48,796 nucleotides of DNA from positions 1 to 48,796 of IMG/VR virus record IMGVR_UViG_3300048853_000015. The stretch is one strand, 5' to 3'. The notes below the pieces were generated by a model. That model saw nothing but the letters and a program-made list of their open reading frames with translations, was not told the origin of the DNA and ran no database searches. Shown here one piece after another: positions 1-48,796 of this stretch (its first letter is position 1; each line of letters starts with the position of its first letter). Made by a program: the position numbers and the translations under genes. Source of the stretch: a virus. Its lineage: Duplodnaviria; Caudoviricetes.

Positions 1-14
1 TGGTGCCCCCAGAG
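1..14. other. Putative attP core resembling a tRNA 3' end (reverse complement CTCTGGGGGCACCA)
   Basis: TGGTGCCCCCAGAG starts 2 nt after the integrase stop in the circle. It is flanked by CC(C/T)GCACC arm-like repeats at 48600-48607, 48617-48624 (inverted), 53-60 and 105-112. Confidence 0.65.
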
Positions 15-127
15 ATTGTGCGACTATTACGCAGAATCAATCACTTAGGCGCCCTGCACCCTGATAACCGCCCCATTGATATTGTTATTGAATTCGCACA
101 ACCGCCCGCACCTTTTGGACAGTCAAA
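1..127. repeat. 127-bp terminal overlap, left copy
   Basis: Identical to 48670-48796; 127 is a common assembler k-mer, so this is probably a circularisation overlap. Confidence 0.95.
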
Positions 128-128
128 C

Positions 129-749
129 ATGAGAAATGATCGCCCTGGTTATCAGTATCGCATCAACAAGGATGGAAGCATTGCCCATTACTGGAACCCG
201 GCAAGGGCCTCGAAATTCTATGGGAAGGGAGCGCCGCGCGTTCGGCTGCCTGATGGCATGAGCGACGAGGCGATTGCTCTCGCGTGTCAGCAATACACGG
301 CTGAGCTTCGGCAGGATCGGCCGACCGAGACAGAGCGACAGAGGAAGCGCCGGAACGTCTCAGAGCATCTGTTCAAAATATATCGGAAGCGGGCGGCCGA
401 GATAGGCAAGCCGTGTGAACTGTCCGCCGAATGGATATGCGAAAAGCTGAGGCGGCTTTCCGACAAGTGCGAGATCAGCGGGATTCGCTTCAACTACGAT
501 CCCCAGCCCCGAAAGACCAAGAGCCATTTCAAGCACCCGATAAGGCCGAGCCTCGATCGCATCGATAACGCCGGCGGATACGTCCCTGGCAATGTCCGGT
601 TCGTTCTCCACTGCGTGAATATCGGAATCAATGAGTGGGGCTTGGACAATTACATAGCGGTGTGCGCGGCCGTCGCTGGGCATCAACGGCAGACGTTCCC
701 GGACCTGACCGAGCAGACGGGACGGCTTCTCGAGTCAACCGACTGGTAG
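129..749 (+). CDS. HNH-like endonuclease with an N-terminal integrase-arm-like domain
   Basis: C-terminal CEISG...PSLDRIDNAGGYVPGNVRFV...N motif; frame is open back to position 3 and across attP. Confidence 0.6.
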   Translation: MRNDRPGYQYRINKDGSIAHYWNPARASKFYGKGAPRVRLPDGMSDEAIALACQQYTAELRQDRPTETERQRKRRNVSEHLFKIYRKRAAEIGKPCELSAEWICEKLRRLSDKCEISGIRFNYDPQPRKTKSHFKHPIRPSLDRIDNAGGYVPGNVRFVLHCVNIGINEWGLDNYIAVCAAVAGHQRQTFPDLTEQTGRLLESTDW

Positions 750-757
750 ATGTGGCG

Positions 758-786
758 TTGACGCGACCGGCGCCCAGCCATATCTC
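758..786 (+). promoter_or_regulatory. Sigma70-type promoter, probably giving a leaderless mRNA
   Basis: TTGACG-N17-TATCTC, then 6 nt to the ATG at 793; no SD sequence. Confidence 0.5.
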
Positions 787-792
787 CCGGTC

Positions 793-1095
793 ATGGAAAC
801 CGAACTGAAAACCCTCGCCGACTTCACCAAGCCCCACATGGTGCTTAACTGCTTGGCATGCGGCAGGAAGGGCCGGTACAACGTCGCGCGGCTGATCGGG
901 AAGCATGGGCCGGATATGCCGATCCGCGACTTTATCGATCTCATCGGGCAAAGCTGTCCGAAGTGGGTGCGCCCGCAGAAATGGGAGTCGTGCGGGCTCG
1001 GGTGCAATGATCTGATCTATATGTTCGCGCCGGCGCCAGCGACCGAGGAATTCGCCAAGAAGAGCGACGAGGATTTCGATAAGAGCCGCCGGTGA
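793..1095 (+). CDS. Small Cys-rich (Zn-binding) hypothetical protein
   Basis: CLACGRKGRY...CP...C pattern; has its own promoter. Confidence 0.7.
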   Translation: METELKTLADFTKPHMVLNCLACGRKGRYNVARLIGKHGPDMPIRDFIDLIGQSCPKWVRPQKWESCGLGCNDLIYMFAPAPATEEFAKKSDEDFDKSRR

Positions 1096-1098
1096 GGT

Positions 1099-1755
1099 TC
1101 ACTCCGGCGCGCCCCGCCCTTCCAGCCTCGCCTCGAAGAACCGCTGCCGCAGCGTCCTCACTTCGCTCTTCAGGTCGGCGATCACATCCCTCGTGCCGTA
1201 CACGGAGCCGACTTCCTGCCGGAGCTCATCGATCCGCCGGCTGAGTTCCGATATCTCATTGTCACGAGCATGATTTCGCTCGCTCCATTCGTTCCGGCTG
1301 ACGGTGGCAGAGCGTATATCGGTCAACGCATCATCCTGCCGCTTCCGATCCTCGGCCCCGCGCTGCGTGCGCCAGTCCATCTCCTTCTGCGTCACCATGT
1401 TGTCGGCCACGCTCTTGACGGCTGCTTGGCTCGCGTCCGAAACCCGGACGATCGCCTCCTCGAGCCTGACGCTGTTGTCCTTTATCGGCTGTAAGGCCAT
1501 GAAGCCGAGACCGGTCAGGATGGCAACGCCGACGCTGAGAGCCGCCCAGATGGCCGGCCATTGCGTCTTGCTGGAATTCCGGAGCTCGTTGGACAGTGTC
1601 GCGAGGTTCGCATTGACGCCCTGAAACCCGGTGTTCATGTTCGAGCGCAGGTCAATGATATCCTTGCCCTGGTTCTCGACGCGCTCGGAGAGACGGGCCC
1701 AGGACGCCATAGGATCGAAGCCGTTGCCGTTTGTGTTCATCACATCATCCGCCAT
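1099..1755 (-). CDS. Coiled-coil membrane protein at the end of the lysis cassette
   Basis: One TM segment (WPAIWAALSVGVAILTGLGFMAL) flanked by heptad-rich helices. Confidence 0.7.
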   Translation of the reverse strand: MADDVMNTNGNGFDPMASWARLSERVENQGKDIIDLRSNMNTGFQGVNANLATLSNELRNSSKTQWPAIWAALSVGVAILTGLGFMALQPIKDNSVRLEEAIVRVSDASQAAVKSVADNMVTQKEMDWRTQRGAEDRKRQDDALTDIRSATVSRNEWSERNHARDNEISELSRRIDELRQEVGSVYGTRDVIADLKSEVRTLRQRFFEARLEGRGAPE

Positions 1756-1905
1756 TAAACCTGCTCGCCCCTGTCCTGCTATCCATCAACAATTCACGAT
1801 CGGGAAACCATTCGGCTGCTAGCGTTGCCCCTAGCCGGTGCGGCCCCTGTTCGCATCGGTTAGGCCGGGAGTTCCTGTTACGAGCAGGAAAGCCCGGCCG
1901 TCTTG

Positions 1906-2262
1906 TCATTCCCCTATCGGCTTGCGCGCAGCCCAGCGCCCATAGAGAGCGATTGCGCCGCCGATGACCGGCCCGAGCGCGATGATCAGTTCGATCACCT
2001 TGCCCTGCACGTCCGCCGGGAAGGCATAGCCGAAGAGCCCGAGCACGCCGGCGGCTGCCGCGAGGATCGCGCCGAGGGTCACGCGTGAGCGATACCAAGG
2101 CTCATTGTTCGTCGCGGCGATGATCTCCGGAGCGATCCTGTTCGTTACCGCATTGATGATCGGGGCGGCTGCCGCCGCATCAGCCGGAACAGCCGGATTG
2201 CCTACTGCCGTGATGACCGCCGCGGCGATCTTGTTCTCGAGCTTCTCTTGTGCCTGGTTCAT
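1906..2262 (-). CDS. Putative holin (two TM segments)
   Basis: SD GGAGGGAG before MNQAQEK; PWYRSRV followed by two hydrophobic helices; downstream of the endolysin. Confidence 0.6.
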   Translation of the reverse strand: MNQAQEKLENKIAAAVITAVGNPAVPADAAAAAPIINAVTNRIAPEIIAATNNEPWYRSRVTLGAILAAAAGVLGLFGYAFPADVQGKVIELIIALGPVIGGAIALYGRWAARKPIGE

Positions 2263-2272
2263 GGCTCCCTCC

Positions 2273-2590
2273 TTATTCTGCGGCCTTGGCTTCGCGCAGG
2301 GCGAGCGTAATTGCTGCATAGGCCTCTGCAGCCCGGACAAGCGCCGTCGCCGCCGTGACCGTGCTGGGGTCTTTGCAGATGGCATCCAGAGCGGCATAGG
2401 CGGCCGCCTCGCGCGCGACGGTGCGTTCCCGGATGTTCCCGGTGCTGGCGACGATCACGAAGGCCGAATGAGCTGTGGCGGCCGCCGAGCAAATCTGCGG
2501 AAGATTTCGTTGGATGGCGCCGTCTATCGACGTGGTTTGGCATCCGGACAGCGCAAGGGCCGCCGCTGCCACGAAGAGCAGAGACTTCAT
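2273..2590 (-). CDS. Lipoprotein of the lysis cassette (spanin-like candidate)
   Basis: Signal peptide with lipobox LSGC. Confidence 0.65.
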   Translation of the reverse strand: MKSLLFVAAAALALSGCQTTSIDGAIQRNLPQICSAAATAHSAFVIVASTGNIRERTVAREAAAYAALDAICKDPSTVTAATALVRAAEAYAAITLALREAKAAE

Positions 2591-2615
2591 TGAGTTTTCC
2601 TTCTGTTGAGAGGAG

Positions 2616-3275
2616 CTAGACGAGGCGCCCGAGCGGGTCATTCCCGACCTTGAAGGACGGGCACGCCTTGGCGTTGGTGTGGTCGTTGTGACCGGTGACT
2701 TTCTTGATGGTCGGATACTTGGCGAGGAGCGCCTTCACCGTTTCGATCAGCGCCGCCTTCTGTTGCGGCGTCCTGGTGTCCTTCGGGGTCTTGCCGTCCT
2801 TCGCCACGCCGCCGACATAGACGATGCCGAGCGTGCCGGTATTGCGCCCCTTGACGTGCGAACCGACTTGATCCTCTGGCCTGCCGGGCTGGACGCTCCC
2901 GTCAAGCATGACGACGTAGTGGTAGCCGATGTCCTTCCAGCCTTGGGCGAGATGCCATGTTCGGATCGTGTCGACGGAAACGTCTCTGCCCTCTGGCGTG
3001 GCCGTGCAGTGGATGACGATCTCGTTTATCGGCCGAGTTGCCTTCTGCTGCTTCAGAATGACCATCGTGGCGATGGCTGCGGCCTGTGGGAGCGGCTGGG
3101 GCGCTGGCGATGGCTTCGGCGGTATCTTGCCGCCCCGCAGCGCCTCAAGCTCGTCCAGCGCCTTCCCTATGGCCGCCAGCGTCTCGCCGCCTGCATCGCC
3201 ATCGGCCCCGAACCTAGGAAGAGAATAGCCGAGCGCGATCAAGCGCCGCTGCAGAGACTGCACGGTCTTGTCCAT
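2616..3275 (-). CDS. Endolysin, N-acetylmuramoyl-L-alanine amidase with an N-terminal PG-binding domain
   Basis: IVIHCTAT, GWKDIGYHY, GHND, KACPSF motifs as in T7 lysozyme-type amidases; N-terminal LQRRLIALGY...GADG. Confidence 0.9.
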   Translation of the reverse strand: MDKTVQSLQRRLIALGYSLPRFGADGDAGGETLAAIGKALDELEALRGGKIPPKPSPAPQPLPQAAAIATMVILKQQKATRPINEIVIHCTATPEGRDVSVDTIRTWHLAQGWKDIGYHYVVMLDGSVQPGRPEDQVGSHVKGRNTGTLGIVYVGGVAKDGKTPKDTRTPQQKAALIETVKALLAKYPTIKKVTGHNDHTNAKACPSFKVGNDPLGRLV

Positions 3276-3291
3276 GGTTCACCTTGTTGCT

Positions 3292-3320
3292 GGAAAGAAA
3301 AACCCCGCTCAATGGCGGGG
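3292..3320 (-). terminator. Intrinsic terminator after the FkbM gene
   Basis: CCCCGC-CATTGA-GCGGGG followed by TTTTTCTTT on the minus strand. Confidence 0.7.
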
Positions 3321-3336
3321 CTAGGTTGCTCTCGGG

Positions 3337-4029
3337 CTACGTGCGCTTGTCTCTGTCAACATGAGAAAAGAGAACGACTGCCCCCTCCGAATGAGCCTGG
3401 TCGTAGTGGAAGTCACGCGCATGAAAGTAATCGAATAGATCCTTCATGCCGCGGCGACCGATCCGACGTTGATGCACCTCCAGGAACACCTTCTTAACTC
3501 CGCTCAGGTCGGCGTTTCGGAACAGTTCGATTTCTCCGCCTTCGATATCACATACGATCATCGTGGGCCGAATGTCTGCAAGCACTGCGTTGAAGTTCTC
3601 GACCTTAACTTCTTCTACCCGGTCGTAACCTGCCGCCGGGTCCAGGGATGAGGCCCAAAAATCCTTGTGGACGTAGAAGCTGACCGCCTCTGGCGATCGT
3701 CCGTTCATGAGGACGGCGTTTCGAACAGCCCACTTTCCTCCTGCTTGTCCCACATTGCGCGTCAATGTCTCCGCGATTTTAGGTATCAAGACAGGGTTGG
3801 CCTCGTAGGAAACAAGCCTTTTCGTCAACGGGTTTTTTGCGATCAGGGCCGAGATAAACCCGATACCGGCACCGATTTCTAGGACCACTTCATCACTCTG
3901 AATGATGCGTCCGAGCTGCCGACACTCCTGCGCTTCGTATCTATTCGCCTTGATGACCTCGATCATTTTCGGCGACATGAAGGACGGATCGATCGTCAGT
4001 TCGATGTCATGATAATTTATTGCTTCCAC
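3337..4029 (-). CDS. FkbM-family SAM-dependent methyltransferase
   Basis: VLEIGAGIG, YEANP, CDIEGGE, LEVH motifs; GTG start after GAGGGA. Confidence 0.85.
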   Translation of the reverse strand: MEAINYHDIELTIDPSFMSPKMIEVIKANRYEAQECRQLGRIIQSDEVVLEIGAGIGFISALIAKNPLTKRLVSYEANPVLIPKIAETLTRNVGQAGGKWAVRNAVLMNGRSPEAVSFYVHKDFWASSLDPAAGYDRVEEVKVENFNAVLADIRPTMIVCDIEGGEIELFRNADLSGVKKVFLEVHQRRIGRRGMKDLFDYFHARDFHYDQAHSEGAVVLFSHVDRDKRT

Positions 4030-4163
4030 TCTTCCCTCCAGATCATTTTGCCACTCATTGGCCCGATCAGGCGGCAAGCGCAAGGGGTTTCATATCCCCA
4101 ACGGTTGACTCGTGTTTTTAGACGGGGCATTGCGATGCCGCGGTGCAACGAGGGAAACCAGAC

Positions 4164-6623
4164 ATGGATCGAATTGTCAGTTCACAACCCGTAGATGGTG
4201 TTGGTGTTGGTGTAAATCTGCCCCAACATATCGATGCGCCGGCGATCCCCGTGTTCGACCCCGTCAAGTGCAGCGACATCACAATGGTGTTCTGCGTTCG
4301 CCTTCATGACGACAACTCCTGGATTGCCGATCGACTAGATGCCATGGCCGACTACTATCAGCCGTGCCCGGAGATCGTCATCGTGGACTTCGGCTCAGAA
4401 CCATCGCACGCCCAAGCGGTTGCGGAGATATGCAATCGCAGAAAATACCGCCACCACTTCGTCCCCGACTTCGATGTGTTTTCGCTGGCTACGGCCAGGA
4501 ACATAGCCTTTGAGCAGACTACGACAGATTTCGTTTTCTTCTGCGACCCCGACTTCGTCAGCGAACGCGACCTATTCGAGAAACTCGCTCGCAACGCCTC
4601 GGCGCTGAACATGCGCCGCGTGGTCGACATCATCCTAAATCCGCCCGCAGTTCACCTCAATGAGGCGGACACTCGGGTGTTTGAGGCCATCGACTCGCCC
4701 GACGGGCGTTCCTCTTTTCTCAACCGCCTCTCATTTGCGCTCAACTACGCGAAAGCCGATCGAGAGGAGGAGCGTTTCATTGCCCCCTACTCGAATGTGT
4801 TCCTGATAAACCGCAAGATGTTCTCACTCGCGGGAGGGTACGACAGCAGTTTCCGGGGGCACGGGTCCGAGGACTTCGAGTTCCTGTTACGCTTCTGCAT
4901 TATCTCGGGGCACCTTCCCCTTCCAGATCGGGCGCACGAGGATCTCCACGGCCCTCTGCGAAACGATTTCTTCCAAGCTCGCCCATATGCGGGGTTCAGA
5001 CGCCTTTTCGAGTTGTTGTCGCAGCCGACGGAAGGCCTTGGTTTGAAGGTGTTCCACCTCTACCATCATCGAGAGCGCAACAACGACTGGTACAGCAACA
5101 ACGACTGGAAGAGGGATAAGTTCTCCACCTCGACCGGCCGCTACCTCAAAGCTCATCATTCACTGCTTTCCGTCGATCACCTCCCTCGCCGGAAGAAGAT
5201 CGCCTGCCTTTGCAAGAACACCGACACCTGGGGATATTTCCTTCCGCTTAGGTTAGCGGGTTACGCAACCGTGCCTGTCTTCGACGATAAGCCGGAAACG
5301 CTCGCCCAGATTACCGATGCGCTCATTTCCGGTGAGATTGACGACGTCGCGATATTCAATCCCTACATGAAGAGCCATGCCGCCTACCGCGGTATCGTCA
5401 TGCTCGCCCGCGAGAAGGGCCGGAACGTGGTCGTCATAGAACGAGGCGCTCTGCCGGGGACGATCTATTATGATGACGACGTTTGCTATAACAGCCCGAA
5501 CTTCAGTCCGGAGGCGTTCCGCAACGCGGCATTCTCCCGGGACGAACTAACGGAGGCAGAAGCCTATATCCGCCGATTGCGCCTCGGCGACGAGACGCTG
5601 GAAAGCATGGACGCCTACGCGAAGACTGCCGCGAAGTATTCCGCCCAACAACATCTCTCCAGCAAAATCTGCTTCATCCCGCTCCAGCTCGAAGATGACA
5701 TGGCCGTCACCATGTTTATCAAGGGTGAGCAGAGCTATTCGGCTTTTGTCGAGTCGCTTGGCGAGGTCGTTGAAAAGCATCGCGACCTGCTCTTCATTAT
5801 CAAGCCGCATCCACTTTCGAAGGTGGAGGATGTTCCGTCAGCACCGAATGTCACGATCGCCGACCGGAACGATAACGTTCATTTCCTTCTCGACCTTGCC
5901 GACGTCACCCTTTGCTACAATTCCGGCGTTGGTCTCCTTTCCATATTGCACGAGACCCCGACCATCACTCTCGGTAACGCTTTCTATAATATCGAGGGCG
6001 CCGGCTACCGCGCGCGCTCTGCCGCAGAGGGACTCGACCAATTCGTGTCCGGAGGCGTCTCGCGGCCGCAGTTCGATCTTGTGCGCCGTCTTGCCGCCTG
6101 GTTCATTTCCCGGAAGTATTCTCAGTTCATCGCGACGGACAGCATCAGAGAATTCGCCACCCGGAAGGCCCACGGATATCGCGATATCTCCGTAACGAAA
6201 TTCCTATGGCGCGAACACCATTTTGAACTCGGCCGGATGAAGGTCACGATGCCATTTTCGTGGGCAAGTTACGCGGCCGCCAGGATAGCCCCGGTCAAGG
6301 CAGCCACGACGTCTAAAACCCCTCCAGACGGCCCCACCTTGATCCGATGGGGCTTGAACGATTTCCACAGGCGCGATTTCGAGAAGTCGGCAAAACACCT
6401 GATCGATGCGCACAAACTGACGCCATCAAGGCCAAACCTTTTGCGTTATGCCGCGGAGGCCTATTACCAAGCAGGTAAACGTGCAGAGGCTATCAAGACC
6501 CAACGGCAGGCGATCAGAGCTCAGCCAAACATTCTGCGGGCGAAAATGCGGCTTTGTGTCTTGATGTGCCCTCCACTCAAATACATCATTGGCAACTGCG
6601 AGATGACAGTTCCCAGAAGCTGA
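4164..6623 (+). CDS. Multidomain capsule-type glycosyltransferase: GT2 + KpsS/KpsC-like domain + TPR
   Basis: VDFGS, ARN, FFCDPDF, GGYDSSFRGHGSEDFE (GT2); IERGALP, FIPLQLEDD, IKPHP, NSGVGL, GNAFY (capsule synthesis family); helical C-terminus. Confidence 0.8.
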   Translation: MDRIVSSQPVDGVGVGVNLPQHIDAPAIPVFDPVKCSDITMVFCVRLHDDNSWIADRLDAMADYYQPCPEIVIVDFGSEPSHAQAVAEICNRRKYRHHFVPDFDVFSLATARNIAFEQTTTDFVFFCDPDFVSERDLFEKLARNASALNMRRVVDIILNPPAVHLNEADTRVFEAIDSPDGRSSFLNRLSFALNYAKADREEERFIAPYSNVFLINRKMFSLAGGYDSSFRGHGSEDFEFLLRFCIISGHLPLPDRAHEDLHGPLRNDFFQARPYAGFRRLFELLSQPTEGLGLKVFHLYHHRERNNDWYSNNDWKRDKFSTSTGRYLKAHHSLLSVDHLPRRKKIACLCKNTDTWGYFLPLRLAGYATVPVFDDKPETLAQITDALISGEIDDVAIFNPYMKSHAAYRGIVMLAREKGRNVVVIERGALPGTIYYDDDVCYNSPNFSPEAFRNAAFSRDELTEAEAYIRRLRLGDETLESMDAYAKTAAKYSAQQHLSSKICFIPLQLEDDMAVTMFIKGEQSYSAFVESLGEVVEKHRDLLFIIKPHPLSKVEDVPSAPNVTIADRNDNVHFLLDLADVTLCYNSGVGLLSILHETPTITLGNAFYNIEGAGYRARSAAEGLDQFVSGGVSRPQFDLVRRLAAWFISRKYSQFIATDSIREFATRKAHGYRDISVTKFLWREHHFELGRMKVTMPFSWASYAAARIAPVKAATTSKTPPDGPTLIRWGLNDFHRRDFEKSAKHLIDAHKLTPSRPNLLRYAAEAYYQAGKRAEAIKTQRQAIRAQPNILRAKMRLCVLMCPPLKYIIGNCEMTVPRS

Positions 6624-6649
6624 AGTACTCCTGCGGAAGGCGACACCTG

Positions 6650-6973
6650 ATGACCGACGATGAATTTCTGGATGGCGCGATCCCGAGCGAGGAGACCCCG
6701 ACTGACCTTGACCAGCTCGACGTAGTGAGCGCTCTCCAAGCGAGAGTTCTCGCCTTGGAGGCCCTCGTAGAATTGCTCTTGGAGAGAGACATCCAGAAAT
6801 TCGACAGCGCTGAAGAATACGCGAACAGCGAAGCATCGCGCATCTTCTCGCGCATGATGGTATCGACTGGGTTTCCGTCCGCCAGTGAGGAGGTCGCGGA
6901 AACGGCGGAAGCGATCGCAACCAGCATTATCGAGAGAATCGCTAGAGACCAGATACGAAAGACTGCCAATTAG
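6650..6973 (+). CDS. Acidic helical hypothetical protein, third moron gene
   Basis: ATG after GGAAGG; co-oriented with the GT and convergent with the tail spike. Confidence 0.6.
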   Translation: MTDDEFLDGAIPSEETPTDLDQLDVVSALQARVLALEALVELLLERDIQKFDSAEEYANSEASRIFSRMMVSTGFPSASEEVAETAEAIATSIIERIARDQIRKTAN

Positions 6974-6990
6974 TAAATTTGGATCGGCTC

Positions 6991-9567
6991 TTATCCAAAG
7001 AACGCATACCTGTACATCATCGTGCCGCCGGTTCTGTTCTCAACTCTCAGGTTGCCGGCGATGACGCCAACGGTCGTTCGCCCATCTGTTCCGGTGGTGC
7101 CGGTTACGTCGGTGCTGACCGCCGCAAAGCTGGCGCCGTTCGCGTTCACCTTCTCGCAGGCCACCGTGCTCCCCGCGTCATAGCAAACAACACCAGAGAC
7201 GACGACATTCGGGAACAGGCTGTCTTCGGTGGTCCCTACCGCCATCAAGCTGCAGAACCCTGCGTTTTTTGGCGTCGGGAGGCTAACGACTGCATCGTCG
7301 CCAACCGTGATGTAGCCGGAGAAGTACGAGTTAGCCTGCATCTCGCTGCTGCCGGCTGTATCCACAGACCCGGCCAGCTTCCAGAGCTGGCCGGGGTTGA
7401 CTTTCCTGTCTCCAGCGAAAATCGCCTGCCCACTGTTCAGGTATGCTTGAATGTCAACCCGCTCTGAACGCGGGGTTCCAGAGCTGCGGAAGGCGACATC
7501 GCTCGCGAACACCGTGGCCCGAATGCTGTGACCCCGCGTGCTGAACGAAGCTTTGCGATAGATCGCACTCGACGGGAGGCCATCCCCTGCCGTTCCGATA
7601 AACTCGTTCGCGGTAACATCGATGTCGATGAAGTTAGCGCCGCCATCAATAACGATGCCATGGCCTGGTACGTTGTCGCCTGTGATCTGTCCACGCAGCG
7701 TTAGGTAACGCGCGGCTGCGCCAATCTCAATCAGGTTCCTCGGCGTCGTGGCGGCCGTGTCCTTATGATACGGCTTCGTCGTGATAAGCCAACCGACGTC
7801 ATCGTTGCCCGCGCTCTGGAAATCCAGCGAGGGCTGCGTGTCACCGTTGTAGCCGCCAGTTCTGTGCAGTTCGAGGTTATTGATAACACCGTAAGTGGTC
7901 CCGAGAATGCGCATGCCACCATAACGGCACGTCTCAACCATCAGCAGATCAACGTTGAAACGACCAGTGTTGAATGCAACGCCGCGCCCGACAAAGTTGC
8001 CGTAACTGTGAATTTTGCTGATCTCGGCCCCGGTGTCGAAAACTACGCCATCCGTGTACCCGCCGTTCGTGCCGCCATAGGTTGGCGAAGATACAAGGCC
8101 TGTGTCCTGCTCGCTGGCGATGCGGGCGCCGGCATTCGTCTGCATGACCCACTCGATTGGGACATCAGACGGACCCTTCCAGATCAGACCTTCGTACTTC
8201 GTCGCCTGAATTTCCAGTCTGATTTTTGCCTGGCGCACATAATCAAGGTCGAGATTTCCGTTGCCGGTTGAACTTTCGCACCAGACGCCGACGCCGGGAA
8301 TGTTCTGGACGGTGGTGTCTAGGTGGATCTTGTGCGCGTAAATCTCGATGCCGTTGCCGCCGTTCTGGTTCTCGTAGGCGGTGAAGGCGTTGTTCATGTA
8401 GCGGCCATCGATCCTGCCGCCAGAGAGGCCGATATAGCGTGGGTACGCGGCCAGTGGGTTGGTGGTGCCGGTATAAGTCGCGAAATTCTCGCTTCGCACC
8501 ATCGTTCCGACGAAGCCGTTTGCTCGCTTCAACACGGCATTAGGCGAGAGAAAAAGATGCACGCCGTCGCGCAGCGTGACAGTGGCGTTGACGGTCCAGT
8601 CTCCACCATTGAGCATGGCGCCATAGCCGCCGCCCATGATCTTCGCCACGGTTGACGCTGCGTTTATTGCTGCGGAATCGGTCCCGCCGAACCACTTCGG
8701 GAGAATGTAGCCAGTGACCACACGCACCCACGCGCCAACCGTCGAGTCTATCCCGTCGGCCTTGACGTAAACGCCTTCAGACGTGTCAGCGGCGATCTGC
8801 GCGGAGAAGTCTCCCGTCGTCCATTTGAACAGCCCTTCGCGACCCGGTTCGCGCAGAAAAGCAAGCGTAGTGGCTACGGTGTTCAGAGCCTTCAGCGCTG
8901 TGCGGTCGTCAATGTTTCGGATATTCACGCTTGCCGCGGCGGCTTCGGCGGCCGCCTGCGCGGCCTCGGCGGCGGCGACCACAGCCGCGCTCGCCTGATC
9001 GCTCACCAGCCTGAACGTCGAGCCCGAGACGATGCCTATGACGATCATGCCGGCAGTCAGACCGCCCGCCGCGACGTCATTGCCGCTGTTCGTCTTGATC
9101 GTGAGGGAAGTCCCGCCGTTGAAGGATACGGTTACTGGGGAGGCCGTGTTCGCCTCAAAAACGTTCATCCAGATCAGCGCAGACGCACTGACTGGAATGC
9201 TCGTCGTTGCCTGAATGGCGTTCGGCGTGCCCGCACCCACGTCCGAAGCGATGATGAAGCTGAACGGGAGATCCGCAACGCGCGTCCACGAACCTGTGCC
9301 GGAGGCACCAATCTTCCGATAGATGCCGTTATTGGCTACCGTCGCGTCACCGATAACCCACGCCGAAGAGTTTGGACCGTGGGCCAAGTCGGCGTCCATA
9401 GCCGCCTTGCTGGAATAGATCAGTCCGCCGTTCGACAGAAAGGCGTTAATGGTGGACTCGTATTCGCCCAGCAGTTGCCGAACGTCTGACTTCTTGACTT
9501 TGTGGCTGCCGGAGGCCGGTACGCCATCAGCTTCATAATCGCGAAACACGGTTGCTGCGGTCGCCAT
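6991..9567 (-). CDS. Tail spike / receptor-binding protein with a predicted beta-helix (depolymerase-like)
   Basis: Last tail gene; N-terminal anchor, AAAEAAQAAAEAAA linker, PKWFGG..DSAAINAA motif typical of beta-helix starts; SD GGAG. Confidence 0.8.
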   Translation of the reverse strand: MATAATVFRDYEADGVPASGSHKVKKSDVRQLLGEYESTINAFLSNGGLIYSSKAAMDADLAHGPNSSAWVIGDATVANNGIYRKIGASGTGSWTRVADLPFSFIIASDVGAGTPNAIQATTSIPVSASALIWMNVFEANTASPVTVSFNGGTSLTIKTNSGNDVAAGGLTAGMIVIGIVSGSTFRLVSDQASAAVVAAAEAAQAAAEAAAASVNIRNIDDRTALKALNTVATTLAFLREPGREGLFKWTTGDFSAQIAADTSEGVYVKADGIDSTVGAWVRVVTGYILPKWFGGTDSAAINAASTVAKIMGGGYGAMLNGGDWTVNATVTLRDGVHLFLSPNAVLKRANGFVGTMVRSENFATYTGTTNPLAAYPRYIGLSGGRIDGRYMNNAFTAYENQNGGNGIEIYAHKIHLDTTVQNIPGVGVWCESSTGNGNLDLDYVRQAKIRLEIQATKYEGLIWKGPSDVPIEWVMQTNAGARIASEQDTGLVSSPTYGGTNGGYTDGVVFDTGAEISKIHSYGNFVGRGVAFNTGRFNVDLLMVETCRYGGMRILGTTYGVINNLELHRTGGYNGDTQPSLDFQSAGNDDVGWLITTKPYHKDTAATTPRNLIEIGAAARYLTLRGQITGDNVPGHGIVIDGGANFIDIDVTANEFIGTAGDGLPSSAIYRKASFSTRGHSIRATVFASDVAFRSSGTPRSERVDIQAYLNSGQAIFAGDRKVNPGQLWKLAGSVDTAGSSEMQANSYFSGYITVGDDAVVSLPTPKNAGFCSLMAVGTTEDSLFPNVVVSGVVCYDAGSTVACEKVNANGASFAAVSTDVTGTTGTDGRTTVGVIAGNLRVENRTGGTMMYRYAFFG

Positions 9568-9578
9568 GTCTTCTCCAT

Positions 9579-9608
9579 AAAAAGAAAGCCCCGGCGCTAG
9601 CCAGGGCT
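9579..9608 (-). terminator. Terminator-like hairpin before the tail spike gene
   Basis: AGCCCTGGC-TAGC-GCCGGGGCT then TTCTTTTT on the minus strand. Confidence 0.6.
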
Positions 9609-9632
9609 GAAAACTCAATTGTTGTTGCTATT

Positions 9633-9661
9633 TCAGGCCGTTACGTCAGGCCGTTACGTCA
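9633..9661. repeat. 13-bp tandem duplication TCAGGCCGTTACG
   Basis: Two exact copies plus TCA, spanning the tail-tip gene stop. Confidence 0.85.
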
Positions 9662-11765
9662 CGACGAAGCTACCCGTCGCGACCGCCGTACCCGGAACGC
9701 CAGACGGGTTGATCGACCGGAGCCAGCCGTAATAGGTGCCCGCCGCCAGTGACGTGACGACGCGAAGGTCGGTCGCGCTCGGCGGCCCGTATTCGGTCGC
9801 TGCGAGCGTCGCTGTTCCCAAGTCGTTCGTCGTGTTGATGTAGATGCGGCAGGCGTAGTAGTTGGCGCTGTTCGGCGCGGCCCATTGGAAGGCCGCCTCG
9901 GCTGGTGTCGACACATCCACGCTGACAGCAGTGACAGGATCAGGCGCCACCGGATCAGCCGTAGCCGTCAGGAAGATGTAATCCGTCCATTCGGACTTCG
10001 TGCCGCCGCCCCATGCCCGCAGGCGCACCTTGTATTCTTCGCCGTCGACCAGATAGCCCGAGCGCACCTGTGTCGCGCCGGCCTCCGAGAACACCGACTG
10101 CACGCCCGTCGATCCGCTGGTGCGGTCGTATTCGAGTTCGTACGTCAGCGTGTCGTCTACGAAATCCCATGTGGCCAGAATAAAGGCGGCTGTTGCTCCG
10201 CCCGAGACCACTTCCGTTTGTATCGATGCCGCGAAATCGACGGGCACCGGGACGCCCTCATCGGGCAATGGCTCGACGGCCTCGCCTGGCTCGCCCTCCT
10301 CCATCGCCGCATTGAAGCTGTAGAGCGACGAAGACACGATGATGCCCGAGAACGAAACCCGCATGTTGCGGAGATCGATCGTCACGCTCGATGTGATTTC
10401 GATCGTCGCCTCGGCCAGCCCGCGCGACGGGTAGTGAACTGTCACGAAGCGGCGATAGGCCAAATCGCGCACGCCCTCGGCGGTATAGTCGGCGACCACG
10501 GCCACCTTGCGGGCATTGGCCCGAATGAAAATCAGCTTCTGCTTGCGCTGACAGTGGTTGTGGCTCTGGATGGCCGCATTCTCGAAAGTCCGCGTGCGCT
10601 CCGTGTTGTCGTCGACAACGGCATACGGGTCGCCGTAGATCGCGGCGTCTTCCGTGATGTAATCCTTCGCCGTGTTGACGTACCGGCCGCGGACGCCGAG
10701 CACCGTGTTTGCCCGGCGCTTGTTCTTGTCCACGCGGATGCTGAAGATGCTCTCGGCATCCAGACGGACATCGGGCGTCACGAACTCGCCGGCATGAACG
10801 CCGATCTTTCCGTCTGCCCGCTCATAGACGACCATCTCGGCCGCCTCGTCCATGATGCGCCCGACCTCGATCGGATCGTTGCTGGCGCGGAACCAGAAGC
10901 CGCCGTGATAGCGCTTCTCAGTGCCGCCGCTGCGGTTCGTCACGTTCTGGTCGCAGACGTTCGCGGCATTCGCCCAGTCGGGCAGATACATGTTCTCGTA
11001 GGCCATCTTCCCGCCGACCGGATGGCAGAGGTGCCAGAGACGCATCAGAGCCAGGTTGCTAGAGAACTCCCAGGTGTTCGGGTTGTTGTAGCGGTGCGAG
11101 CCGGAGCCGCCCTGCGTGCTGTCCTTGCGCGGATCGTAGAGAAGCGCGCCGTCGCCTACCGCGGAATGCTCCGGCATCTGGTTAGGATAGACATCGAGGA
11201 ATTCCTTCTGATCGACCGTCCGGCACCGCATCAGGACAGAGGCCAGACCGTCACCGCGGCAGTTGTTGTCCCAGATTGTCGGGAACGCCGTGACAACTTG
11301 CGAGTAGGCAGTTTCGGCATTCAGCCCGAGGCGCGTATTGATGTGAACGTAGCTCACCCCATCCTTGTCGTAGTGGCCCGGCTCGGTCACGCCGCCGTCA
11401 ACGTTGAGTGTCGCCGGGTCGTCATGCAGGTAGTGCCGCACAAACTGGTGGATGCGATGCCCGGCCCAGACAATGATGTGGTAGGCCGTGCCATTCTTCT
11501 CCTCGAGGAAGACGTAATCGCCGCCCTTCTTGGTCCTTCCGAGGACGTAGGGGAGCGACGGCACGCTCTGCTTGAGATTGTAGCTGCCGTCATCCGGCTT
11601 TGGCACTTCCGGCTTGGATGCGAATGCGCCCTGAATGAAAGATGCGCCGAGCGCCAAGCCAGCAGACAGCGCGGCATAGGTGCCAAGATACAGAGCATTT
11701 GCCGCAAAGGTCGTGGTCGCCAGAGACGACACGATAAGCGCGATGCTATCGATGATGCCGGGCAT
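9654..11765 (-). CDS. Tail tip / central fibre protein with C-terminal FN3-like domains
   Basis: 703 aa; LYDPRKDST..G.G..R..NPNTW motif; YKVRLRAW and YYGWLRSI beta-sandwich ends. Confidence 0.8.
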   Translation of the reverse strand: MPGIIDSIALIVSSLATTTFAANALYLGTYAALSAGLALGASFIQGAFASKPEVPKPDDGSYNLKQSVPSLPYVLGRTKKGGDYVFLEEKNGTAYHIIVWAGHRIHQFVRHYLHDDPATLNVDGGVTEPGHYDKDGVSYVHINTRLGLNAETAYSQVVTAFPTIWDNNCRGDGLASVLMRCRTVDQKEFLDVYPNQMPEHSAVGDGALLYDPRKDSTQGGSGSHRYNNPNTWEFSSNLALMRLWHLCHPVGGKMAYENMYLPDWANAANVCDQNVTNRSGGTEKRYHGGFWFRASNDPIEVGRIMDEAAEMVVYERADGKIGVHAGEFVTPDVRLDAESIFSIRVDKNKRRANTVLGVRGRYVNTAKDYITEDAAIYGDPYAVVDDNTERTRTFENAAIQSHNHCQRKQKLIFIRANARKVAVVADYTAEGVRDLAYRRFVTVHYPSRGLAEATIEITSSVTIDLRNMRVSFSGIIVSSSLYSFNAAMEEGEPGEAVEPLPDEGVPVPVDFAASIQTEVVSGGATAAFILATWDFVDDTLTYELEYDRTSGSTGVQSVFSEAGATQVRSGYLVDGEEYKVRLRAWGGGTKSEWTDYIFLTATADPVAPDPVTAVSVDVSTPAEAAFQWAAPNSANYYACRIYINTTNDLGTATLAATEYGPPSATDLRVVTSLAAGTYYGWLRSINPSGVPGTAVATGSFVVT

Positions 11766-12161
11766 TCAGATTTCCCAAGCTGCGAGGGTTTTCGCGGTCA
11801 TGCGACCGATGCCGCCTTGCATGCGGACAAGCCAGCCGTCGCCATCATGGATGGCGCCGAACTGCCGATGAATGTTGTTGCTGCTGCCGATGACGCCGAC
11901 AGCGCCACACAGGGGCCGCTGCACGCGCTTTCCGCCGATTGCCGCCACACAGGAGCCCACCAGCACTGAAACGCTTCCCTGCCCTTCTATGATGGCGCGG
12001 AATCCGTCTTCGCTATCGTAGGCCCCGCGCAGATGCTGCGCCGGGTCACGATGGCCCAGCCAGATCGCCCAAGAGGCGAGGAACAGGCAGCAATCGACTT
12101 GTCCCGGTCGCCATGGCTTTTCAGCATAGGCGGCGAGGAATTGCTCGAGCGTCTGTTCCAT
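11766..12161 (-). CDS. Tail assembly protein, NlpC/P60-like (DUF6950 type)
   Basis: PWRPGQVDCCLFLASW motif; sits before the tail tip gene. Confidence 0.7.
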   Translation of the reverse strand: MEQTLEQFLAAYAEKPWRPGQVDCCLFLASWAIWLGHRDPAQHLRGAYDSEDGFRAIIEGQGSVSVLVGSCVAAIGGKRVQRPLCGAVGVIGSSNNIHRQFGAIHDGDGWLVRMQGGIGRMTAKTLAAWEI

Positions 12162-12737
12162 TTACCAGTTGGGCCATTTTATTGTTTGGTCACGCATCAG
12201 AGGGACGCGCTTGCAGAACTCGTCATCCGGCGCCGATGGGTTCAGCAGTTCCGACCTTGCACGCTGGTCGACATCCGACAGAACAGCGCCGTTCGTGACC
12301 GTGCGCAGAGTGAACCGGTTCGTCACCTCAAGATTGACCATGGAGCGGATGCTGTTGTTGCCGCTGTCCTCGTCGACCACATCCAGATTGTCGATGTCGC
12401 CGGTGAAAACGATGATCGGATCCCCGTCTGGCTGCTCGTCCTCATCGAGGATTTGCAGTTTGACGATGAACGGGGAACCTTGAACCGAGGTCTCCTCGTC
12501 GTATTCCCAGATGCTATCGGCCACCGACTGGCTGACCGAAATCAGCGATAGCGCAAGCGTGTAGGCCTCCCCGTTGATAGCCGCCTCAACCGACTGGAGC
12601 GCGTCTTCCGTGAATTGCGCCGGCCGGTACATGTTGCCGTCGCCGTCGATGAACGGGCCGCCCGATCCATCCCACACGCGGATTGTGGCCTCCGGCAACA
12701 TCACGTCGCAGAGGATTCGCAGCGATTTGATCGACAT
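12162..12737 (-). CDS. Tail hub / minor tail protein
   Basis: Synteny; SDVDQRARS...DEFCKRV motif. Confidence 0.7.
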   Translation of the reverse strand: MSIKSLRILCDVMLPEATIRVWDGSGGPFIDGDGNMYRPAQFTEDALQSVEAAINGEAYTLALSLISVSQSVADSIWEYDEETSVQGSPFIVKLQILDEDEQPDGDPIIVFTGDIDNLDVVDEDSGNNSIRSMVNLEVTNRFTLRTVTNGAVLSDVDQRARSELLNPSAPDDEFCKRVPLMRDQTIKWPNW

Positions 12738-12743
12738 GGTGCC

Positions 12744-13451
12744 TCAGAGATTTGCCCAGTAGTCGACCGCCTCGACGAAGCTCACCGAAGGCAGCGAAAA
12801 CTTGGAAACGGCGTTCTGGTCGATGTCCATGCCGCGGTCCTCGACGAGATGGCAAAGACACGTCGGCTCATCGAATTCCAGATCGGCGCCGGCGGGGATC
12901 AGCTCGCGCACGGAAGGCGAGATCGGCACAGTCCAAATGTCGCCATCGATCGAAATGACCGGGCCCGTCTCGTAGAGCGCGTGGTGATAGGAGAACCGAA
13001 CGCCGACGAGGTTTGCGGCCGCGTTGATGATGCGCAGCCGGATGGATGTTGCACCCACCGCCGTCACGCCATCGGTCACGACCGAAACCGCGCCTTGCGT
13101 GTAGGGCGTGCCGTCCGAAAACGGCGTCTCGTCGCTGTGCTCGGTCTCGATCACCGGCTCGAATTGACCGGACACATACGGCGCCGAGAGAGACGACCGC
13201 ACGCGAACGGCAATAAGCCCCGGCCGCCCGCCGAGCTTCTGGCGAATGGCCTGCCAGGTCTGCCATTGATCCCGGCGCTTGTTGGTGAGGACGATGTTTG
13301 CATAGTCGATCGCCCAGAAGCCGAGATCCGTCCGAGTGGATGGCTCGACACCGCCGAGCGTCCGCCCGCCGGAGCGGGAGAACGGCACAAGGTTGGCGCT
13401 TGCCGTCTGCGGCCGCAGGACGCAAAGAGGCCATTGGATGATTTCAGCCAT
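12744..13451 (-). CDS. Distal tail protein
   Basis: Directly follows the tape measure with a TGATG overlap. Confidence 0.7.
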   Translation of the reverse strand: MAEIIQWPLCVLRPQTASANLVPFSRSGGRTLGGVEPSTRTDLGFWAIDYANIVLTNKRRDQWQTWQAIRQKLGGRPGLIAVRVRSSLSAPYVSGQFEPVIETEHSDETPFSDGTPYTQGAVSVVTDGVTAVGATSIRLRIINAAANLVGVRFSYHHALYETGPVISIDGDIWTVPISPSVRELIPAGADLEFDEPTCLCHLVEDRGMDIDQNAVSKFSLPSVSFVEAVDYWANL

Positions 13452-15721
13452 CAGCGCCACTCCGCCCCTGCCTTCTGTTGCTGGTGCTTCGCCATCGTCG
13501 GAACGACCTGCTGGTTTGCGGCCGCAACGATCTTCGGGCTGGCCGAGGCGACCGTCTGCTGACTTACGGATTCGACGAATGGCAGAAGGTTGCCGTTGTT
13601 GTCAGCCGCCACGCCTACGGTGACGTGCACTTGTTGAGCGCCGCCCATCTTCGTGCCCTTCGGGAGGACAACTTCGCCCCTCTGAAGGATCGCAGGTACT
13701 TCGCCAGGCTGCAGCCCGGCAATGCCCCCGGAGTGATACCGCTTGGCGCCGGCGAAGACGGAAGGCGAAACTGCGCGCTGCGGCGCTGGCCCGCCGACGA
13801 CACCGCCCTTGTGGAAGATGGCGCCCAATATGCCCCCGAGAAACCCGCCGCCACCGCCGCCAAAGAGGCCACCCGCGCCGCCGCCGATCGACGGCATGCT
13901 GATCAACTGCTGCACAATCTGCATCACTATCTGCAGAAGCTCTTTTCCTTCGAGCTTGCCGTCTGCAAGCGCATTGGCGAGGCCCTGGAATGCTGTCTGT
14001 GCCACTTGGCCGAAGTCCTGATATGCCTGCGATTGCTGCTGGACTTCCTGCGTGTGCGCTTCGGTCGGCGTGCGCAACCCGGCCCATGCATCATTCAACT
14101 GATGGACGGCTGCCGTTTCGCCCTGCACCGCCTGCGTTCGCCGCTGCGCATAGGCAATCACGTCATCCACCGTAGCGCCGCCGCCTAGAATGGACTGGTT
14201 CGCATTGATCGCGCCGGGGCTCAACACCTGGCTGACGGGCGTTCCGCTCTTGGCCGTCAGAACACTGATTGCACCCTGAGGCCCGAGGAAGTGTGCCAAC
14301 TGCAAGGCCGCTTCGTTTACCGAGACACCCGCCTGCCGCAAGATGCCGGCATTCTCTCGAGCATATGCCTCGATCAGCGAACGGCTGATTTCCGCATCAT
14401 TGCGCAGCGCCAGGATCGTAGCATCTGCCATGCTTTGCGCGCGATCGGGGAAGTGCTGCTTGAACAAGCGGAGCCATGTGCTCTCGATGAACTGGCCGAC
14501 GCCGGTCGCCGAGGAGTTCGGGTTTTTGGCATTGGCGATGCCGCCGCTCTCAGCCTTCACCACGTTGTTGACGTATTTGCCAACCGCGTCGTTTAGGCCA
14601 TCGAAGGAGTCTGCCGCCTTGCCGGCCGACTCCGCCGCCCTCTCCTGCGCCCGCGCATTCATCGCCTCGGCTTCGTTCAGGAAGCGACCTCCTCCGGAGA
14701 ATATCGGCGACAACTGCCCCAGATTGCCCGGAAGGCTACGCTGCATCTCTTCAACGCGCCGCGCCTGGATGGCGGCCTCTGCCTGCTTCCGTGCCTCCTC
14801 TGCCTGCTTCGCGTATTCGGCGAAAGCCTGTGCGATACCGTGGATTTGTCCCGCGAACGCCTGAGCGCTGGAAACGCCGCTATTCAGCCATTCATTGATC
14901 AAAGCGGCGGTGAGCTCTTGCGTCTCCTTGGTCGAGTCCTTGCCGCTGTCGATCGCCGTCTTCACGGCATTGAAGGCGTCCTGAATTCTCAGGATGCTTT
15001 CTTCCTCAGCGCCCGCCGCGCGCAAGTCGGCAACAACATCCGTGATGTCGACGCTCAGCCCCTTAACCTGCTCCCGAGCCTGCTTGAATATCTCGTCAAT
15101 GTGCAGATCAGTGGCTTCGCGCAACTGCGCGACGTTCTGCGCTTCCTTCGCTGCCTCGGCATAAGCCTTGAGCGCGGGGACCGCGTCACCCCATTCCTTC
15201 GTCACTGCGGCGATCAGATCGGCATGAGCCTTCAGCGCCTTGTCCGAAGTCTTGGCGCCATCTTCGACGCTCGTGAAATACTGGACCGCGTAGCCGGCGA
15301 CGCCAATCAGAGCGAACGAGGCCAAGGAAACCGGATTGACCATCTGGGCGAACGCGCCGCCCAGTGTCTTGACCGCCCCGACCAAGCCGCCGCTGCCCTG
15401 GAGCGCCTGCGAAACCTGACTGCCCTGCTGCACCATGACGGTGAAAGGCGATGTTCCCGATGCGAGCTGCACGCCGATATCATTCAGCTGCGCCGAAAGG
15501 TTCGCCACCGCCGCACGCTGCCCGCCGATTGAGCGCTCAACCGCCTTGCCGGAGCGACCGAAGCCGCTGGCTACGTTGTCGTTCGCCTTCTTGAAGTTGT
15601 CCTCGACGTATTTGGCGGCGTCAGCCGACTGCTTCGCAACAGCAGCCATTTGCTTCGCAAAGGTGCGCTGGTTCGCCTCGATCGAGACGAGCAACCGAGC
15701 CTGGTCTTCTGCTGTTGCCAT
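13451..15721 (-). CDS. Tape measure protein with an internal lytic-transglycosylase-like domain
   Basis: QLNDIGVQLASGTSPFTVMVQQGSQ; AESGG...SSATGVGQFIESTW; C-terminal FHKGGVVG and GEVPAILQRGEVVLP. Confidence 0.9.
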   Translation of the reverse strand: MATAEDQARLLVSIEANQRTFAKQMAAVAKQSADAAKYVEDNFKKANDNVASGFGRSGKAVERSIGGQRAAVANLSAQLNDIGVQLASGTSPFTVMVQQGSQVSQALQGSGGLVGAVKTLGGAFAQMVNPVSLASFALIGVAGYAVQYFTSVEDGAKTSDKALKAHADLIAAVTKEWGDAVPALKAYAEAAKEAQNVAQLREATDLHIDEIFKQAREQVKGLSVDITDVVADLRAAGAEEESILRIQDAFNAVKTAIDSGKDSTKETQELTAALINEWLNSGVSSAQAFAGQIHGIAQAFAEYAKQAEEARKQAEAAIQARRVEEMQRSLPGNLGQLSPIFSGGGRFLNEAEAMNARAQERAAESAGKAADSFDGLNDAVGKYVNNVVKAESGGIANAKNPNSSATGVGQFIESTWLRLFKQHFPDRAQSMADATILALRNDAEISRSLIEAYARENAGILRQAGVSVNEAALQLAHFLGPQGAISVLTAKSGTPVSQVLSPGAINANQSILGGGATVDDVIAYAQRRTQAVQGETAAVHQLNDAWAGLRTPTEAHTQEVQQQSQAYQDFGQVAQTAFQGLANALADGKLEGKELLQIVMQIVQQLISMPSIGGGAGGLFGGGGGGFLGGILGAIFHKGGVVGGPAPQRAVSPSVFAGAKRYHSGGIAGLQPGEVPAILQRGEVVLPKGTKMGGAQQVHVTVGVAADNNGNLLPFVESVSQQTVASASPKIVAAANQQVVPTMAKHQQQKAGAEWR

Positions 15722-15725
15722 TTAC

Positions 15726-15971
15726 CTAAAACCCCACTACGCCGAGATCGGCCAGTTTGCTGTCATCCATGGCGGGTGCCGGCGCTTCCTCTGCCTGGTG
15801 CGCTTCCTTCCACCCTTCGGTGCAGTGGGCGAACTCCCAGAGCGTCATGTCGTCGATATCGCGAGGCGTGAACCCTAGAACGGCTCCCGCTCGGTAGTAG
15901 CTTGACCATCGGGTTTTGCCGTTTGGGAGGGGAGCGGGTCCGGGCTTTCCGTTCCCGCCTGATGCTCCCCC
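15726..15971 (-). CDS. Tail assembly chaperone extension (gpT-like), probably reached by -1 frameshift
   Basis: GAVLGFTPRDIDDMTLWEF lies in the -1 frame downstream of GGGGGAG (15965-15971). Confidence 0.6.
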   Translation of the reverse strand, partial: GGASGGNGKPGPAPLPNGKTRWSSYYRAGAVLGFTPRDIDDMTLWEFAHCTEGWKEAHQAEEAPAPAMDDSKLADLGVVGF

Positions 15972-16285
15972 GGCGCATCCTCCTCGCCCCACATGATGAA
16001 GCGGCGCAGGACTTCAGCCGAGGTCACGGCGAGCGAATAGGGGCTTGCAAGAGCCGATACACGGTTGATCGTGGCTCTTGCCTCGCCCTCCGACATGCCC
16101 GCACCGATAAGCCCAAGCCGGATCGGCCCGAGAACGTCGTCGATCTTCCATTGCTGGCCGATGAGGCGCATGAAAACCACGGCCACGCCGGCATCGCTGG
16201 CTTGCTCGATCGCACGCAGCTCGCCGATCCCGAGCCGGAAGCGACTTTCGCCCCCGGCCCATACGATGGTTTCAGCTCCGCGCAT
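15875..16285 (-). CDS. Tail assembly chaperone (GTA gp10-like, gpG analogue)
   Basis: FRLGIGELRAIE and IRLGLIGAGM motifs; between tail tube and tape measure. Confidence 0.8.
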   Translation of the reverse strand: MRGAETIVWAGGESRFRLGIGELRAIEQASDAGVAVVFMRLIGQQWKIDDVLGPIRLGLIGAGMSEGEARATINRVSALASPYSLAVTSAEVLRRFIMWGEEDAPGEHQAGTESPDPLPSQTAKPDGQATTEREPF

Positions 16286-16737
16286 CAGGTGCCGCTCTCA
16301 GCCGCCGTGCGGGTCGGGATGCCGTCGAACTGGATTTCCAGTTCCGCCGTCACCTTGGCGCCGCGCTCTGCCGTGTTGTTCAGACTGACGAGATAGGCCG
16401 GTCCGGTCTCGTATTCGGTGTCACCGACTTCCGCCCGCAGATGGCCGATGCGGATGTTCTTGGTGGCGCCGGAATAGAACCAATCCATCATCGTGCCGTG
16501 GCTCTGGGCGGCCCAGACGCCTGTACCGGACACAGTGATTTCCTGCGACTGGACGGCGCGTTCCAAGGCGGACGGAAGCGACTCATCATCGCAATCCGGC
16601 ACTTCGGTCGTGCTCATGTTCGACGTGCGGCTGATCGTGCGGCCGGTCAATCCGCAGAGCTTGGCATAGACGCCGGGAGTGTCGGTTTCGACCTCCAGCA
16701 CCATTTCATGAAAGCTTTCGGTGGTCGCTCGAGCCAT
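16285..16737 (-). CDS. Tail tube (major tail) protein
   Basis: CGLT.RT...VPDCDD...VSGTGV motifs; SD GGAG. Confidence 0.85.
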   Translation of the reverse strand: MARATTESFHEMVLEVETDTPGVYAKLCGLTGRTISRTSNMSTTEVPDCDDESLPSALERAVQSQEITVSGTGVWAAQSHGTMMDWFYSGATKNIRIGHLRAEVGDTEYETGPAYLVSLNNTAERGAKVTAELEIQFDGIPTRTAAESGT

Positions 16738-16813
16738 TTGACTTCTCCATGTGAAAACGGGCCGGATACGATCCAGCCAATGAGGGCTTGCGGCCCGGTT
16801 TCGGTGACGGGCG

Positions 16814-17017
16814 TTAAGCCCTCTCTGTGCCCTTGCGAGCAGTTGCCTTGCCGCGTTTCGCCGGCGAGACACGTTCGGCCTTGCCGCGTGCTACGGCATA
16901 GGCGACGACATCCTCGGGCCAGTCCTGCGGGACCGGACCCGGTTTGAAGTTGAAGGAATATTTCGAGTTCGGGCGCCGGAATGTGCCCTCTGTGTGGACC
17001 ATCATCTTTGCCATCAC
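16814..17017 (-). CDS. Small hypothetical tail-region protein
   Basis: Coupled to the upstream gene; YAVARGKAERV motif. Confidence 0.55.
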   Translation of the reverse strand: MMAKMMVHTEGTFRRPNSKYSFNFKPGPVPQDWPEDVVAYAVARGKAERVSPAKRGKATARKGTERA

Positions 17018-17430
17018 GATACCTCCGGCACTTCGATCAAAGCGACGATTTGGATGATCCCATGCGTGACCAGCGGGTCTGGATCATCGATCACACGCCA
17101 GAGCTCGACGCGGGTCTGCACCAGCGCGTTCTCCGTCAGCTCGAGCTCTTTCTCATGGACGGCCTTGCGCACCGCTTCCACGATGTCATTGCACGTTCCG
17201 GTGTTGTTGACCTTCGACCACACATCGAGCTGGAGCGTGATCTCCTGGCCGTCGATGCAGTCGGCACCATCATCTACGCCAAAGCTCGGGCCGCGGCTGA
17301 TGTAGGCGTTCTTCTCGCCCCAGGGGCTATCCGGCACCTTGTCGTAGATCGCATTGACCAGCGTCGTGATGGCTGTATCGGCCAGCAACGTGTTGCGGAC
17401 GAGGATCCAGAGTTCTCGTGTCGGGCTCAT
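17014..17430 (-). CDS. Tail terminator (DUF3168-like)
   Basis: IYDKVP, LQLDVWS, DPDPLVTHG motifs. Confidence 0.8.
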   Translation of the reverse strand: MSPTRELWILVRNTLLADTAITTLVNAIYDKVPDSPWGEKNAYISRGPSFGVDDGADCIDGQEITLQLDVWSKVNNTGTCNDIVEAVRKAVHEKELELTENALVQTRVELWRVIDDPDPLVTHGIIQIVALIEVPEVS

Positions 17431-17843
17431 TCGGCAGGGAACTCCGCTTTGACAGCCTTGCGCATTTCGCGCGTGATGCGGGATGCGATGCGCCTGCGCA
17501 GTGCCCGCCAGGACGGGAAGAAGAACGGATTCGCCGGCATCTTCGTCGTTCCGAACTCCTGAAATCTGGCGTAGTAGGCTTGCCGGTTGCCGGCGTAGAC
17601 CGTGAGCCGTATTCCTTTGTCATCAGGCGCGCTCTGGGCGATCACCGCCGCCCCTTGTGGCGCATTGCCCCAAGTCCATCCAATGCTGTCTCGCAGGTCT
17701 CCGCTGTCGACGGGAACCAGGCGCTTCATCATCTCTACGAGCTCTTGCGCGCCCTTCTCCATCGCCTTCCGCGTAGCGTCCTCGACGCGCTTCGGAAGCG
17801 TGACCGTCAGCTTCTTCGTGAGCTTCGCGACACCCTGAACCAT
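17427..17843 (-). CDS. HK97 gp10-like tail completion protein
   Basis: VPVDSGDLRDSI and YARFQEFGTTKMPANPFFFP motifs. Confidence 0.85.
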   Translation of the reverse strand: MVQGVAKLTKKLTVTLPKRVEDATRKAMEKGAQELVEMMKRLVPVDSGDLRDSIGWTWGNAPQGAAVIAQSAPDDKGIRLTVYAGNRQAYYARFQEFGTTKMPANPFFFPSWRALRRRIASRITREMRKAVKAEFPAE

Positions 17844-18187
17844 TAGGCCGGCGTTCCGCTCTCTACCGCAACGTCGATGAAGAGGCGATCCTGTGTCGGG
17901 ATGACCGAGCGAACCGCGTATTCCTTGCCGGTGCGCAGATCACGCATCCGCCAATCTGGGGCAATTTCTCTCGTGTTGCTGCTGCTGCGAACTCGGACAA
18001 CGACCGGCTGACGCCCTTCGAGGCGGCCGGCGATCACAGTCTCCCCGCCTCGCAGGAAGGTAAAGCCAGCTCGGCAGGTGAACTGCTCGACGAATTCGCC
18101 CTCGACGTTGCCCTCGCCATCGCTGACGTTGGCGCGCTCATCGAAGGCGACACGCTCGAAAAGCTGTCCGGAACCGCGATCTGCCAT
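17843..18187 (-). CDS. Head closure / head-tail adaptor protein
   Basis: GQLFERVAF...GGETVIAGRL; synteny. Confidence 0.8.
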   Translation of the reverse strand: MADRGSGQLFERVAFDERANVSDGEGNVEGEFVEQFTCRAGFTFLRGGETVIAGRLEGRQPVVVRVRSSSNTREIAPDWRMRDLRTGKEYAVRSVIPTQDRLFIDVAVESGTPA

Positions 18188-18750
18188 CAGACCCTCGCGA
18201 ACCAGGTGAAATTCAGGTCGGTCTCGACTTCGCGCCCGGTCGCTCCGGCCCATTCATCAACCGCCTCAGTGACGCCGAAGCGAAAACGGGGATCCGGATT
18301 GCGATAGTCATGCCCGCCAAGCCATCCGCCGGCCTTCACCTTCGGAAGCCAGAGGGCGATATCTTCCTTCACACCCTCATAGCTGTGATCGGCATCGATG
18401 AAGACGAGATCGAGAGAACCGTCTTCGACCTTTGCCGCTGCCTCGCTTGAGGCCATCGCCATGATCGAGGCGCGGCCCGGAAAGAGCTTCGCCCTCGCCT
18501 CCGCCTGCGCCCGATGCGACTTGACGCGCGCCGGGTCGGCATGCAGAGCATGATCGTCGCCGGTCGCCTTGTAGCGTTCCGGCTGTTTGTCGACTGTCTG
18601 CCAACTGTCGATCATCAGGAGGGAGACATCCTTTCGGCTGCGCAGGATGAATTCCGATGTCTGGCCGATCAGGACGCCGATTTCCGCCGCCCTGGCGCTC
18701 CGCGGCAGGCGCGAGACGATTGCGGAGCCGCGCTGTTCAAAAGGCTTCAT
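18187..18750 (-). CDS. Class I SAM methyltransferase (Methyltransf_24-like)
   Basis: AEIGVLIG, LDLVFIDADHSYEGV, GGWLGGHDY motifs. Confidence 0.85.
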   Translation of the reverse strand: MKPFEQRGSAIVSRLPRSARAAEIGVLIGQTSEFILRSRKDVSLLMIDSWQTVDKQPERYKATGDDHALHADPARVKSHRAQAEARAKLFPGRASIMAMASSEAAAKVEDGSLDLVFIDADHSYEGVKEDIALWLPKVKAGGWLGGHDYRNPDPRFRFGVTEAVDEWAGATGREVETDLNFTWFARV

Positions 18751-18938
18751 GCCGCTACCTCTGAGAGGATATCGAGCGACATGCCGCTGTCGAGGATGAG
18801 GACCGGAACACCGGGAGCGAAGCCTTCAAGGTGCTTGCGAAGACGCGTCGCCATCTCATCCGAAATAGGAGCGTCGACCCTCAGCACAAGCTTGTCGCCG
18901 GGCTTGATCTCAATGCGTCGGATATCTTCGATTTGCAT
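18747..18938 (-). CDS. Small hypothetical protein
   Basis: MQIEDIRRIEIKPGDKLVL; ATGA overlap with the methyltransferase. Confidence 0.55.
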   Translation of the reverse strand: MQIEDIRRIEIKPGDKLVLRVDAPISDEMATRLRKHLEGFAPGVPVLILDSGMSLDILSEVAA

Positions 18939-18940
18939 GT

Positions 18941-19561
18941 TCACCACCCGATTTCCCAAGGGCGCGGCTTTCCGTGGAAGCACACGACCCGCGCGCCTTC
19001 CGGCAAATTACCGTCACCGAATTCACGATCTTTGCGCACCGCCTTCCGAACGTGCGCCTTATACGAGACCACCTGCCCCGGAAGGATGTCCTGCCATCGG
19101 GCGGCGCGTTCCAGCCAGAACCGCTCGAGGAAGGCTTGATCCCCTCCCCGGTGATAAATGCCCATCCATTGCGTCGGGCGATCGATCCAGCATTCCCAGA
19201 CCTTCCGGCGCGAGTCTTCCGGCAAGAACATCAGCGAGCTCTGCAGCCCAGCCGGCCGGTACACGTCCCGCATGATCGCCAGCCGGTCGACGCCGGCGAT
19301 GGCGGCCATGTCCCCGACAATCGAAGTGTCCAGGTCCATAAACAGGATCGGGCCTTCTATCGCTGGATCGAAGAGGTTCATCTTCGACCACCAGCCGGGC
19401 CAGAGGTTCGGCATCGGCACGACCTGCACGCCGGGAACATCGCAGTCCGCCAGGCACCAGAAATCAGCGCCGGGCAGATGCATCATGACCTGATCGCGCA
19501 GCCGAATGACATGCTCCGGCTTGTATTCGCCGCCCGAGCGCATAACAGTCATCACCTTCAT
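18941..19561 (-). CDS. GT-A glycosyltransferase (GT8-like phage family)
   Basis: GWWSKMNLF, LFMDLD (DxD), GDQAFL, VVCFHGKPRPW motifs. Confidence 0.8.
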   Translation of the reverse strand: MKVMTVMRSGGEYKPEHVIRLRDQVMMHLPGADFWCLADCDVPGVQVVPMPNLWPGWWSKMNLFDPAIEGPILFMDLDTSIVGDMAAIAGVDRLAIMRDVYRPAGLQSSLMFLPEDSRRKVWECWIDRPTQWMGIYHRGGDQAFLERFWLERAARWQDILPGQVVSYKAHVRKAVRKDREFGDGNLPEGARVVCFHGKPRPWEIGW

Positions 19562-20214
19562 GCGAGGGCGGTTTCCAGCTTCATTTTCGGATATCTCTCC
19601 AGGGTCGATATCTCGCTCGCGTTGATGACCTTGACGCCAAGCTTTGCGATCTGATCGGCCGCCCCATCGACCGCCCGGCGCCAACGCGCGATGTTCGGCT
19701 CGGTCGGGTTGTTCATCCCGGTCGGGTGCGCGCCGTGCCAATGCAGGCCGTGGCGCGTAGTCATGTCGTAGCCGACGAGGACGATGCGCGTTGCCCCGAA
19801 CTGCAAGGCGAGGTTCAAGGCCTGAAACCCACTGTTCCCGCCCCATCCAACCCGGTTGTATTGAACGAGGTTGAGCCGATCGCTCGGCTTGTCGACCATG
19901 ACGCGCTGCACGCCCCACGGCATCACCGGTTCACAGGCGTTCTTGTCGGTGGAGAGCCGCAGCCCTTCAAAGGTCAGGTCCGGGCCGTATCGCCGCCACC
20001 AGGCGAGATCGCAGGCGAACAGGACATGCGCCCGCGGGAAAAGCTGGTGCGCATTGTTGATGACGATGACCTTGTGCTTCCGCTTGTCGAGAAGGTGTAG
20101 CGGCTGATCCTTCGCGGAAGGACCGCCAGCCACGACGACGCACGTCTTACCATGCCAGTTTGGCCACCAGGACGGGATGTGCTGATTCAGGGCCTTCGCC
20201 AGTTCGAGGTTCAT
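19558..20214 (-). CDS. Maf/MptE-like (sialyltransferase-fold) glycosyltransferase
   Basis: VVAGGPS, IVINN, GGNSGFQALNLA, IVLVGYDM, VINAS motifs. Confidence 0.65.
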   Translation of the reverse strand: MNLELAKALNQHIPSWWPNWHGKTCVVVAGGPSAKDQPLHLLDKRKHKVIVINNAHQLFPRAHVLFACDLAWWRRYGPDLTFEGLRLSTDKNACEPVMPWGVQRVMVDKPSDRLNLVQYNRVGWGGNSGFQALNLALQFGATRIVLVGYDMTTRHGLHWHGAHPTGMNNPTEPNIARWRRAVDGAADQIAKLGVKVINASEISTLERYPKMKLETALA

Positions 20215-20549
20215 GCAAGCGCAGGGTCTCTCAGGGGGTAGAGGATTGCCGTGACGGGCTTCGGCAGATAGCCGCGCTCGAAATACCCTTCTGGATCTTG
20301 ATCGGACTGCTTGAAGAGGAACCCGACGAGCATGATCGTCGCGGTTTTGATTTCGTCAGGTATATCCGTCCCGCTCGGCACGTCGCCGCCGCTGTCGAGA
20401 TAGGCATCGGCGGCCGATTTCAGGTAGTTTATGACCATTTTCGTGGCGCCGTAGATCAGCTGTTCGATCAACGCATCATCGTCGGTATCGTCAAGATCGA
20501 TCCGGAGCGCTCGCTTGACTTCATCGCTAGTAACCAAGGCAGCCGTCAT
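20211..20549 (-). CDS. Head-tail connector (HK97 gp6-like)
   Basis: LVTSDEVKRALRID..DDDALI and LYPLRDPALA motifs. Confidence 0.85.
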   Translation of the reverse strand: MTAALVTSDEVKRALRIDLDDTDDDALIEQLIYGATKMVINYLKSAADAYLDSGGDVPSGTDIPDEIKTATIMLVGFLFKQSDQDPEGYFERGYLPKPVTAILYPLRDPALA

Positions 20550-21415
20550 TTGTCGTCGTCCTTCTTCGGGCCCAAGCGAATTGGCCCGGTCGCCCTCGGT
20601 CCCTTCGTGGTGCCATCACGACCGTCCCGGCCTTTCTTAACGGCGAGGCGCCAGCCCTTACCGCTGTCGGGTTTGGCTTCGGTATCCTCCTGCGCAATCC
20701 AGAACGAACCGCCCCAGGTGACGCCGTCGCCGGCCTTGTAGGCCTGACCTTCCTTGAATACGCCCCGATCGATCACGACCGGCATCGCGAAGGCGAATTC
20801 CTTCACCCGCTCGCCCTTGCTGAACTTCAGCGTGACGGTTTTCTCCCCGTCAAAGGTTGCATCGAGATCGTCGAAGCCGAGGCCGTCTTTCCCGTCCTCC
20901 CCCTTTGCATCAATCCCGTCGCGCCCAACGACTGGTCCCAGGTTTTTCGTTTCGCCGTTGGTCAAGGTGACGACCAGTTTGCCGTCACGATCAATCAGCG
21001 CGCCAGCCAGCCCAACGCCGTCCTTGCCGTCAATGCCATCCTTCGCCCTAGGAAGCTCGCTCACGCGCTTCTCGACCTCAGAGGCAATCAGAGGAGCGAC
21101 ATCATCGACAGTCACGCTCTTGCCGTCCTGTGGGGCGGGAATAGCCGCTACGGCTTCCCTTACGACCGCGTCGATCAACGCTGGAATGTCAGGGAGTTCA
21201 GGCGCCGGCTGGATCGCCTCGATGGTGCATTTGATACCGGCGAGTTCCTCGCCGATGATCTGGCGCACCTCGTCCAAGTCGGCATCTTTGCCGTCGCGGG
21301 GCGTCGGAAGGTCATCAAGACGCTTTTCGAGCGCATCGAGACGCGCCGTGATCGGGTCGAGTTGCGCCTTGACGATCCCGGCGAGTTCCAGGCCAAAAGC
21401 CTTAGCGTCGATCAT
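20546..21415 (-). CDS. Portal-adjacent protein with DGKDG repeats
   Basis: Repeated DGKD/GxDG units; C-terminal RGVFKEGQAYKAGDGVTWGGSFWIA. Confidence 0.7.
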   Translation of the reverse strand: MIDAKAFGLELAGIVKAQLDPITARLDALEKRLDDLPTPRDGKDADLDEVRQIIGEELAGIKCTIEAIQPAPELPDIPALIDAVVREAVAAIPAPQDGKSVTVDDVAPLIASEVEKRVSELPRAKDGIDGKDGVGLAGALIDRDGKLVVTLTNGETKNLGPVVGRDGIDAKGEDGKDGLGFDDLDATFDGEKTVTLKFSKGERVKEFAFAMPVVIDRGVFKEGQAYKAGDGVTWGGSFWIAQEDTEAKPDSGKGWRLAVKKGRDGRDGTTKGPRATGPIRLGPKKDDDK

Positions 21416-22773
21416 GCCGCGATGCCTTTCTGAAAGTAGTAGGCCGCCTCGGTGAAGAACGAACGCTGCTCTGCCTCCGAGGCTCCTTCGGATGCGCCCG
21501 CTGCTGGTTCTGCGGCTGGTGGCGGGTTATTCGCCTGCTGCACGAGCAGCTTGTCGCGTGCGGCGATAGCCTCAAGCGAGTGATCCTGCTGCTGCAGATA
21601 GATGGTATTGCCGCCGGTGACCTTCTTAAGGTCGATGCGCTTGCGGCGCTCGTCGAGCGTCATCACGCTCTTCGCCTTTTCGAGAACATCCATCTGCGTC
21701 ACGCTGTCCATGCGCAGTAGGCCGTCAATGTCGAACTCGGTCCCAATCCCCTCGCCCATGCCGAGACCTTCATCCAGGCAGAGCTCGATGGATTCGATCA
21801 GCACCTGCAGGCACTGCGCGTAATATTCGACGTTGAGCGATTGGATGTTGTTGTAGGTCGGCATGTTGCCGACGCCGATCTTATAGGGCGGCACGTGATA
21901 GGTCGAACAGACGACCTCGGCCGTCCATTTCAACTGTTCGATGAGCTGGCTGTCCGTGGACTTGGCTCGCATTGCCTCATACTTGAGACCGTCGCCGAGG
22001 ACCGCGACCTTGCCGGAGTTCTTTCCGGTGAAATTGGTGTTCCAATATTCCTTGAGGCGGTTTGCCGTCTCTTCGGATATGGCGCCGGGGGCCGTAAGCG
22101 CGCCGCCAGGCTGGGCGCCGTTCTGGAAGAACATCGTGCTGTCGTTCTGAATGGCGAGGCCCTGCATCGCCGCCAGACCGCCGGCGAATATTGGCGACAG
22201 GCCGACCAGCGGGTGAAAGAAGCAGTTGAACCGGTCGTGGATGATTTCGCGCGCCGGTACGACGACGGCCTGCTCGACCCCTACGAGGTTGTCGGTGCTC
22301 AACTGGTAGAACACGCTACCGTCATCGGACACGAGAGGCGTGACGAGGCGCGGATCCAGCACATAGAGCTTGACCACGACGCCGCGGCCGTCGCGCTGCT
22401 TCAGAACGTAGGTGTTGCCCTGCTGGAGCTTCGACAGAACCCAATTTTCCATGAACTGGATGCGGTTCTGGAAATCGTTCGGCTTGCGTAGCACCGGCGA
22501 ATAGGCGGAGTTCGTCGTCTCCGACCAGATTCCGTCGCTATCCTTGGCAACGAGTTTGATCCGGAGCTTCGCGATATCCGAAGCGATCAGGGTGCGGCAG
22601 GCAAAGTCAGCATGGTATGAAAGCACGCTGTCATAGCGCACTTCAACGTTCTGTTGCCATGCGCCCTGGAAGCTCTCAAGGATGCTCCACCAGCCGTTGC
22701 GCCAACGCGAAACCGGCGACAGGGCTTTCTCTTCTGGCTTGGCGCGCGAAATGTTCAGGCCGAACATGCGCAT
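21412..22773 (-). CDS. HK97-family portal protein
   Basis: LRKPNDFQ, GNTYV, GLSPI, FFQNGAQPGG, YHVPPYKIG, YNNIQ motifs. Confidence 0.93.
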   Translation of the reverse strand: MRMFGLNISRAKPEEKALSPVSRWRNGWWSILESFQGAWQQNVEVRYDSVLSYHADFACRTLIASDIAKLRIKLVAKDSDGIWSETTNSAYSPVLRKPNDFQNRIQFMENWVLSKLQQGNTYVLKQRDGRGVVVKLYVLDPRLVTPLVSDDGSVFYQLSTDNLVGVEQAVVVPAREIIHDRFNCFFHPLVGLSPIFAGGLAAMQGLAIQNDSTMFFQNGAQPGGALTAPGAISEETANRLKEYWNTNFTGKNSGKVAVLGDGLKYEAMRAKSTDSQLIEQLKWTAEVVCSTYHVPPYKIGVGNMPTYNNIQSLNVEYYAQCLQVLIESIELCLDEGLGMGEGIGTEFDIDGLLRMDSVTQMDVLEKAKSVMTLDERRKRIDLKKVTGGNTIYLQQQDHSLEAIAARDKLLVQQANNPPPAAEPAAGASEGASEAEQRSFFTEAAYYFQKGIAA

Positions 22774-23021
22774 CAGCGAGTTTCCTTCGCCTCGGCGATC
22801 TTCGCCTTGAGCTCGTCAGCGCTCCAGCCGTGAAAGGCGCGCTTGCCAACGACCTGTTGATACTCGGCCCGCAGCGCGGTCAACGGATCGACATCGGGCT
22901 TCAGCGCCGGCTGGACGGAAGGCTGCACGAATGCAGAGGAATGTCCGAGTTTACCGAGAACGACCGCATATCGACGGTCCTGCGAGCGGAGCGCCCGAGT
23001 CATGTATTTGCTCGTCTTCAT
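22773..23021 (-). CDS. Small hypothetical head-region protein
   Basis: LRAEYQQVVGKRAFHGWSADELKAKI; coupled to the portal start. Confidence 0.65.
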   Translation of the reverse strand: MKTSKYMTRALRSQDRRYAVVLGKLGHSSAFVQPSVQPALKPDVDPLTALRAEYQQVVGKRAFHGWSADELKAKIAEAKETR

Positions 23022-23045
23022 GGTGTCGTCCTCTTATCAAACGGT

Positions 23046-23073
23046 GACCGGCCGCGATTTCTCGCGACCGGCC
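23046..23073 (-). other. GAAA-tetraloop hairpin downstream of the capsid gene (mRNA stabiliser or attenuator)
   Basis: GGCCGGTCGCGA-GAAA-TCGCGGCCGGTC on the minus strand; no U-tract. Confidence 0.5.
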
Positions 23074-23096
23074 CTTTTCAGCCTGGGGAGGAAGGA

Positions 23097-25130
23097 TCAG
23101 GCCGAAGCTGCTGCGGCAGCGCCCCAGTTCACATCGGTGAGGTACGCGACGGCCGAGGCGCGGCGACGTGCCCAGGTGATGGTGCGCTCGGCGCGGAAGC
23201 CGACGCTGTTCGTCTGCCAGAGGGAGACGAGCTGAGCAGCGGTCGGCGTAGTCGAGTTGTGCGTCGGGGCATTGTCCATCTGGAGCGATGCTTCCGTGCT
23301 CATGTCGACATCGATGCCGCCTTCGTCCGCGAGATAGATGTCCGAGGCATTGACGAGCGCTACGATCGCGCCGCCGCTGTCGGTCGGGACAAACTCGGAG
23401 ACGATGACCGGAAGCCCGAACAGAGTGCCCCCGCTCATGCTGATGCCGGGGAACTCGGACTGGCCAAGCGGATTCTGCATCAGCGAGAGGGCCAGAGCCG
23501 TCGTCGCTGGCATGATCCAGACGCCGGAGGTCGGTGCATTGTTGGCGGCAATGAACGCCGCGAACAGTTGGCGGATGTCCTCGCGGATATCGTCTGCCGT
23601 GTTACCGGTTGACGGGATACCGGAAACCCCGTTGAGGATGGACGCCGGCGAGATCCCCGCCGCTGCGGCCTTGGACGGATCGATGAAGTCGATATCCAGG
23701 CGCTCACGCAAGGCAGCCGCAAGCTGATCACGAATGATAGCTTCCGCCGACGGGCTGGAGTCGCGGAGGACTTCCATCGTGGCGACTGCGATGTTCGCGA
23801 CCTTCAGAGGTTCCAGCGTGGTGCGGGTGAAGTCGAACTTCGTCAGGGGCTTTGCGGCGCCTTCTCCTACCCAGTAACCGGCACCACCGGACGTCTGGGA
23901 AATGAGCGGGACGCGGAACGGCACGCGCCGCAACGCCGGGACGCCATTGGCGCCGAAGCGGCCAAGGATCGTCTGCGGACGCAGGTATTCGACGAAATCG
24001 GCGAACAGGCTCGTTTCGTCTCCAACCAGATTGCCGGCCCAGGTGGCATTGCCGGTATTCGCGGCCGGGACAGCGGCTTTCATGAAGAAGCCATAAACCG
24101 GGCTCTCTTCACCGTAGAGGCGCTTCGCCAGCTCGCGCGGGTTTTCCACGTCGAGCTTGGAGAGGGCCTTCACGCGGGCGATGCGGGCGAACATGATGCC
24201 CGGATCGGCCTTCTGAGCCTTTACCGATACCGGAGCAAGGCCGCCACGAACGTTGGAACCGTCGTCTGCGGTCTTGATCTGGTTCGCGATGACCGGCTTT
24301 GCGGTGTGAGCCTGCGCCTTCTCGAGCGAGCGGAACCGCTTCAGGTCGCCGTCGATCTGCTCGACTTCCTGTTCCAGCGTGTCGAACTCTTCCTGTTCGG
24401 CCGTATCGGTCGAGCGGGCTTCATCGACGGACTTCTGCATGATCTCTGCCATGCGGCCGGCCTTGGCCTGACGAGAGGCTTCAAGCGCCGTGATCTGTTC
24501 AGCAATGGTCTTCATTGCCTTCCCTTTCTTCGGGTTGAGGTTGACTGATTTGGTGGTTTTCCCCGAAGCGCCGGGAGAGACATCGGCACCGGTGTCACGT
24601 TGGCCAGGCGCGGCCGGAACACCGGTGTCGAAGGACTTGATGACCGCGATTGCCGCAGCATCCATGTTCTTGCCGAAGCTGGTAATCACCGCATCGGACT
24701 GGGCTGGAATGGTGACGGCGGAGAGTTCGAATACTTCCGTCTCGGAGAAGCGAATGCCGCCGTTCTCGATAAAGCTGTATTCAATGGCCCGGAAGCCGAT
24801 CGAGACTGCGCGGACGAGCCCAAGCTTGATGCTCTGCCAAGCCTCGTCGACGCGGTCTTTCAGCGTGCCAGGCTCGTCAATGACTGGTATCTCAGCCTCG
24901 AAAGTGATGCCGTCAGCGGTAGGCTTGTCGAATTTCACCGTACCGATCGGCTTCTTGTGGTCATGCTGCCAGAGGAAAGGCAGCGGATTCTTGAAGCCGA
25001 CGCCGAGCGGCTCGACGACATCGCCCACACGATCAACCGCCGGCGTCGTCGCGATGCCGCGGATGATGCGCTTGTCCTCGTTGACGGCCTTGACCTCGAA
25101 AAACGAGTAAGCGCGCCGCGTCATGGTCAT
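23097..25130 (-). CDS. Prohead protease fused to the HK97-fold major capsid protein
   Basis: N-terminal LWQHD, SIGF, ELSAVTIPA; C-terminal WVGEGAAKP, GTLFGLPVIVS, FRAER. Confidence 0.92.
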   Translation of the reverse strand: MTMTRRAYSFFEVKAVNEDKRIIRGIATTPAVDRVGDVVEPLGVGFKNPLPFLWQHDHKKPIGTVKFDKPTADGITFEAEIPVIDEPGTLKDRVDEAWQSIKLGLVRAVSIGFRAIEYSFIENGGIRFSETEVFELSAVTIPAQSDAVITSFGKNMDAAAIAVIKSFDTGVPAAPGQRDTGADVSPGASGKTTKSVNLNPKKGKAMKTIAEQITALEASRQAKAGRMAEIMQKSVDEARSTDTAEQEEFDTLEQEVEQIDGDLKRFRSLEKAQAHTAKPVIANQIKTADDGSNVRGGLAPVSVKAQKADPGIMFARIARVKALSKLDVENPRELAKRLYGEESPVYGFFMKAAVPAANTGNATWAGNLVGDETSLFADFVEYLRPQTILGRFGANGVPALRRVPFRVPLISQTSGGAGYWVGEGAAKPLTKFDFTRTTLEPLKVANIAVATMEVLRDSSPSAEAIIRDQLAAALRERLDIDFIDPSKAAAAGISPASILNGVSGIPSTGNTADDIREDIRQLFAAFIAANNAPTSGVWIMPATTALALSLMQNPLGQSEFPGISMSGGTLFGLPVIVSEFVPTDSGGAIVALVNASDIYLADEGGIDVDMSTEASLQMDNAPTHNSTTPTAAQLVSLWQTNSVGFRAERTITWARRRASAVAYLTDVNWGAAAAASA

Positions 25131-25164
25131 GACGGACCTCCATTCACTTCAGGTTGTCGTGGGG

Positions 25165-26838
25165 TTAGCCGAACACCAACATTTGGTAGGAGGGCTCTCT
25201 CTTGACCTCCGGATTTCGGCTCATCACGGTTACGGCGTCGAAAAGCGCCATCACCGGGTCAATCTTGGCGTCTCCGGCGTTCTGCTTCGTCGCCCGGATT
25301 GCCGTTGCGGTCGGCTCAATCTTCAGGTTCGACACGCACCAATCCATGAGCGCAGATGGCGCATGCCGCAGAGTTCCGTTCGTCAGCTTCCGCTCTGCCG
25401 TCTTGATGGCGTTCATCATCGCATAGCCCTGAGGGGCGCCGATGAGATTGCCATCCTCCTGCGTGACGCCGATCTCGGCCAGCGCCTCGATCATCTCGCC
25501 GAGGCCGGCAGGGTCGACGGCGACGGCCGCCAGAAGACCGCAGTCCTTGACCTGCTCGATTATCTCGATGATGTCCGAAATGTCCTTGAGCTCGTCATCG
25601 ACGATCGTCAGAAGCTCGGCCTTCTTGAAGTCGAGCAGCTTCGACGCGATGGACTTGCGCCGGGTCAACACGCCCTTGTGGCACCAGGCATGCGACCAGG
25701 CGAGCCAGTCCCTTGTGCCTTTCTCCCGCCCTACGACCGTGAGGCCGAAGAGGTCATCCAAGCCGCCGCCGTCGATCCCGACCACGACCACCTCGCAGCG
25801 ATCAAGAACGGTATCGAGCGAAATGCTCTCGTCTTCCCGCTCCGGCCAGAAGTCCGCCCCCGGCCACCGGTTGGAACGGAGGTTCATGCCGATTTCAACG
25901 TTCAGGTGCTTGGCCAGGAAGGTGTTGCGGGTGTCGCTGTCCTTCGCCAGTTCCTTCGTCAGCTCCTCTTCGAGCCATTCCTGGCTGACGGAGCGCCCAA
26001 TATTCGGGTTCGTGATGTAGAAATTCGCCGGGTCGAGATAGCTCGACGCCTCCAGCATCGCCGGCGGGAATTCGTAGATGACTCCGAGGCTCTTCCGATC
26101 GCTGATTTTGCCGTCCCGCACATCGCGGAAATAGTCGAGCTTCGACTTGAACACGCCCGCCGGCGGAGCATCGCTCTGCGTCGACAGGTAGATCACGAAT
26201 CCTTCTGGCCTCGACACAAGGCCGCCCGTTGCCTCTCTCAGCATCGCATCAGCGTTCGGCTTCTTGCCGAACAGCCAGAGCTCGTCGACGAGGACGAAGG
26301 CCGCCTTCTTGCCAGAAACCGTGTCTGTGTCTGCGGCAACCACCTTCATCACGGCTTTCGTCAGCCGATGGGTTATCTGCCGGAAATTCTCCTGCACATG
26401 CAGCAGGTCGGTTAACTCCGGATCCGCCCGCACCATGTCGCGCGCCGGAAAGAACGAGTTATTCGCGACCTCGATCGTCGGCGCCAGGATCAGCAGCTCC
26501 GCCGAATGGCGCCAGTTGCGAATGAGCGCTGTCAGCATGATGCCGGCGGCGATCGTCGACTTCGAGTTCTTCTTCGAGATCAGGAGGAAGAATTCGCGGA
26601 TGTTCCTCTTTGCCGTCTCGTGGTCATAGGCGCCGAAGATGGCCCGGACGAAATCGAAGACCCATTCCTCGCACGCTTCACCGAATGTGGGGCTGCCCGG
26701 CGCGTCAACGATGCGGAGCGCCTTGAACACCTCGAGGGCGGCTTCCGCTTCCTCGGGGAACAAAGGATCGAAGGGGATAAGGGATTCCCGCGCGGCAATC
26801 CGCCGGTCCCAATCAGGGCAAGCGGTATCCCATGTCAT
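25165..26838 (-). CDS. terL: Terminase large subunit
   Basis: ISKKNSKST (Walker A), VLVDELW, GIDGGGLDD, KIDPVMA motifs. Confidence 0.95.
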   Translation of the reverse strand: MTWDTACPDWDRRIAARESLIPFDPLFPEEAEAALEVFKALRIVDAPGSPTFGEACEEWVFDFVRAIFGAYDHETAKRNIREFFLLISKKNSKSTIAAGIMLTALIRNWRHSAELLILAPTIEVANNSFFPARDMVRADPELTDLLHVQENFRQITHRLTKAVMKVVAADTDTVSGKKAAFVLVDELWLFGKKPNADAMLREATGGLVSRPEGFVIYLSTQSDAPPAGVFKSKLDYFRDVRDGKISDRKSLGVIYEFPPAMLEASSYLDPANFYITNPNIGRSVSQEWLEEELTKELAKDSDTRNTFLAKHLNVEIGMNLRSNRWPGADFWPEREDESISLDTVLDRCEVVVVGIDGGGLDDLFGLTVVGREKGTRDWLAWSHAWCHKGVLTRRKSIASKLLDFKKAELLTIVDDELKDISDIIEIIEQVKDCGLLAAVAVDPAGLGEMIEALAEIGVTQEDGNLIGAPQGYAMMNAIKTAERKLTNGTLRHAPSALMDWCVSNLKIEPTATAIRATKQNAGDAKIDPVMALFDAVTVMSRNPEVKREPSYQMLVFG

Positions 26839-27245
26839 CGATCATTGCTCACGACCAGTTTCGGCGCCTGCGGAGGAGCAAACCGACCCCCGACGTTCTC
26901 CGCGGCTATCTGGCGCTCTTCCTTCTTGCCCAGCTTCGGCTCCTTGACGGGCGCCCTCCGCTCCTGCGCTTTGGCCGCTCCGACCTGCTCGAGAAGCTTG
27001 TTCTGCGCCGAGACGTTGCCCTTCAGCGCTTCCTCGTAGCGGGCCATCATGACCTCCGCCGTCACCTTCGCCGTCGCAATCTCCATGTCGGCAGAAAAAT
27101 GTTTCGTCAGCGTCTTCACCGCGAGGCCCATCGCTTCCGCAATTGCCTCCAACGACATGCCGCAAGCGCGAAGAACCCGCACCTTCTTGCGATCGTCTTC
27201 CGAGGGCGCCAATGGGTTGCGCCCGCTGTTTTTGTTGCCTGCCAT
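26835..27245 (-). CDS. terS: Terminase small subunit
   Basis: HTH (GMSLEAIAEAMGLAVKTLTKHF); KLGKKEE..AA..GGRFAP tail; overlaps the terL start. Confidence 0.8.
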   Translation of the reverse strand: MAGNKNSGRNPLAPSEDDRKKVRVLRACGMSLEAIAEAMGLAVKTLTKHFSADMEIATAKVTAEVMMARYEEALKGNVSAQNKLLEQVGAAKAQERRAPVKEPKLGKKEERQIAAENVGGRFAPPQAPKLVVSNDR

Positions 27246-27254
27246 GGCGTCAAA

Positions 27255-27345
27255 TTCTCCGACCCGGCAAAAAATTGTGCGAATGCGGCCCACGCGTGTC
27301 CCACGACCGCCTGCCTTTCATGTCCAACCTACCCCCCCCCCTGCC
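27255..27345. other. Candidate cos / packaging region
   Basis: Non-coding stretch before terS with a G-run and T-run on the minus strand, as often seen near cos in HNH-terS phages; cut site not determinable. Confidence 0.35.
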
Positions 27346-27998
27346 TGCCCTGCCGCCCCTCTAGAGGCGTGCCCGCCGCTCCTCGGCCTGCTTGTGCCCG
27401 CATGCCGGAAGAGATCTGCAAGGAATGGATCGTCTCTGTGCTTCATTACCCAAGACATGAACAAGCCGCGGTTGCCGTTACATGCATGGCAGGATGGTAC
27501 GAGATTGCTGGGGGCGTTGTTCTGTTTGTCACTGTCCAAATGGTCGGCTACCAGCTTACGCTTTCCCTTCGCCTTCCATTCCACCTCTTCACAGCACCAA
27601 TGGCAGGCATGAACGCCCGGACCAATCTTCTCGAAAAGCACCGCTCGATGCTCATAGAGACGCCCGTTGGACCCTACGAGCGGATGTTCGGCCTTACCGA
27701 GGAGAACTACATAACCATTACTGCCGATTGTGCTCCCTCTATAAACAGGGTCCGCCACTGTCCCAGTTCGGCGTCTCCGGTAGTAGTGGGTCTCACAGAG
27801 CTTCCCGTTCTTGGTTCGGCTTAGCGCCTCGCAGCCTTCTACGGTGCAGTGACACCACGGCTTCATCGGACGCAGGTAAAGAGGATCTCCGTATTTCATC
27901 CATTTGAGATAGTGGGCATTGCACCAACCCCTCGCCTTGGCTTTGGAGTTGCACGCTTCCACGATGCATTTCGCATCTGCTATGCTGTGAGCAGCCAT
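27318..27998 (-). CDS. Free-standing HNH endonuclease with two Cys/His zinc repeats
   Basis: C.VE.C...G.C..HY twice; YEHR; DHLDSDKQNNAPSNLVPSCHACN. Confidence 0.8.
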   Translation of the reverse strand: MAAHSIADAKCIVEACNSKAKARGWCNAHYLKWMKYGDPLYLRPMKPWCHCTVEGCEALSRTKNGKLCETHYYRRRRTGTVADPVYRGSTIGSNGYVVLLGKAEHPLVGSNGRLYEHRAVLFEKIGPGVHACHWCCEEVEWKAKGKRKLVADHLDSDKQNNAPSNLVPSCHACNGNRGLFMSWVMKHRDDPFLADLFRHAGTSRPRSGGHASRGAAGQAGGGVGWT

Positions 27999-28091
27999 TC
28001 GATCCTCGCACGATCGTTTCGGTTAGGCTCGGCGGCAGCGTTCCAGCGCTCCGTCGAGCTGTTTCAATCTAACAGAAACGCGCGTTATCAT

Positions 28092-28457
28092 CTACCGTTG
28101 AAGGCGAGCTCTGCGCTCTTCCGACTGTTTGGCGCCTGTATGGCACAGTCGACATAGGGTCTGCAGTCCTGCGTCATCGCAGAAGAAGCGAGCCTTCTCC
28201 TCGTTGTGAGGAATGATGTGGTCGACGTGCGCCTCTCCCTTGCCGGTGACGAGGAGGCCGCAACGCTTGCAGGTGTACATATCCCTTGCGAGGATGCGCT
28301 GTCTGGTGCGCTTCCACCATCCGGACTTGAGCCACAGGCGGGAGGGTCTGTCTTCTCTCCATTCCTGCTTGGCTCTTGCCTCTTCGTCTCCTGGTGCTCT
28401 TCCTATGAGGGGCTTGATGGTGGAGACGAGGGGCTTGATCGTTCTGAGGCGGGACAT
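28092..28457 (-). CDS. Terminase-associated HNH endonuclease (HK97 gp74-like)
   Basis: RDMYTCKRCG, VDHIIPH, LQTLCRLCH motifs. Confidence 0.85.
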   Translation of the reverse strand: MSRLRTIKPLVSTIKPLIGRAPGDEEARAKQEWREDRPSRLWLKSGWWKRTRQRILARDMYTCKRCGLLVTGKGEAHVDHIIPHNEEKARFFCDDAGLQTLCRLCHTGAKQSEERRARLQR

Positions 28458-28675
28458 CAGAGCGGCAAGAACCGGAGGAAGCGGTTATAGCGATAGCGTG
28501 AGCACCCGAAGGGTGGGCTCTTGACCTTGCCGAGACAGACCTCAACTCCGATCCGGTTGTGCAGCAGGGATCGGCCGACAGAGATCATGAAGTGATAGGT
28601 CTGAATGCCGATCTGCCACCAATGCCCGCGGTAGACGAATGCTCCTGCCGGCTTGCCATCATATCCGTCAGTCAT
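28457..28675 (-). CDS. Hypothetical protein
   Basis: Start MTDGYDG after GAAGGTAGG; TGATG overlap with the HNH gene. Confidence 0.45.
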   Translation of the reverse strand: MTDGYDGKPAGAFVYRGHWWQIGIQTYHFMISVGRSLLHNRIGVEVCLGKVKSPPFGCSRYRYNRFLRFLPL

Positions 28676-28700
28676 CAAACCTACCTTCTCGCCACTTCCG

Positions 28701-28961
28701 TTAAAGCTTGAAGCGGTCCCCGGAGGGGCGCACGCCGCGATGAACCAGTTCCTCGACTTTTGTCGTCCAGAAGCCGTCGGCATCCGTACTCTGTTTGACA
28801 CTCACGCTCACAATGTCTTTGCCGAACAAGGCGTCCATTGCAGCCTTCGCCCGATCGGCCGCTTCTGTCAGGGCATTGAGCGCTTCCGTCGCCTCTTGAA
28901 CCGCGGCCTTGTCGAACTCGAAACCAACCACCAACTTGTCCATTTTCTCAGCCATCTGCAT
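28701..28961 (-). CDS. Hypothetical protein
   Basis: SD AAGGAG; helical acidic sequence. Confidence 0.55.
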   Translation of the reverse strand: MQMAEKMDKLVVGFEFDKAAVQEATEALNALTEAADRAKAAMDALFGKDIVSVSVKQSTDADGFWTTKVEELVHRGVRPSGDRFKL

Positions 28962-29027
28962 TCTCCTTGCGGCGGCTACTTCCCCGGTTTTGGCTTGCCG
29001 TAGAACCAGGGGCCTATCCAGCCCGGC

Positions 29028-29198
29028 CTATGCTGAGGCTTGGCCATCGGTTCTCTTGAAGAACAGCACCCACTCATACGTCGAGCAGCGCACGACCTGG
29101 AGGAGTTCGTACCCTTCCGCTGCCTTGGCGTTGATGAGGGCTTGCATGCCTTCTCTGCCGGATGGGCCGAGGTCGTATTCGAGGACGAGGTACTTCAT
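29028..29198 (-). CDS. DUF4177-like small protein
   Basis: MKYLV...INAKAAEGYELLQV...LFFKR pattern. Confidence 0.55.
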   Translation of the reverse strand: MKYLVLEYDLGPSGREGMQALINAKAAEGYELLQVVRCSTYEWVLFFKRTDGQASA

Positions 29199-29293
29199 CG
29201 GCGATCCATCACCTTCCCGACGCGCCATAGAGCCCACACGACCGCTCCGACGAGGAAAAAGCTGTCGAGCAATACAAGCTCCAGGTAGGACAT
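29195..29293 (-). CDS. 32-aa membrane peptide
   Basis: MSYLELVLLDSFFLVGAVVWALWRVGKVMDRR; start/stop overlaps on both sides. Confidence 0.45.
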   Translation of the reverse strand: MSYLELVLLDSFFLVGAVVWALWRVGKVMDRR

Positions 29294-29457
29294 CAGCACG
29301 AGACCCTGAGGAAATCCCACCGACCTCCGGCCATCCAGTAGCGGCCGTGACGGTCTTGGCAGAGCATCACGTTCTTGCCGCTGACGGCATCCCTGAAATA
29401 GCAGGGATCGATAACCATCATCGGATAGCTCGTGATCAGCTTCCAGATCAGACGCAT
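29293..29457 (-). CDS. 54-aa hypothetical protein
   Basis: Strong SD GAGGAG; MRLIWKLITSYPMMVIDPCYFRDAVSGK...; below the ORF-track cutoff. Confidence 0.55.
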   Translation of the reverse strand: MRLIWKLITSYPMMVIDPCYFRDAVSGKNVMLCQDRHGRYWMAGGRWDFLRVSC

Positions 29458-29468
29458 CTCGTCTCCTC

Positions 29469-29505
29469 AAAGCGAAAGCCCCGCTACCTGGTGAGGCGCG
29501 GGGCT
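29469..29505 (-). terminator. Late-leader terminator-like hairpin
   Basis: AGCCCCGC...GCGGGGCT then TTCGCTTT on the minus strand. Confidence 0.55.
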
Positions 29506-29536
29506 GGGGAATAGACCGGATTTTCCGGTTTATTTG

Positions 29537-29645
29537 TCAGGACGGGCCGGGCTCGATACCGGCTGCTCTCAGTCTCGCAGGGCTTATTTCATCCAAGCTC
29601 CGAGAGTGGGGAAATCCTGCACGTCCTTCCGTGCTGCCGTCCTGA
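29537..29645 (-). ncRNA. tRNA-like RNA with an enlarged anticodon/variable region
   Basis: Closing stem TCAGGACGG/CCGTCCTGA; D-like arm GCAC-GGAAGGAC-GTGC; T-like arm GCCGG-TATCGAGC-CCGGC; no canonical anticodon arm. Confidence 0.55.
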
Positions 29646-29838
29646 TCTCGTGAGGCATTGCCTCGAATTGGTGCCCTCCACCGACCCAGGCGTTTACAAG
29701 GACCGGCTTCGGGCTGCGCCGTATGCATCCGACGACTTCGCGGAGACGAACTTGGCTCTACCCGTAGGCAGTGCTCGCAAGGGCCGCGCGCCCCGCCATC
29801 ATTTCAGATGGCAACCTGTTGCCGCCTATGCGGCTTGT

Positions 29839-30429
29839 CTAAGCTGAAGGCCGCGCCCGAATGTCTCGGGGTTTGATTACTCTGGTTTTCGCCAGTGCAG
29901 GGTCAACTTGCGGCTTCCCGTCCGGTGCGATCCAGTGTGTGGCGCACTTTTCGGACGATACCGTTGTTGATGTGTGTTCTGGCTGATTTTCGGACAGGCT
30001 GCAATCGTCATTGTTCAGCCGAACAAGTACAATCTGGTTGAGATTGTTCGCAATTTGTTGACAAATACGGGTGATTTCGCGCCGCAACATTCGGTCGTTC
30101 ATGTCATTTTCTGCGGCAAATCGGGAAAGTTTCATCCCTCTGCGCACCTTCACCCACGACCAAGCATAGATAAGCTTCCGGTCGGCCTCGCTCGATAGCT
30201 CGTTGATCCACACCCACACCTGCTGCATTCGGCTCAGGGAGGCCGCAGACGCGGTTTCCTTGTATCGGGCTGTCTCATACCCGTAAGCGTCGTCATGGCG
30301 CCTGACGGGCTCCGGCATGGCGTTTCCGAACATCTTCGGCCCTCTGACTGCCGGAGAGATGCGCAGGGTGTCGGCCATCTCAAGAATTCTGGCCTCAACG
30401 GCCTTCCATGTCCATGCCTCGTATTTCAC
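29839..30429 (-). CDS. Putative late transcription regulator (DUF6362-like)
   Basis: WT...VEARILEMADTLR...LSRMQQVWVWI; last early gene before the late leader; GTGA overlap with the upstream stop. Confidence 0.6.
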   Translation of the reverse strand: MKYEAWTWKAVEARILEMADTLRISPAVRGPKMFGNAMPEPVRRHDDAYGYETARYKETASAASLSRMQQVWVWINELSSEADRKLIYAWSWVKVRRGMKLSRFAAENDMNDRMLRREITRICQQIANNLNQIVLVRLNNDDCSLSENQPEHTSTTVSSEKCATHWIAPDGKPQVDPALAKTRVIKPRDIRARPSA

Positions 30430-30878
30430 GCAGCCTCTCCTATCATGTCCAATAGATCGCCCTGGATGGGGGTGAAGAATTTCGTCGACAGCAGCACGAC
30501 CAAGACCTTCCATGTCTCGATCCCGAGCCGCATTGCCTTTGCCTTGCGCCGGAGGCTGCCGAGGTCTATCGCGTCGAAGTCCTGCGTCAGTGTCGGCCGG
30601 CGGGTGAGGTCGGGATTGCGCTCGATCAGATGGGAAACGGCCGTGATCATGTCGGCGTAGAGTTCAGCCGCATTCGACCGCGTTCCGGTCATCAGCATGA
30701 GGACGAGCTTCAGGTGATCCTCGCCATGTTCCCGACCGATGTCGCGCACGGTGGGCTTGCAGTAGCACTCGAAGGGCTTCCGGCTGGTCGGGCTGTGCAA
30801 ATGCCCGTCGCGCAGGATCACGCCGCACTGACGGGCAACCTTGTAGATGTCGCATCGGCGGGCGCGAGTGTCTGTCAT
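30426..30878 (-). CDS. Conserved-looking phage hypothetical protein
   Basis: ATGA coupling; HGEDHLKLVL motif. Confidence 0.65.
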   Translation of the reverse strand: MTDTRARRCDIYKVARQCGVILRDGHLHSPTSRKPFECYCKPTVRDIGREHGEDHLKLVLMLMTGTRSNAAELYADMITAVSHLIERNPDLTRRPTLTQDFDAIDLGSLRRKAKAMRLGIETWKVLVVLLSTKFFTPIQGDLLDMIGEAA

Positions 30879-31396
30879 TCCGCCTTCCCCAAGTGATACC
30901 GGACGGTGTTCGGCGTGACGCCGATGGCCTCGGCTATTTTCGAGTAGTTCACCCCATCGGCGCGCATCCGGCGCATTGTCTCGACTGCTTCGGGCGTGAC
31001 CGGCCGCTCTGGGGATCTGCCCTTGAACGATGCGAAGAGGTCGCGAATTGAATTTGCTCGGCGGTTGAACAGGTCGCCAAGGCGTCTCGCGTTGGCATGG
31101 GGCCATCTTTCCTTGACCTCCATCAGGATCTGATTGCGGAGCGCCGCTGCCCGATGAGTGAGCCGCTCTGCGGTGATGTCCTTGTATTGAACCCTCATCT
31201 GCTGGCAGCGGATCTTGATGAACTCGTTCTGCTGGTCGCGGGTGGTTTGCTTGAACCGGCTGGCTTCGGCCGGCGGTGGCGGGGGTGCCTCTACCCGGAG
31301 CATGACGCGCTTTGGCTCGCCTCTGAGCCTATTTGCTACGGCGGCGTAATGGCGGTTGAGCGCAGCTTCGAACGGGGTTGGAACGTGGATAGTCAT
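30875..31396 (-). CDS. DnaA domain-IV-like plus HTH DNA-binding protein
   Basis: RNQILMEV...RLGDLFNRRANSI resembles the DnaA C-terminal domain; C-terminal YSKIAEAIGVTPNTVRYHL. Confidence 0.55.
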   Translation of the reverse strand: MTIHVPTPFEAALNRHYAAVANRLRGEPKRVMLRVEAPPPPPAEASRFKQTTRDQQNEFIKIRCQQMRVQYKDITAERLTHRAAALRNQILMEVKERWPHANARRLGDLFNRRANSIRDLFASFKGRSPERPVTPEAVETMRRMRADGVNYSKIAEAIGVTPNTVRYHLGKAE

Positions 31397-31587
31397 GCCG
31401 ACCTCCTGCGATACGCACATATGACCCCGGCGCCGTCGTGATCGACATCATCCACGCGAATTTGCCACGCCCAATCGCCGGCGCGGGTGTCGTAGAATTC
31501 CTCTCCATCCAGCCAGCGGACATCCACGAGCTCCCCTGCTGGAACCGGGCGTTCGCGCTCGCCCTTCCACTCTATCCAGTCGCTCAT
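31393..31587 (-). CDS. Hypothetical protein
   Basis: MSDWIEWKGERERPV...VICAYR; coupled on both sides. Confidence 0.6.
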   Translation of the reverse strand: MSDWIEWKGERERPVPAGELVDVRWLDGEEFYDTRAGDWAWQIRVDDVDHDGAGVICAYRRRSA

Positions 31588-31886
31588 GCCCCTGCCCTCC
31601 TCGCTTGAACTTGGATGACCTTCCCGTTCTTGCGGATGGGTCTCAGGCTGAACAGCGCATCCGCCGCGGCGAACCGCTCTGCCTTGGCGCCATCGCGCAG
31701 ATACTCGCCATTGAAATACCGCAGCAGATGGCGGTTGACGGCCCGGAGCGCCTCCAACTCGGTCGGGAAGACTTCCGGCTTGTCGCCCTTCCCCATGATG
31801 GGCTTCGGCTTGCCGTCCCGGGCAAAGCGGAGCATGGCCCAATGGCCTCCAGGAACTGCCTTCGTATAGCCCGCAAACTCGTTCAT
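31584..31886 (-). CDS. Hypothetical protein
   Basis: ATGA overlaps on both sides. Confidence 0.6.
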   Translation of the reverse strand: MNEFAGYTKAVPGGHWAMLRFARDGKPKPIMGKGDKPEVFPTELEALRAVNRHLLRYFNGEYLRDGAKAERFAAADALFSLRPIRKNGKVIQVQARRAGA

Positions 31887-32674
31887 ACGCCGCACATCCC
31901 TTCGCATTCGTTGATGAACATGTTGAGCTGACCGCGATCCTCGGCGGTCGAAAGATCGACTTCTGAGAGAGGCACCAGGGAAGGATGAATGAACGGTGTG
32001 CCGCGAAGCAGCACTCTGTCTTCCCGGATCATCTCATCAAAGCGAACCGCTTCTTCCCACGAGCACCGATCATTCGCTTTCATGTCCCGCCACATGGCAT
32101 CGCTGTGAAACGGGCAGAAGGTGCAGGCGCTCTTGGGCGCGCGGGGATACTGGCGTTCCTCCTTCCACTTCAGGCAGTCCCGGCGAGACATACGCATCTC
32201 AATCAGTGGCCAGCGATGCTCCACGAATGACAGCCGTGACGGCTTCATGCGGGATGCTTCATCAAGCGAAATGCCAATCCACTGGATGACCTTGACCGTC
32301 TTCGGGCCACGTTGCCGAGGCTTCAAGCCGATCAGTTCGCGGACCTTCTTTTGGATCGGGATGATCTTGTAATCCTGCGTGCACTGCCGGTTGCTGAACC
32401 CCTTTGAGCCGTTCGGGTTTAGGATATGGAAAGGGGGGCTGCCGCTCGTCTTGCCCCTCTTCATATCCTCAACGATATTGCCGGCCGCGACCCGGTGGAC
32501 CGGGAAAGGCAATTGCTTCTCAAGCCATTCAAGATGCTGGTAGACCACCTTGGGCTCTGCGCCGGTGTCCGCGAAGATCGCGCAATCAGGCATTGGGCCG
32601 ATATCGCCGCGTGCGGCCATCAGAGCGAGGGTGGTGGACTGAACGCCAGCCCCAAGGGAAATGACGTTCATCAT
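31883..32674 (-). CDS. PAPS-reductase-like / PP-loop family protein
   Basis: ISLGAGVQST, IFADTGAE, RQCT, KSACTFCPF, ECEGMCGV motifs. Confidence 0.75.
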   Translation of the reverse strand: MMNVISLGAGVQSTTLALMAARGDIGPMPDCAIFADTGAEPKVVYQHLEWLEKQLPFPVHRVAAGNIVEDMKRGKTSGSPPFHILNPNGSKGFSNRQCTQDYKIIPIQKKVRELIGLKPRQRGPKTVKVIQWIGISLDEASRMKPSRLSFVEHRWPLIEMRMSRRDCLKWKEERQYPRAPKSACTFCPFHSDAMWRDMKANDRCSWEEAVRFDEMIREDRVLLRGTPFIHPSLVPLSEVDLSTAEDRGQLNMFINECEGMCGV

Positions 32675-34155
32675 AGCATCCGCTCCTGGTCTACCGCCGG
32701 CCGTTCGGACACGTAGCGCGTGAGGCGCGCATCGAACCCGACGTGTTTCTTGGCGGTAGCATCGCCAAAGCGAAGCTTCAGACAGCCCAGTTCCGCCCTG
32801 CCCTCGACATCCCCTCCGAACGTCTGCCGGAAACGGGCCCGGATGGCGTCGGCCTCGTTGGAGTCCTTGGCCGTGTCCAGTTGCCGGTTCATGTGGAGCT
32901 CGGCGCGGTAGAGATAAAAGATCGTGTCGAAGGGCTGGCGCGCTGCCTCTCCGCCGTAAAGGTCCGCGGCGATCGGCCGGGGATTGTCGCGGCGCATGCC
33001 GGAGCCGGAGCGCTGCTGCAGGACGAGGACGGCCGCGCCCGTATCCTTGGCGAGAGACTTCAGCCGCTGCGCGATCGTCAGGGCCTTGGTTCCCTCGTCA
33101 GCGGGGCCACCGTCCCATTTGATCGCCCGGATATGGTCTATCACCACAAGCGGCGTCTTGCCGTTGGCGTTCTTCTTGATGAAGCGCTTTGCCTTGACGC
33201 AGAGCTTCTCGACGGTGTCCTTCTCGCCGCAGTCGATGACCTCGAAAGGCTTCTGGAATATCTTGCGGGCGAAGGCGTAGCATTCCTCGACCTCGTTCTG
33301 ATTGAGGAGGTTCTCGAGCTGTCGCCGGAGCTCAGTTCCAAGGTTCTGGGCCGCCATCTGGGCGACACACTCTTCGCGGGTCTGGTCGTAGCTGAGTATG
33401 AGAACGGGGTGGCCGGCCTCGATCGCCGCATAGACGATCTGCATGGTGAGGCTGGTCTTGCCCTCGCCGCTGCTCGACAGGAGGCCTATCAACCGTTTCT
33501 CGCGGAACAGGTGGTCACTCAGAACGACTTGCAGTTCCTTGAGGGGGATGGGCACGCCGACGCTGGAGTCGCTCGTGCGGCCGCTTGTGATCGCCTTGAG
33601 ATAGGCTTCCGCCGCATCGTCGCTGCGCTGCTCGTCGCCCTCCAAGGCCTTTACTACATCTTCGAACTTGCCGCGTAGCGCGTCGACCTGATCCATGAAG
33701 TCGACATCCGGGGAATAGGCCACCTCGTCCATCTTCTCGCCGAGGGAGACGCAGGCCCGCCGCGCGGCCGCATCGATCACGGCATATGCGAAGTGCGGAG
33801 CGTTGACGACAGAGACGGCATTGGAAGCCAGATAGGCGAGGTATTGCGCCGTGGTCATATCCCCGACAGTGCCGGCGGTGACCAAGTTCTTCATCGTGAC
33901 GGCGCTGATGAGGCGGCCGGAGCGCCGCTGATCGAGCATGGCCTCGAATATCTCGCCGTGCAGGCGTTCGAAGAAATGCCGGTGTTCCAAGGATGACGGG
34001 ATGGCGTCGAGCGCGTCGTTGTTGACGAGGATGGCGCCAAGCAGCGCCTGCTCCGCCTCCAGGTTATTCGGCAGCTCCCGCAGGGTCTCGCGGCCTCCGC
34101 CAATTCCATGCATTGCCCTCTCGGCTTCGGAGAGGTCTCGGGCGTGAACGTTCAT
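32671..34155 (-). CDS. dnaB: DnaB-like replicative helicase
   Basis: LPNNLEAEQALLGAIL; Walker A SSGEGKTS; VVIDHI; LYRAE; KLRFG. Confidence 0.85.
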   Translation of the reverse strand: MNVHARDLSEAERAMHGIGGGRETLRELPNNLEAEQALLGAILVNNDALDAIPSSLEHRHFFERLHGEIFEAMLDQRRSGRLISAVTMKNLVTAGTVGDMTTAQYLAYLASNAVSVVNAPHFAYAVIDAAARRACVSLGEKMDEVAYSPDVDFMDQVDALRGKFEDVVKALEGDEQRSDDAAEAYLKAITSGRTSDSSVGVPIPLKELQVVLSDHLFREKRLIGLLSSSGEGKTSLTMQIVYAAIEAGHPVLILSYDQTREECVAQMAAQNLGTELRRQLENLLNQNEVEECYAFARKIFQKPFEVIDCGEKDTVEKLCVKAKRFIKKNANGKTPLVVIDHIRAIKWDGGPADEGTKALTIAQRLKSLAKDTGAAVLVLQQRSGSGMRRDNPRPIAADLYGGEAARQPFDTIFYLYRAELHMNRQLDTAKDSNEADAIRARFRQTFGGDVEGRAELGCLKLRFGDATAKKHVGFDARLTRYVSERPAVDQERML

Positions 34156-34718
34156 GCTTCCCTCCCGGCATATAGGATGACCGGCGCGCGCGGCAGGCGA
34201 GGCTTCTCGGTCCAGACGTACCAGGCGTGATCCTCTGTCCCCGTCACGCCGTCGAGCGTCCAACTGATGCGATCGGTCAGCGCTATCTTCGCGGCGAAGC
34301 GAGGGTTCTTGCCGAAGAGATGCCCGCGGGTGTTGCCGAAATCGAACTTCGCGGTGAGGAGGAGGGCGACGAGGCCCTTGCAGCGGGTCAGAGCATACTC
34401 GGCGAAGAGACGGGCATCCCGGTTGCCTTTGCCGTATGGCGGGTTTGTGATGATCGCTGAGACGCTGGGCCATACCCCATGAGGCCGCAGGAAGTCATAG
34501 ATCGACTCATGCTCTCGGTCATAGGTGGCTATATCGGAGGTATGGACGAAGTCGGCCTGCTCTTTGAGGACGTCTGCCATCAGGTGATTGCCGGCGGCGG
34601 GCTCCCAGACTGTCATGCCGTTGACCGGGAAATGCCGTAATAGTGCCTCTGTCACCCACGGTTCCGTCTGGTAGAGGTCGTTCTCGGCGCGGGCGTATTT
34701 CGATGCAGTGACCGTCAT
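34152..34718 (-). CDS. Small orphan amino-DNA methyltransferase (likely m6A)
   Basis: DLYQTE, WEPAAGNH, IITNPPY motifs. Confidence 0.8.
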   Translation of the reverse strand: MTVTASKYARAENDLYQTEPWVTEALLRHFPVNGMTVWEPAAGNHLMADVLKEQADFVHTSDIATYDREHESIYDFLRPHGVWPSVSAIITNPPYGKGNRDARLFAEYALTRCKGLVALLLTAKFDFGNTRGHLFGKNPRFAAKIALTDRISWTLDGVTGTEDHAWYVWTEKPRLPRAPVILYAGREA

Positions 34719-35380
34719 GCCGCCACCGCCTTTTTCTGCGCGGCCGCTCCGGTGCGCAGCTCCATGAACCGCTGCTGCATCCATCCGATCGCCGGCACGT
34801 CGCACTTGTGCCAGCATGTGCAGACACCGACCGCTTCGGCCGCGTCCTTCTGGTCTTTCTTCGTCGAGGGAAGTTTGATGCCTTCGAGCTCGCAGCTATC
34901 AATGGCGGCCTGTTTCCAGTCGGGCTTGCCGTCCTTCAATTCACCGGTGCGGCGGTCGCGGATCTTCTCGACTGGCGGCTTGAAGCCCTTCCCGAAATAA
35001 ACCGGGCGCCAGGAGGTGGCGGCGATCGTGCCGTAAGGAACCTTCATCAGCATGCAGATGCCGATGGCGGCGCCGGCGATGCCTGTGAGCTGCAGCGCGG
35101 CCGGGTTGATCGTCATGACCGAGGCCTGTTGCCCGGTGAGATCGGGGCGCCCCTGCTTATTGAACTGGCGGACGCCATGTTCTGGGCGCTCGATCGCGAC
35201 GAAGTCGGGACGGTAGCGCTTGACGAGCGGATAGAAGAGGTTCGCGAAGATGGCGTATTTCTCTTCCCAGTCATATTCGGAGACCGAGATAACGCCGGTT
35301 TCGATGCTTGAGCGGTGGCGATCACTATCGCGGACGGCCCAGCCGGAATTCGATGACAGGTCGAGGCCCATGATGATCAT
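34715..35380 (-). CDS. RuvC-like Holliday junction resolvase
   Basis: IMGLDLSSNSGWA, VAIERP, DAAEAVG acidic triad. Confidence 0.7.
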   Translation of the reverse strand: MIIMGLDLSSNSGWAVRDSDRHRSSIETGVISVSEYDWEEKYAIFANLFYPLVKRYRPDFVAIERPEHGVRQFNKQGRPDLTGQQASVMTINPAALQLTGIAGAAIGICMLMKVPYGTIAATSWRPVYFGKGFKPPVEKIRDRRTGELKDGKPDWKQAAIDSCELEGIKLPSTKKDQKDAAEAVGVCTCWHKCDVPAIGWMQQRFMELRTGAAAQKKAVAA

Positions 35381-35997
35381 GCCCGCACCCTCCAGCAGAT
35401 CGCCGCATGCGCTTCGCAATACGGGCCCCGGTAGACAGGGGCGCCGCAGCAGGCCATATCGGGTCCGGGCTGATCACCTGATGCCGATACGGGGAACTTG
35501 CATTCCTTGGCCTTCAGTGAGGCGAAGGCGACAGGTTCACGGCCTAGAAGCTGATAGCGCCGGCCGTCGTAGAGCGATGTCGCTTCGATCTCTTCGAACA
35601 GAGCGTCGACATCGACCACCTTCCTCGCCTTCATCCGCTCACGCTTCGGGAAGCGAGCCCGGAACCGCCGGGTGATGTCCGACAGGGCGGCCTTGGTAAC
35701 TCCGAAGCGCTCGGCGATCTCGTCTGCGTGGACGCCTTCATTCCAGAGACGGCTTGCGGCATCGATCCGAGCCTCGGTCCATGCCGAATGAACCCGACCC
35801 TTGCCGAACCTCTCGGTTGCCGTATTCCTGGGGGAGAAGACATCGCGATTGCGGCTCACATAGCCGGACACGGCGCCGCGCGAGATGCAGAAGTGCTCCG
35901 CAATCTGCTTCATGGACTTGCCGTCGCGCCAGAGTTCGACCGCCTCGGCGTGGTTATCGTCATTCCAGATGTGGGTGCTCTGCAGCATTGCGCTCAC
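35377..35997 (-). CDS. GcrA-like regulator with duplicated HTH
   Basis: Two W...LW..G...IAE.F HTH units; C-terminal CKFPV...CCGAP...PYCEAH. Confidence 0.75.
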   Translation of the reverse strand: MSAMLQSTHIWNDDNHAEAVELWRDGKSMKQIAEHFCISRGAVSGYVSRNRDVFSPRNTATERFGKGRVHSAWTEARIDAASRLWNEGVHADEIAERFGVTKAALSDITRRFRARFPKRERMKARKVVDVDALFEEIEATSLYDGRRYQLLGREPVAFASLKAKECKFPVSASGDQPGPDMACCGAPVYRGPYCEAHAAICWRVRA

Positions 35998-36076
35998 CTT
36001 GAAGAAGAATGCCGCATTCGCGCGGCTTAGGTGGCGCTCGCGTCTTGGGAGGAAACCGCGAGCGCTGGGAGGGAAC

Positions 36077-36898
36077 TCAGATGACGGGATCGGGGCTCAC
36101 TTCGACGCGGCCAACGAACGTCATGTTGTTCTGCGCGCAGTAGCGGCGGAATGCGGCCTCGTGCAGCTCGCCGGGAAGCATGTCGATGGAGTGCCCGAGT
36201 GTGCCGCCCTTCCACGATCCCTTGCGGCGGCCGGTCTCTTTCGAAAATCTGATATCGAGATCGCGGCGAACCTTTGCGCGACGGAAGAGCGAGAGCCACT
36301 TGAACCAACCCGTTCCGAACCGCCACTCCCGCTCTTCGATGATCGTCCGGGCGAAGATGCGCTCGCCGTCGAAGTCGTCGAATTCAAACGAGGTGGAGGG
36401 GCATTGCTCCTTGGCGTCGATGCCGGCTCGGACTTTCCCTAGGGTGTCTCGGCAGTCCTTTTCGGGATCGGTCCAGAAGTGACCTCCGTCGAGGCCATAG
36501 AGGCTATGCCGGATGAACCGCCATTGCGTCCAAGGCAGGAAGCAACCCCAACGTTGTTCGGTGCTGCTATCGTGCGTCTGTCGACCGAGACTGACGTTCA
36601 GGTGGCCTTCGAAAATGGAGAACCCGTATTCTCTCGCGTGCTCAGCCCAGTAACCCTTATTCGGGGATGTCGACCACTCATAACGGGACGTGTCGACCCA
36701 AGTGCGCGACGGCTTGAGGATCGACGGGAGTTCTATAATCAGGGTATGCCCGAAAGCTGAGAGGCGGAGATTGCAGCCAGGATATTCGTCGTGGCCAGAG
36801 CCGAGGATTACCGAAAATGGCCGGTAGCTCTTGCTGTACGCATATGTGAACGGTCCAGCGTGGCGATCATTGTCGCCCCATCGACGAACGTTTCTCAT
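36077..36898 (-). CDS. Trp-rich hypothetical protein
   Basis: 273-aa ORF coupled by an ATGA overlap. Confidence 0.65.
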   Translation of the reverse strand: MRNVRRWGDNDRHAGPFTYAYSKSYRPFSVILGSGHDEYPGCNLRLSAFGHTLIIELPSILKPSRTWVDTSRYEWSTSPNKGYWAEHAREYGFSIFEGHLNVSLGRQTHDSSTEQRWGCFLPWTQWRFIRHSLYGLDGGHFWTDPEKDCRDTLGKVRAGIDAKEQCPSTSFEFDDFDGERIFARTIIEEREWRFGTGWFKWLSLFRRAKVRRDLDIRFSKETGRRKGSWKGGTLGHSIDMLPGELHEAAFRRYCAQNNMTFVGRVEVSPDPVI

Positions 36899-37443
36899 TC
36901 CGATGCCTCCGCAAACGGATCATCCGAATCCGAAATGGGTTCCTCTTTCGAGGCCGCTGCGGTGATGCGCGCGAGGATGTCGGGAATTTCTGTCTCGTAT
37001 TCGGCCCGTCCGGCGTCGAAACTTTCCAGCCAGAGCTTGTCGTCTGCACTGCCGGCGTCATAACCGGAGACCCTGTCCAGCCCCGTCAGGCCGGCGTGGA
37101 AGCCCTTGGCCTGGATCATCTGTTCTTTGGTGGCGCGGTCGGCGAGAAGGTCGCCCTGCGGGTTTTCGTGGACGAGGCCGAGCCATATCAAGTTTTCACG
37201 CTCGGACTTGTGTTTGTCGACCGGCTTTTGCTGATCCTCGGCAAGGAAGGACTTCAGGTAGTGGTCAAGCTTCGCAGCCGGGAAACCCGATGCCTTAGCG
37301 TTCTGGCGGTTGGACTTCTTCTGCTCGTTCAACTCGCGTATCTGGGCCGCGATGTCGCGATCCTTGCGGTGGTAGTAGCTGAACAGCGTGCGGCGCTCGC
37401 GTTCGGCCTTTTCCGTGTCATTCACCAGGGCGGCTGTCGTCAT
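36895..37443 (-). CDS. GapR/DUF2312-like protein with a C-terminal RMF-like motif
   Basis: AKASGF helical region; KGFHAGLTG...Y...WLESFDAG. Confidence 0.5.
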   Translation of the reverse strand: MTTAALVNDTEKAERERRTLFSYYHRKDRDIAAQIRELNEQKKSNRQNAKASGFPAAKLDHYLKSFLAEDQQKPVDKHKSERENLIWLGLVHENPQGDLLADRATKEQMIQAKGFHAGLTGLDRVSGYDAGSADDKLWLESFDAGRAEYETEIPDILARITAAASKEEPISDSDDPFAEASE

Positions 37444-37865
37444 GTCTTGTGCCTTTCCATTTGAGCTTCAATTTTCGAGCGAAGAGCCTGAAGCTCAGCG
37501 CCAAGATCTTCAAAATGCTCACTCCCGAACCTCGCTTTCTCAATCTCAATCTGTTGCAGCAGAGACGCTGCCATCTTGCCGCATTGCTCGAGGTACGCCG
37601 CATGGATCCGAGCAAAGAGCGAGATGCCCGGGTCCTTCGTTTCACCATTCACAAGCCTCCGCAGGGAACGAGCGGTCATGCCTACGCGGCGCCCAACTCG
37701 CTCCAGTGCGTTCAACTGGTCGCCATTCCCCCGGCTCTCCAGTTCGATCATTTTTCTCGCGTATGCCGCCGCTAAATCGGGGGTGAACGCGTTTACGCCA
37801 CTCATCGCCTTCGCCTCTCTCTTCTTGTTGTCGTTTGCCAAAAACTGGTCTGAGGTTTTCCGCAT
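37440..37865 (-). CDS. CII-like / HTH regulator
   Basis: ALERVGRRVGMTARSLRRLVNGETK; start uncertain (37865 or 37805). Confidence 0.55.
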   Translation of the reverse strand: MRKTSDQFLANDNKKREAKAMSGVNAFTPDLAAAYARKMIELESRGNGDQLNALERVGRRVGMTARSLRRLVNGETKDPGISLFARIHAAYLEQCGKMAASLLQQIEIEKARFGSEHFEDLGAELQALRSKIEAQMERHKT

Positions 37866-38060
37866 GTCGCCCGAAGCTCCTGATAGGTTGAACCCATCAG
37901 AGCGGCGGACACGGAAGGAGTTAAGCCCGCCCCGCATAGGCAACCCGGCGGATTTGCCGAGGTGCACTACCCGCAAACGCGGGACGAGAATTGATGATCG
38001 AACCGAGCATGGCGCCGACTGTCGCCAAACAAAGAGGCGCCGTTGCTCTGGTCAAAATGT

Positions 38061-38276
38061 TCATTGAAATCTCGCTGCGTACTCTTCGCGGCGAGCGCGT
38101 GAGAGAGGCGCGAAATCAGCATCAAGCTGCGCCTGATCTGCCTCGTAGTCGGGCTGATCGTATGGGCCGCCTTTCCGGCAAAGAATCCAAGCCAGCAGAA
38201 TGCACAGGCCCAGCCATGAAAAGCCGCCGATCACCGTCAATTCAAGCGGCGAAAAGTGAATGCCGAGGATTGTCAT
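38061..38276 (-). CDS. Small single-TM protein
   Basis: Hydrophobic stretch VIGGFSWLGLCILLAWIL. Confidence 0.55.
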   Translation of the reverse strand: MTILGIHFSPLELTVIGGFSWLGLCILLAWILCRKGGPYDQPDYEADQAQLDADFAPLSRARREEYAARFQ

Positions 38277-38512
38277 TGCCCACTCCCTACGTCTTCGATG
38301 ATCGGAAGGTTGATGCTCTGATGACCGAGTTCGGGACTACGACGCGAAGGCGTCGGCCACGGCTGCCAGGCGATTGGTTGCTCGCCCTTGACGAACCCCG
38401 CCCAGCGACCCTCCTTCTCGATCCAATAGGTCTTGCTGACCTTTCCGCATTTCGTTTCGAGGATGACGGCGCAATCACGCGGCGCGCCGGCGATGTCGAA
38501 GTTCCAGCTCAT
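38273..38512 (-). CDS. Small hypothetical protein (DUF551-like)
   Basis: MSWNFDIAGAPRD...PIAWQPWP pattern. Confidence 0.6.
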   Translation of the reverse strand: MSWNFDIAGAPRDCAVILETKCGKVSKTYWIEKEGRWAGFVKGEQPIAWQPWPTPSRRSPELGHQSINLPIIEDVGSGQ

Positions 38513-38535
38513 TGCAACCTCGCAGAGGGAATCAA

Positions 38536-38793
38536 ATGCCGCTGACGGTCGGAAAAATCCGCTTCAAGCCCGGCGATGACGGCACGGCCGTAATCTTCGA
38601 CCTGGGCGCCCCGACGCTCTTCGCTGATCTCGTGACCGAGATGGAAGAGGCGGACGGCGTTGTACGCGTGACCTTTGCCGCCCTGTCGAAGAACGGAGAC
38701 GGACTGCACAAGGCTATCGTTGTTGCTCGCGTACGGATGCCGAAGGTACTGGCTCGGCAATTGCTTAAGGCTTTGAAGGGGCTGGGTCCGTGA
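38536..38793 (+). CDS. Antisense small gene inside the early operon
   Basis: SD GAGGGA; globular-looking APTLFADLV...VRVTF...VVARVRMP..LARQL. Confidence 0.55.
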   Translation: MPLTVGKIRFKPGDDGTAVIFDLGAPTLFADLVTEMEEADGVVRVTFAALSKNGDGLHKAIVVARVRMPKVLARQLLKALKGLGP

Positions 38794-38795
38794 AG

Positions 38796-39107
38796 TCATT
38801 GATCGACCTCCGCCAGCCAGGAATTGAAGTTAACCTCGCCGCCTGTCGCCCTCTTGATCTTAGCGATCATCTTCCAGTTTGGACGGAGGCGCCCGTTGAT
38901 GAATCGGCTGAGGTGAACACGGTGAACCCCGATGATCTCGGCAAACTTCTCTTGCGTGAGCCCCGAACCTTTCAGCCACTCATTGAGCGTTTTCGCAGTC
39001 GGTCCAGGGACATGAAGCGATGCACGCTCGACCTCCGTCACGTTCACCGTGAGGTTCTCACCGCTGACGATGACGCGGGCGCCATTGACTTCGAATTCGA
39101 TGATCAT
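38796..39107 (-). CDS. XRE-family HTH protein
   Basis: LNEWLKGSGLTQEKFAEIIGVHRVHLSRFINGRLRP. Confidence 0.8.
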   Translation of the reverse strand: MIIEFEVNGARVIVSGENLTVNVTEVERASLHVPGPTAKTLNEWLKGSGLTQEKFAEIIGVHRVHLSRFINGRLRPNWKMIAKIKRATGGEVNFNSWLAEVDQ

Positions 39108-39355
39108 TGGGCCGCCTCGGACATGTTCGGGCGATTGACCGCCTCCGGCCACTCGGCGCCCTCAGGCCAATTCCTCGAGAACCAGCCGACAACCTCGTCG
39201 TATTTCTTGGCGGTGAAGGTCTTCCCTTCCCTGATGCGGGAGAAGAAGCGGCCGTCTGCTGCGCAGAGCCGACCGACAGTTGCTTCGCCGAGTTCCCGAG
39301 CCGCTCGGAAGCGCTCTGAGAGGGTGATGAGGTGATTTGCGAGTTCTGTTTCCAT
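39104..39355 (-). CDS. Cro-like regulator
   Basis: Divergent from cI; ATVGRLCAADGRFFSRIREG motif; starts 6 nt after the -10 box (leaderless). Confidence 0.75.
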   Translation of the reverse strand: METELANHLITLSERFRAARELGEATVGRLCAADGRFFSRIREGKTFTAKKYDEVVGWFSRNWPEGAEWPEAVNRPNMSEAAQ

Positions 39356-39361
39356 AAGTTG

Positions 39362-39435
39362 GTTATAGTGGGAAACATCCCACTATGCAATAGGAAACTT
39401 CCCATTCGCCAACGATAGTGGAAAAAACCTATGTT
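39362..39435. promoter_or_regulatory. OR-like operators with divergent promoters
   Basis: Perfect inverted repeat ATAGTGGGA-AACA-TCCCACTAT (39365-39386); second site 39389-39406; degenerate third site near 39416-39433; minus-strand TTGCAT-N17-TATAAC (39390-39362). Confidence 0.8.
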
Positions 39436-39441
39436 CGCGGC

Positions 39442-40206
39442 ATGCCGAGTCTGAAAGAAATCGTTGAAAACCGCCTCTCTGAGCTGGGTCTGGGCCCGGT
39501 CGAGGCAGCCGTGCACGGCGGCATCGAGCGCACCTTCATTCGCGATATCGTCGAGGGGAAGAAGAAGTCTGTCCGATCGGACAAAATGGCGGCCCTGGCG
39601 CGAGCCTTGAGGTTGGATGCAGCGGCTTTAGCGAGAAACGAGATGGTGCGCTTGAACGGTGACGCCGGGCCCACGCTCGTTGCCAGTTACGATCCTGACG
39701 CCGATGATAGCGCACCGCAGGGATACTCTCGCGAGCATTGGCGCGCTCACGTCAAAGGCGCGATTCCAGAAATCGACGTGAAGTTGGGCGCGGGTGAGGG
39801 ATCGATCGGAGGCGTGATCAACCTACCGGTCAGCTCGTCGAGCATGTCTGGACATCAAGTGGTTGCCGAGTGGCTGATCCCCGACGCCTACCTACGGAAT
39901 GAAGTCCGCGCTTCACCGTCGCATACGCTGATCATGGAGGTAGTGGGTGATTCTATGTTCCCGACATACTCGCCGGGGGATCGCGTGATCGTCGATTTGT
40001 CTCAGGACAGGTTGGTTTCAGACACGGTTTACGCGATCAGCGATGGATACTCAGAGCCGCAAATTAAGCGCCTGCAGCGCGTTCCTTTCAGCGAGCCGAC
40101 TGAGGTCCGGATCATCTCCGACAACCCGAACCTTGAGACGTTCACCGTCGAGCTGTCGCGCGTGCAGATCATCGGCAGGATCTGCGGTCACATCGCCAGA
40201 AAATAG
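39442..40206 (+). CDS. cI: CI-like repressor (HTH + S24 autopeptidase)
   Basis: N-terminal HTH; LGAG cleavage region; VVGDSMFP (Ser); IKRL (Lys). Confidence 0.9.
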   Translation: MPSLKEIVENRLSELGLGPVEAAVHGGIERTFIRDIVEGKKKSVRSDKMAALARALRLDAAALARNEMVRLNGDAGPTLVASYDPDADDSAPQGYSREHWRAHVKGAIPEIDVKLGAGEGSIGGVINLPVSSSSMSGHQVVAEWLIPDAYLRNEVRASPSHTLIMEVVGDSMFPTYSPGDRVIVDLSQDRLVSDTVYAISDGYSEPQIKRLQRVPFSEPTEVRIISDNPNLETFTVELSRVQIIGRICGHIARK

Positions 40207-40563
40207 TCACTCTCGTAAAAACCTCTCATCTCTCGTCCGGATATCGGCAACAACGATCCCCACAACCAGGGCATCGAATTGCTTCCGGCTGAGACATTGG
40301 GGCCTCGATCTTCGGTTTTCCTGGGAGAGTCTTAGGCCACCCGCCCCGTCAAACGAGCTGCTGACGCGATACAGGTCGACTCCAGTTCCGATGTCCACTA
40401 GGTAAACGCCCTCTCCCTCGTATGAAGCTACCGGCGCCAAAAGCGCGTAATCTCGGCCGCTGCGGAGCGTTGGCTCCATCGAGTCCGTCTGCACCGCATG
40501 CACGCGGAAGCGACTCGAAAGGACATTTTCAGGCGGTATATCCGGAATGCGAAACTCATACAT
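40207..40563 (-). CDS. Stand-alone S24/CI-CTD-like protein lacking the HTH and catalytic Lys
   Basis: VQTDSMEPTL...GEGVYLV...LYRV...LSQEN...VVGIV; SD GAGGG. Confidence 0.65.
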   Translation of the reverse strand: MYEFRIPDIPPENVLSSRFRVHAVQTDSMEPTLRSGRDYALLAPVASYEGEGVYLVDIGTGVDLYRVSSSFDGAGGLRLSQENRRSRPQCLSRKQFDALVVGIVVADIRTRDERFLRE

Positions 40564-40863
40564 TTGGCCCTCGCTGAAATTGCGCTCCCAAGCGGCGCAG
40601 GAGCAACGTTAGCGCAGCCGGTGGTCTTGGCGAGGCAAATTTTTTTGACGCGAAGTGTCATACTTTTCGCAACCGAAAACAGAACGCTTCAACTTTTAAG
40701 ACAGTTTTGTGACAAGCCGCTAAGTTTCGACCGTCAGATTTTTGGGGTTCCATGAGCGATGGTTAAAGAGGCGAATAGCTCAACGCGGAATACATCCCAA
40801 TGCGAGGCATGTTCTATGGTTGTGCCAGTGGATCACATTTCTGTGAGATGGGTAATCTGGAGT

Positions 40864-41155
40864 TAGAGAGACCATTAAACCTCGACTCTCTCTACGTACC
40901 TTTCCTTGAACATCTGAGGTTCTGAACTTGAGAGAGGGAGGGAGTGAAGGCAAAGCTTCCCCCTACCCCATGGATCAAGTCCAAGAGGCGGGGAAAGCGT
41001 TACCTTAGCTTCTGAACCATCGGTCGGTCGGTCGCTATTGGCAGAACCGCTTCTCAGTCGGCTCGTCCTCATTTTCTGGCAGCACAGTAGGACTCACGCT
41101 TCCCGCGCCGTGGGCTTCACCAGCTCGGGAGTTGCACCCGGTCGCCCATCGATCG
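40864..41155 (-). ncRNA. Candidate structured ncRNA
   Basis: 60-nt hairpin at 40947-41006 with G-U pairs on the minus strand only, further stems, and an upstream minus-strand TTGACA at 41191-41186. Confidence 0.5.
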
Positions 41156-41157
41156 AC

Positions 41158-41250
41158 GGTAGGAATAATCCCTTCCATCCCACTCTGTCAAAAGAAAAAT
41201 AGGAAATGTCCCACTTTCCTATTTACAGGTAGGAATTTTCCCACTACATT
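41158..41250. promoter_or_regulatory. OL-like operators and rightward early promoter
   Basis: 18-bp sites at 41158-41175, 41198-41215 and 41228-41245 match the OR sites; TTTACA-N17-TACATT at 41222-41250. Confidence 0.8.
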
Positions 41251-41299
41251 CGTTCTCATCAACACCGGCAAGCGGGCCGGGCAGATGGGGATGACGAAG

Positions 41300-41560
41300 A
41301 TGGCAGAGACAGCAGAAAAGATTTCCGAAGTCGCGGTGATGCTGCGCCAGAACTTCGCGAGCTTTTGCGATGCCGACACATTTCCCGGCGTCGAGACATT
41401 TGCCGACGCCATGGAGGCCGCTGGCTTCATTGAGCTTGTACCGGTCACCAAAGCTGCATTGGAGGATGCTTTCGCCGCAGAGCGAGGAATAGAGCCGGGA
41501 GGCATGATGTGGCAGCTCACTGAGGCTGGGCGCGCTGCTCTGGCGAAGGCAGGTGCGTGA
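41300..41560 (+). CDS. Hypothetical early protein
   Basis: First ORF after the promoter; WQLTEAGRAAL winged-helix-like end; start may be 41285-41300. Confidence 0.6.
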   Translation: MAETAEKISEVAVMLRQNFASFCDADTFPGVETFADAMEAAGFIELVPVTKAALEDAFAAERGIEPGGMMWQLTEAGRAALAKAGA

Positions 41561-41799
41561 TGAGAACGATCGTCACCCGCTACCGCGTCGAAGACGCCCG
41601 AGGCCGCGTCCTGACCGGCGAAGGATGGTTCTCTCGCGAGACCGACGACGCGCTGAGGTTCTGGGACGCCGATGCAGCCCACGATGCGGCAAGCGAGCAT
41701 CCCGGCGCGACGGTTGAAAGCTTCCAGTGCCTGTCTGAGTTCCCCGGCTTCTCCGCGCACCGCGAGGCTGTTGGTGAGTTTCTCCGGAGGGCTGGCTGA
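41557..41799 (+). CDS. Hypothetical protein
   Basis: Overlapping start/stop chain. Confidence 0.55.
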   Translation: MMRTIVTRYRVEDARGRVLTGEGWFSRETDDALRFWDADAAHDAASEHPGATVESFQCLSEFPGFSAHREAVGEFLRRAG

Positions 41800-42119
41800 T
41801 GCGGAACCACAAGCTTTATCAGGCGGCCATCGCCTCCCAGCACATCACGGAAGAGCTGCTTATCGCTTACGGCGAGCAGAGGACCGAACCGTTGGTTTCC
41901 GTCAGCAGGGTCAGGACTGCGCACAGCTATCTGCGGGAGCTGGCCGGCCTCTTGGGTTTCAAGATCGTCGAGAATGGAACTGACGCAGCCGACGAGCAGC
42001 TCATACAGCGTGCAGTAAAGCGGATCCGGAAACGGGCGTATCAGGCACCTTACAGCCACCGGATGCTGGAGCTTGCCGATGAGATCGAAGCTCTCGTGGG
42101 GAAGGAGTTGGCGCAATGA
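41799..42119 (+). CDS. Hypothetical protein
   Basis: SD GGAGG; TGATG overlap. Confidence 0.6.
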   Translation: MRNHKLYQAAIASQHITEELLIAYGEQRTEPLVSVSRVRTAHSYLRELAGLLGFKIVENGTDAADEQLIQRAVKRIRKRAYQAPYSHRMLELADEIEALVGKELAQ

Positions 42120-42257
42120 TCCTCCCTCCTGATCGCGTCGTCGAGCTCCACCCGCTCCCAGAGCCGCCACCCCGACACCACTACTGGGTCGCTCCCTTCG
42201 GGATGCTGATCCCCTTCCTGCAATTCGTTCCGAAATTCTTTCTGTGAGGCAACCGAC

Positions 42258-43277
42258 ATGACCGAACAATCAATCGGCAATCTCGCCGCCAAAATCGTCA
42301 ACCCTTGGGCTTGGTATCAGAACGCGCTGAAAGGCGATTTCGGCCCGATGCACGAGGGCCAGCCAGAACAAGGTTACTACCGCACCAGGTTCAAGGGCGG
42401 CCAGTGGGAGCCGGTCGCAATCTACTATCCGGAAGGCTCCGATCAGTTGGTTGCCTACCGCTCCGGCCGTGAAGTCGATCCGGCCGAGACGTGGAACTTC
42501 TGCCGCACGCATCCGATCACATACGAGGCCTACATGAAGGCGCTCGACGGCCAGGGCTTCGACGATGAGCCTCCGCTCGCGACGATCGGCGACAACAGCG
42601 GCTCGGAAGATCCTTTCGATGCGATCATGCAGGAGCTCGCCGGCGAGAAGGAGATGGCGGACGAGTTCTTGCGCGATCCGGTCAAGACGCAGGCGGACGC
42701 CGACAAGGCCGGCATCTGGGCAAAGCGCCTTTCTGATCTTGCCAAGCGCGCGGACAATCTGCGCGTCGTCGAGAAGGAGCCGCATCTGGCCGCCAGCCGC
42801 GCCGTCGATGACAAATGGCGCGCCCCGGTCGGACAGGCCAAAGACCTTTCGGTCGCTCTCAAGCTACACGTCGAGCCCTTCCTGATTGCCAAGAAGCGCG
42901 AGGAAGAGGCTCGGGCCCGCAAGGCAGCCGAGGAAGCGGCCGCACTTCGCCGCAAGGCCGAGGAGGCCGCTCGCAAGGCAGCCACAGACAACGACGCCAA
43001 AGCCGAGCAGGAGCGCGCAGAGCTGCTTCGCCAAGCTGAAGCGGCAGACAAGGCCGCCGAGGTCAAAAACGCGCAGGCGGGCCGCACAGGGGCGAAGGTT
43101 TCGATCCGGACGGAGAAGGTCGGAGTCGTGACCGATTACGCTAAGGCGGCAGCCGCCCTCGTCGCCATGAAGCACAAAGACCTGATCGAGATCATCGACA
43201 AGCTGGCGCAGCGCGCGGCCAAGGCCGGCATGCCGTTTGATGGCATGGAAGTGAGGGAAGAGGAGCGCGTGGTCTGA
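42258..43277 (+). CDS. Coiled-coil protein in the recombination module
   Basis: 339 aa; GYYRTRFKGGQWEPVAI N-terminus; long A/E/K-rich helix; ends GMEVREEERVV. Confidence 0.7.
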   Translation: MTEQSIGNLAAKIVNPWAWYQNALKGDFGPMHEGQPEQGYYRTRFKGGQWEPVAIYYPEGSDQLVAYRSGREVDPAETWNFCRTHPITYEAYMKALDGQGFDDEPPLATIGDNSGSEDPFDAIMQELAGEKEMADEFLRDPVKTQADADKAGIWAKRLSDLAKRADNLRVVEKEPHLAASRAVDDKWRAPVGQAKDLSVALKLHVEPFLIAKKREEEARARKAAEEAAALRRKAEEAARKAATDNDAKAEQERAELLRQAEAADKAAEVKNAQAGRTGAKVSIRTEKVGVVTDYAKAAAALVAMKHKDLIEIIDKLAQRAAKAGMPFDGMEVREEERVV

Positions 43278-43480
43278 TGTCGAAACGGAAGTGGGAACAG
43301 GGCCGGAAGCTGACGCCGATCGAAGCCTTGACCGAGATCGCCGCCGGCCGGCCCGTCTACTTCCGGCACAAGTGGACACACAACGGATGGGCCCGCGGTT
43401 GGCAGATCGCAATGGTGATCGGCTCCGCAAACCGAGGCGTCATCTTCGAAGCAAAGCAAATCCAGGAGGACGCGGAATGA
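43277..43480 (+). CDS. Small hypothetical protein
   Basis: Coupled on both sides. Confidence 0.55.
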   Translation: MSKRKWEQGRKLTPIEALTEIAAGRPVYFRHKWTHNGWARGWQIAMVIGSANRGVIFEAKQIQEDAE

Positions 43481-44382
43481 CCGCAGTAGCAAACAACGAC
43501 ACCCCGCGTCTCCCGACGCTTCAGGCCGGCGGCTCTGTCAAGGCCATCGTGCCGCAGGACTTCGACGGCGCCTGGCGGATTGCCACGGCAGTCACCAAGG
43601 CCGGCATGGCCCCGAAGGGCCTGGACACGCCGGAGAAGGCGATGGTCGCGATCATGCACGGCATGGAAGTGGGTTTGACGCCTATGGCCGCGCTGCAGTC
43701 GATTGCCGTCGTCAACGGCCGCCCGACGATCTGGGGCGATGGCGCGATCGGCCTCGTCCGTGGCTCCGGCAAGTGCGAGTGGATCAAGGAACGGATCGAC
43801 GGCGAAGGCGATGCAATGGTCGCTGTTTGCGAGGTCAAGCGCAAAGGAGAGGCAGACGCGATCAAGGCCACGTTCTCCGTCGCCGACGCAAAGAAGGCGG
43901 CTCTCTGGGGCAAGGCTGGCCCCTGGCAGCAATATCCTAAGCGAATGCTGGTTATGCGCGCCCGCGCCTTCGCGCTGCGTGACGGCTTTGCTGACGTGCT
44001 TCGCGGGCTTGGCATTGCCGAGGAAGTTCAGGACACGCCCGCGGTAATGCGCGACATCACCCCTCCGCCTCCTCCGAGGCCGCCGGCGCCGACCTCGATC
44101 GAGCATGATCCCGAACCTACTCATGATGCAATCGAGCACGAAACCGCAGAGGACGTAGCCGAGAGCGAGCCGGAGGCAGAGGAAGAGATCGACGATACGG
44201 CCTATTTCAGCCAACTCGAGGACGCTCTCGCCGTCGTTGGCGACCTCGCCACGCTAGAGGAAGTCTGGACCGAGTTCGATCCGATGGCTCGTTTCGACGG
44301 CAAGCCGAACGGCGATGTTAACCAGGGCATCGCAATGGCGATCCGCAAGCGCGCTGAAAAGCGCATCGGCGGTGCGGCATGA
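43477..44382 (+). CDS. RecT-like single-strand annealing protein
   Basis: GMEVGLTPMAALQSIAVVNGRPTIWGD; PWQQYPKRMLVMRARAFALRDGFADVL. Confidence 0.8.
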   Translation: MTAVANNDTPRLPTLQAGGSVKAIVPQDFDGAWRIATAVTKAGMAPKGLDTPEKAMVAIMHGMEVGLTPMAALQSIAVVNGRPTIWGDGAIGLVRGSGKCEWIKERIDGEGDAMVAVCEVKRKGEADAIKATFSVADAKKAALWGKAGPWQQYPKRMLVMRARAFALRDGFADVLRGLGIAEEVQDTPAVMRDITPPPPPRPPAPTSIEHDPEPTHDAIEHETAEDVAESEPEAEEEIDDTAYFSQLEDALAVVGDLATLEEVWTEFDPMARFDGKPNGDVNQGIAMAIRKRAEKRIGGAA

Positions 44383-45200
44383 CCAAAAGCGACTTCCCCG
44401 CACTCCGTATGCGCGTCGAGCGCGGTCACCTGGTTCCCGCCGGCCCGTTCGACGCCGAGCGCCTCAACAGCTACCGCAACGGCGCCATCGTCATGTGCCG
44501 GTTCACCGAAGAGCGTGAGCGCGTTCTGATCAAGAAGTGGTTCGCGATCATCGGTCTCGTTCTCAAGACCTGCGAAACCCCTTGGAAGACGCGCGACGAG
44601 GCACACGAGGCGATCAAACTCGCGCTCGGCATCGTCAACCTGTCCAAGACGGTCGGCGGAGAATTCATGGCCTATCCGAAGTCGTTGACCGAGCTCGACG
44701 ACCCGGAAATGACCGAGGCTCTGGAAAACATGACCGAGCTGTTGAGCCGAATTACCGGCGTCGATGTTGCCACGCTGAAAAAGGAAACCGCCCATCTCGG
44801 GCAAGAAGATACCGCCGACGAACCCTCATCCCCAGAGTCGTCGGACGGTGAAGACGCGGACTCCGCACCCGCGTCGGAGGGCGAAGGCCAGGCCGCCTCC
44901 CAGCCTTCGCCCTCCCAATATGCGGAATGGCTGTTCAACGTCGCCCGGATGCTCTGGGCGGCCACGAACTACCGCGGCGACATGTCGGTTCTGAAGGCCC
45001 AGAAGCGCGCGGCGATCGCCTCCTACCCGAAGGACGCGGATTGCCCGCCGGAGATCACCGGGAAGGCAGAGAGCGTCTACGGCTATTGCGAGCGCGTCGT
45101 CGATGGCGCGATCGGGCCCCAAGACGGGCTTGCGCTTATCGCCGGGATTGTCGGGTGCGATCAGGATGACCTGCAGCCGAGAAGGCGGGGGGCAGCCTGA
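44379..45200 (+). CDS. Hypothetical protein with a DUF1367/NinB-like N-terminus
   Basis: GHLVPAGPFDAERL and YPKSL motifs; follows the annealing protein. Confidence 0.55.
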   Translation: MTKSDFPALRMRVERGHLVPAGPFDAERLNSYRNGAIVMCRFTEERERVLIKKWFAIIGLVLKTCETPWKTRDEAHEAIKLALGIVNLSKTVGGEFMAYPKSLTELDDPEMTEALENMTELLSRITGVDVATLKKETAHLGQEDTADEPSSPESSDGEDADSAPASEGEGQAASQPSPSQYAEWLFNVARMLWAATNYRGDMSVLKAQKRAAIASYPKDADCPPEITGKAESVYGYCERVVDGAIGPQDGLALIAGIVGCDQDDLQPRRRGAA

Positions 45201-45556
45201 TGCCTATCCGCTCTGATCGAATGAAGCTCTACCCAGGCGGAGGAACGCACTCGAAGGAATGGAAGGCTTTCCGTGCGTCCCTCATCGAGCGCGCCGGCAA
45301 TGCGTGCGAGGGGACGCCTCAGCACCCTGATTGCCGCGCGGCCAACGGTCAGCCCCATCCGGAGACGGGAAGCAAGGTCGTGCTGACGATAGCCCACATG
45401 GATCACGACGAGAGCCACGCCGACCCAGAACGTTGTCGTGCCCTTTGCCAACGCTGCCATTTGAAGTGGGACGCCAAGCATCACGCTGCGAACGCGCGCA
45501 TCACCCGCCGTCGCAAAGCGCCACAGATCGACATGGAGGACTACCTCAATGCGTAG
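45200..45556 (+). CDS. HNH-like protein
   Basis: VVLTIAHMDHD...ALCQRCHLKWD. Confidence 0.75.
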   Translation: MPIRSDRMKLYPGGGTHSKEWKAFRASLIERAGNACEGTPQHPDCRAANGQPHPETGSKVVLTIAHMDHDESHADPERCRALCQRCHLKWDAKHHAANARITRRRKAPQIDMEDYLNA

Positions 45557-45944
45557 CGTCCCCGAATGGATCGGCCGCACCGACGACAGCATGCCGACCG
45601 ACAAGTGCAAGCTGCGCATCTTGGAACGGCAGGGCTGGAAGTGCGCAATCACCGGTCAGGATTTTCGCGACGGAACCAAAGCCGAGTTCGATCACATCGT
45701 GCCGCTTTGGCTAGGAGGCGAAAACCGCGAGTCAAACCTTCAGGCAATCAGCAAGAAAGCTCACCAGGCGAAGACGAGCGCCGAGGCCACCGTCCGGGCG
45801 AAGGTCGATGCTAACCGGCTGAAACGCGTGCTGGCGAAGAACAAGCCTAAGGGCGGCTTCAGCAAGCGATTCAAGCGGAAAATGAACGGTGACGTGATCG
45901 ACACCCGGACCGGCGAGATCGTGAACTCGACGAGGAACCCATGA
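45549..45944 (+). CDS. HNH endonuclease
   Basis: EFDHIVPLWLGGENRESNLQ.....H..KT. Confidence 0.8.
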   Translation: MRSVPEWIGRTDDSMPTDKCKLRILERQGWKCAITGQDFRDGTKAEFDHIVPLWLGGENRESNLQAISKKAHQAKTSAEATVRAKVDANRLKRVLAKNKPKGGFSKRFKRKMNGDVIDTRTGEIVNSTRNP

Positions 45945-46225
45945 CCCAGAAACACCGCGCGGCGATAGACGCTATGAATGCAGCGGAAAGCCAGGTTGAA
46001 TGGCTGAAGGCGCGCCTCGCATGGCTGCAGTTGCCGCCGAACAAGCAGGATCACGACACCCGCGAAAAGTGGCTGCTCGAATGCGGCATGCCTCCCGCTA
46101 TCGAAGACGCCAAGGCAGCAGCGCAGGGGGATTATAACGGGCGCATCCTTTCCGCCCTCCGCTCCCCGCCAGAGCCGGGACAAGACGCGCCGGAGCCGGT
46201 AAGTGTGGAGGGGGAAACCCAATGA
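45941..46225 (+). CDS. Hypothetical protein
   Basis: ATGA overlap chain. Confidence 0.5.
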   Translation: MTQKHRAAIDAMNAAESQVEWLKARLAWLQLPPNKQDHDTREKWLLECGMPPAIEDAKAAAQGDYNGRILSALRSPPEPGQDAPEPVSVEGETQ

Positions 46226-46488
46226 GCGGCGGCGGCAAAATCATTGAGAAGACGCCAGTCACGATTGAGGACGGCAAGACCGTCGTCCGCTACTGGCTCA
46301 TGAACGAATACCGCCCCGGATGGTACGACGAGATATGCATCTACGCCGAGCCGTCCGACGACGAGCCGCAGATCGGCGAAACCATTTGGTGGGGCGCAGA
46401 ACGCGCCATCTATTTCGGCCCGAACGACAGTAAGCAGTTGGTAAGGGTGGGCTATTCTTTCTCACCAGAAAGAGCAGGCGCGAGATGA
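46222..46488 (+). CDS. Hypothetical protein
   Basis: SD GGAGG; ATGA overlap chain. Confidence 0.55.
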   Translation: MSGGGKIIEKTPVTIEDGKTVVRYWLMNEYRPGWYDEICIYAEPSDDEPQIGETIWWGAERAIYFGPNDSKQLVRVGYSFSPERAGAR

Positions 46489-46865
46489 TCGAGGTCACGA
46501 ACGAACTGGTCAACTATATCGCACGTTACGGCGGCAGATGCCGGGAATGTGCCGACGAGGATGGAGTTTGCCCGACATCGGGGCTCCCCTGCGGCGAGTA
46601 CGACAAGGCAATCCGGCACGTGCTCAAGGCCCTGAACTACGGCGTTTCGCACGGCTTCCTACCAGCATCGACTATCGCCTCCCCGCCAGACGGCGAGTTG
46701 GTGCGGCTGCGGGAAGCGCTGGAAGCAATCCTGCTTTGCCACAAGGAAGGCGGTTTACTTGACAGCGTCGACAATGACGGCGAGCGCTACACGTCTCAGG
46801 CGCTCATCGACGCGATCGCCAAGGCCCGCGCCGCCCTTTCCGCGAAGGAGGCGCAGAAGCCATGA
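46485..46865 (+). CDS. Cys-containing hypothetical protein
   Basis: CRECAD..GVCP...PC; ends ARAAL. Confidence 0.55.
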   Translation: MIEVTNELVNYIARYGGRCRECADEDGVCPTSGLPCGEYDKAIRHVLKALNYGVSHGFLPASTIASPPDGELVRLREALEAILLCHKEGGLLDSVDNDGERYTSQALIDAIAKARAALSAKEAQKP

Positions 46866-47116
46866 GCTACGAGTGCGACGAATATTCCGAAGGCGCAACC
46901 TGCCCGCGCTGCGACGGCTGGCGCACGCTTGAATGCTACTGCGGCGGCGACCTCTGTGTCTGCGAGAACTACGGCGAGCGGGATTGCCCCCTTTGCCACG
47001 GCGAGGGCGAGGTCTCCAACGAACTGTACGATCGATACATGGAGAGACAGCGGCAGAGCGCCAAGGAATGGGCGGAAGTCCGTGCCCGCCTCGATGCCGC
47101 GAAGGAGGCCGAATAG
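46862..47116 (+). CDS. DnaJ-type zinc-finger small protein
   Basis: CPRCDG, CYCGGDLCVC, CPLCHGEG. Confidence 0.65.
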   Translation: MSYECDEYSEGATCPRCDGWRTLECYCGGDLCVCENYGERDCPLCHGEGEVSNELYDRYMERQRQSAKEWAEVRARLDAAKEAE

Positions 47117-47119
47117 ATG

Positions 47120-47320
47120 TCAAGTCGGCTTGTCATAAAAGTCCTTCCGCGGGCGCTGCGCCCTCTCCTTCTCAGGCGGTCGAACCTCCTCGATATCCTC
47201 CCCATAGAGGGTAACGGGCGTGTGGTAGCCCCTAAGCTTGACGGAAATCATGCCGTCCTCGCCGACCCTCGTAACGGTTCCGGCAAGCAGGACGCGGCTT
47301 CCCTTCTCGATCTTCGCCAT
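47120..47320 (-). CDS. Antisense small SH3/KOW-like protein
   Basis: MAKIEKGSRVLLAGTVTRVGEDGMISVKL; SD-like AAGGGG. Confidence 0.55.
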   Translation of the reverse strand: MAKIEKGSRVLLAGTVTRVGEDGMISVKLRGYHTPVTLYGEDIEEVRPPEKERAQRPRKDFYDKPT

Positions 47321-47388
47321 TTCCAGCCCCTTGCAAACACCAATAGGAATTTGGCGCTCGGAGGCGCGACGGCAAGTGAGGACGAGGG

Positions 47389-47571
47389 ATGACAGCACCC
47401 GCCGCAATCAAGCAATCTGACATGAAGCGCCTGGCGACCATTGCGAACGAGCACGCCATGACGATTGAGGTAGAGGCTGATGGGAAAGTTTACCGGTTTA
47501 TCCCCGGTATCCACGCGCCTCGCTTGCAGGAGGAAGAAACAGTTGACCGCGGGAAGGACATTTGCCTCTGA
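47389..47571 (+). CDS. Putative excisionase / recombination directionality factor
   Basis: 60-aa ORF directly upstream of int; IKQSDMKRL...IEVE pattern. Confidence 0.5.
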   Translation: MTAPAAIKQSDMKRLATIANEHAMTIEVEADGKVYRFIPGIHAPRLQEEETVDRGKDICL

Positions 47572-47578
47572 TGACGAA

Positions 47579-48667
47579 ATGCCGCGCAAGCTACCGCAGT
47601 TCGTCAGCAAAGAGCGAAATCGCCATGGGACATGGGTGTACTACTTCCGCAAGGGGAAGGGTAAACGCACCCGCCTGCCGGCATTCGGTACGCCAGAATT
47701 CGAGGAATCGTATCTAGCCGCCCTCACCGGCAATGCGGTGAAGCGCAGGGAAGGCCACCCGGAGAAAACGCTGGGATGGCTGATCGACCGCTACATGGAA
47801 AGCGCCGTATGGGCTAAGCTTTCCGACGCCACCAGGAAGCAGCGCGGTCTGATCTTCAAGGAAGTGCTCAAGACGAGCAACCCTCCATTTTCCGACATCA
47901 CGAAGAAGTCGATCGAGAACAGCATGGAAAAGCGCCGCGCTACTCCTGCGCAGGCCAATAACTTCCACAAGGCCATGAACAATATGTTCGCCTGGGCCGT
48001 GAAGAATGATCACGTCAAAGTCAATCCGTGCCTCGGTGTCGACCGTCTCACCTACAAGACGGAAGGGTTCACCCCTTGGGATGAAACCGACATCGTGAAA
48101 TTCTGCTTGAAATATCCGGTCGGAACCGTGGAGCGCTTGGCCCTCGAGCTCCTGCTCTATTCCGGCCTTCGGCGGTCGGACATCGTCAATGCCGGCAAGC
48201 AGCACATGAAGGGGAACACCTTCACAATGCGCACGAAGAAGACCGGAGCGGTGATTACCGTCGAATTTCCTCAGAGCCTAATGGACACGATCGCCGCGAC
48301 CAAGACGGGGGAGCTGGCATTCATCACGAATGCTTTCGGGAAGCCGTTCACGAAGGAAAGCTTTGGGAACTGGTTTGGGAAGAAGAGCAGAGCGGCGGGA
48401 ATATTCAAGAACGCGCATGGGGTGCGCAAGCTCTCTGCTACGACAGCCGCAAATGGCGGCGCGACCACGCATGAGCTGATGGCTCAATACGGGTGGACGA
48501 ATACAAAACAGGCTGAAACATACACAAAAGGCGCCGATCGGGTGCGCCTCGGGATCAAATCATCGCGTCTGGTTGCAGAACAGATGGGCGACATTATTCC
48601 CCGCACCTCAAATCCGGGTGCGGGTAAGGTTGCTAAAAGCGCAACAAAATCAACATCTAAGAAATGA
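47579..48667 (+). CDS. int: Tyrosine integrase
   Basis: SGLRRSD (R), KKTG (K), HGVRK (H-x-x-R), YGW, ETYT (Y); N-terminal RHGTWVYYFR arm domain. Confidence 0.95.
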   Translation: MPRKLPQFVSKERNRHGTWVYYFRKGKGKRTRLPAFGTPEFEESYLAALTGNAVKRREGHPEKTLGWLIDRYMESAVWAKLSDATRKQRGLIFKEVLKTSNPPFSDITKKSIENSMEKRRATPAQANNFHKAMNNMFAWAVKNDHVKVNPCLGVDRLTYKTEGFTPWDETDIVKFCLKYPVGTVERLALELLLYSGLRRSDIVNAGKQHMKGNTFTMRTKKTGAVITVEFPQSLMDTIAATKTGELAFITNAFGKPFTKESFGNWFGKKSRAAGIFKNAHGVRKLSATTAANGGATTHELMAQYGWTNTKQAETYTKGADRVRLGIKSSRLVAEQMGDIIPRTSNPGAGKVAKSATKSTSKK

Positions 48668-48669
48668 TA

Positions 48670-48796
48670 TGGTGCCCCCAGAGATTGTGCGACTATTACG
48701 CAGAATCAATCACTTAGGCGCCCTGCACCCTGATAACCGCCCCATTGATATTGTTATTGAATTCGCACAACCGCCCGCACCTTTTGGACAGTCAAA
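48670..48796. repeat. 127-bp terminal overlap, right copy
   Basis: Identical to 1-127. Confidence 0.95.

Follow-up and report, generated by a model that had tools for sequence, protein, structure and literature searches.

A non-coding element of ~230 nt on the minus strand of a temperate phage genome (41148-40918) is confirmed as a real conserved element with a predicted RNA fold, and the comparison with related phages indicates with good confidence that it is an origin module. That this element forms the RNA half of the phage replication origin, replacing the initiator protein and opening the DNA via its own template strand, is probable, with somewhat less assurance; as the RNA stands in the slot of an initiator and its binding sites, it likely starts DNA copying in the protein's stead. 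A more specific reading, in which an RNA-guided initiator would use a self-targeting loop to read a re-programmable origin address of ~22 bases and open the DNA for the helicase, is offered tentatively, and it is just as tentatively suggested that such an initiator may be a plug-in module swapped with lambda O-type proteins as well as with one or more other RNA families. The initial annotation had proposed an RNA-dependent origin working with DnaB and without an initiator, which comparative genomics, in the form of slot alternation and the loss of O-like proteins, strongly supports.

The window (the whole stretch of 48,796 nt that was analysed) is a complete genome (direct terminal repeats, 100% complete) of a temperate phage of rhizobia-type bacteria. 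Its layout is lambdoid, with a minus-strand cro-side operon including DnaB, a CI-like S24 repressor, an ORF that consists only of an S24-like C-terminal domain (S24-CTD) and a non-coding stretch, beyond which lie pL and then an operon with RecT and integrase. This stretch had been described as ~600 bp without a credible gene, and a 65-aa ORF inside the element indeed has no Pfam match. The features around the RNA are the following:

32671..34152, minus strand: divergent DnaB-like helicase (Pfam DnaB and DnaB_C), the predicted partner in an initiator-less replication module
39418..40206, plus strand: CI-like repressor with an S24 domain, convergent with the RNA
41162..41191, minus strand: predicted RNA promoter (TTGACA 41191-41186, 18-bp spacer, TATTCC 41167-41162), divergent from pL
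41157-41176, 41197-41216 and 41227-41246, no strand assigned: three operator-like 20-bp palindromes, which match those before cI

Pfam searches on 108 window ORFs together with six-frame searches agree with the earlier statement that the phage has a DnaB and no O-like initiator, primase or polymerase. Pfam found no primase, polymerase, reverse transcriptase or initiator among the 108 ORFs, nor the polymerase, primase and clamp of a T4-type replisome, and a reverse transcriptase that could point to a retron or DRT partner is equally missing from 46 neighbouring ORFs. The six-frame searches returned neither DUF1376 nor HTH_36 in the window, an HMM of the mini-initiators described below gave no match either, and a winged-helix initiator with tandem iterons is absent from the window. 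GC skew in the window tracks transcription and was left unused as origin evidence. The early rightward operon also encodes a protein (36077-36898, minus strand) that Pfam matches strongly to the CBASS inhibitor Acb3 (E 1e-88).

Conservation and predicted fold of the element

Pattern scans recovered 59 distinct copies of the RNA (alignment A2) and 37 more, giving a family of 96 distinct copies whose named hosts are nearly all Rhizobiales; the false pattern matches L062, L106, L116 and L122, which have no model match, were dropped. Similarly, 21 of 24 GTDB matches are real, all of them labelled Alphaproteobacteria and nearly all Rhizobiales. Conservation spans ~41148 to ~40918, with flanks that are unrelated among homologs, and the RNA is located beside pL in lambdoid prophages, where its commonest neighbour is a cI/S24 ORF (34 of 59 loci). 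A degenerate copy without U1 and without the 5' strand of P7 (L110:3989-4200), possibly a dead origin, was kept in A2 and omitted from the counts over 58 copies. Distant blastn searches matched the 5' part to a Pseudochrobactrum prophage and to two phage isolates catalogued under Synechococcus, every time beside a RecT operon. Among 50,697 phage records, only L035 (OM868082) and PP438429 have the divergent DnaB; both also carry the Rhizobiales-type RNA, and the Synechococcus host under which they were deposited may be wrong.

The Rfam comparison suggested in the initial annotation returned no known family, as the window has no match in Rfam 15 at gathering and yields chance matches only at E ≤ 10. 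A search of the openly accessible literature gave no description of the element, nor of an RNA replacing a prophage initiator. The RNA family appears to be new and uncatalogued in Rfam 15, resembling an R-loop origin in its predicted action and lying outside the ColE1 and T4 families. Its parts, in the 5' to 3' direction of the predicted transcript, are:

41111..41148, minus strand: helix P1 (41148-41144 with 41115-41111), which encloses hairpin P2
41065..41109, minus strand: doubly pseudoknotted core, from covariation over 59 copies
41098..41104, minus strand: G1 (GGGAAGC), identical to G2 and, in the early fold, the partner of the C-run
41044..41064, minus strand: hairpin P5, with a GNRA loop in most homologs
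41010..41043, minus strand: X1 (UGCC) and unit U1, a large loop with words A and B (GGUUCAG 41018-41012), the predicted guide
40947..41006, minus strand: long hairpin P7, which excludes the helix of G1 with the C-run
40918..40946, minus strand: unit U2, a pyrimidine tract and word B (GUUCAG 40927-40922), the predicted DNA target and conserved 3' border
40860..40921, minus strand: AT-/purine-rich tract, the predicted unwinding and helicase-loading region, conserved in composition and not in sequence

A 48-pair model with two pseudoknots has 94.1% of cells paired, and 27 of its 48 pairs show two-sided changes; not one of 500 shuffles attains this and slid controls give 43-53%, so that the covariation check called for earlier came out in favour of a fold. 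The stability of the whole 306 nt is ordinary (folding z = -1.0), and the case for an RNA therefore rests on covariation. The hairpin at 41006-40947 folds as it was originally drawn, including its four G-U pairs, and reaches z = -4.84 on the minus strand (0/200 shuffles as stable) and -2.17 on the plus strand. The structure first proposed holds in part: its CGGG/CCCG and GUCCU/AGGAC stems covary over the 59 copies and stand together with this hairpin, whereas both pseudoknots, the alternative fold and the words of U1 and U2 were missing from it. Two further stems of that structure were lost, namely UUCUG/CAGAA, with 69.8% of cells paired and 491 of 500 shuffles equally good, and UAGAGAGA/UCUCUCUA, which lies past the conserved 3' border, in a region without sequence similarity among homologs.

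Two-sided changes affect four of the five pairs of P1 and two of the four pairs of P2. Hairpin P2 carries the loop UGCAACU (41136-41130), which we take to be a T-loop, and a CUGG strand (41123-41120) that belongs to pseudoknot 1, where it pairs with CCAG (41079-41076) and the pair 41122/41077 has 23 two-sided changes. The core helix, GGCGC (41109-41105) with GUGCU (41085-41081), is 98% paired and has one-sided changes only; the core also holds P4 (GUCCU/AGGAC), and its lone closing pair 41086-41072 is paired in all 59 copies with 33 two-sided changes. The long hairpin P7 contains the C-run (40998-40990), the G-tract GGGGUAGGGGG (40969-40959), G2 (40961-40955) and X2 (40952-40949). An alternative helix of G1 with the C-run, incompatible with P7, is 93.7% paired with 54 two-sided cells; in predicted folding, this helix forms in 55 of 58 copies when the transcript is cut after the C-run, and P7 forms in 56 of 58 when the transcript is complete.

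Initiator loss and exchange at the probable origin slot

Lambdoid prophages are taken to initiate replication by means of a protein initiator acting on iterons. About 18 kb of the rightward operon was read in 43 RNA-bearing phages and in 20 RNA-less phages, the latter picked through the S24-CTD gene and including many close kin. Consistent with the proposal that the motif co-occurs with initiator-less DnaB phages, 24 of the 43 RNA-bearing phages have DnaB and no initiator, while 13 have only a short C-terminal initiator piece (118-159 aa), three have a full DUF1376 initiator and three are unclear. The short proteins (L132:13180-13590, L308:10445-10843 and 11 others) match the C-terminal part of O-like initiators only, occur in phages without DnaB and are candidate loaders of the host helicase. 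Whole-genome searches placed DUF1376 in 3 of the 43 RNA-bearing genomes and HTH_36 over the cut-off in none; in G002, G030 and G036 the RNA looks intact, yet a DUF1376 initiator is also encoded. Full-length initiators (initiator-cluster proteins of 246-306 aa) are present in 16 of the 20 RNA-less phages, with DUF1376 confirmed in G013, G048 and G050, a weak Phage_rep_org_N match only in G011 and no Pfam match for the initiator-cluster proteins of G055 and G059. The RNA-less exceptions have other modules in the slot, which is filled by a second non-coding element of ~500-570 bp in G060 and G062, and by an HTH_36 ORF of ~110 aa, with two iterons and then an AT-rich tract behind it, in G061 and G063.

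Some observations that first seemed to speak against an origin were set aside. Initiator-like PHROG matches had been noted in G001 (a 234-aa protein, left without a class), G002 and G008, and the G008 proteins are C-terminal domains only; the RNA-less relative G015 proved to have the second element in its slot. An analogy with a CCCCTACCCC motif, present in only 1 of 26 initiator-cluster genes, was dropped. The RNA-bearing phages may have an initiator that belongs to no recognised family; one candidate is the phrog_22699 ORF, for which an ESM Atlas search gave no usable lead. Neither the RNA nor the second element occurs in any of 25 loci chosen through a DUF1376 initiator, and the slot may be missing from some of them because only 15 of the 25 extend to a cI-like gene.

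Exchange of modules is most evident in 63 viral loci that were collected through a neighbouring gene of the DnaB module, with query alignments largely from RNA-bearing phages. All 63 have DnaB and none matched the O-type N-terminus. The slot holds the RNA in 14 loci (11 of them already known beforehand) and a winged-helix initiator ORF in 24 (21 by HMM and 3 by eye); 17 loci have the second element there, 5 have other non-coding DNA, and in 3 the slot is unseen. No locus has two slot modules, and for the RNA against the initiator Fisher p = 4.6e-4. Two slot ORFs that were checked pass the HTH_36 cut-off, with weak DnaD_N matches in both and Phage_rep_O and RepL matches in one, and in 14/14 loci read the winged-helix ORF precedes a tandem pair of iteron-like repeats and an AT-rich tract. 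Such stand-alone mini-initiators of HTH_36 type (~100-125 aa) lie beside pL in L028:1908-2330, L031:1918-2340 and 24 of L368-L430, and a conserved CTTGCTCTGA motif follows the mini-initiator, iterons and AT tract in 11 of 12 loci read. In these relatives, the origin-binding domain is relocated away from the replication operon.

On a quick maximum-likelihood tree of DnaB with 56 rows, built after short matches, 4 duplicates and 3 unassigned loci had been removed, the RNA label changes at least 11 times and clusters no more strongly than in shuffles. Almost identical DnaBs accompany different modules, with the RNA in L374, a protein in L375 and the second element in L376/L378; the DnaBs of L428 and L429 are identical. 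Homology among L374, L375 and L376 stops at the pL leader, just ahead of the module.

The second element (L021:2190-2670; also L009, L027, L030 and 17 of L368-L430) is ~500-570 bp long, unrelated to the RNA and found in the same origin slot of initiator-less phages, with a partial match in Brucella phage BiPBO1 and no match in Rfam; it is probably a second origin RNA family. There are further non-coding slot elements: L424:3960-4330 starts with the P1-P2 part of the RNA and then diverges into a motif common to L418:6340-6500, and L389:6300-6560 and L401/L402:5300-5700 have another motif in common.

An ORF at 30875-31396 (minus strand), regarded at first as a conceivable initiator, encodes a DnaA-domain-IV-like HTH protein (lead-level score). 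Its family occurs with every type of slot module (protein-type 19/24, second element 10/17, RNA 7/14), and because it accompanies all of them the ORF is not a hidden substitute initiator. A GcrA-like protein is encoded at 35377-35997 (minus strand), and both proteins are possible modulators of the host cell cycle.

Duplicated words, control and alternative explanations

Among the columns with the strongest covariation are pairs whose bases are identical instead of complementary, and the 3' segments G2, X2 and U2 duplicate the 5' segments G1, X1 and U1. G1 equals G2 within a copy in 49 of 58 cases, compared with 20.5% between copies (73 of 91 within copies in an enlarged set). Similarly, word B is the same in U1 and U2 in 56 of 58 copies, compared with 28.5% between copies, and takes the form of 11 different 5-mers, in a tally that, like those of covariation, counts non-independent events, the copies being mutually related. 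In the most divergent class, U1 equals U2 plus one extra base per word. Differences between the two units run one way, as a G in U1 stands opposite an A in U2 at 69:0 over 73 distinct U1/U2 pairs, and pyrimidine wobble has no direction (U/C 5, C/U 9). With RNA:RNA parameters, the U1:anti-U2 duplex is better than U2:anti-U1 in 64 of 73 pairs and U1 does best with its own anti-U2; class-1 copies, including that of the window, pair weakly by the same parameters (mean -16.7 kcal/mol, GA opposite GA). Eight copies with mis-anchored U1/U2 were omitted from the G/A, AT-tract and duplex-energy tallies. Co-variation of U1 and U2 and the one-way G/A differences therefore point to the complement of U2 as the partner of U1, which fits pairing most simply with template-strand DNA; if the element is an origin module, pairing of U1 with template DNA is highly likely. 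An antisense RNA as the partner would be expected to leave an identical signature.

Unit U2 is placed where protein-type relatives have iterons. Directly after U2 the AT fraction averages 0.59 over 60 nt, compared with 0.43 for whole loci, and is at least 0.55 in 68 of 84 copies (56% AT in the tract of this phage). DnaA boxes, searched for by motif, are not enriched downstream of the RNA (0.16 vs 0.12 per 300 nt).

In the proposed mechanism, host RNA polymerase would start at the predicted promoter divergent from pL, and the nascent RNA would form a four-way junction in which G1 and X1 are held and U1 is shown in a loop. On emergence of G2 and X2, P7 would form, stripping both off the template and releasing G1 and X1. 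U1, possibly together with the freed G1 and X1, could then anneal to the template strand over U2, G2 and X2 to give a persistent R-loop adjoining the AT-rich tract, and the phage DnaB, or the short loader-like domain of relatives, would load on the displaced strand. DNA opening may be the whole job of the RNA, because the protein part that it replaces is the origin-binding domain; the chances are about even that the RNA 3' end serves as primer in ColE1/T4 style or that the host primase does the priming.

Substitution in the slot would be explained equally well by an origin that acts as DNA or via a protein, where transcription melts or supercoils the DNA, or where a folded single strand or the repeated words are read by a host or phage protein. 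A similar GGGGTA(T/A)GGGG motif lies beside the iterons of protein-type L383 and L398, and direct repeats are the usual form of iterons. However, the T-loop, the GNRA loops, the G-U-tolerant helices and the strand-specific hairpin indicate RNA, and the B words are not phased, because the spacing between the copies varies from ~83 to 96 nt. In addition, no protein family is common to all 11 RNA-bearing genomes compared, and the one-way G/A differences suit pairing rather than protein binding, which leaves this kind of origin unlikely.

The initial annotation had placed a minus-strand TTGACA (41191-41186) ahead of a weak -10 under an operator, and both the -10-like TATTCC and a palindrome covering it (41157-41176) were found. 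A comparable promoter motif occurs at the same position in 25 of 94 homolog upstream regions, with an 18-bp spacer in 21 of these. Palindromes of the same type precede cI (39366-39385 and 39388-39407), and the one at 41227-41246 lies in pL (TTTACA 41222, TACATT 41250, plus strand); from this likeness we infer that CI would bind at the three predicted operators. Of the three operators, the one over the RNA promoter is the most degenerate, and its layout is PRM/OR3-like; downstream of the RNA there are often defence-type cargo genes. For these reasons CI may or may not repress the RNA in the lysogen, where withholding DnaB alone could be enough for control. Loci such as L036, L051, L058 and L038 show the cargo hotspot downstream of the RNA, with DUF5131 accompanied by TcmP, DUF3800, methylases, GmrSD and Macro.

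A two-state leader RNA, an attenuator or antiterminator governing the downstream defence-type cargo, would agree with the exclusive early and late folds, with cargo that includes DUF5131 in 10 of 59 loci as well as methylases and GmrSD, and with an operator layout like that of a lysogen promoter. It is nevertheless improbable, for the next clear gene is convergent in several loci and the window has no sense cargo, P7 is without a following U-tract, and both the exclusion of the initiator and the identity of U1 and U2 would be left unexplained. Still less credible is a trans-acting small RNA, either an antisense RNA like P1 c4 or P4 CI or a decoy, with displayed words that bind a target elsewhere. 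The single-stranded words do differ between phages like specificity determinants, and the RNA is positioned in the immunity region, but searches of the window, of 10 phage contigs and of 3-4 kb in each of 24 loci gave no other site complementary to U1/U2, Rfam gave no c4-type match, and the G/A asymmetry points to U2 as an exact copy of the target.

The alternative raised in the initial annotation, a leader of the S24-CTD-only gene (40207-40563), is extremely unlikely: the RNA lies ~350 nt upstream of this gene on the same strand in the window, and the gene is also present in 2 of 10 whole RNA-bearing phages compared, but the RNA is absent near all 34 homologs of the gene (0/34 loci) and from 5/5 whole genomes tested. 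The S24-CTD-only ORF itself (minus strand) is convergent with cI, conserved in 34 viral loci and possibly an antirepressor or a repressor partner.

Comparison with known systems

An RNA origin module remains the preferred reading, and the comparative data indicate that a protein initiator module was repeatedly exchanged among close relatives for an uncatalogued RNA. This would, if true, account for many Rhizobiales prophages that replicate without a recognisable initiator. The family supplies natural compensatory variants with 11 matched word pairs, which makes the question of R-loop formation directly testable, and a re-programmable address would offer a compact orthogonal replicon part for alphaproteobacteria.

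The phage RNA resembles ColE1 RNA II in the lack of an encoded initiator, in a non-coding transcript from an upstream promoter, and in a fold that governs a persistent RNA:DNA hybrid with the helicase on the displaced strand, which is predicted here (PMC5043065). The trigger of persistent hybrid formation at ColE1 is described as speculative (PMC5043065). The window has no replicon-encoded initiator, and DUF1376 is absent from 40 of 43 RNA-bearing genomes. In contrast to RNA II, the phage RNA is ~230 nt rather than ~550 nt long, has no Rfam match to RNA II or RNA I, belongs to a lambdoid prophage that itself encodes DnaB or a loader-like domain, has a variable loop copying a downstream target and is interchangeable with a protein initiator.

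At the T4 origins oriF and oriG, an R-loop holds the origin open for the phage helicase, as is predicted here, and the published account states that oriF needs a promoter and an AT-rich unwinding element, that T4 R-loops require no specific sequence and ~100 bp is enough, and that what governs the formation of R-loops there is an open question (PMC3016281). The phage element likewise has a predicted promoter followed by an AT-rich element, with the promoter motif clear in 25 of 94 copies. Unlike oriF/oriG, it has a conserved pseudoknotted RNA with matched repeats before the AT tract, and it serves a temperate phage in which neither a polymerase nor a primase is encoded.

Lambda O and the HTH_36 mini-initiators with their iterons occupy the same slot as the RNA, with promoter, recognition module, target and AT-rich tract in the same order, and the mini-initiator relatives have the same DnaB module as the RNA-bearing phages. 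They differ from the phage element in that its recognition is predicted to occur by RNA pairing, with no ORF and no perfect tandem iterons. In FMN and cobalamin riboswitches, a pseudoknot strand comes after a GGUGCAANUCC T-loop hairpin and the 3' region is switchable, as in the phage RNA; no Rfam aptamer matches the phage RNA even at E ≤ 10, and no metabolic or consistent gene class lies downstream. The guide words of IS110 bridge RNAs and TIGR guides are variable, displayed in loops and matched to DNA, as is predicted for the phage RNA. No recombinase or nuclease partner was found for the latter, as its neighbours in 59 loci share only cI and early recombination genes, none of them universal in 11 genomes. 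In contrast to the bridge RNAs and TIGR guides, both words of the phage RNA match the same strand and the target is the RNA's own locus, and there is a fair chance that it represents a new class of guide-like initiator RNA.
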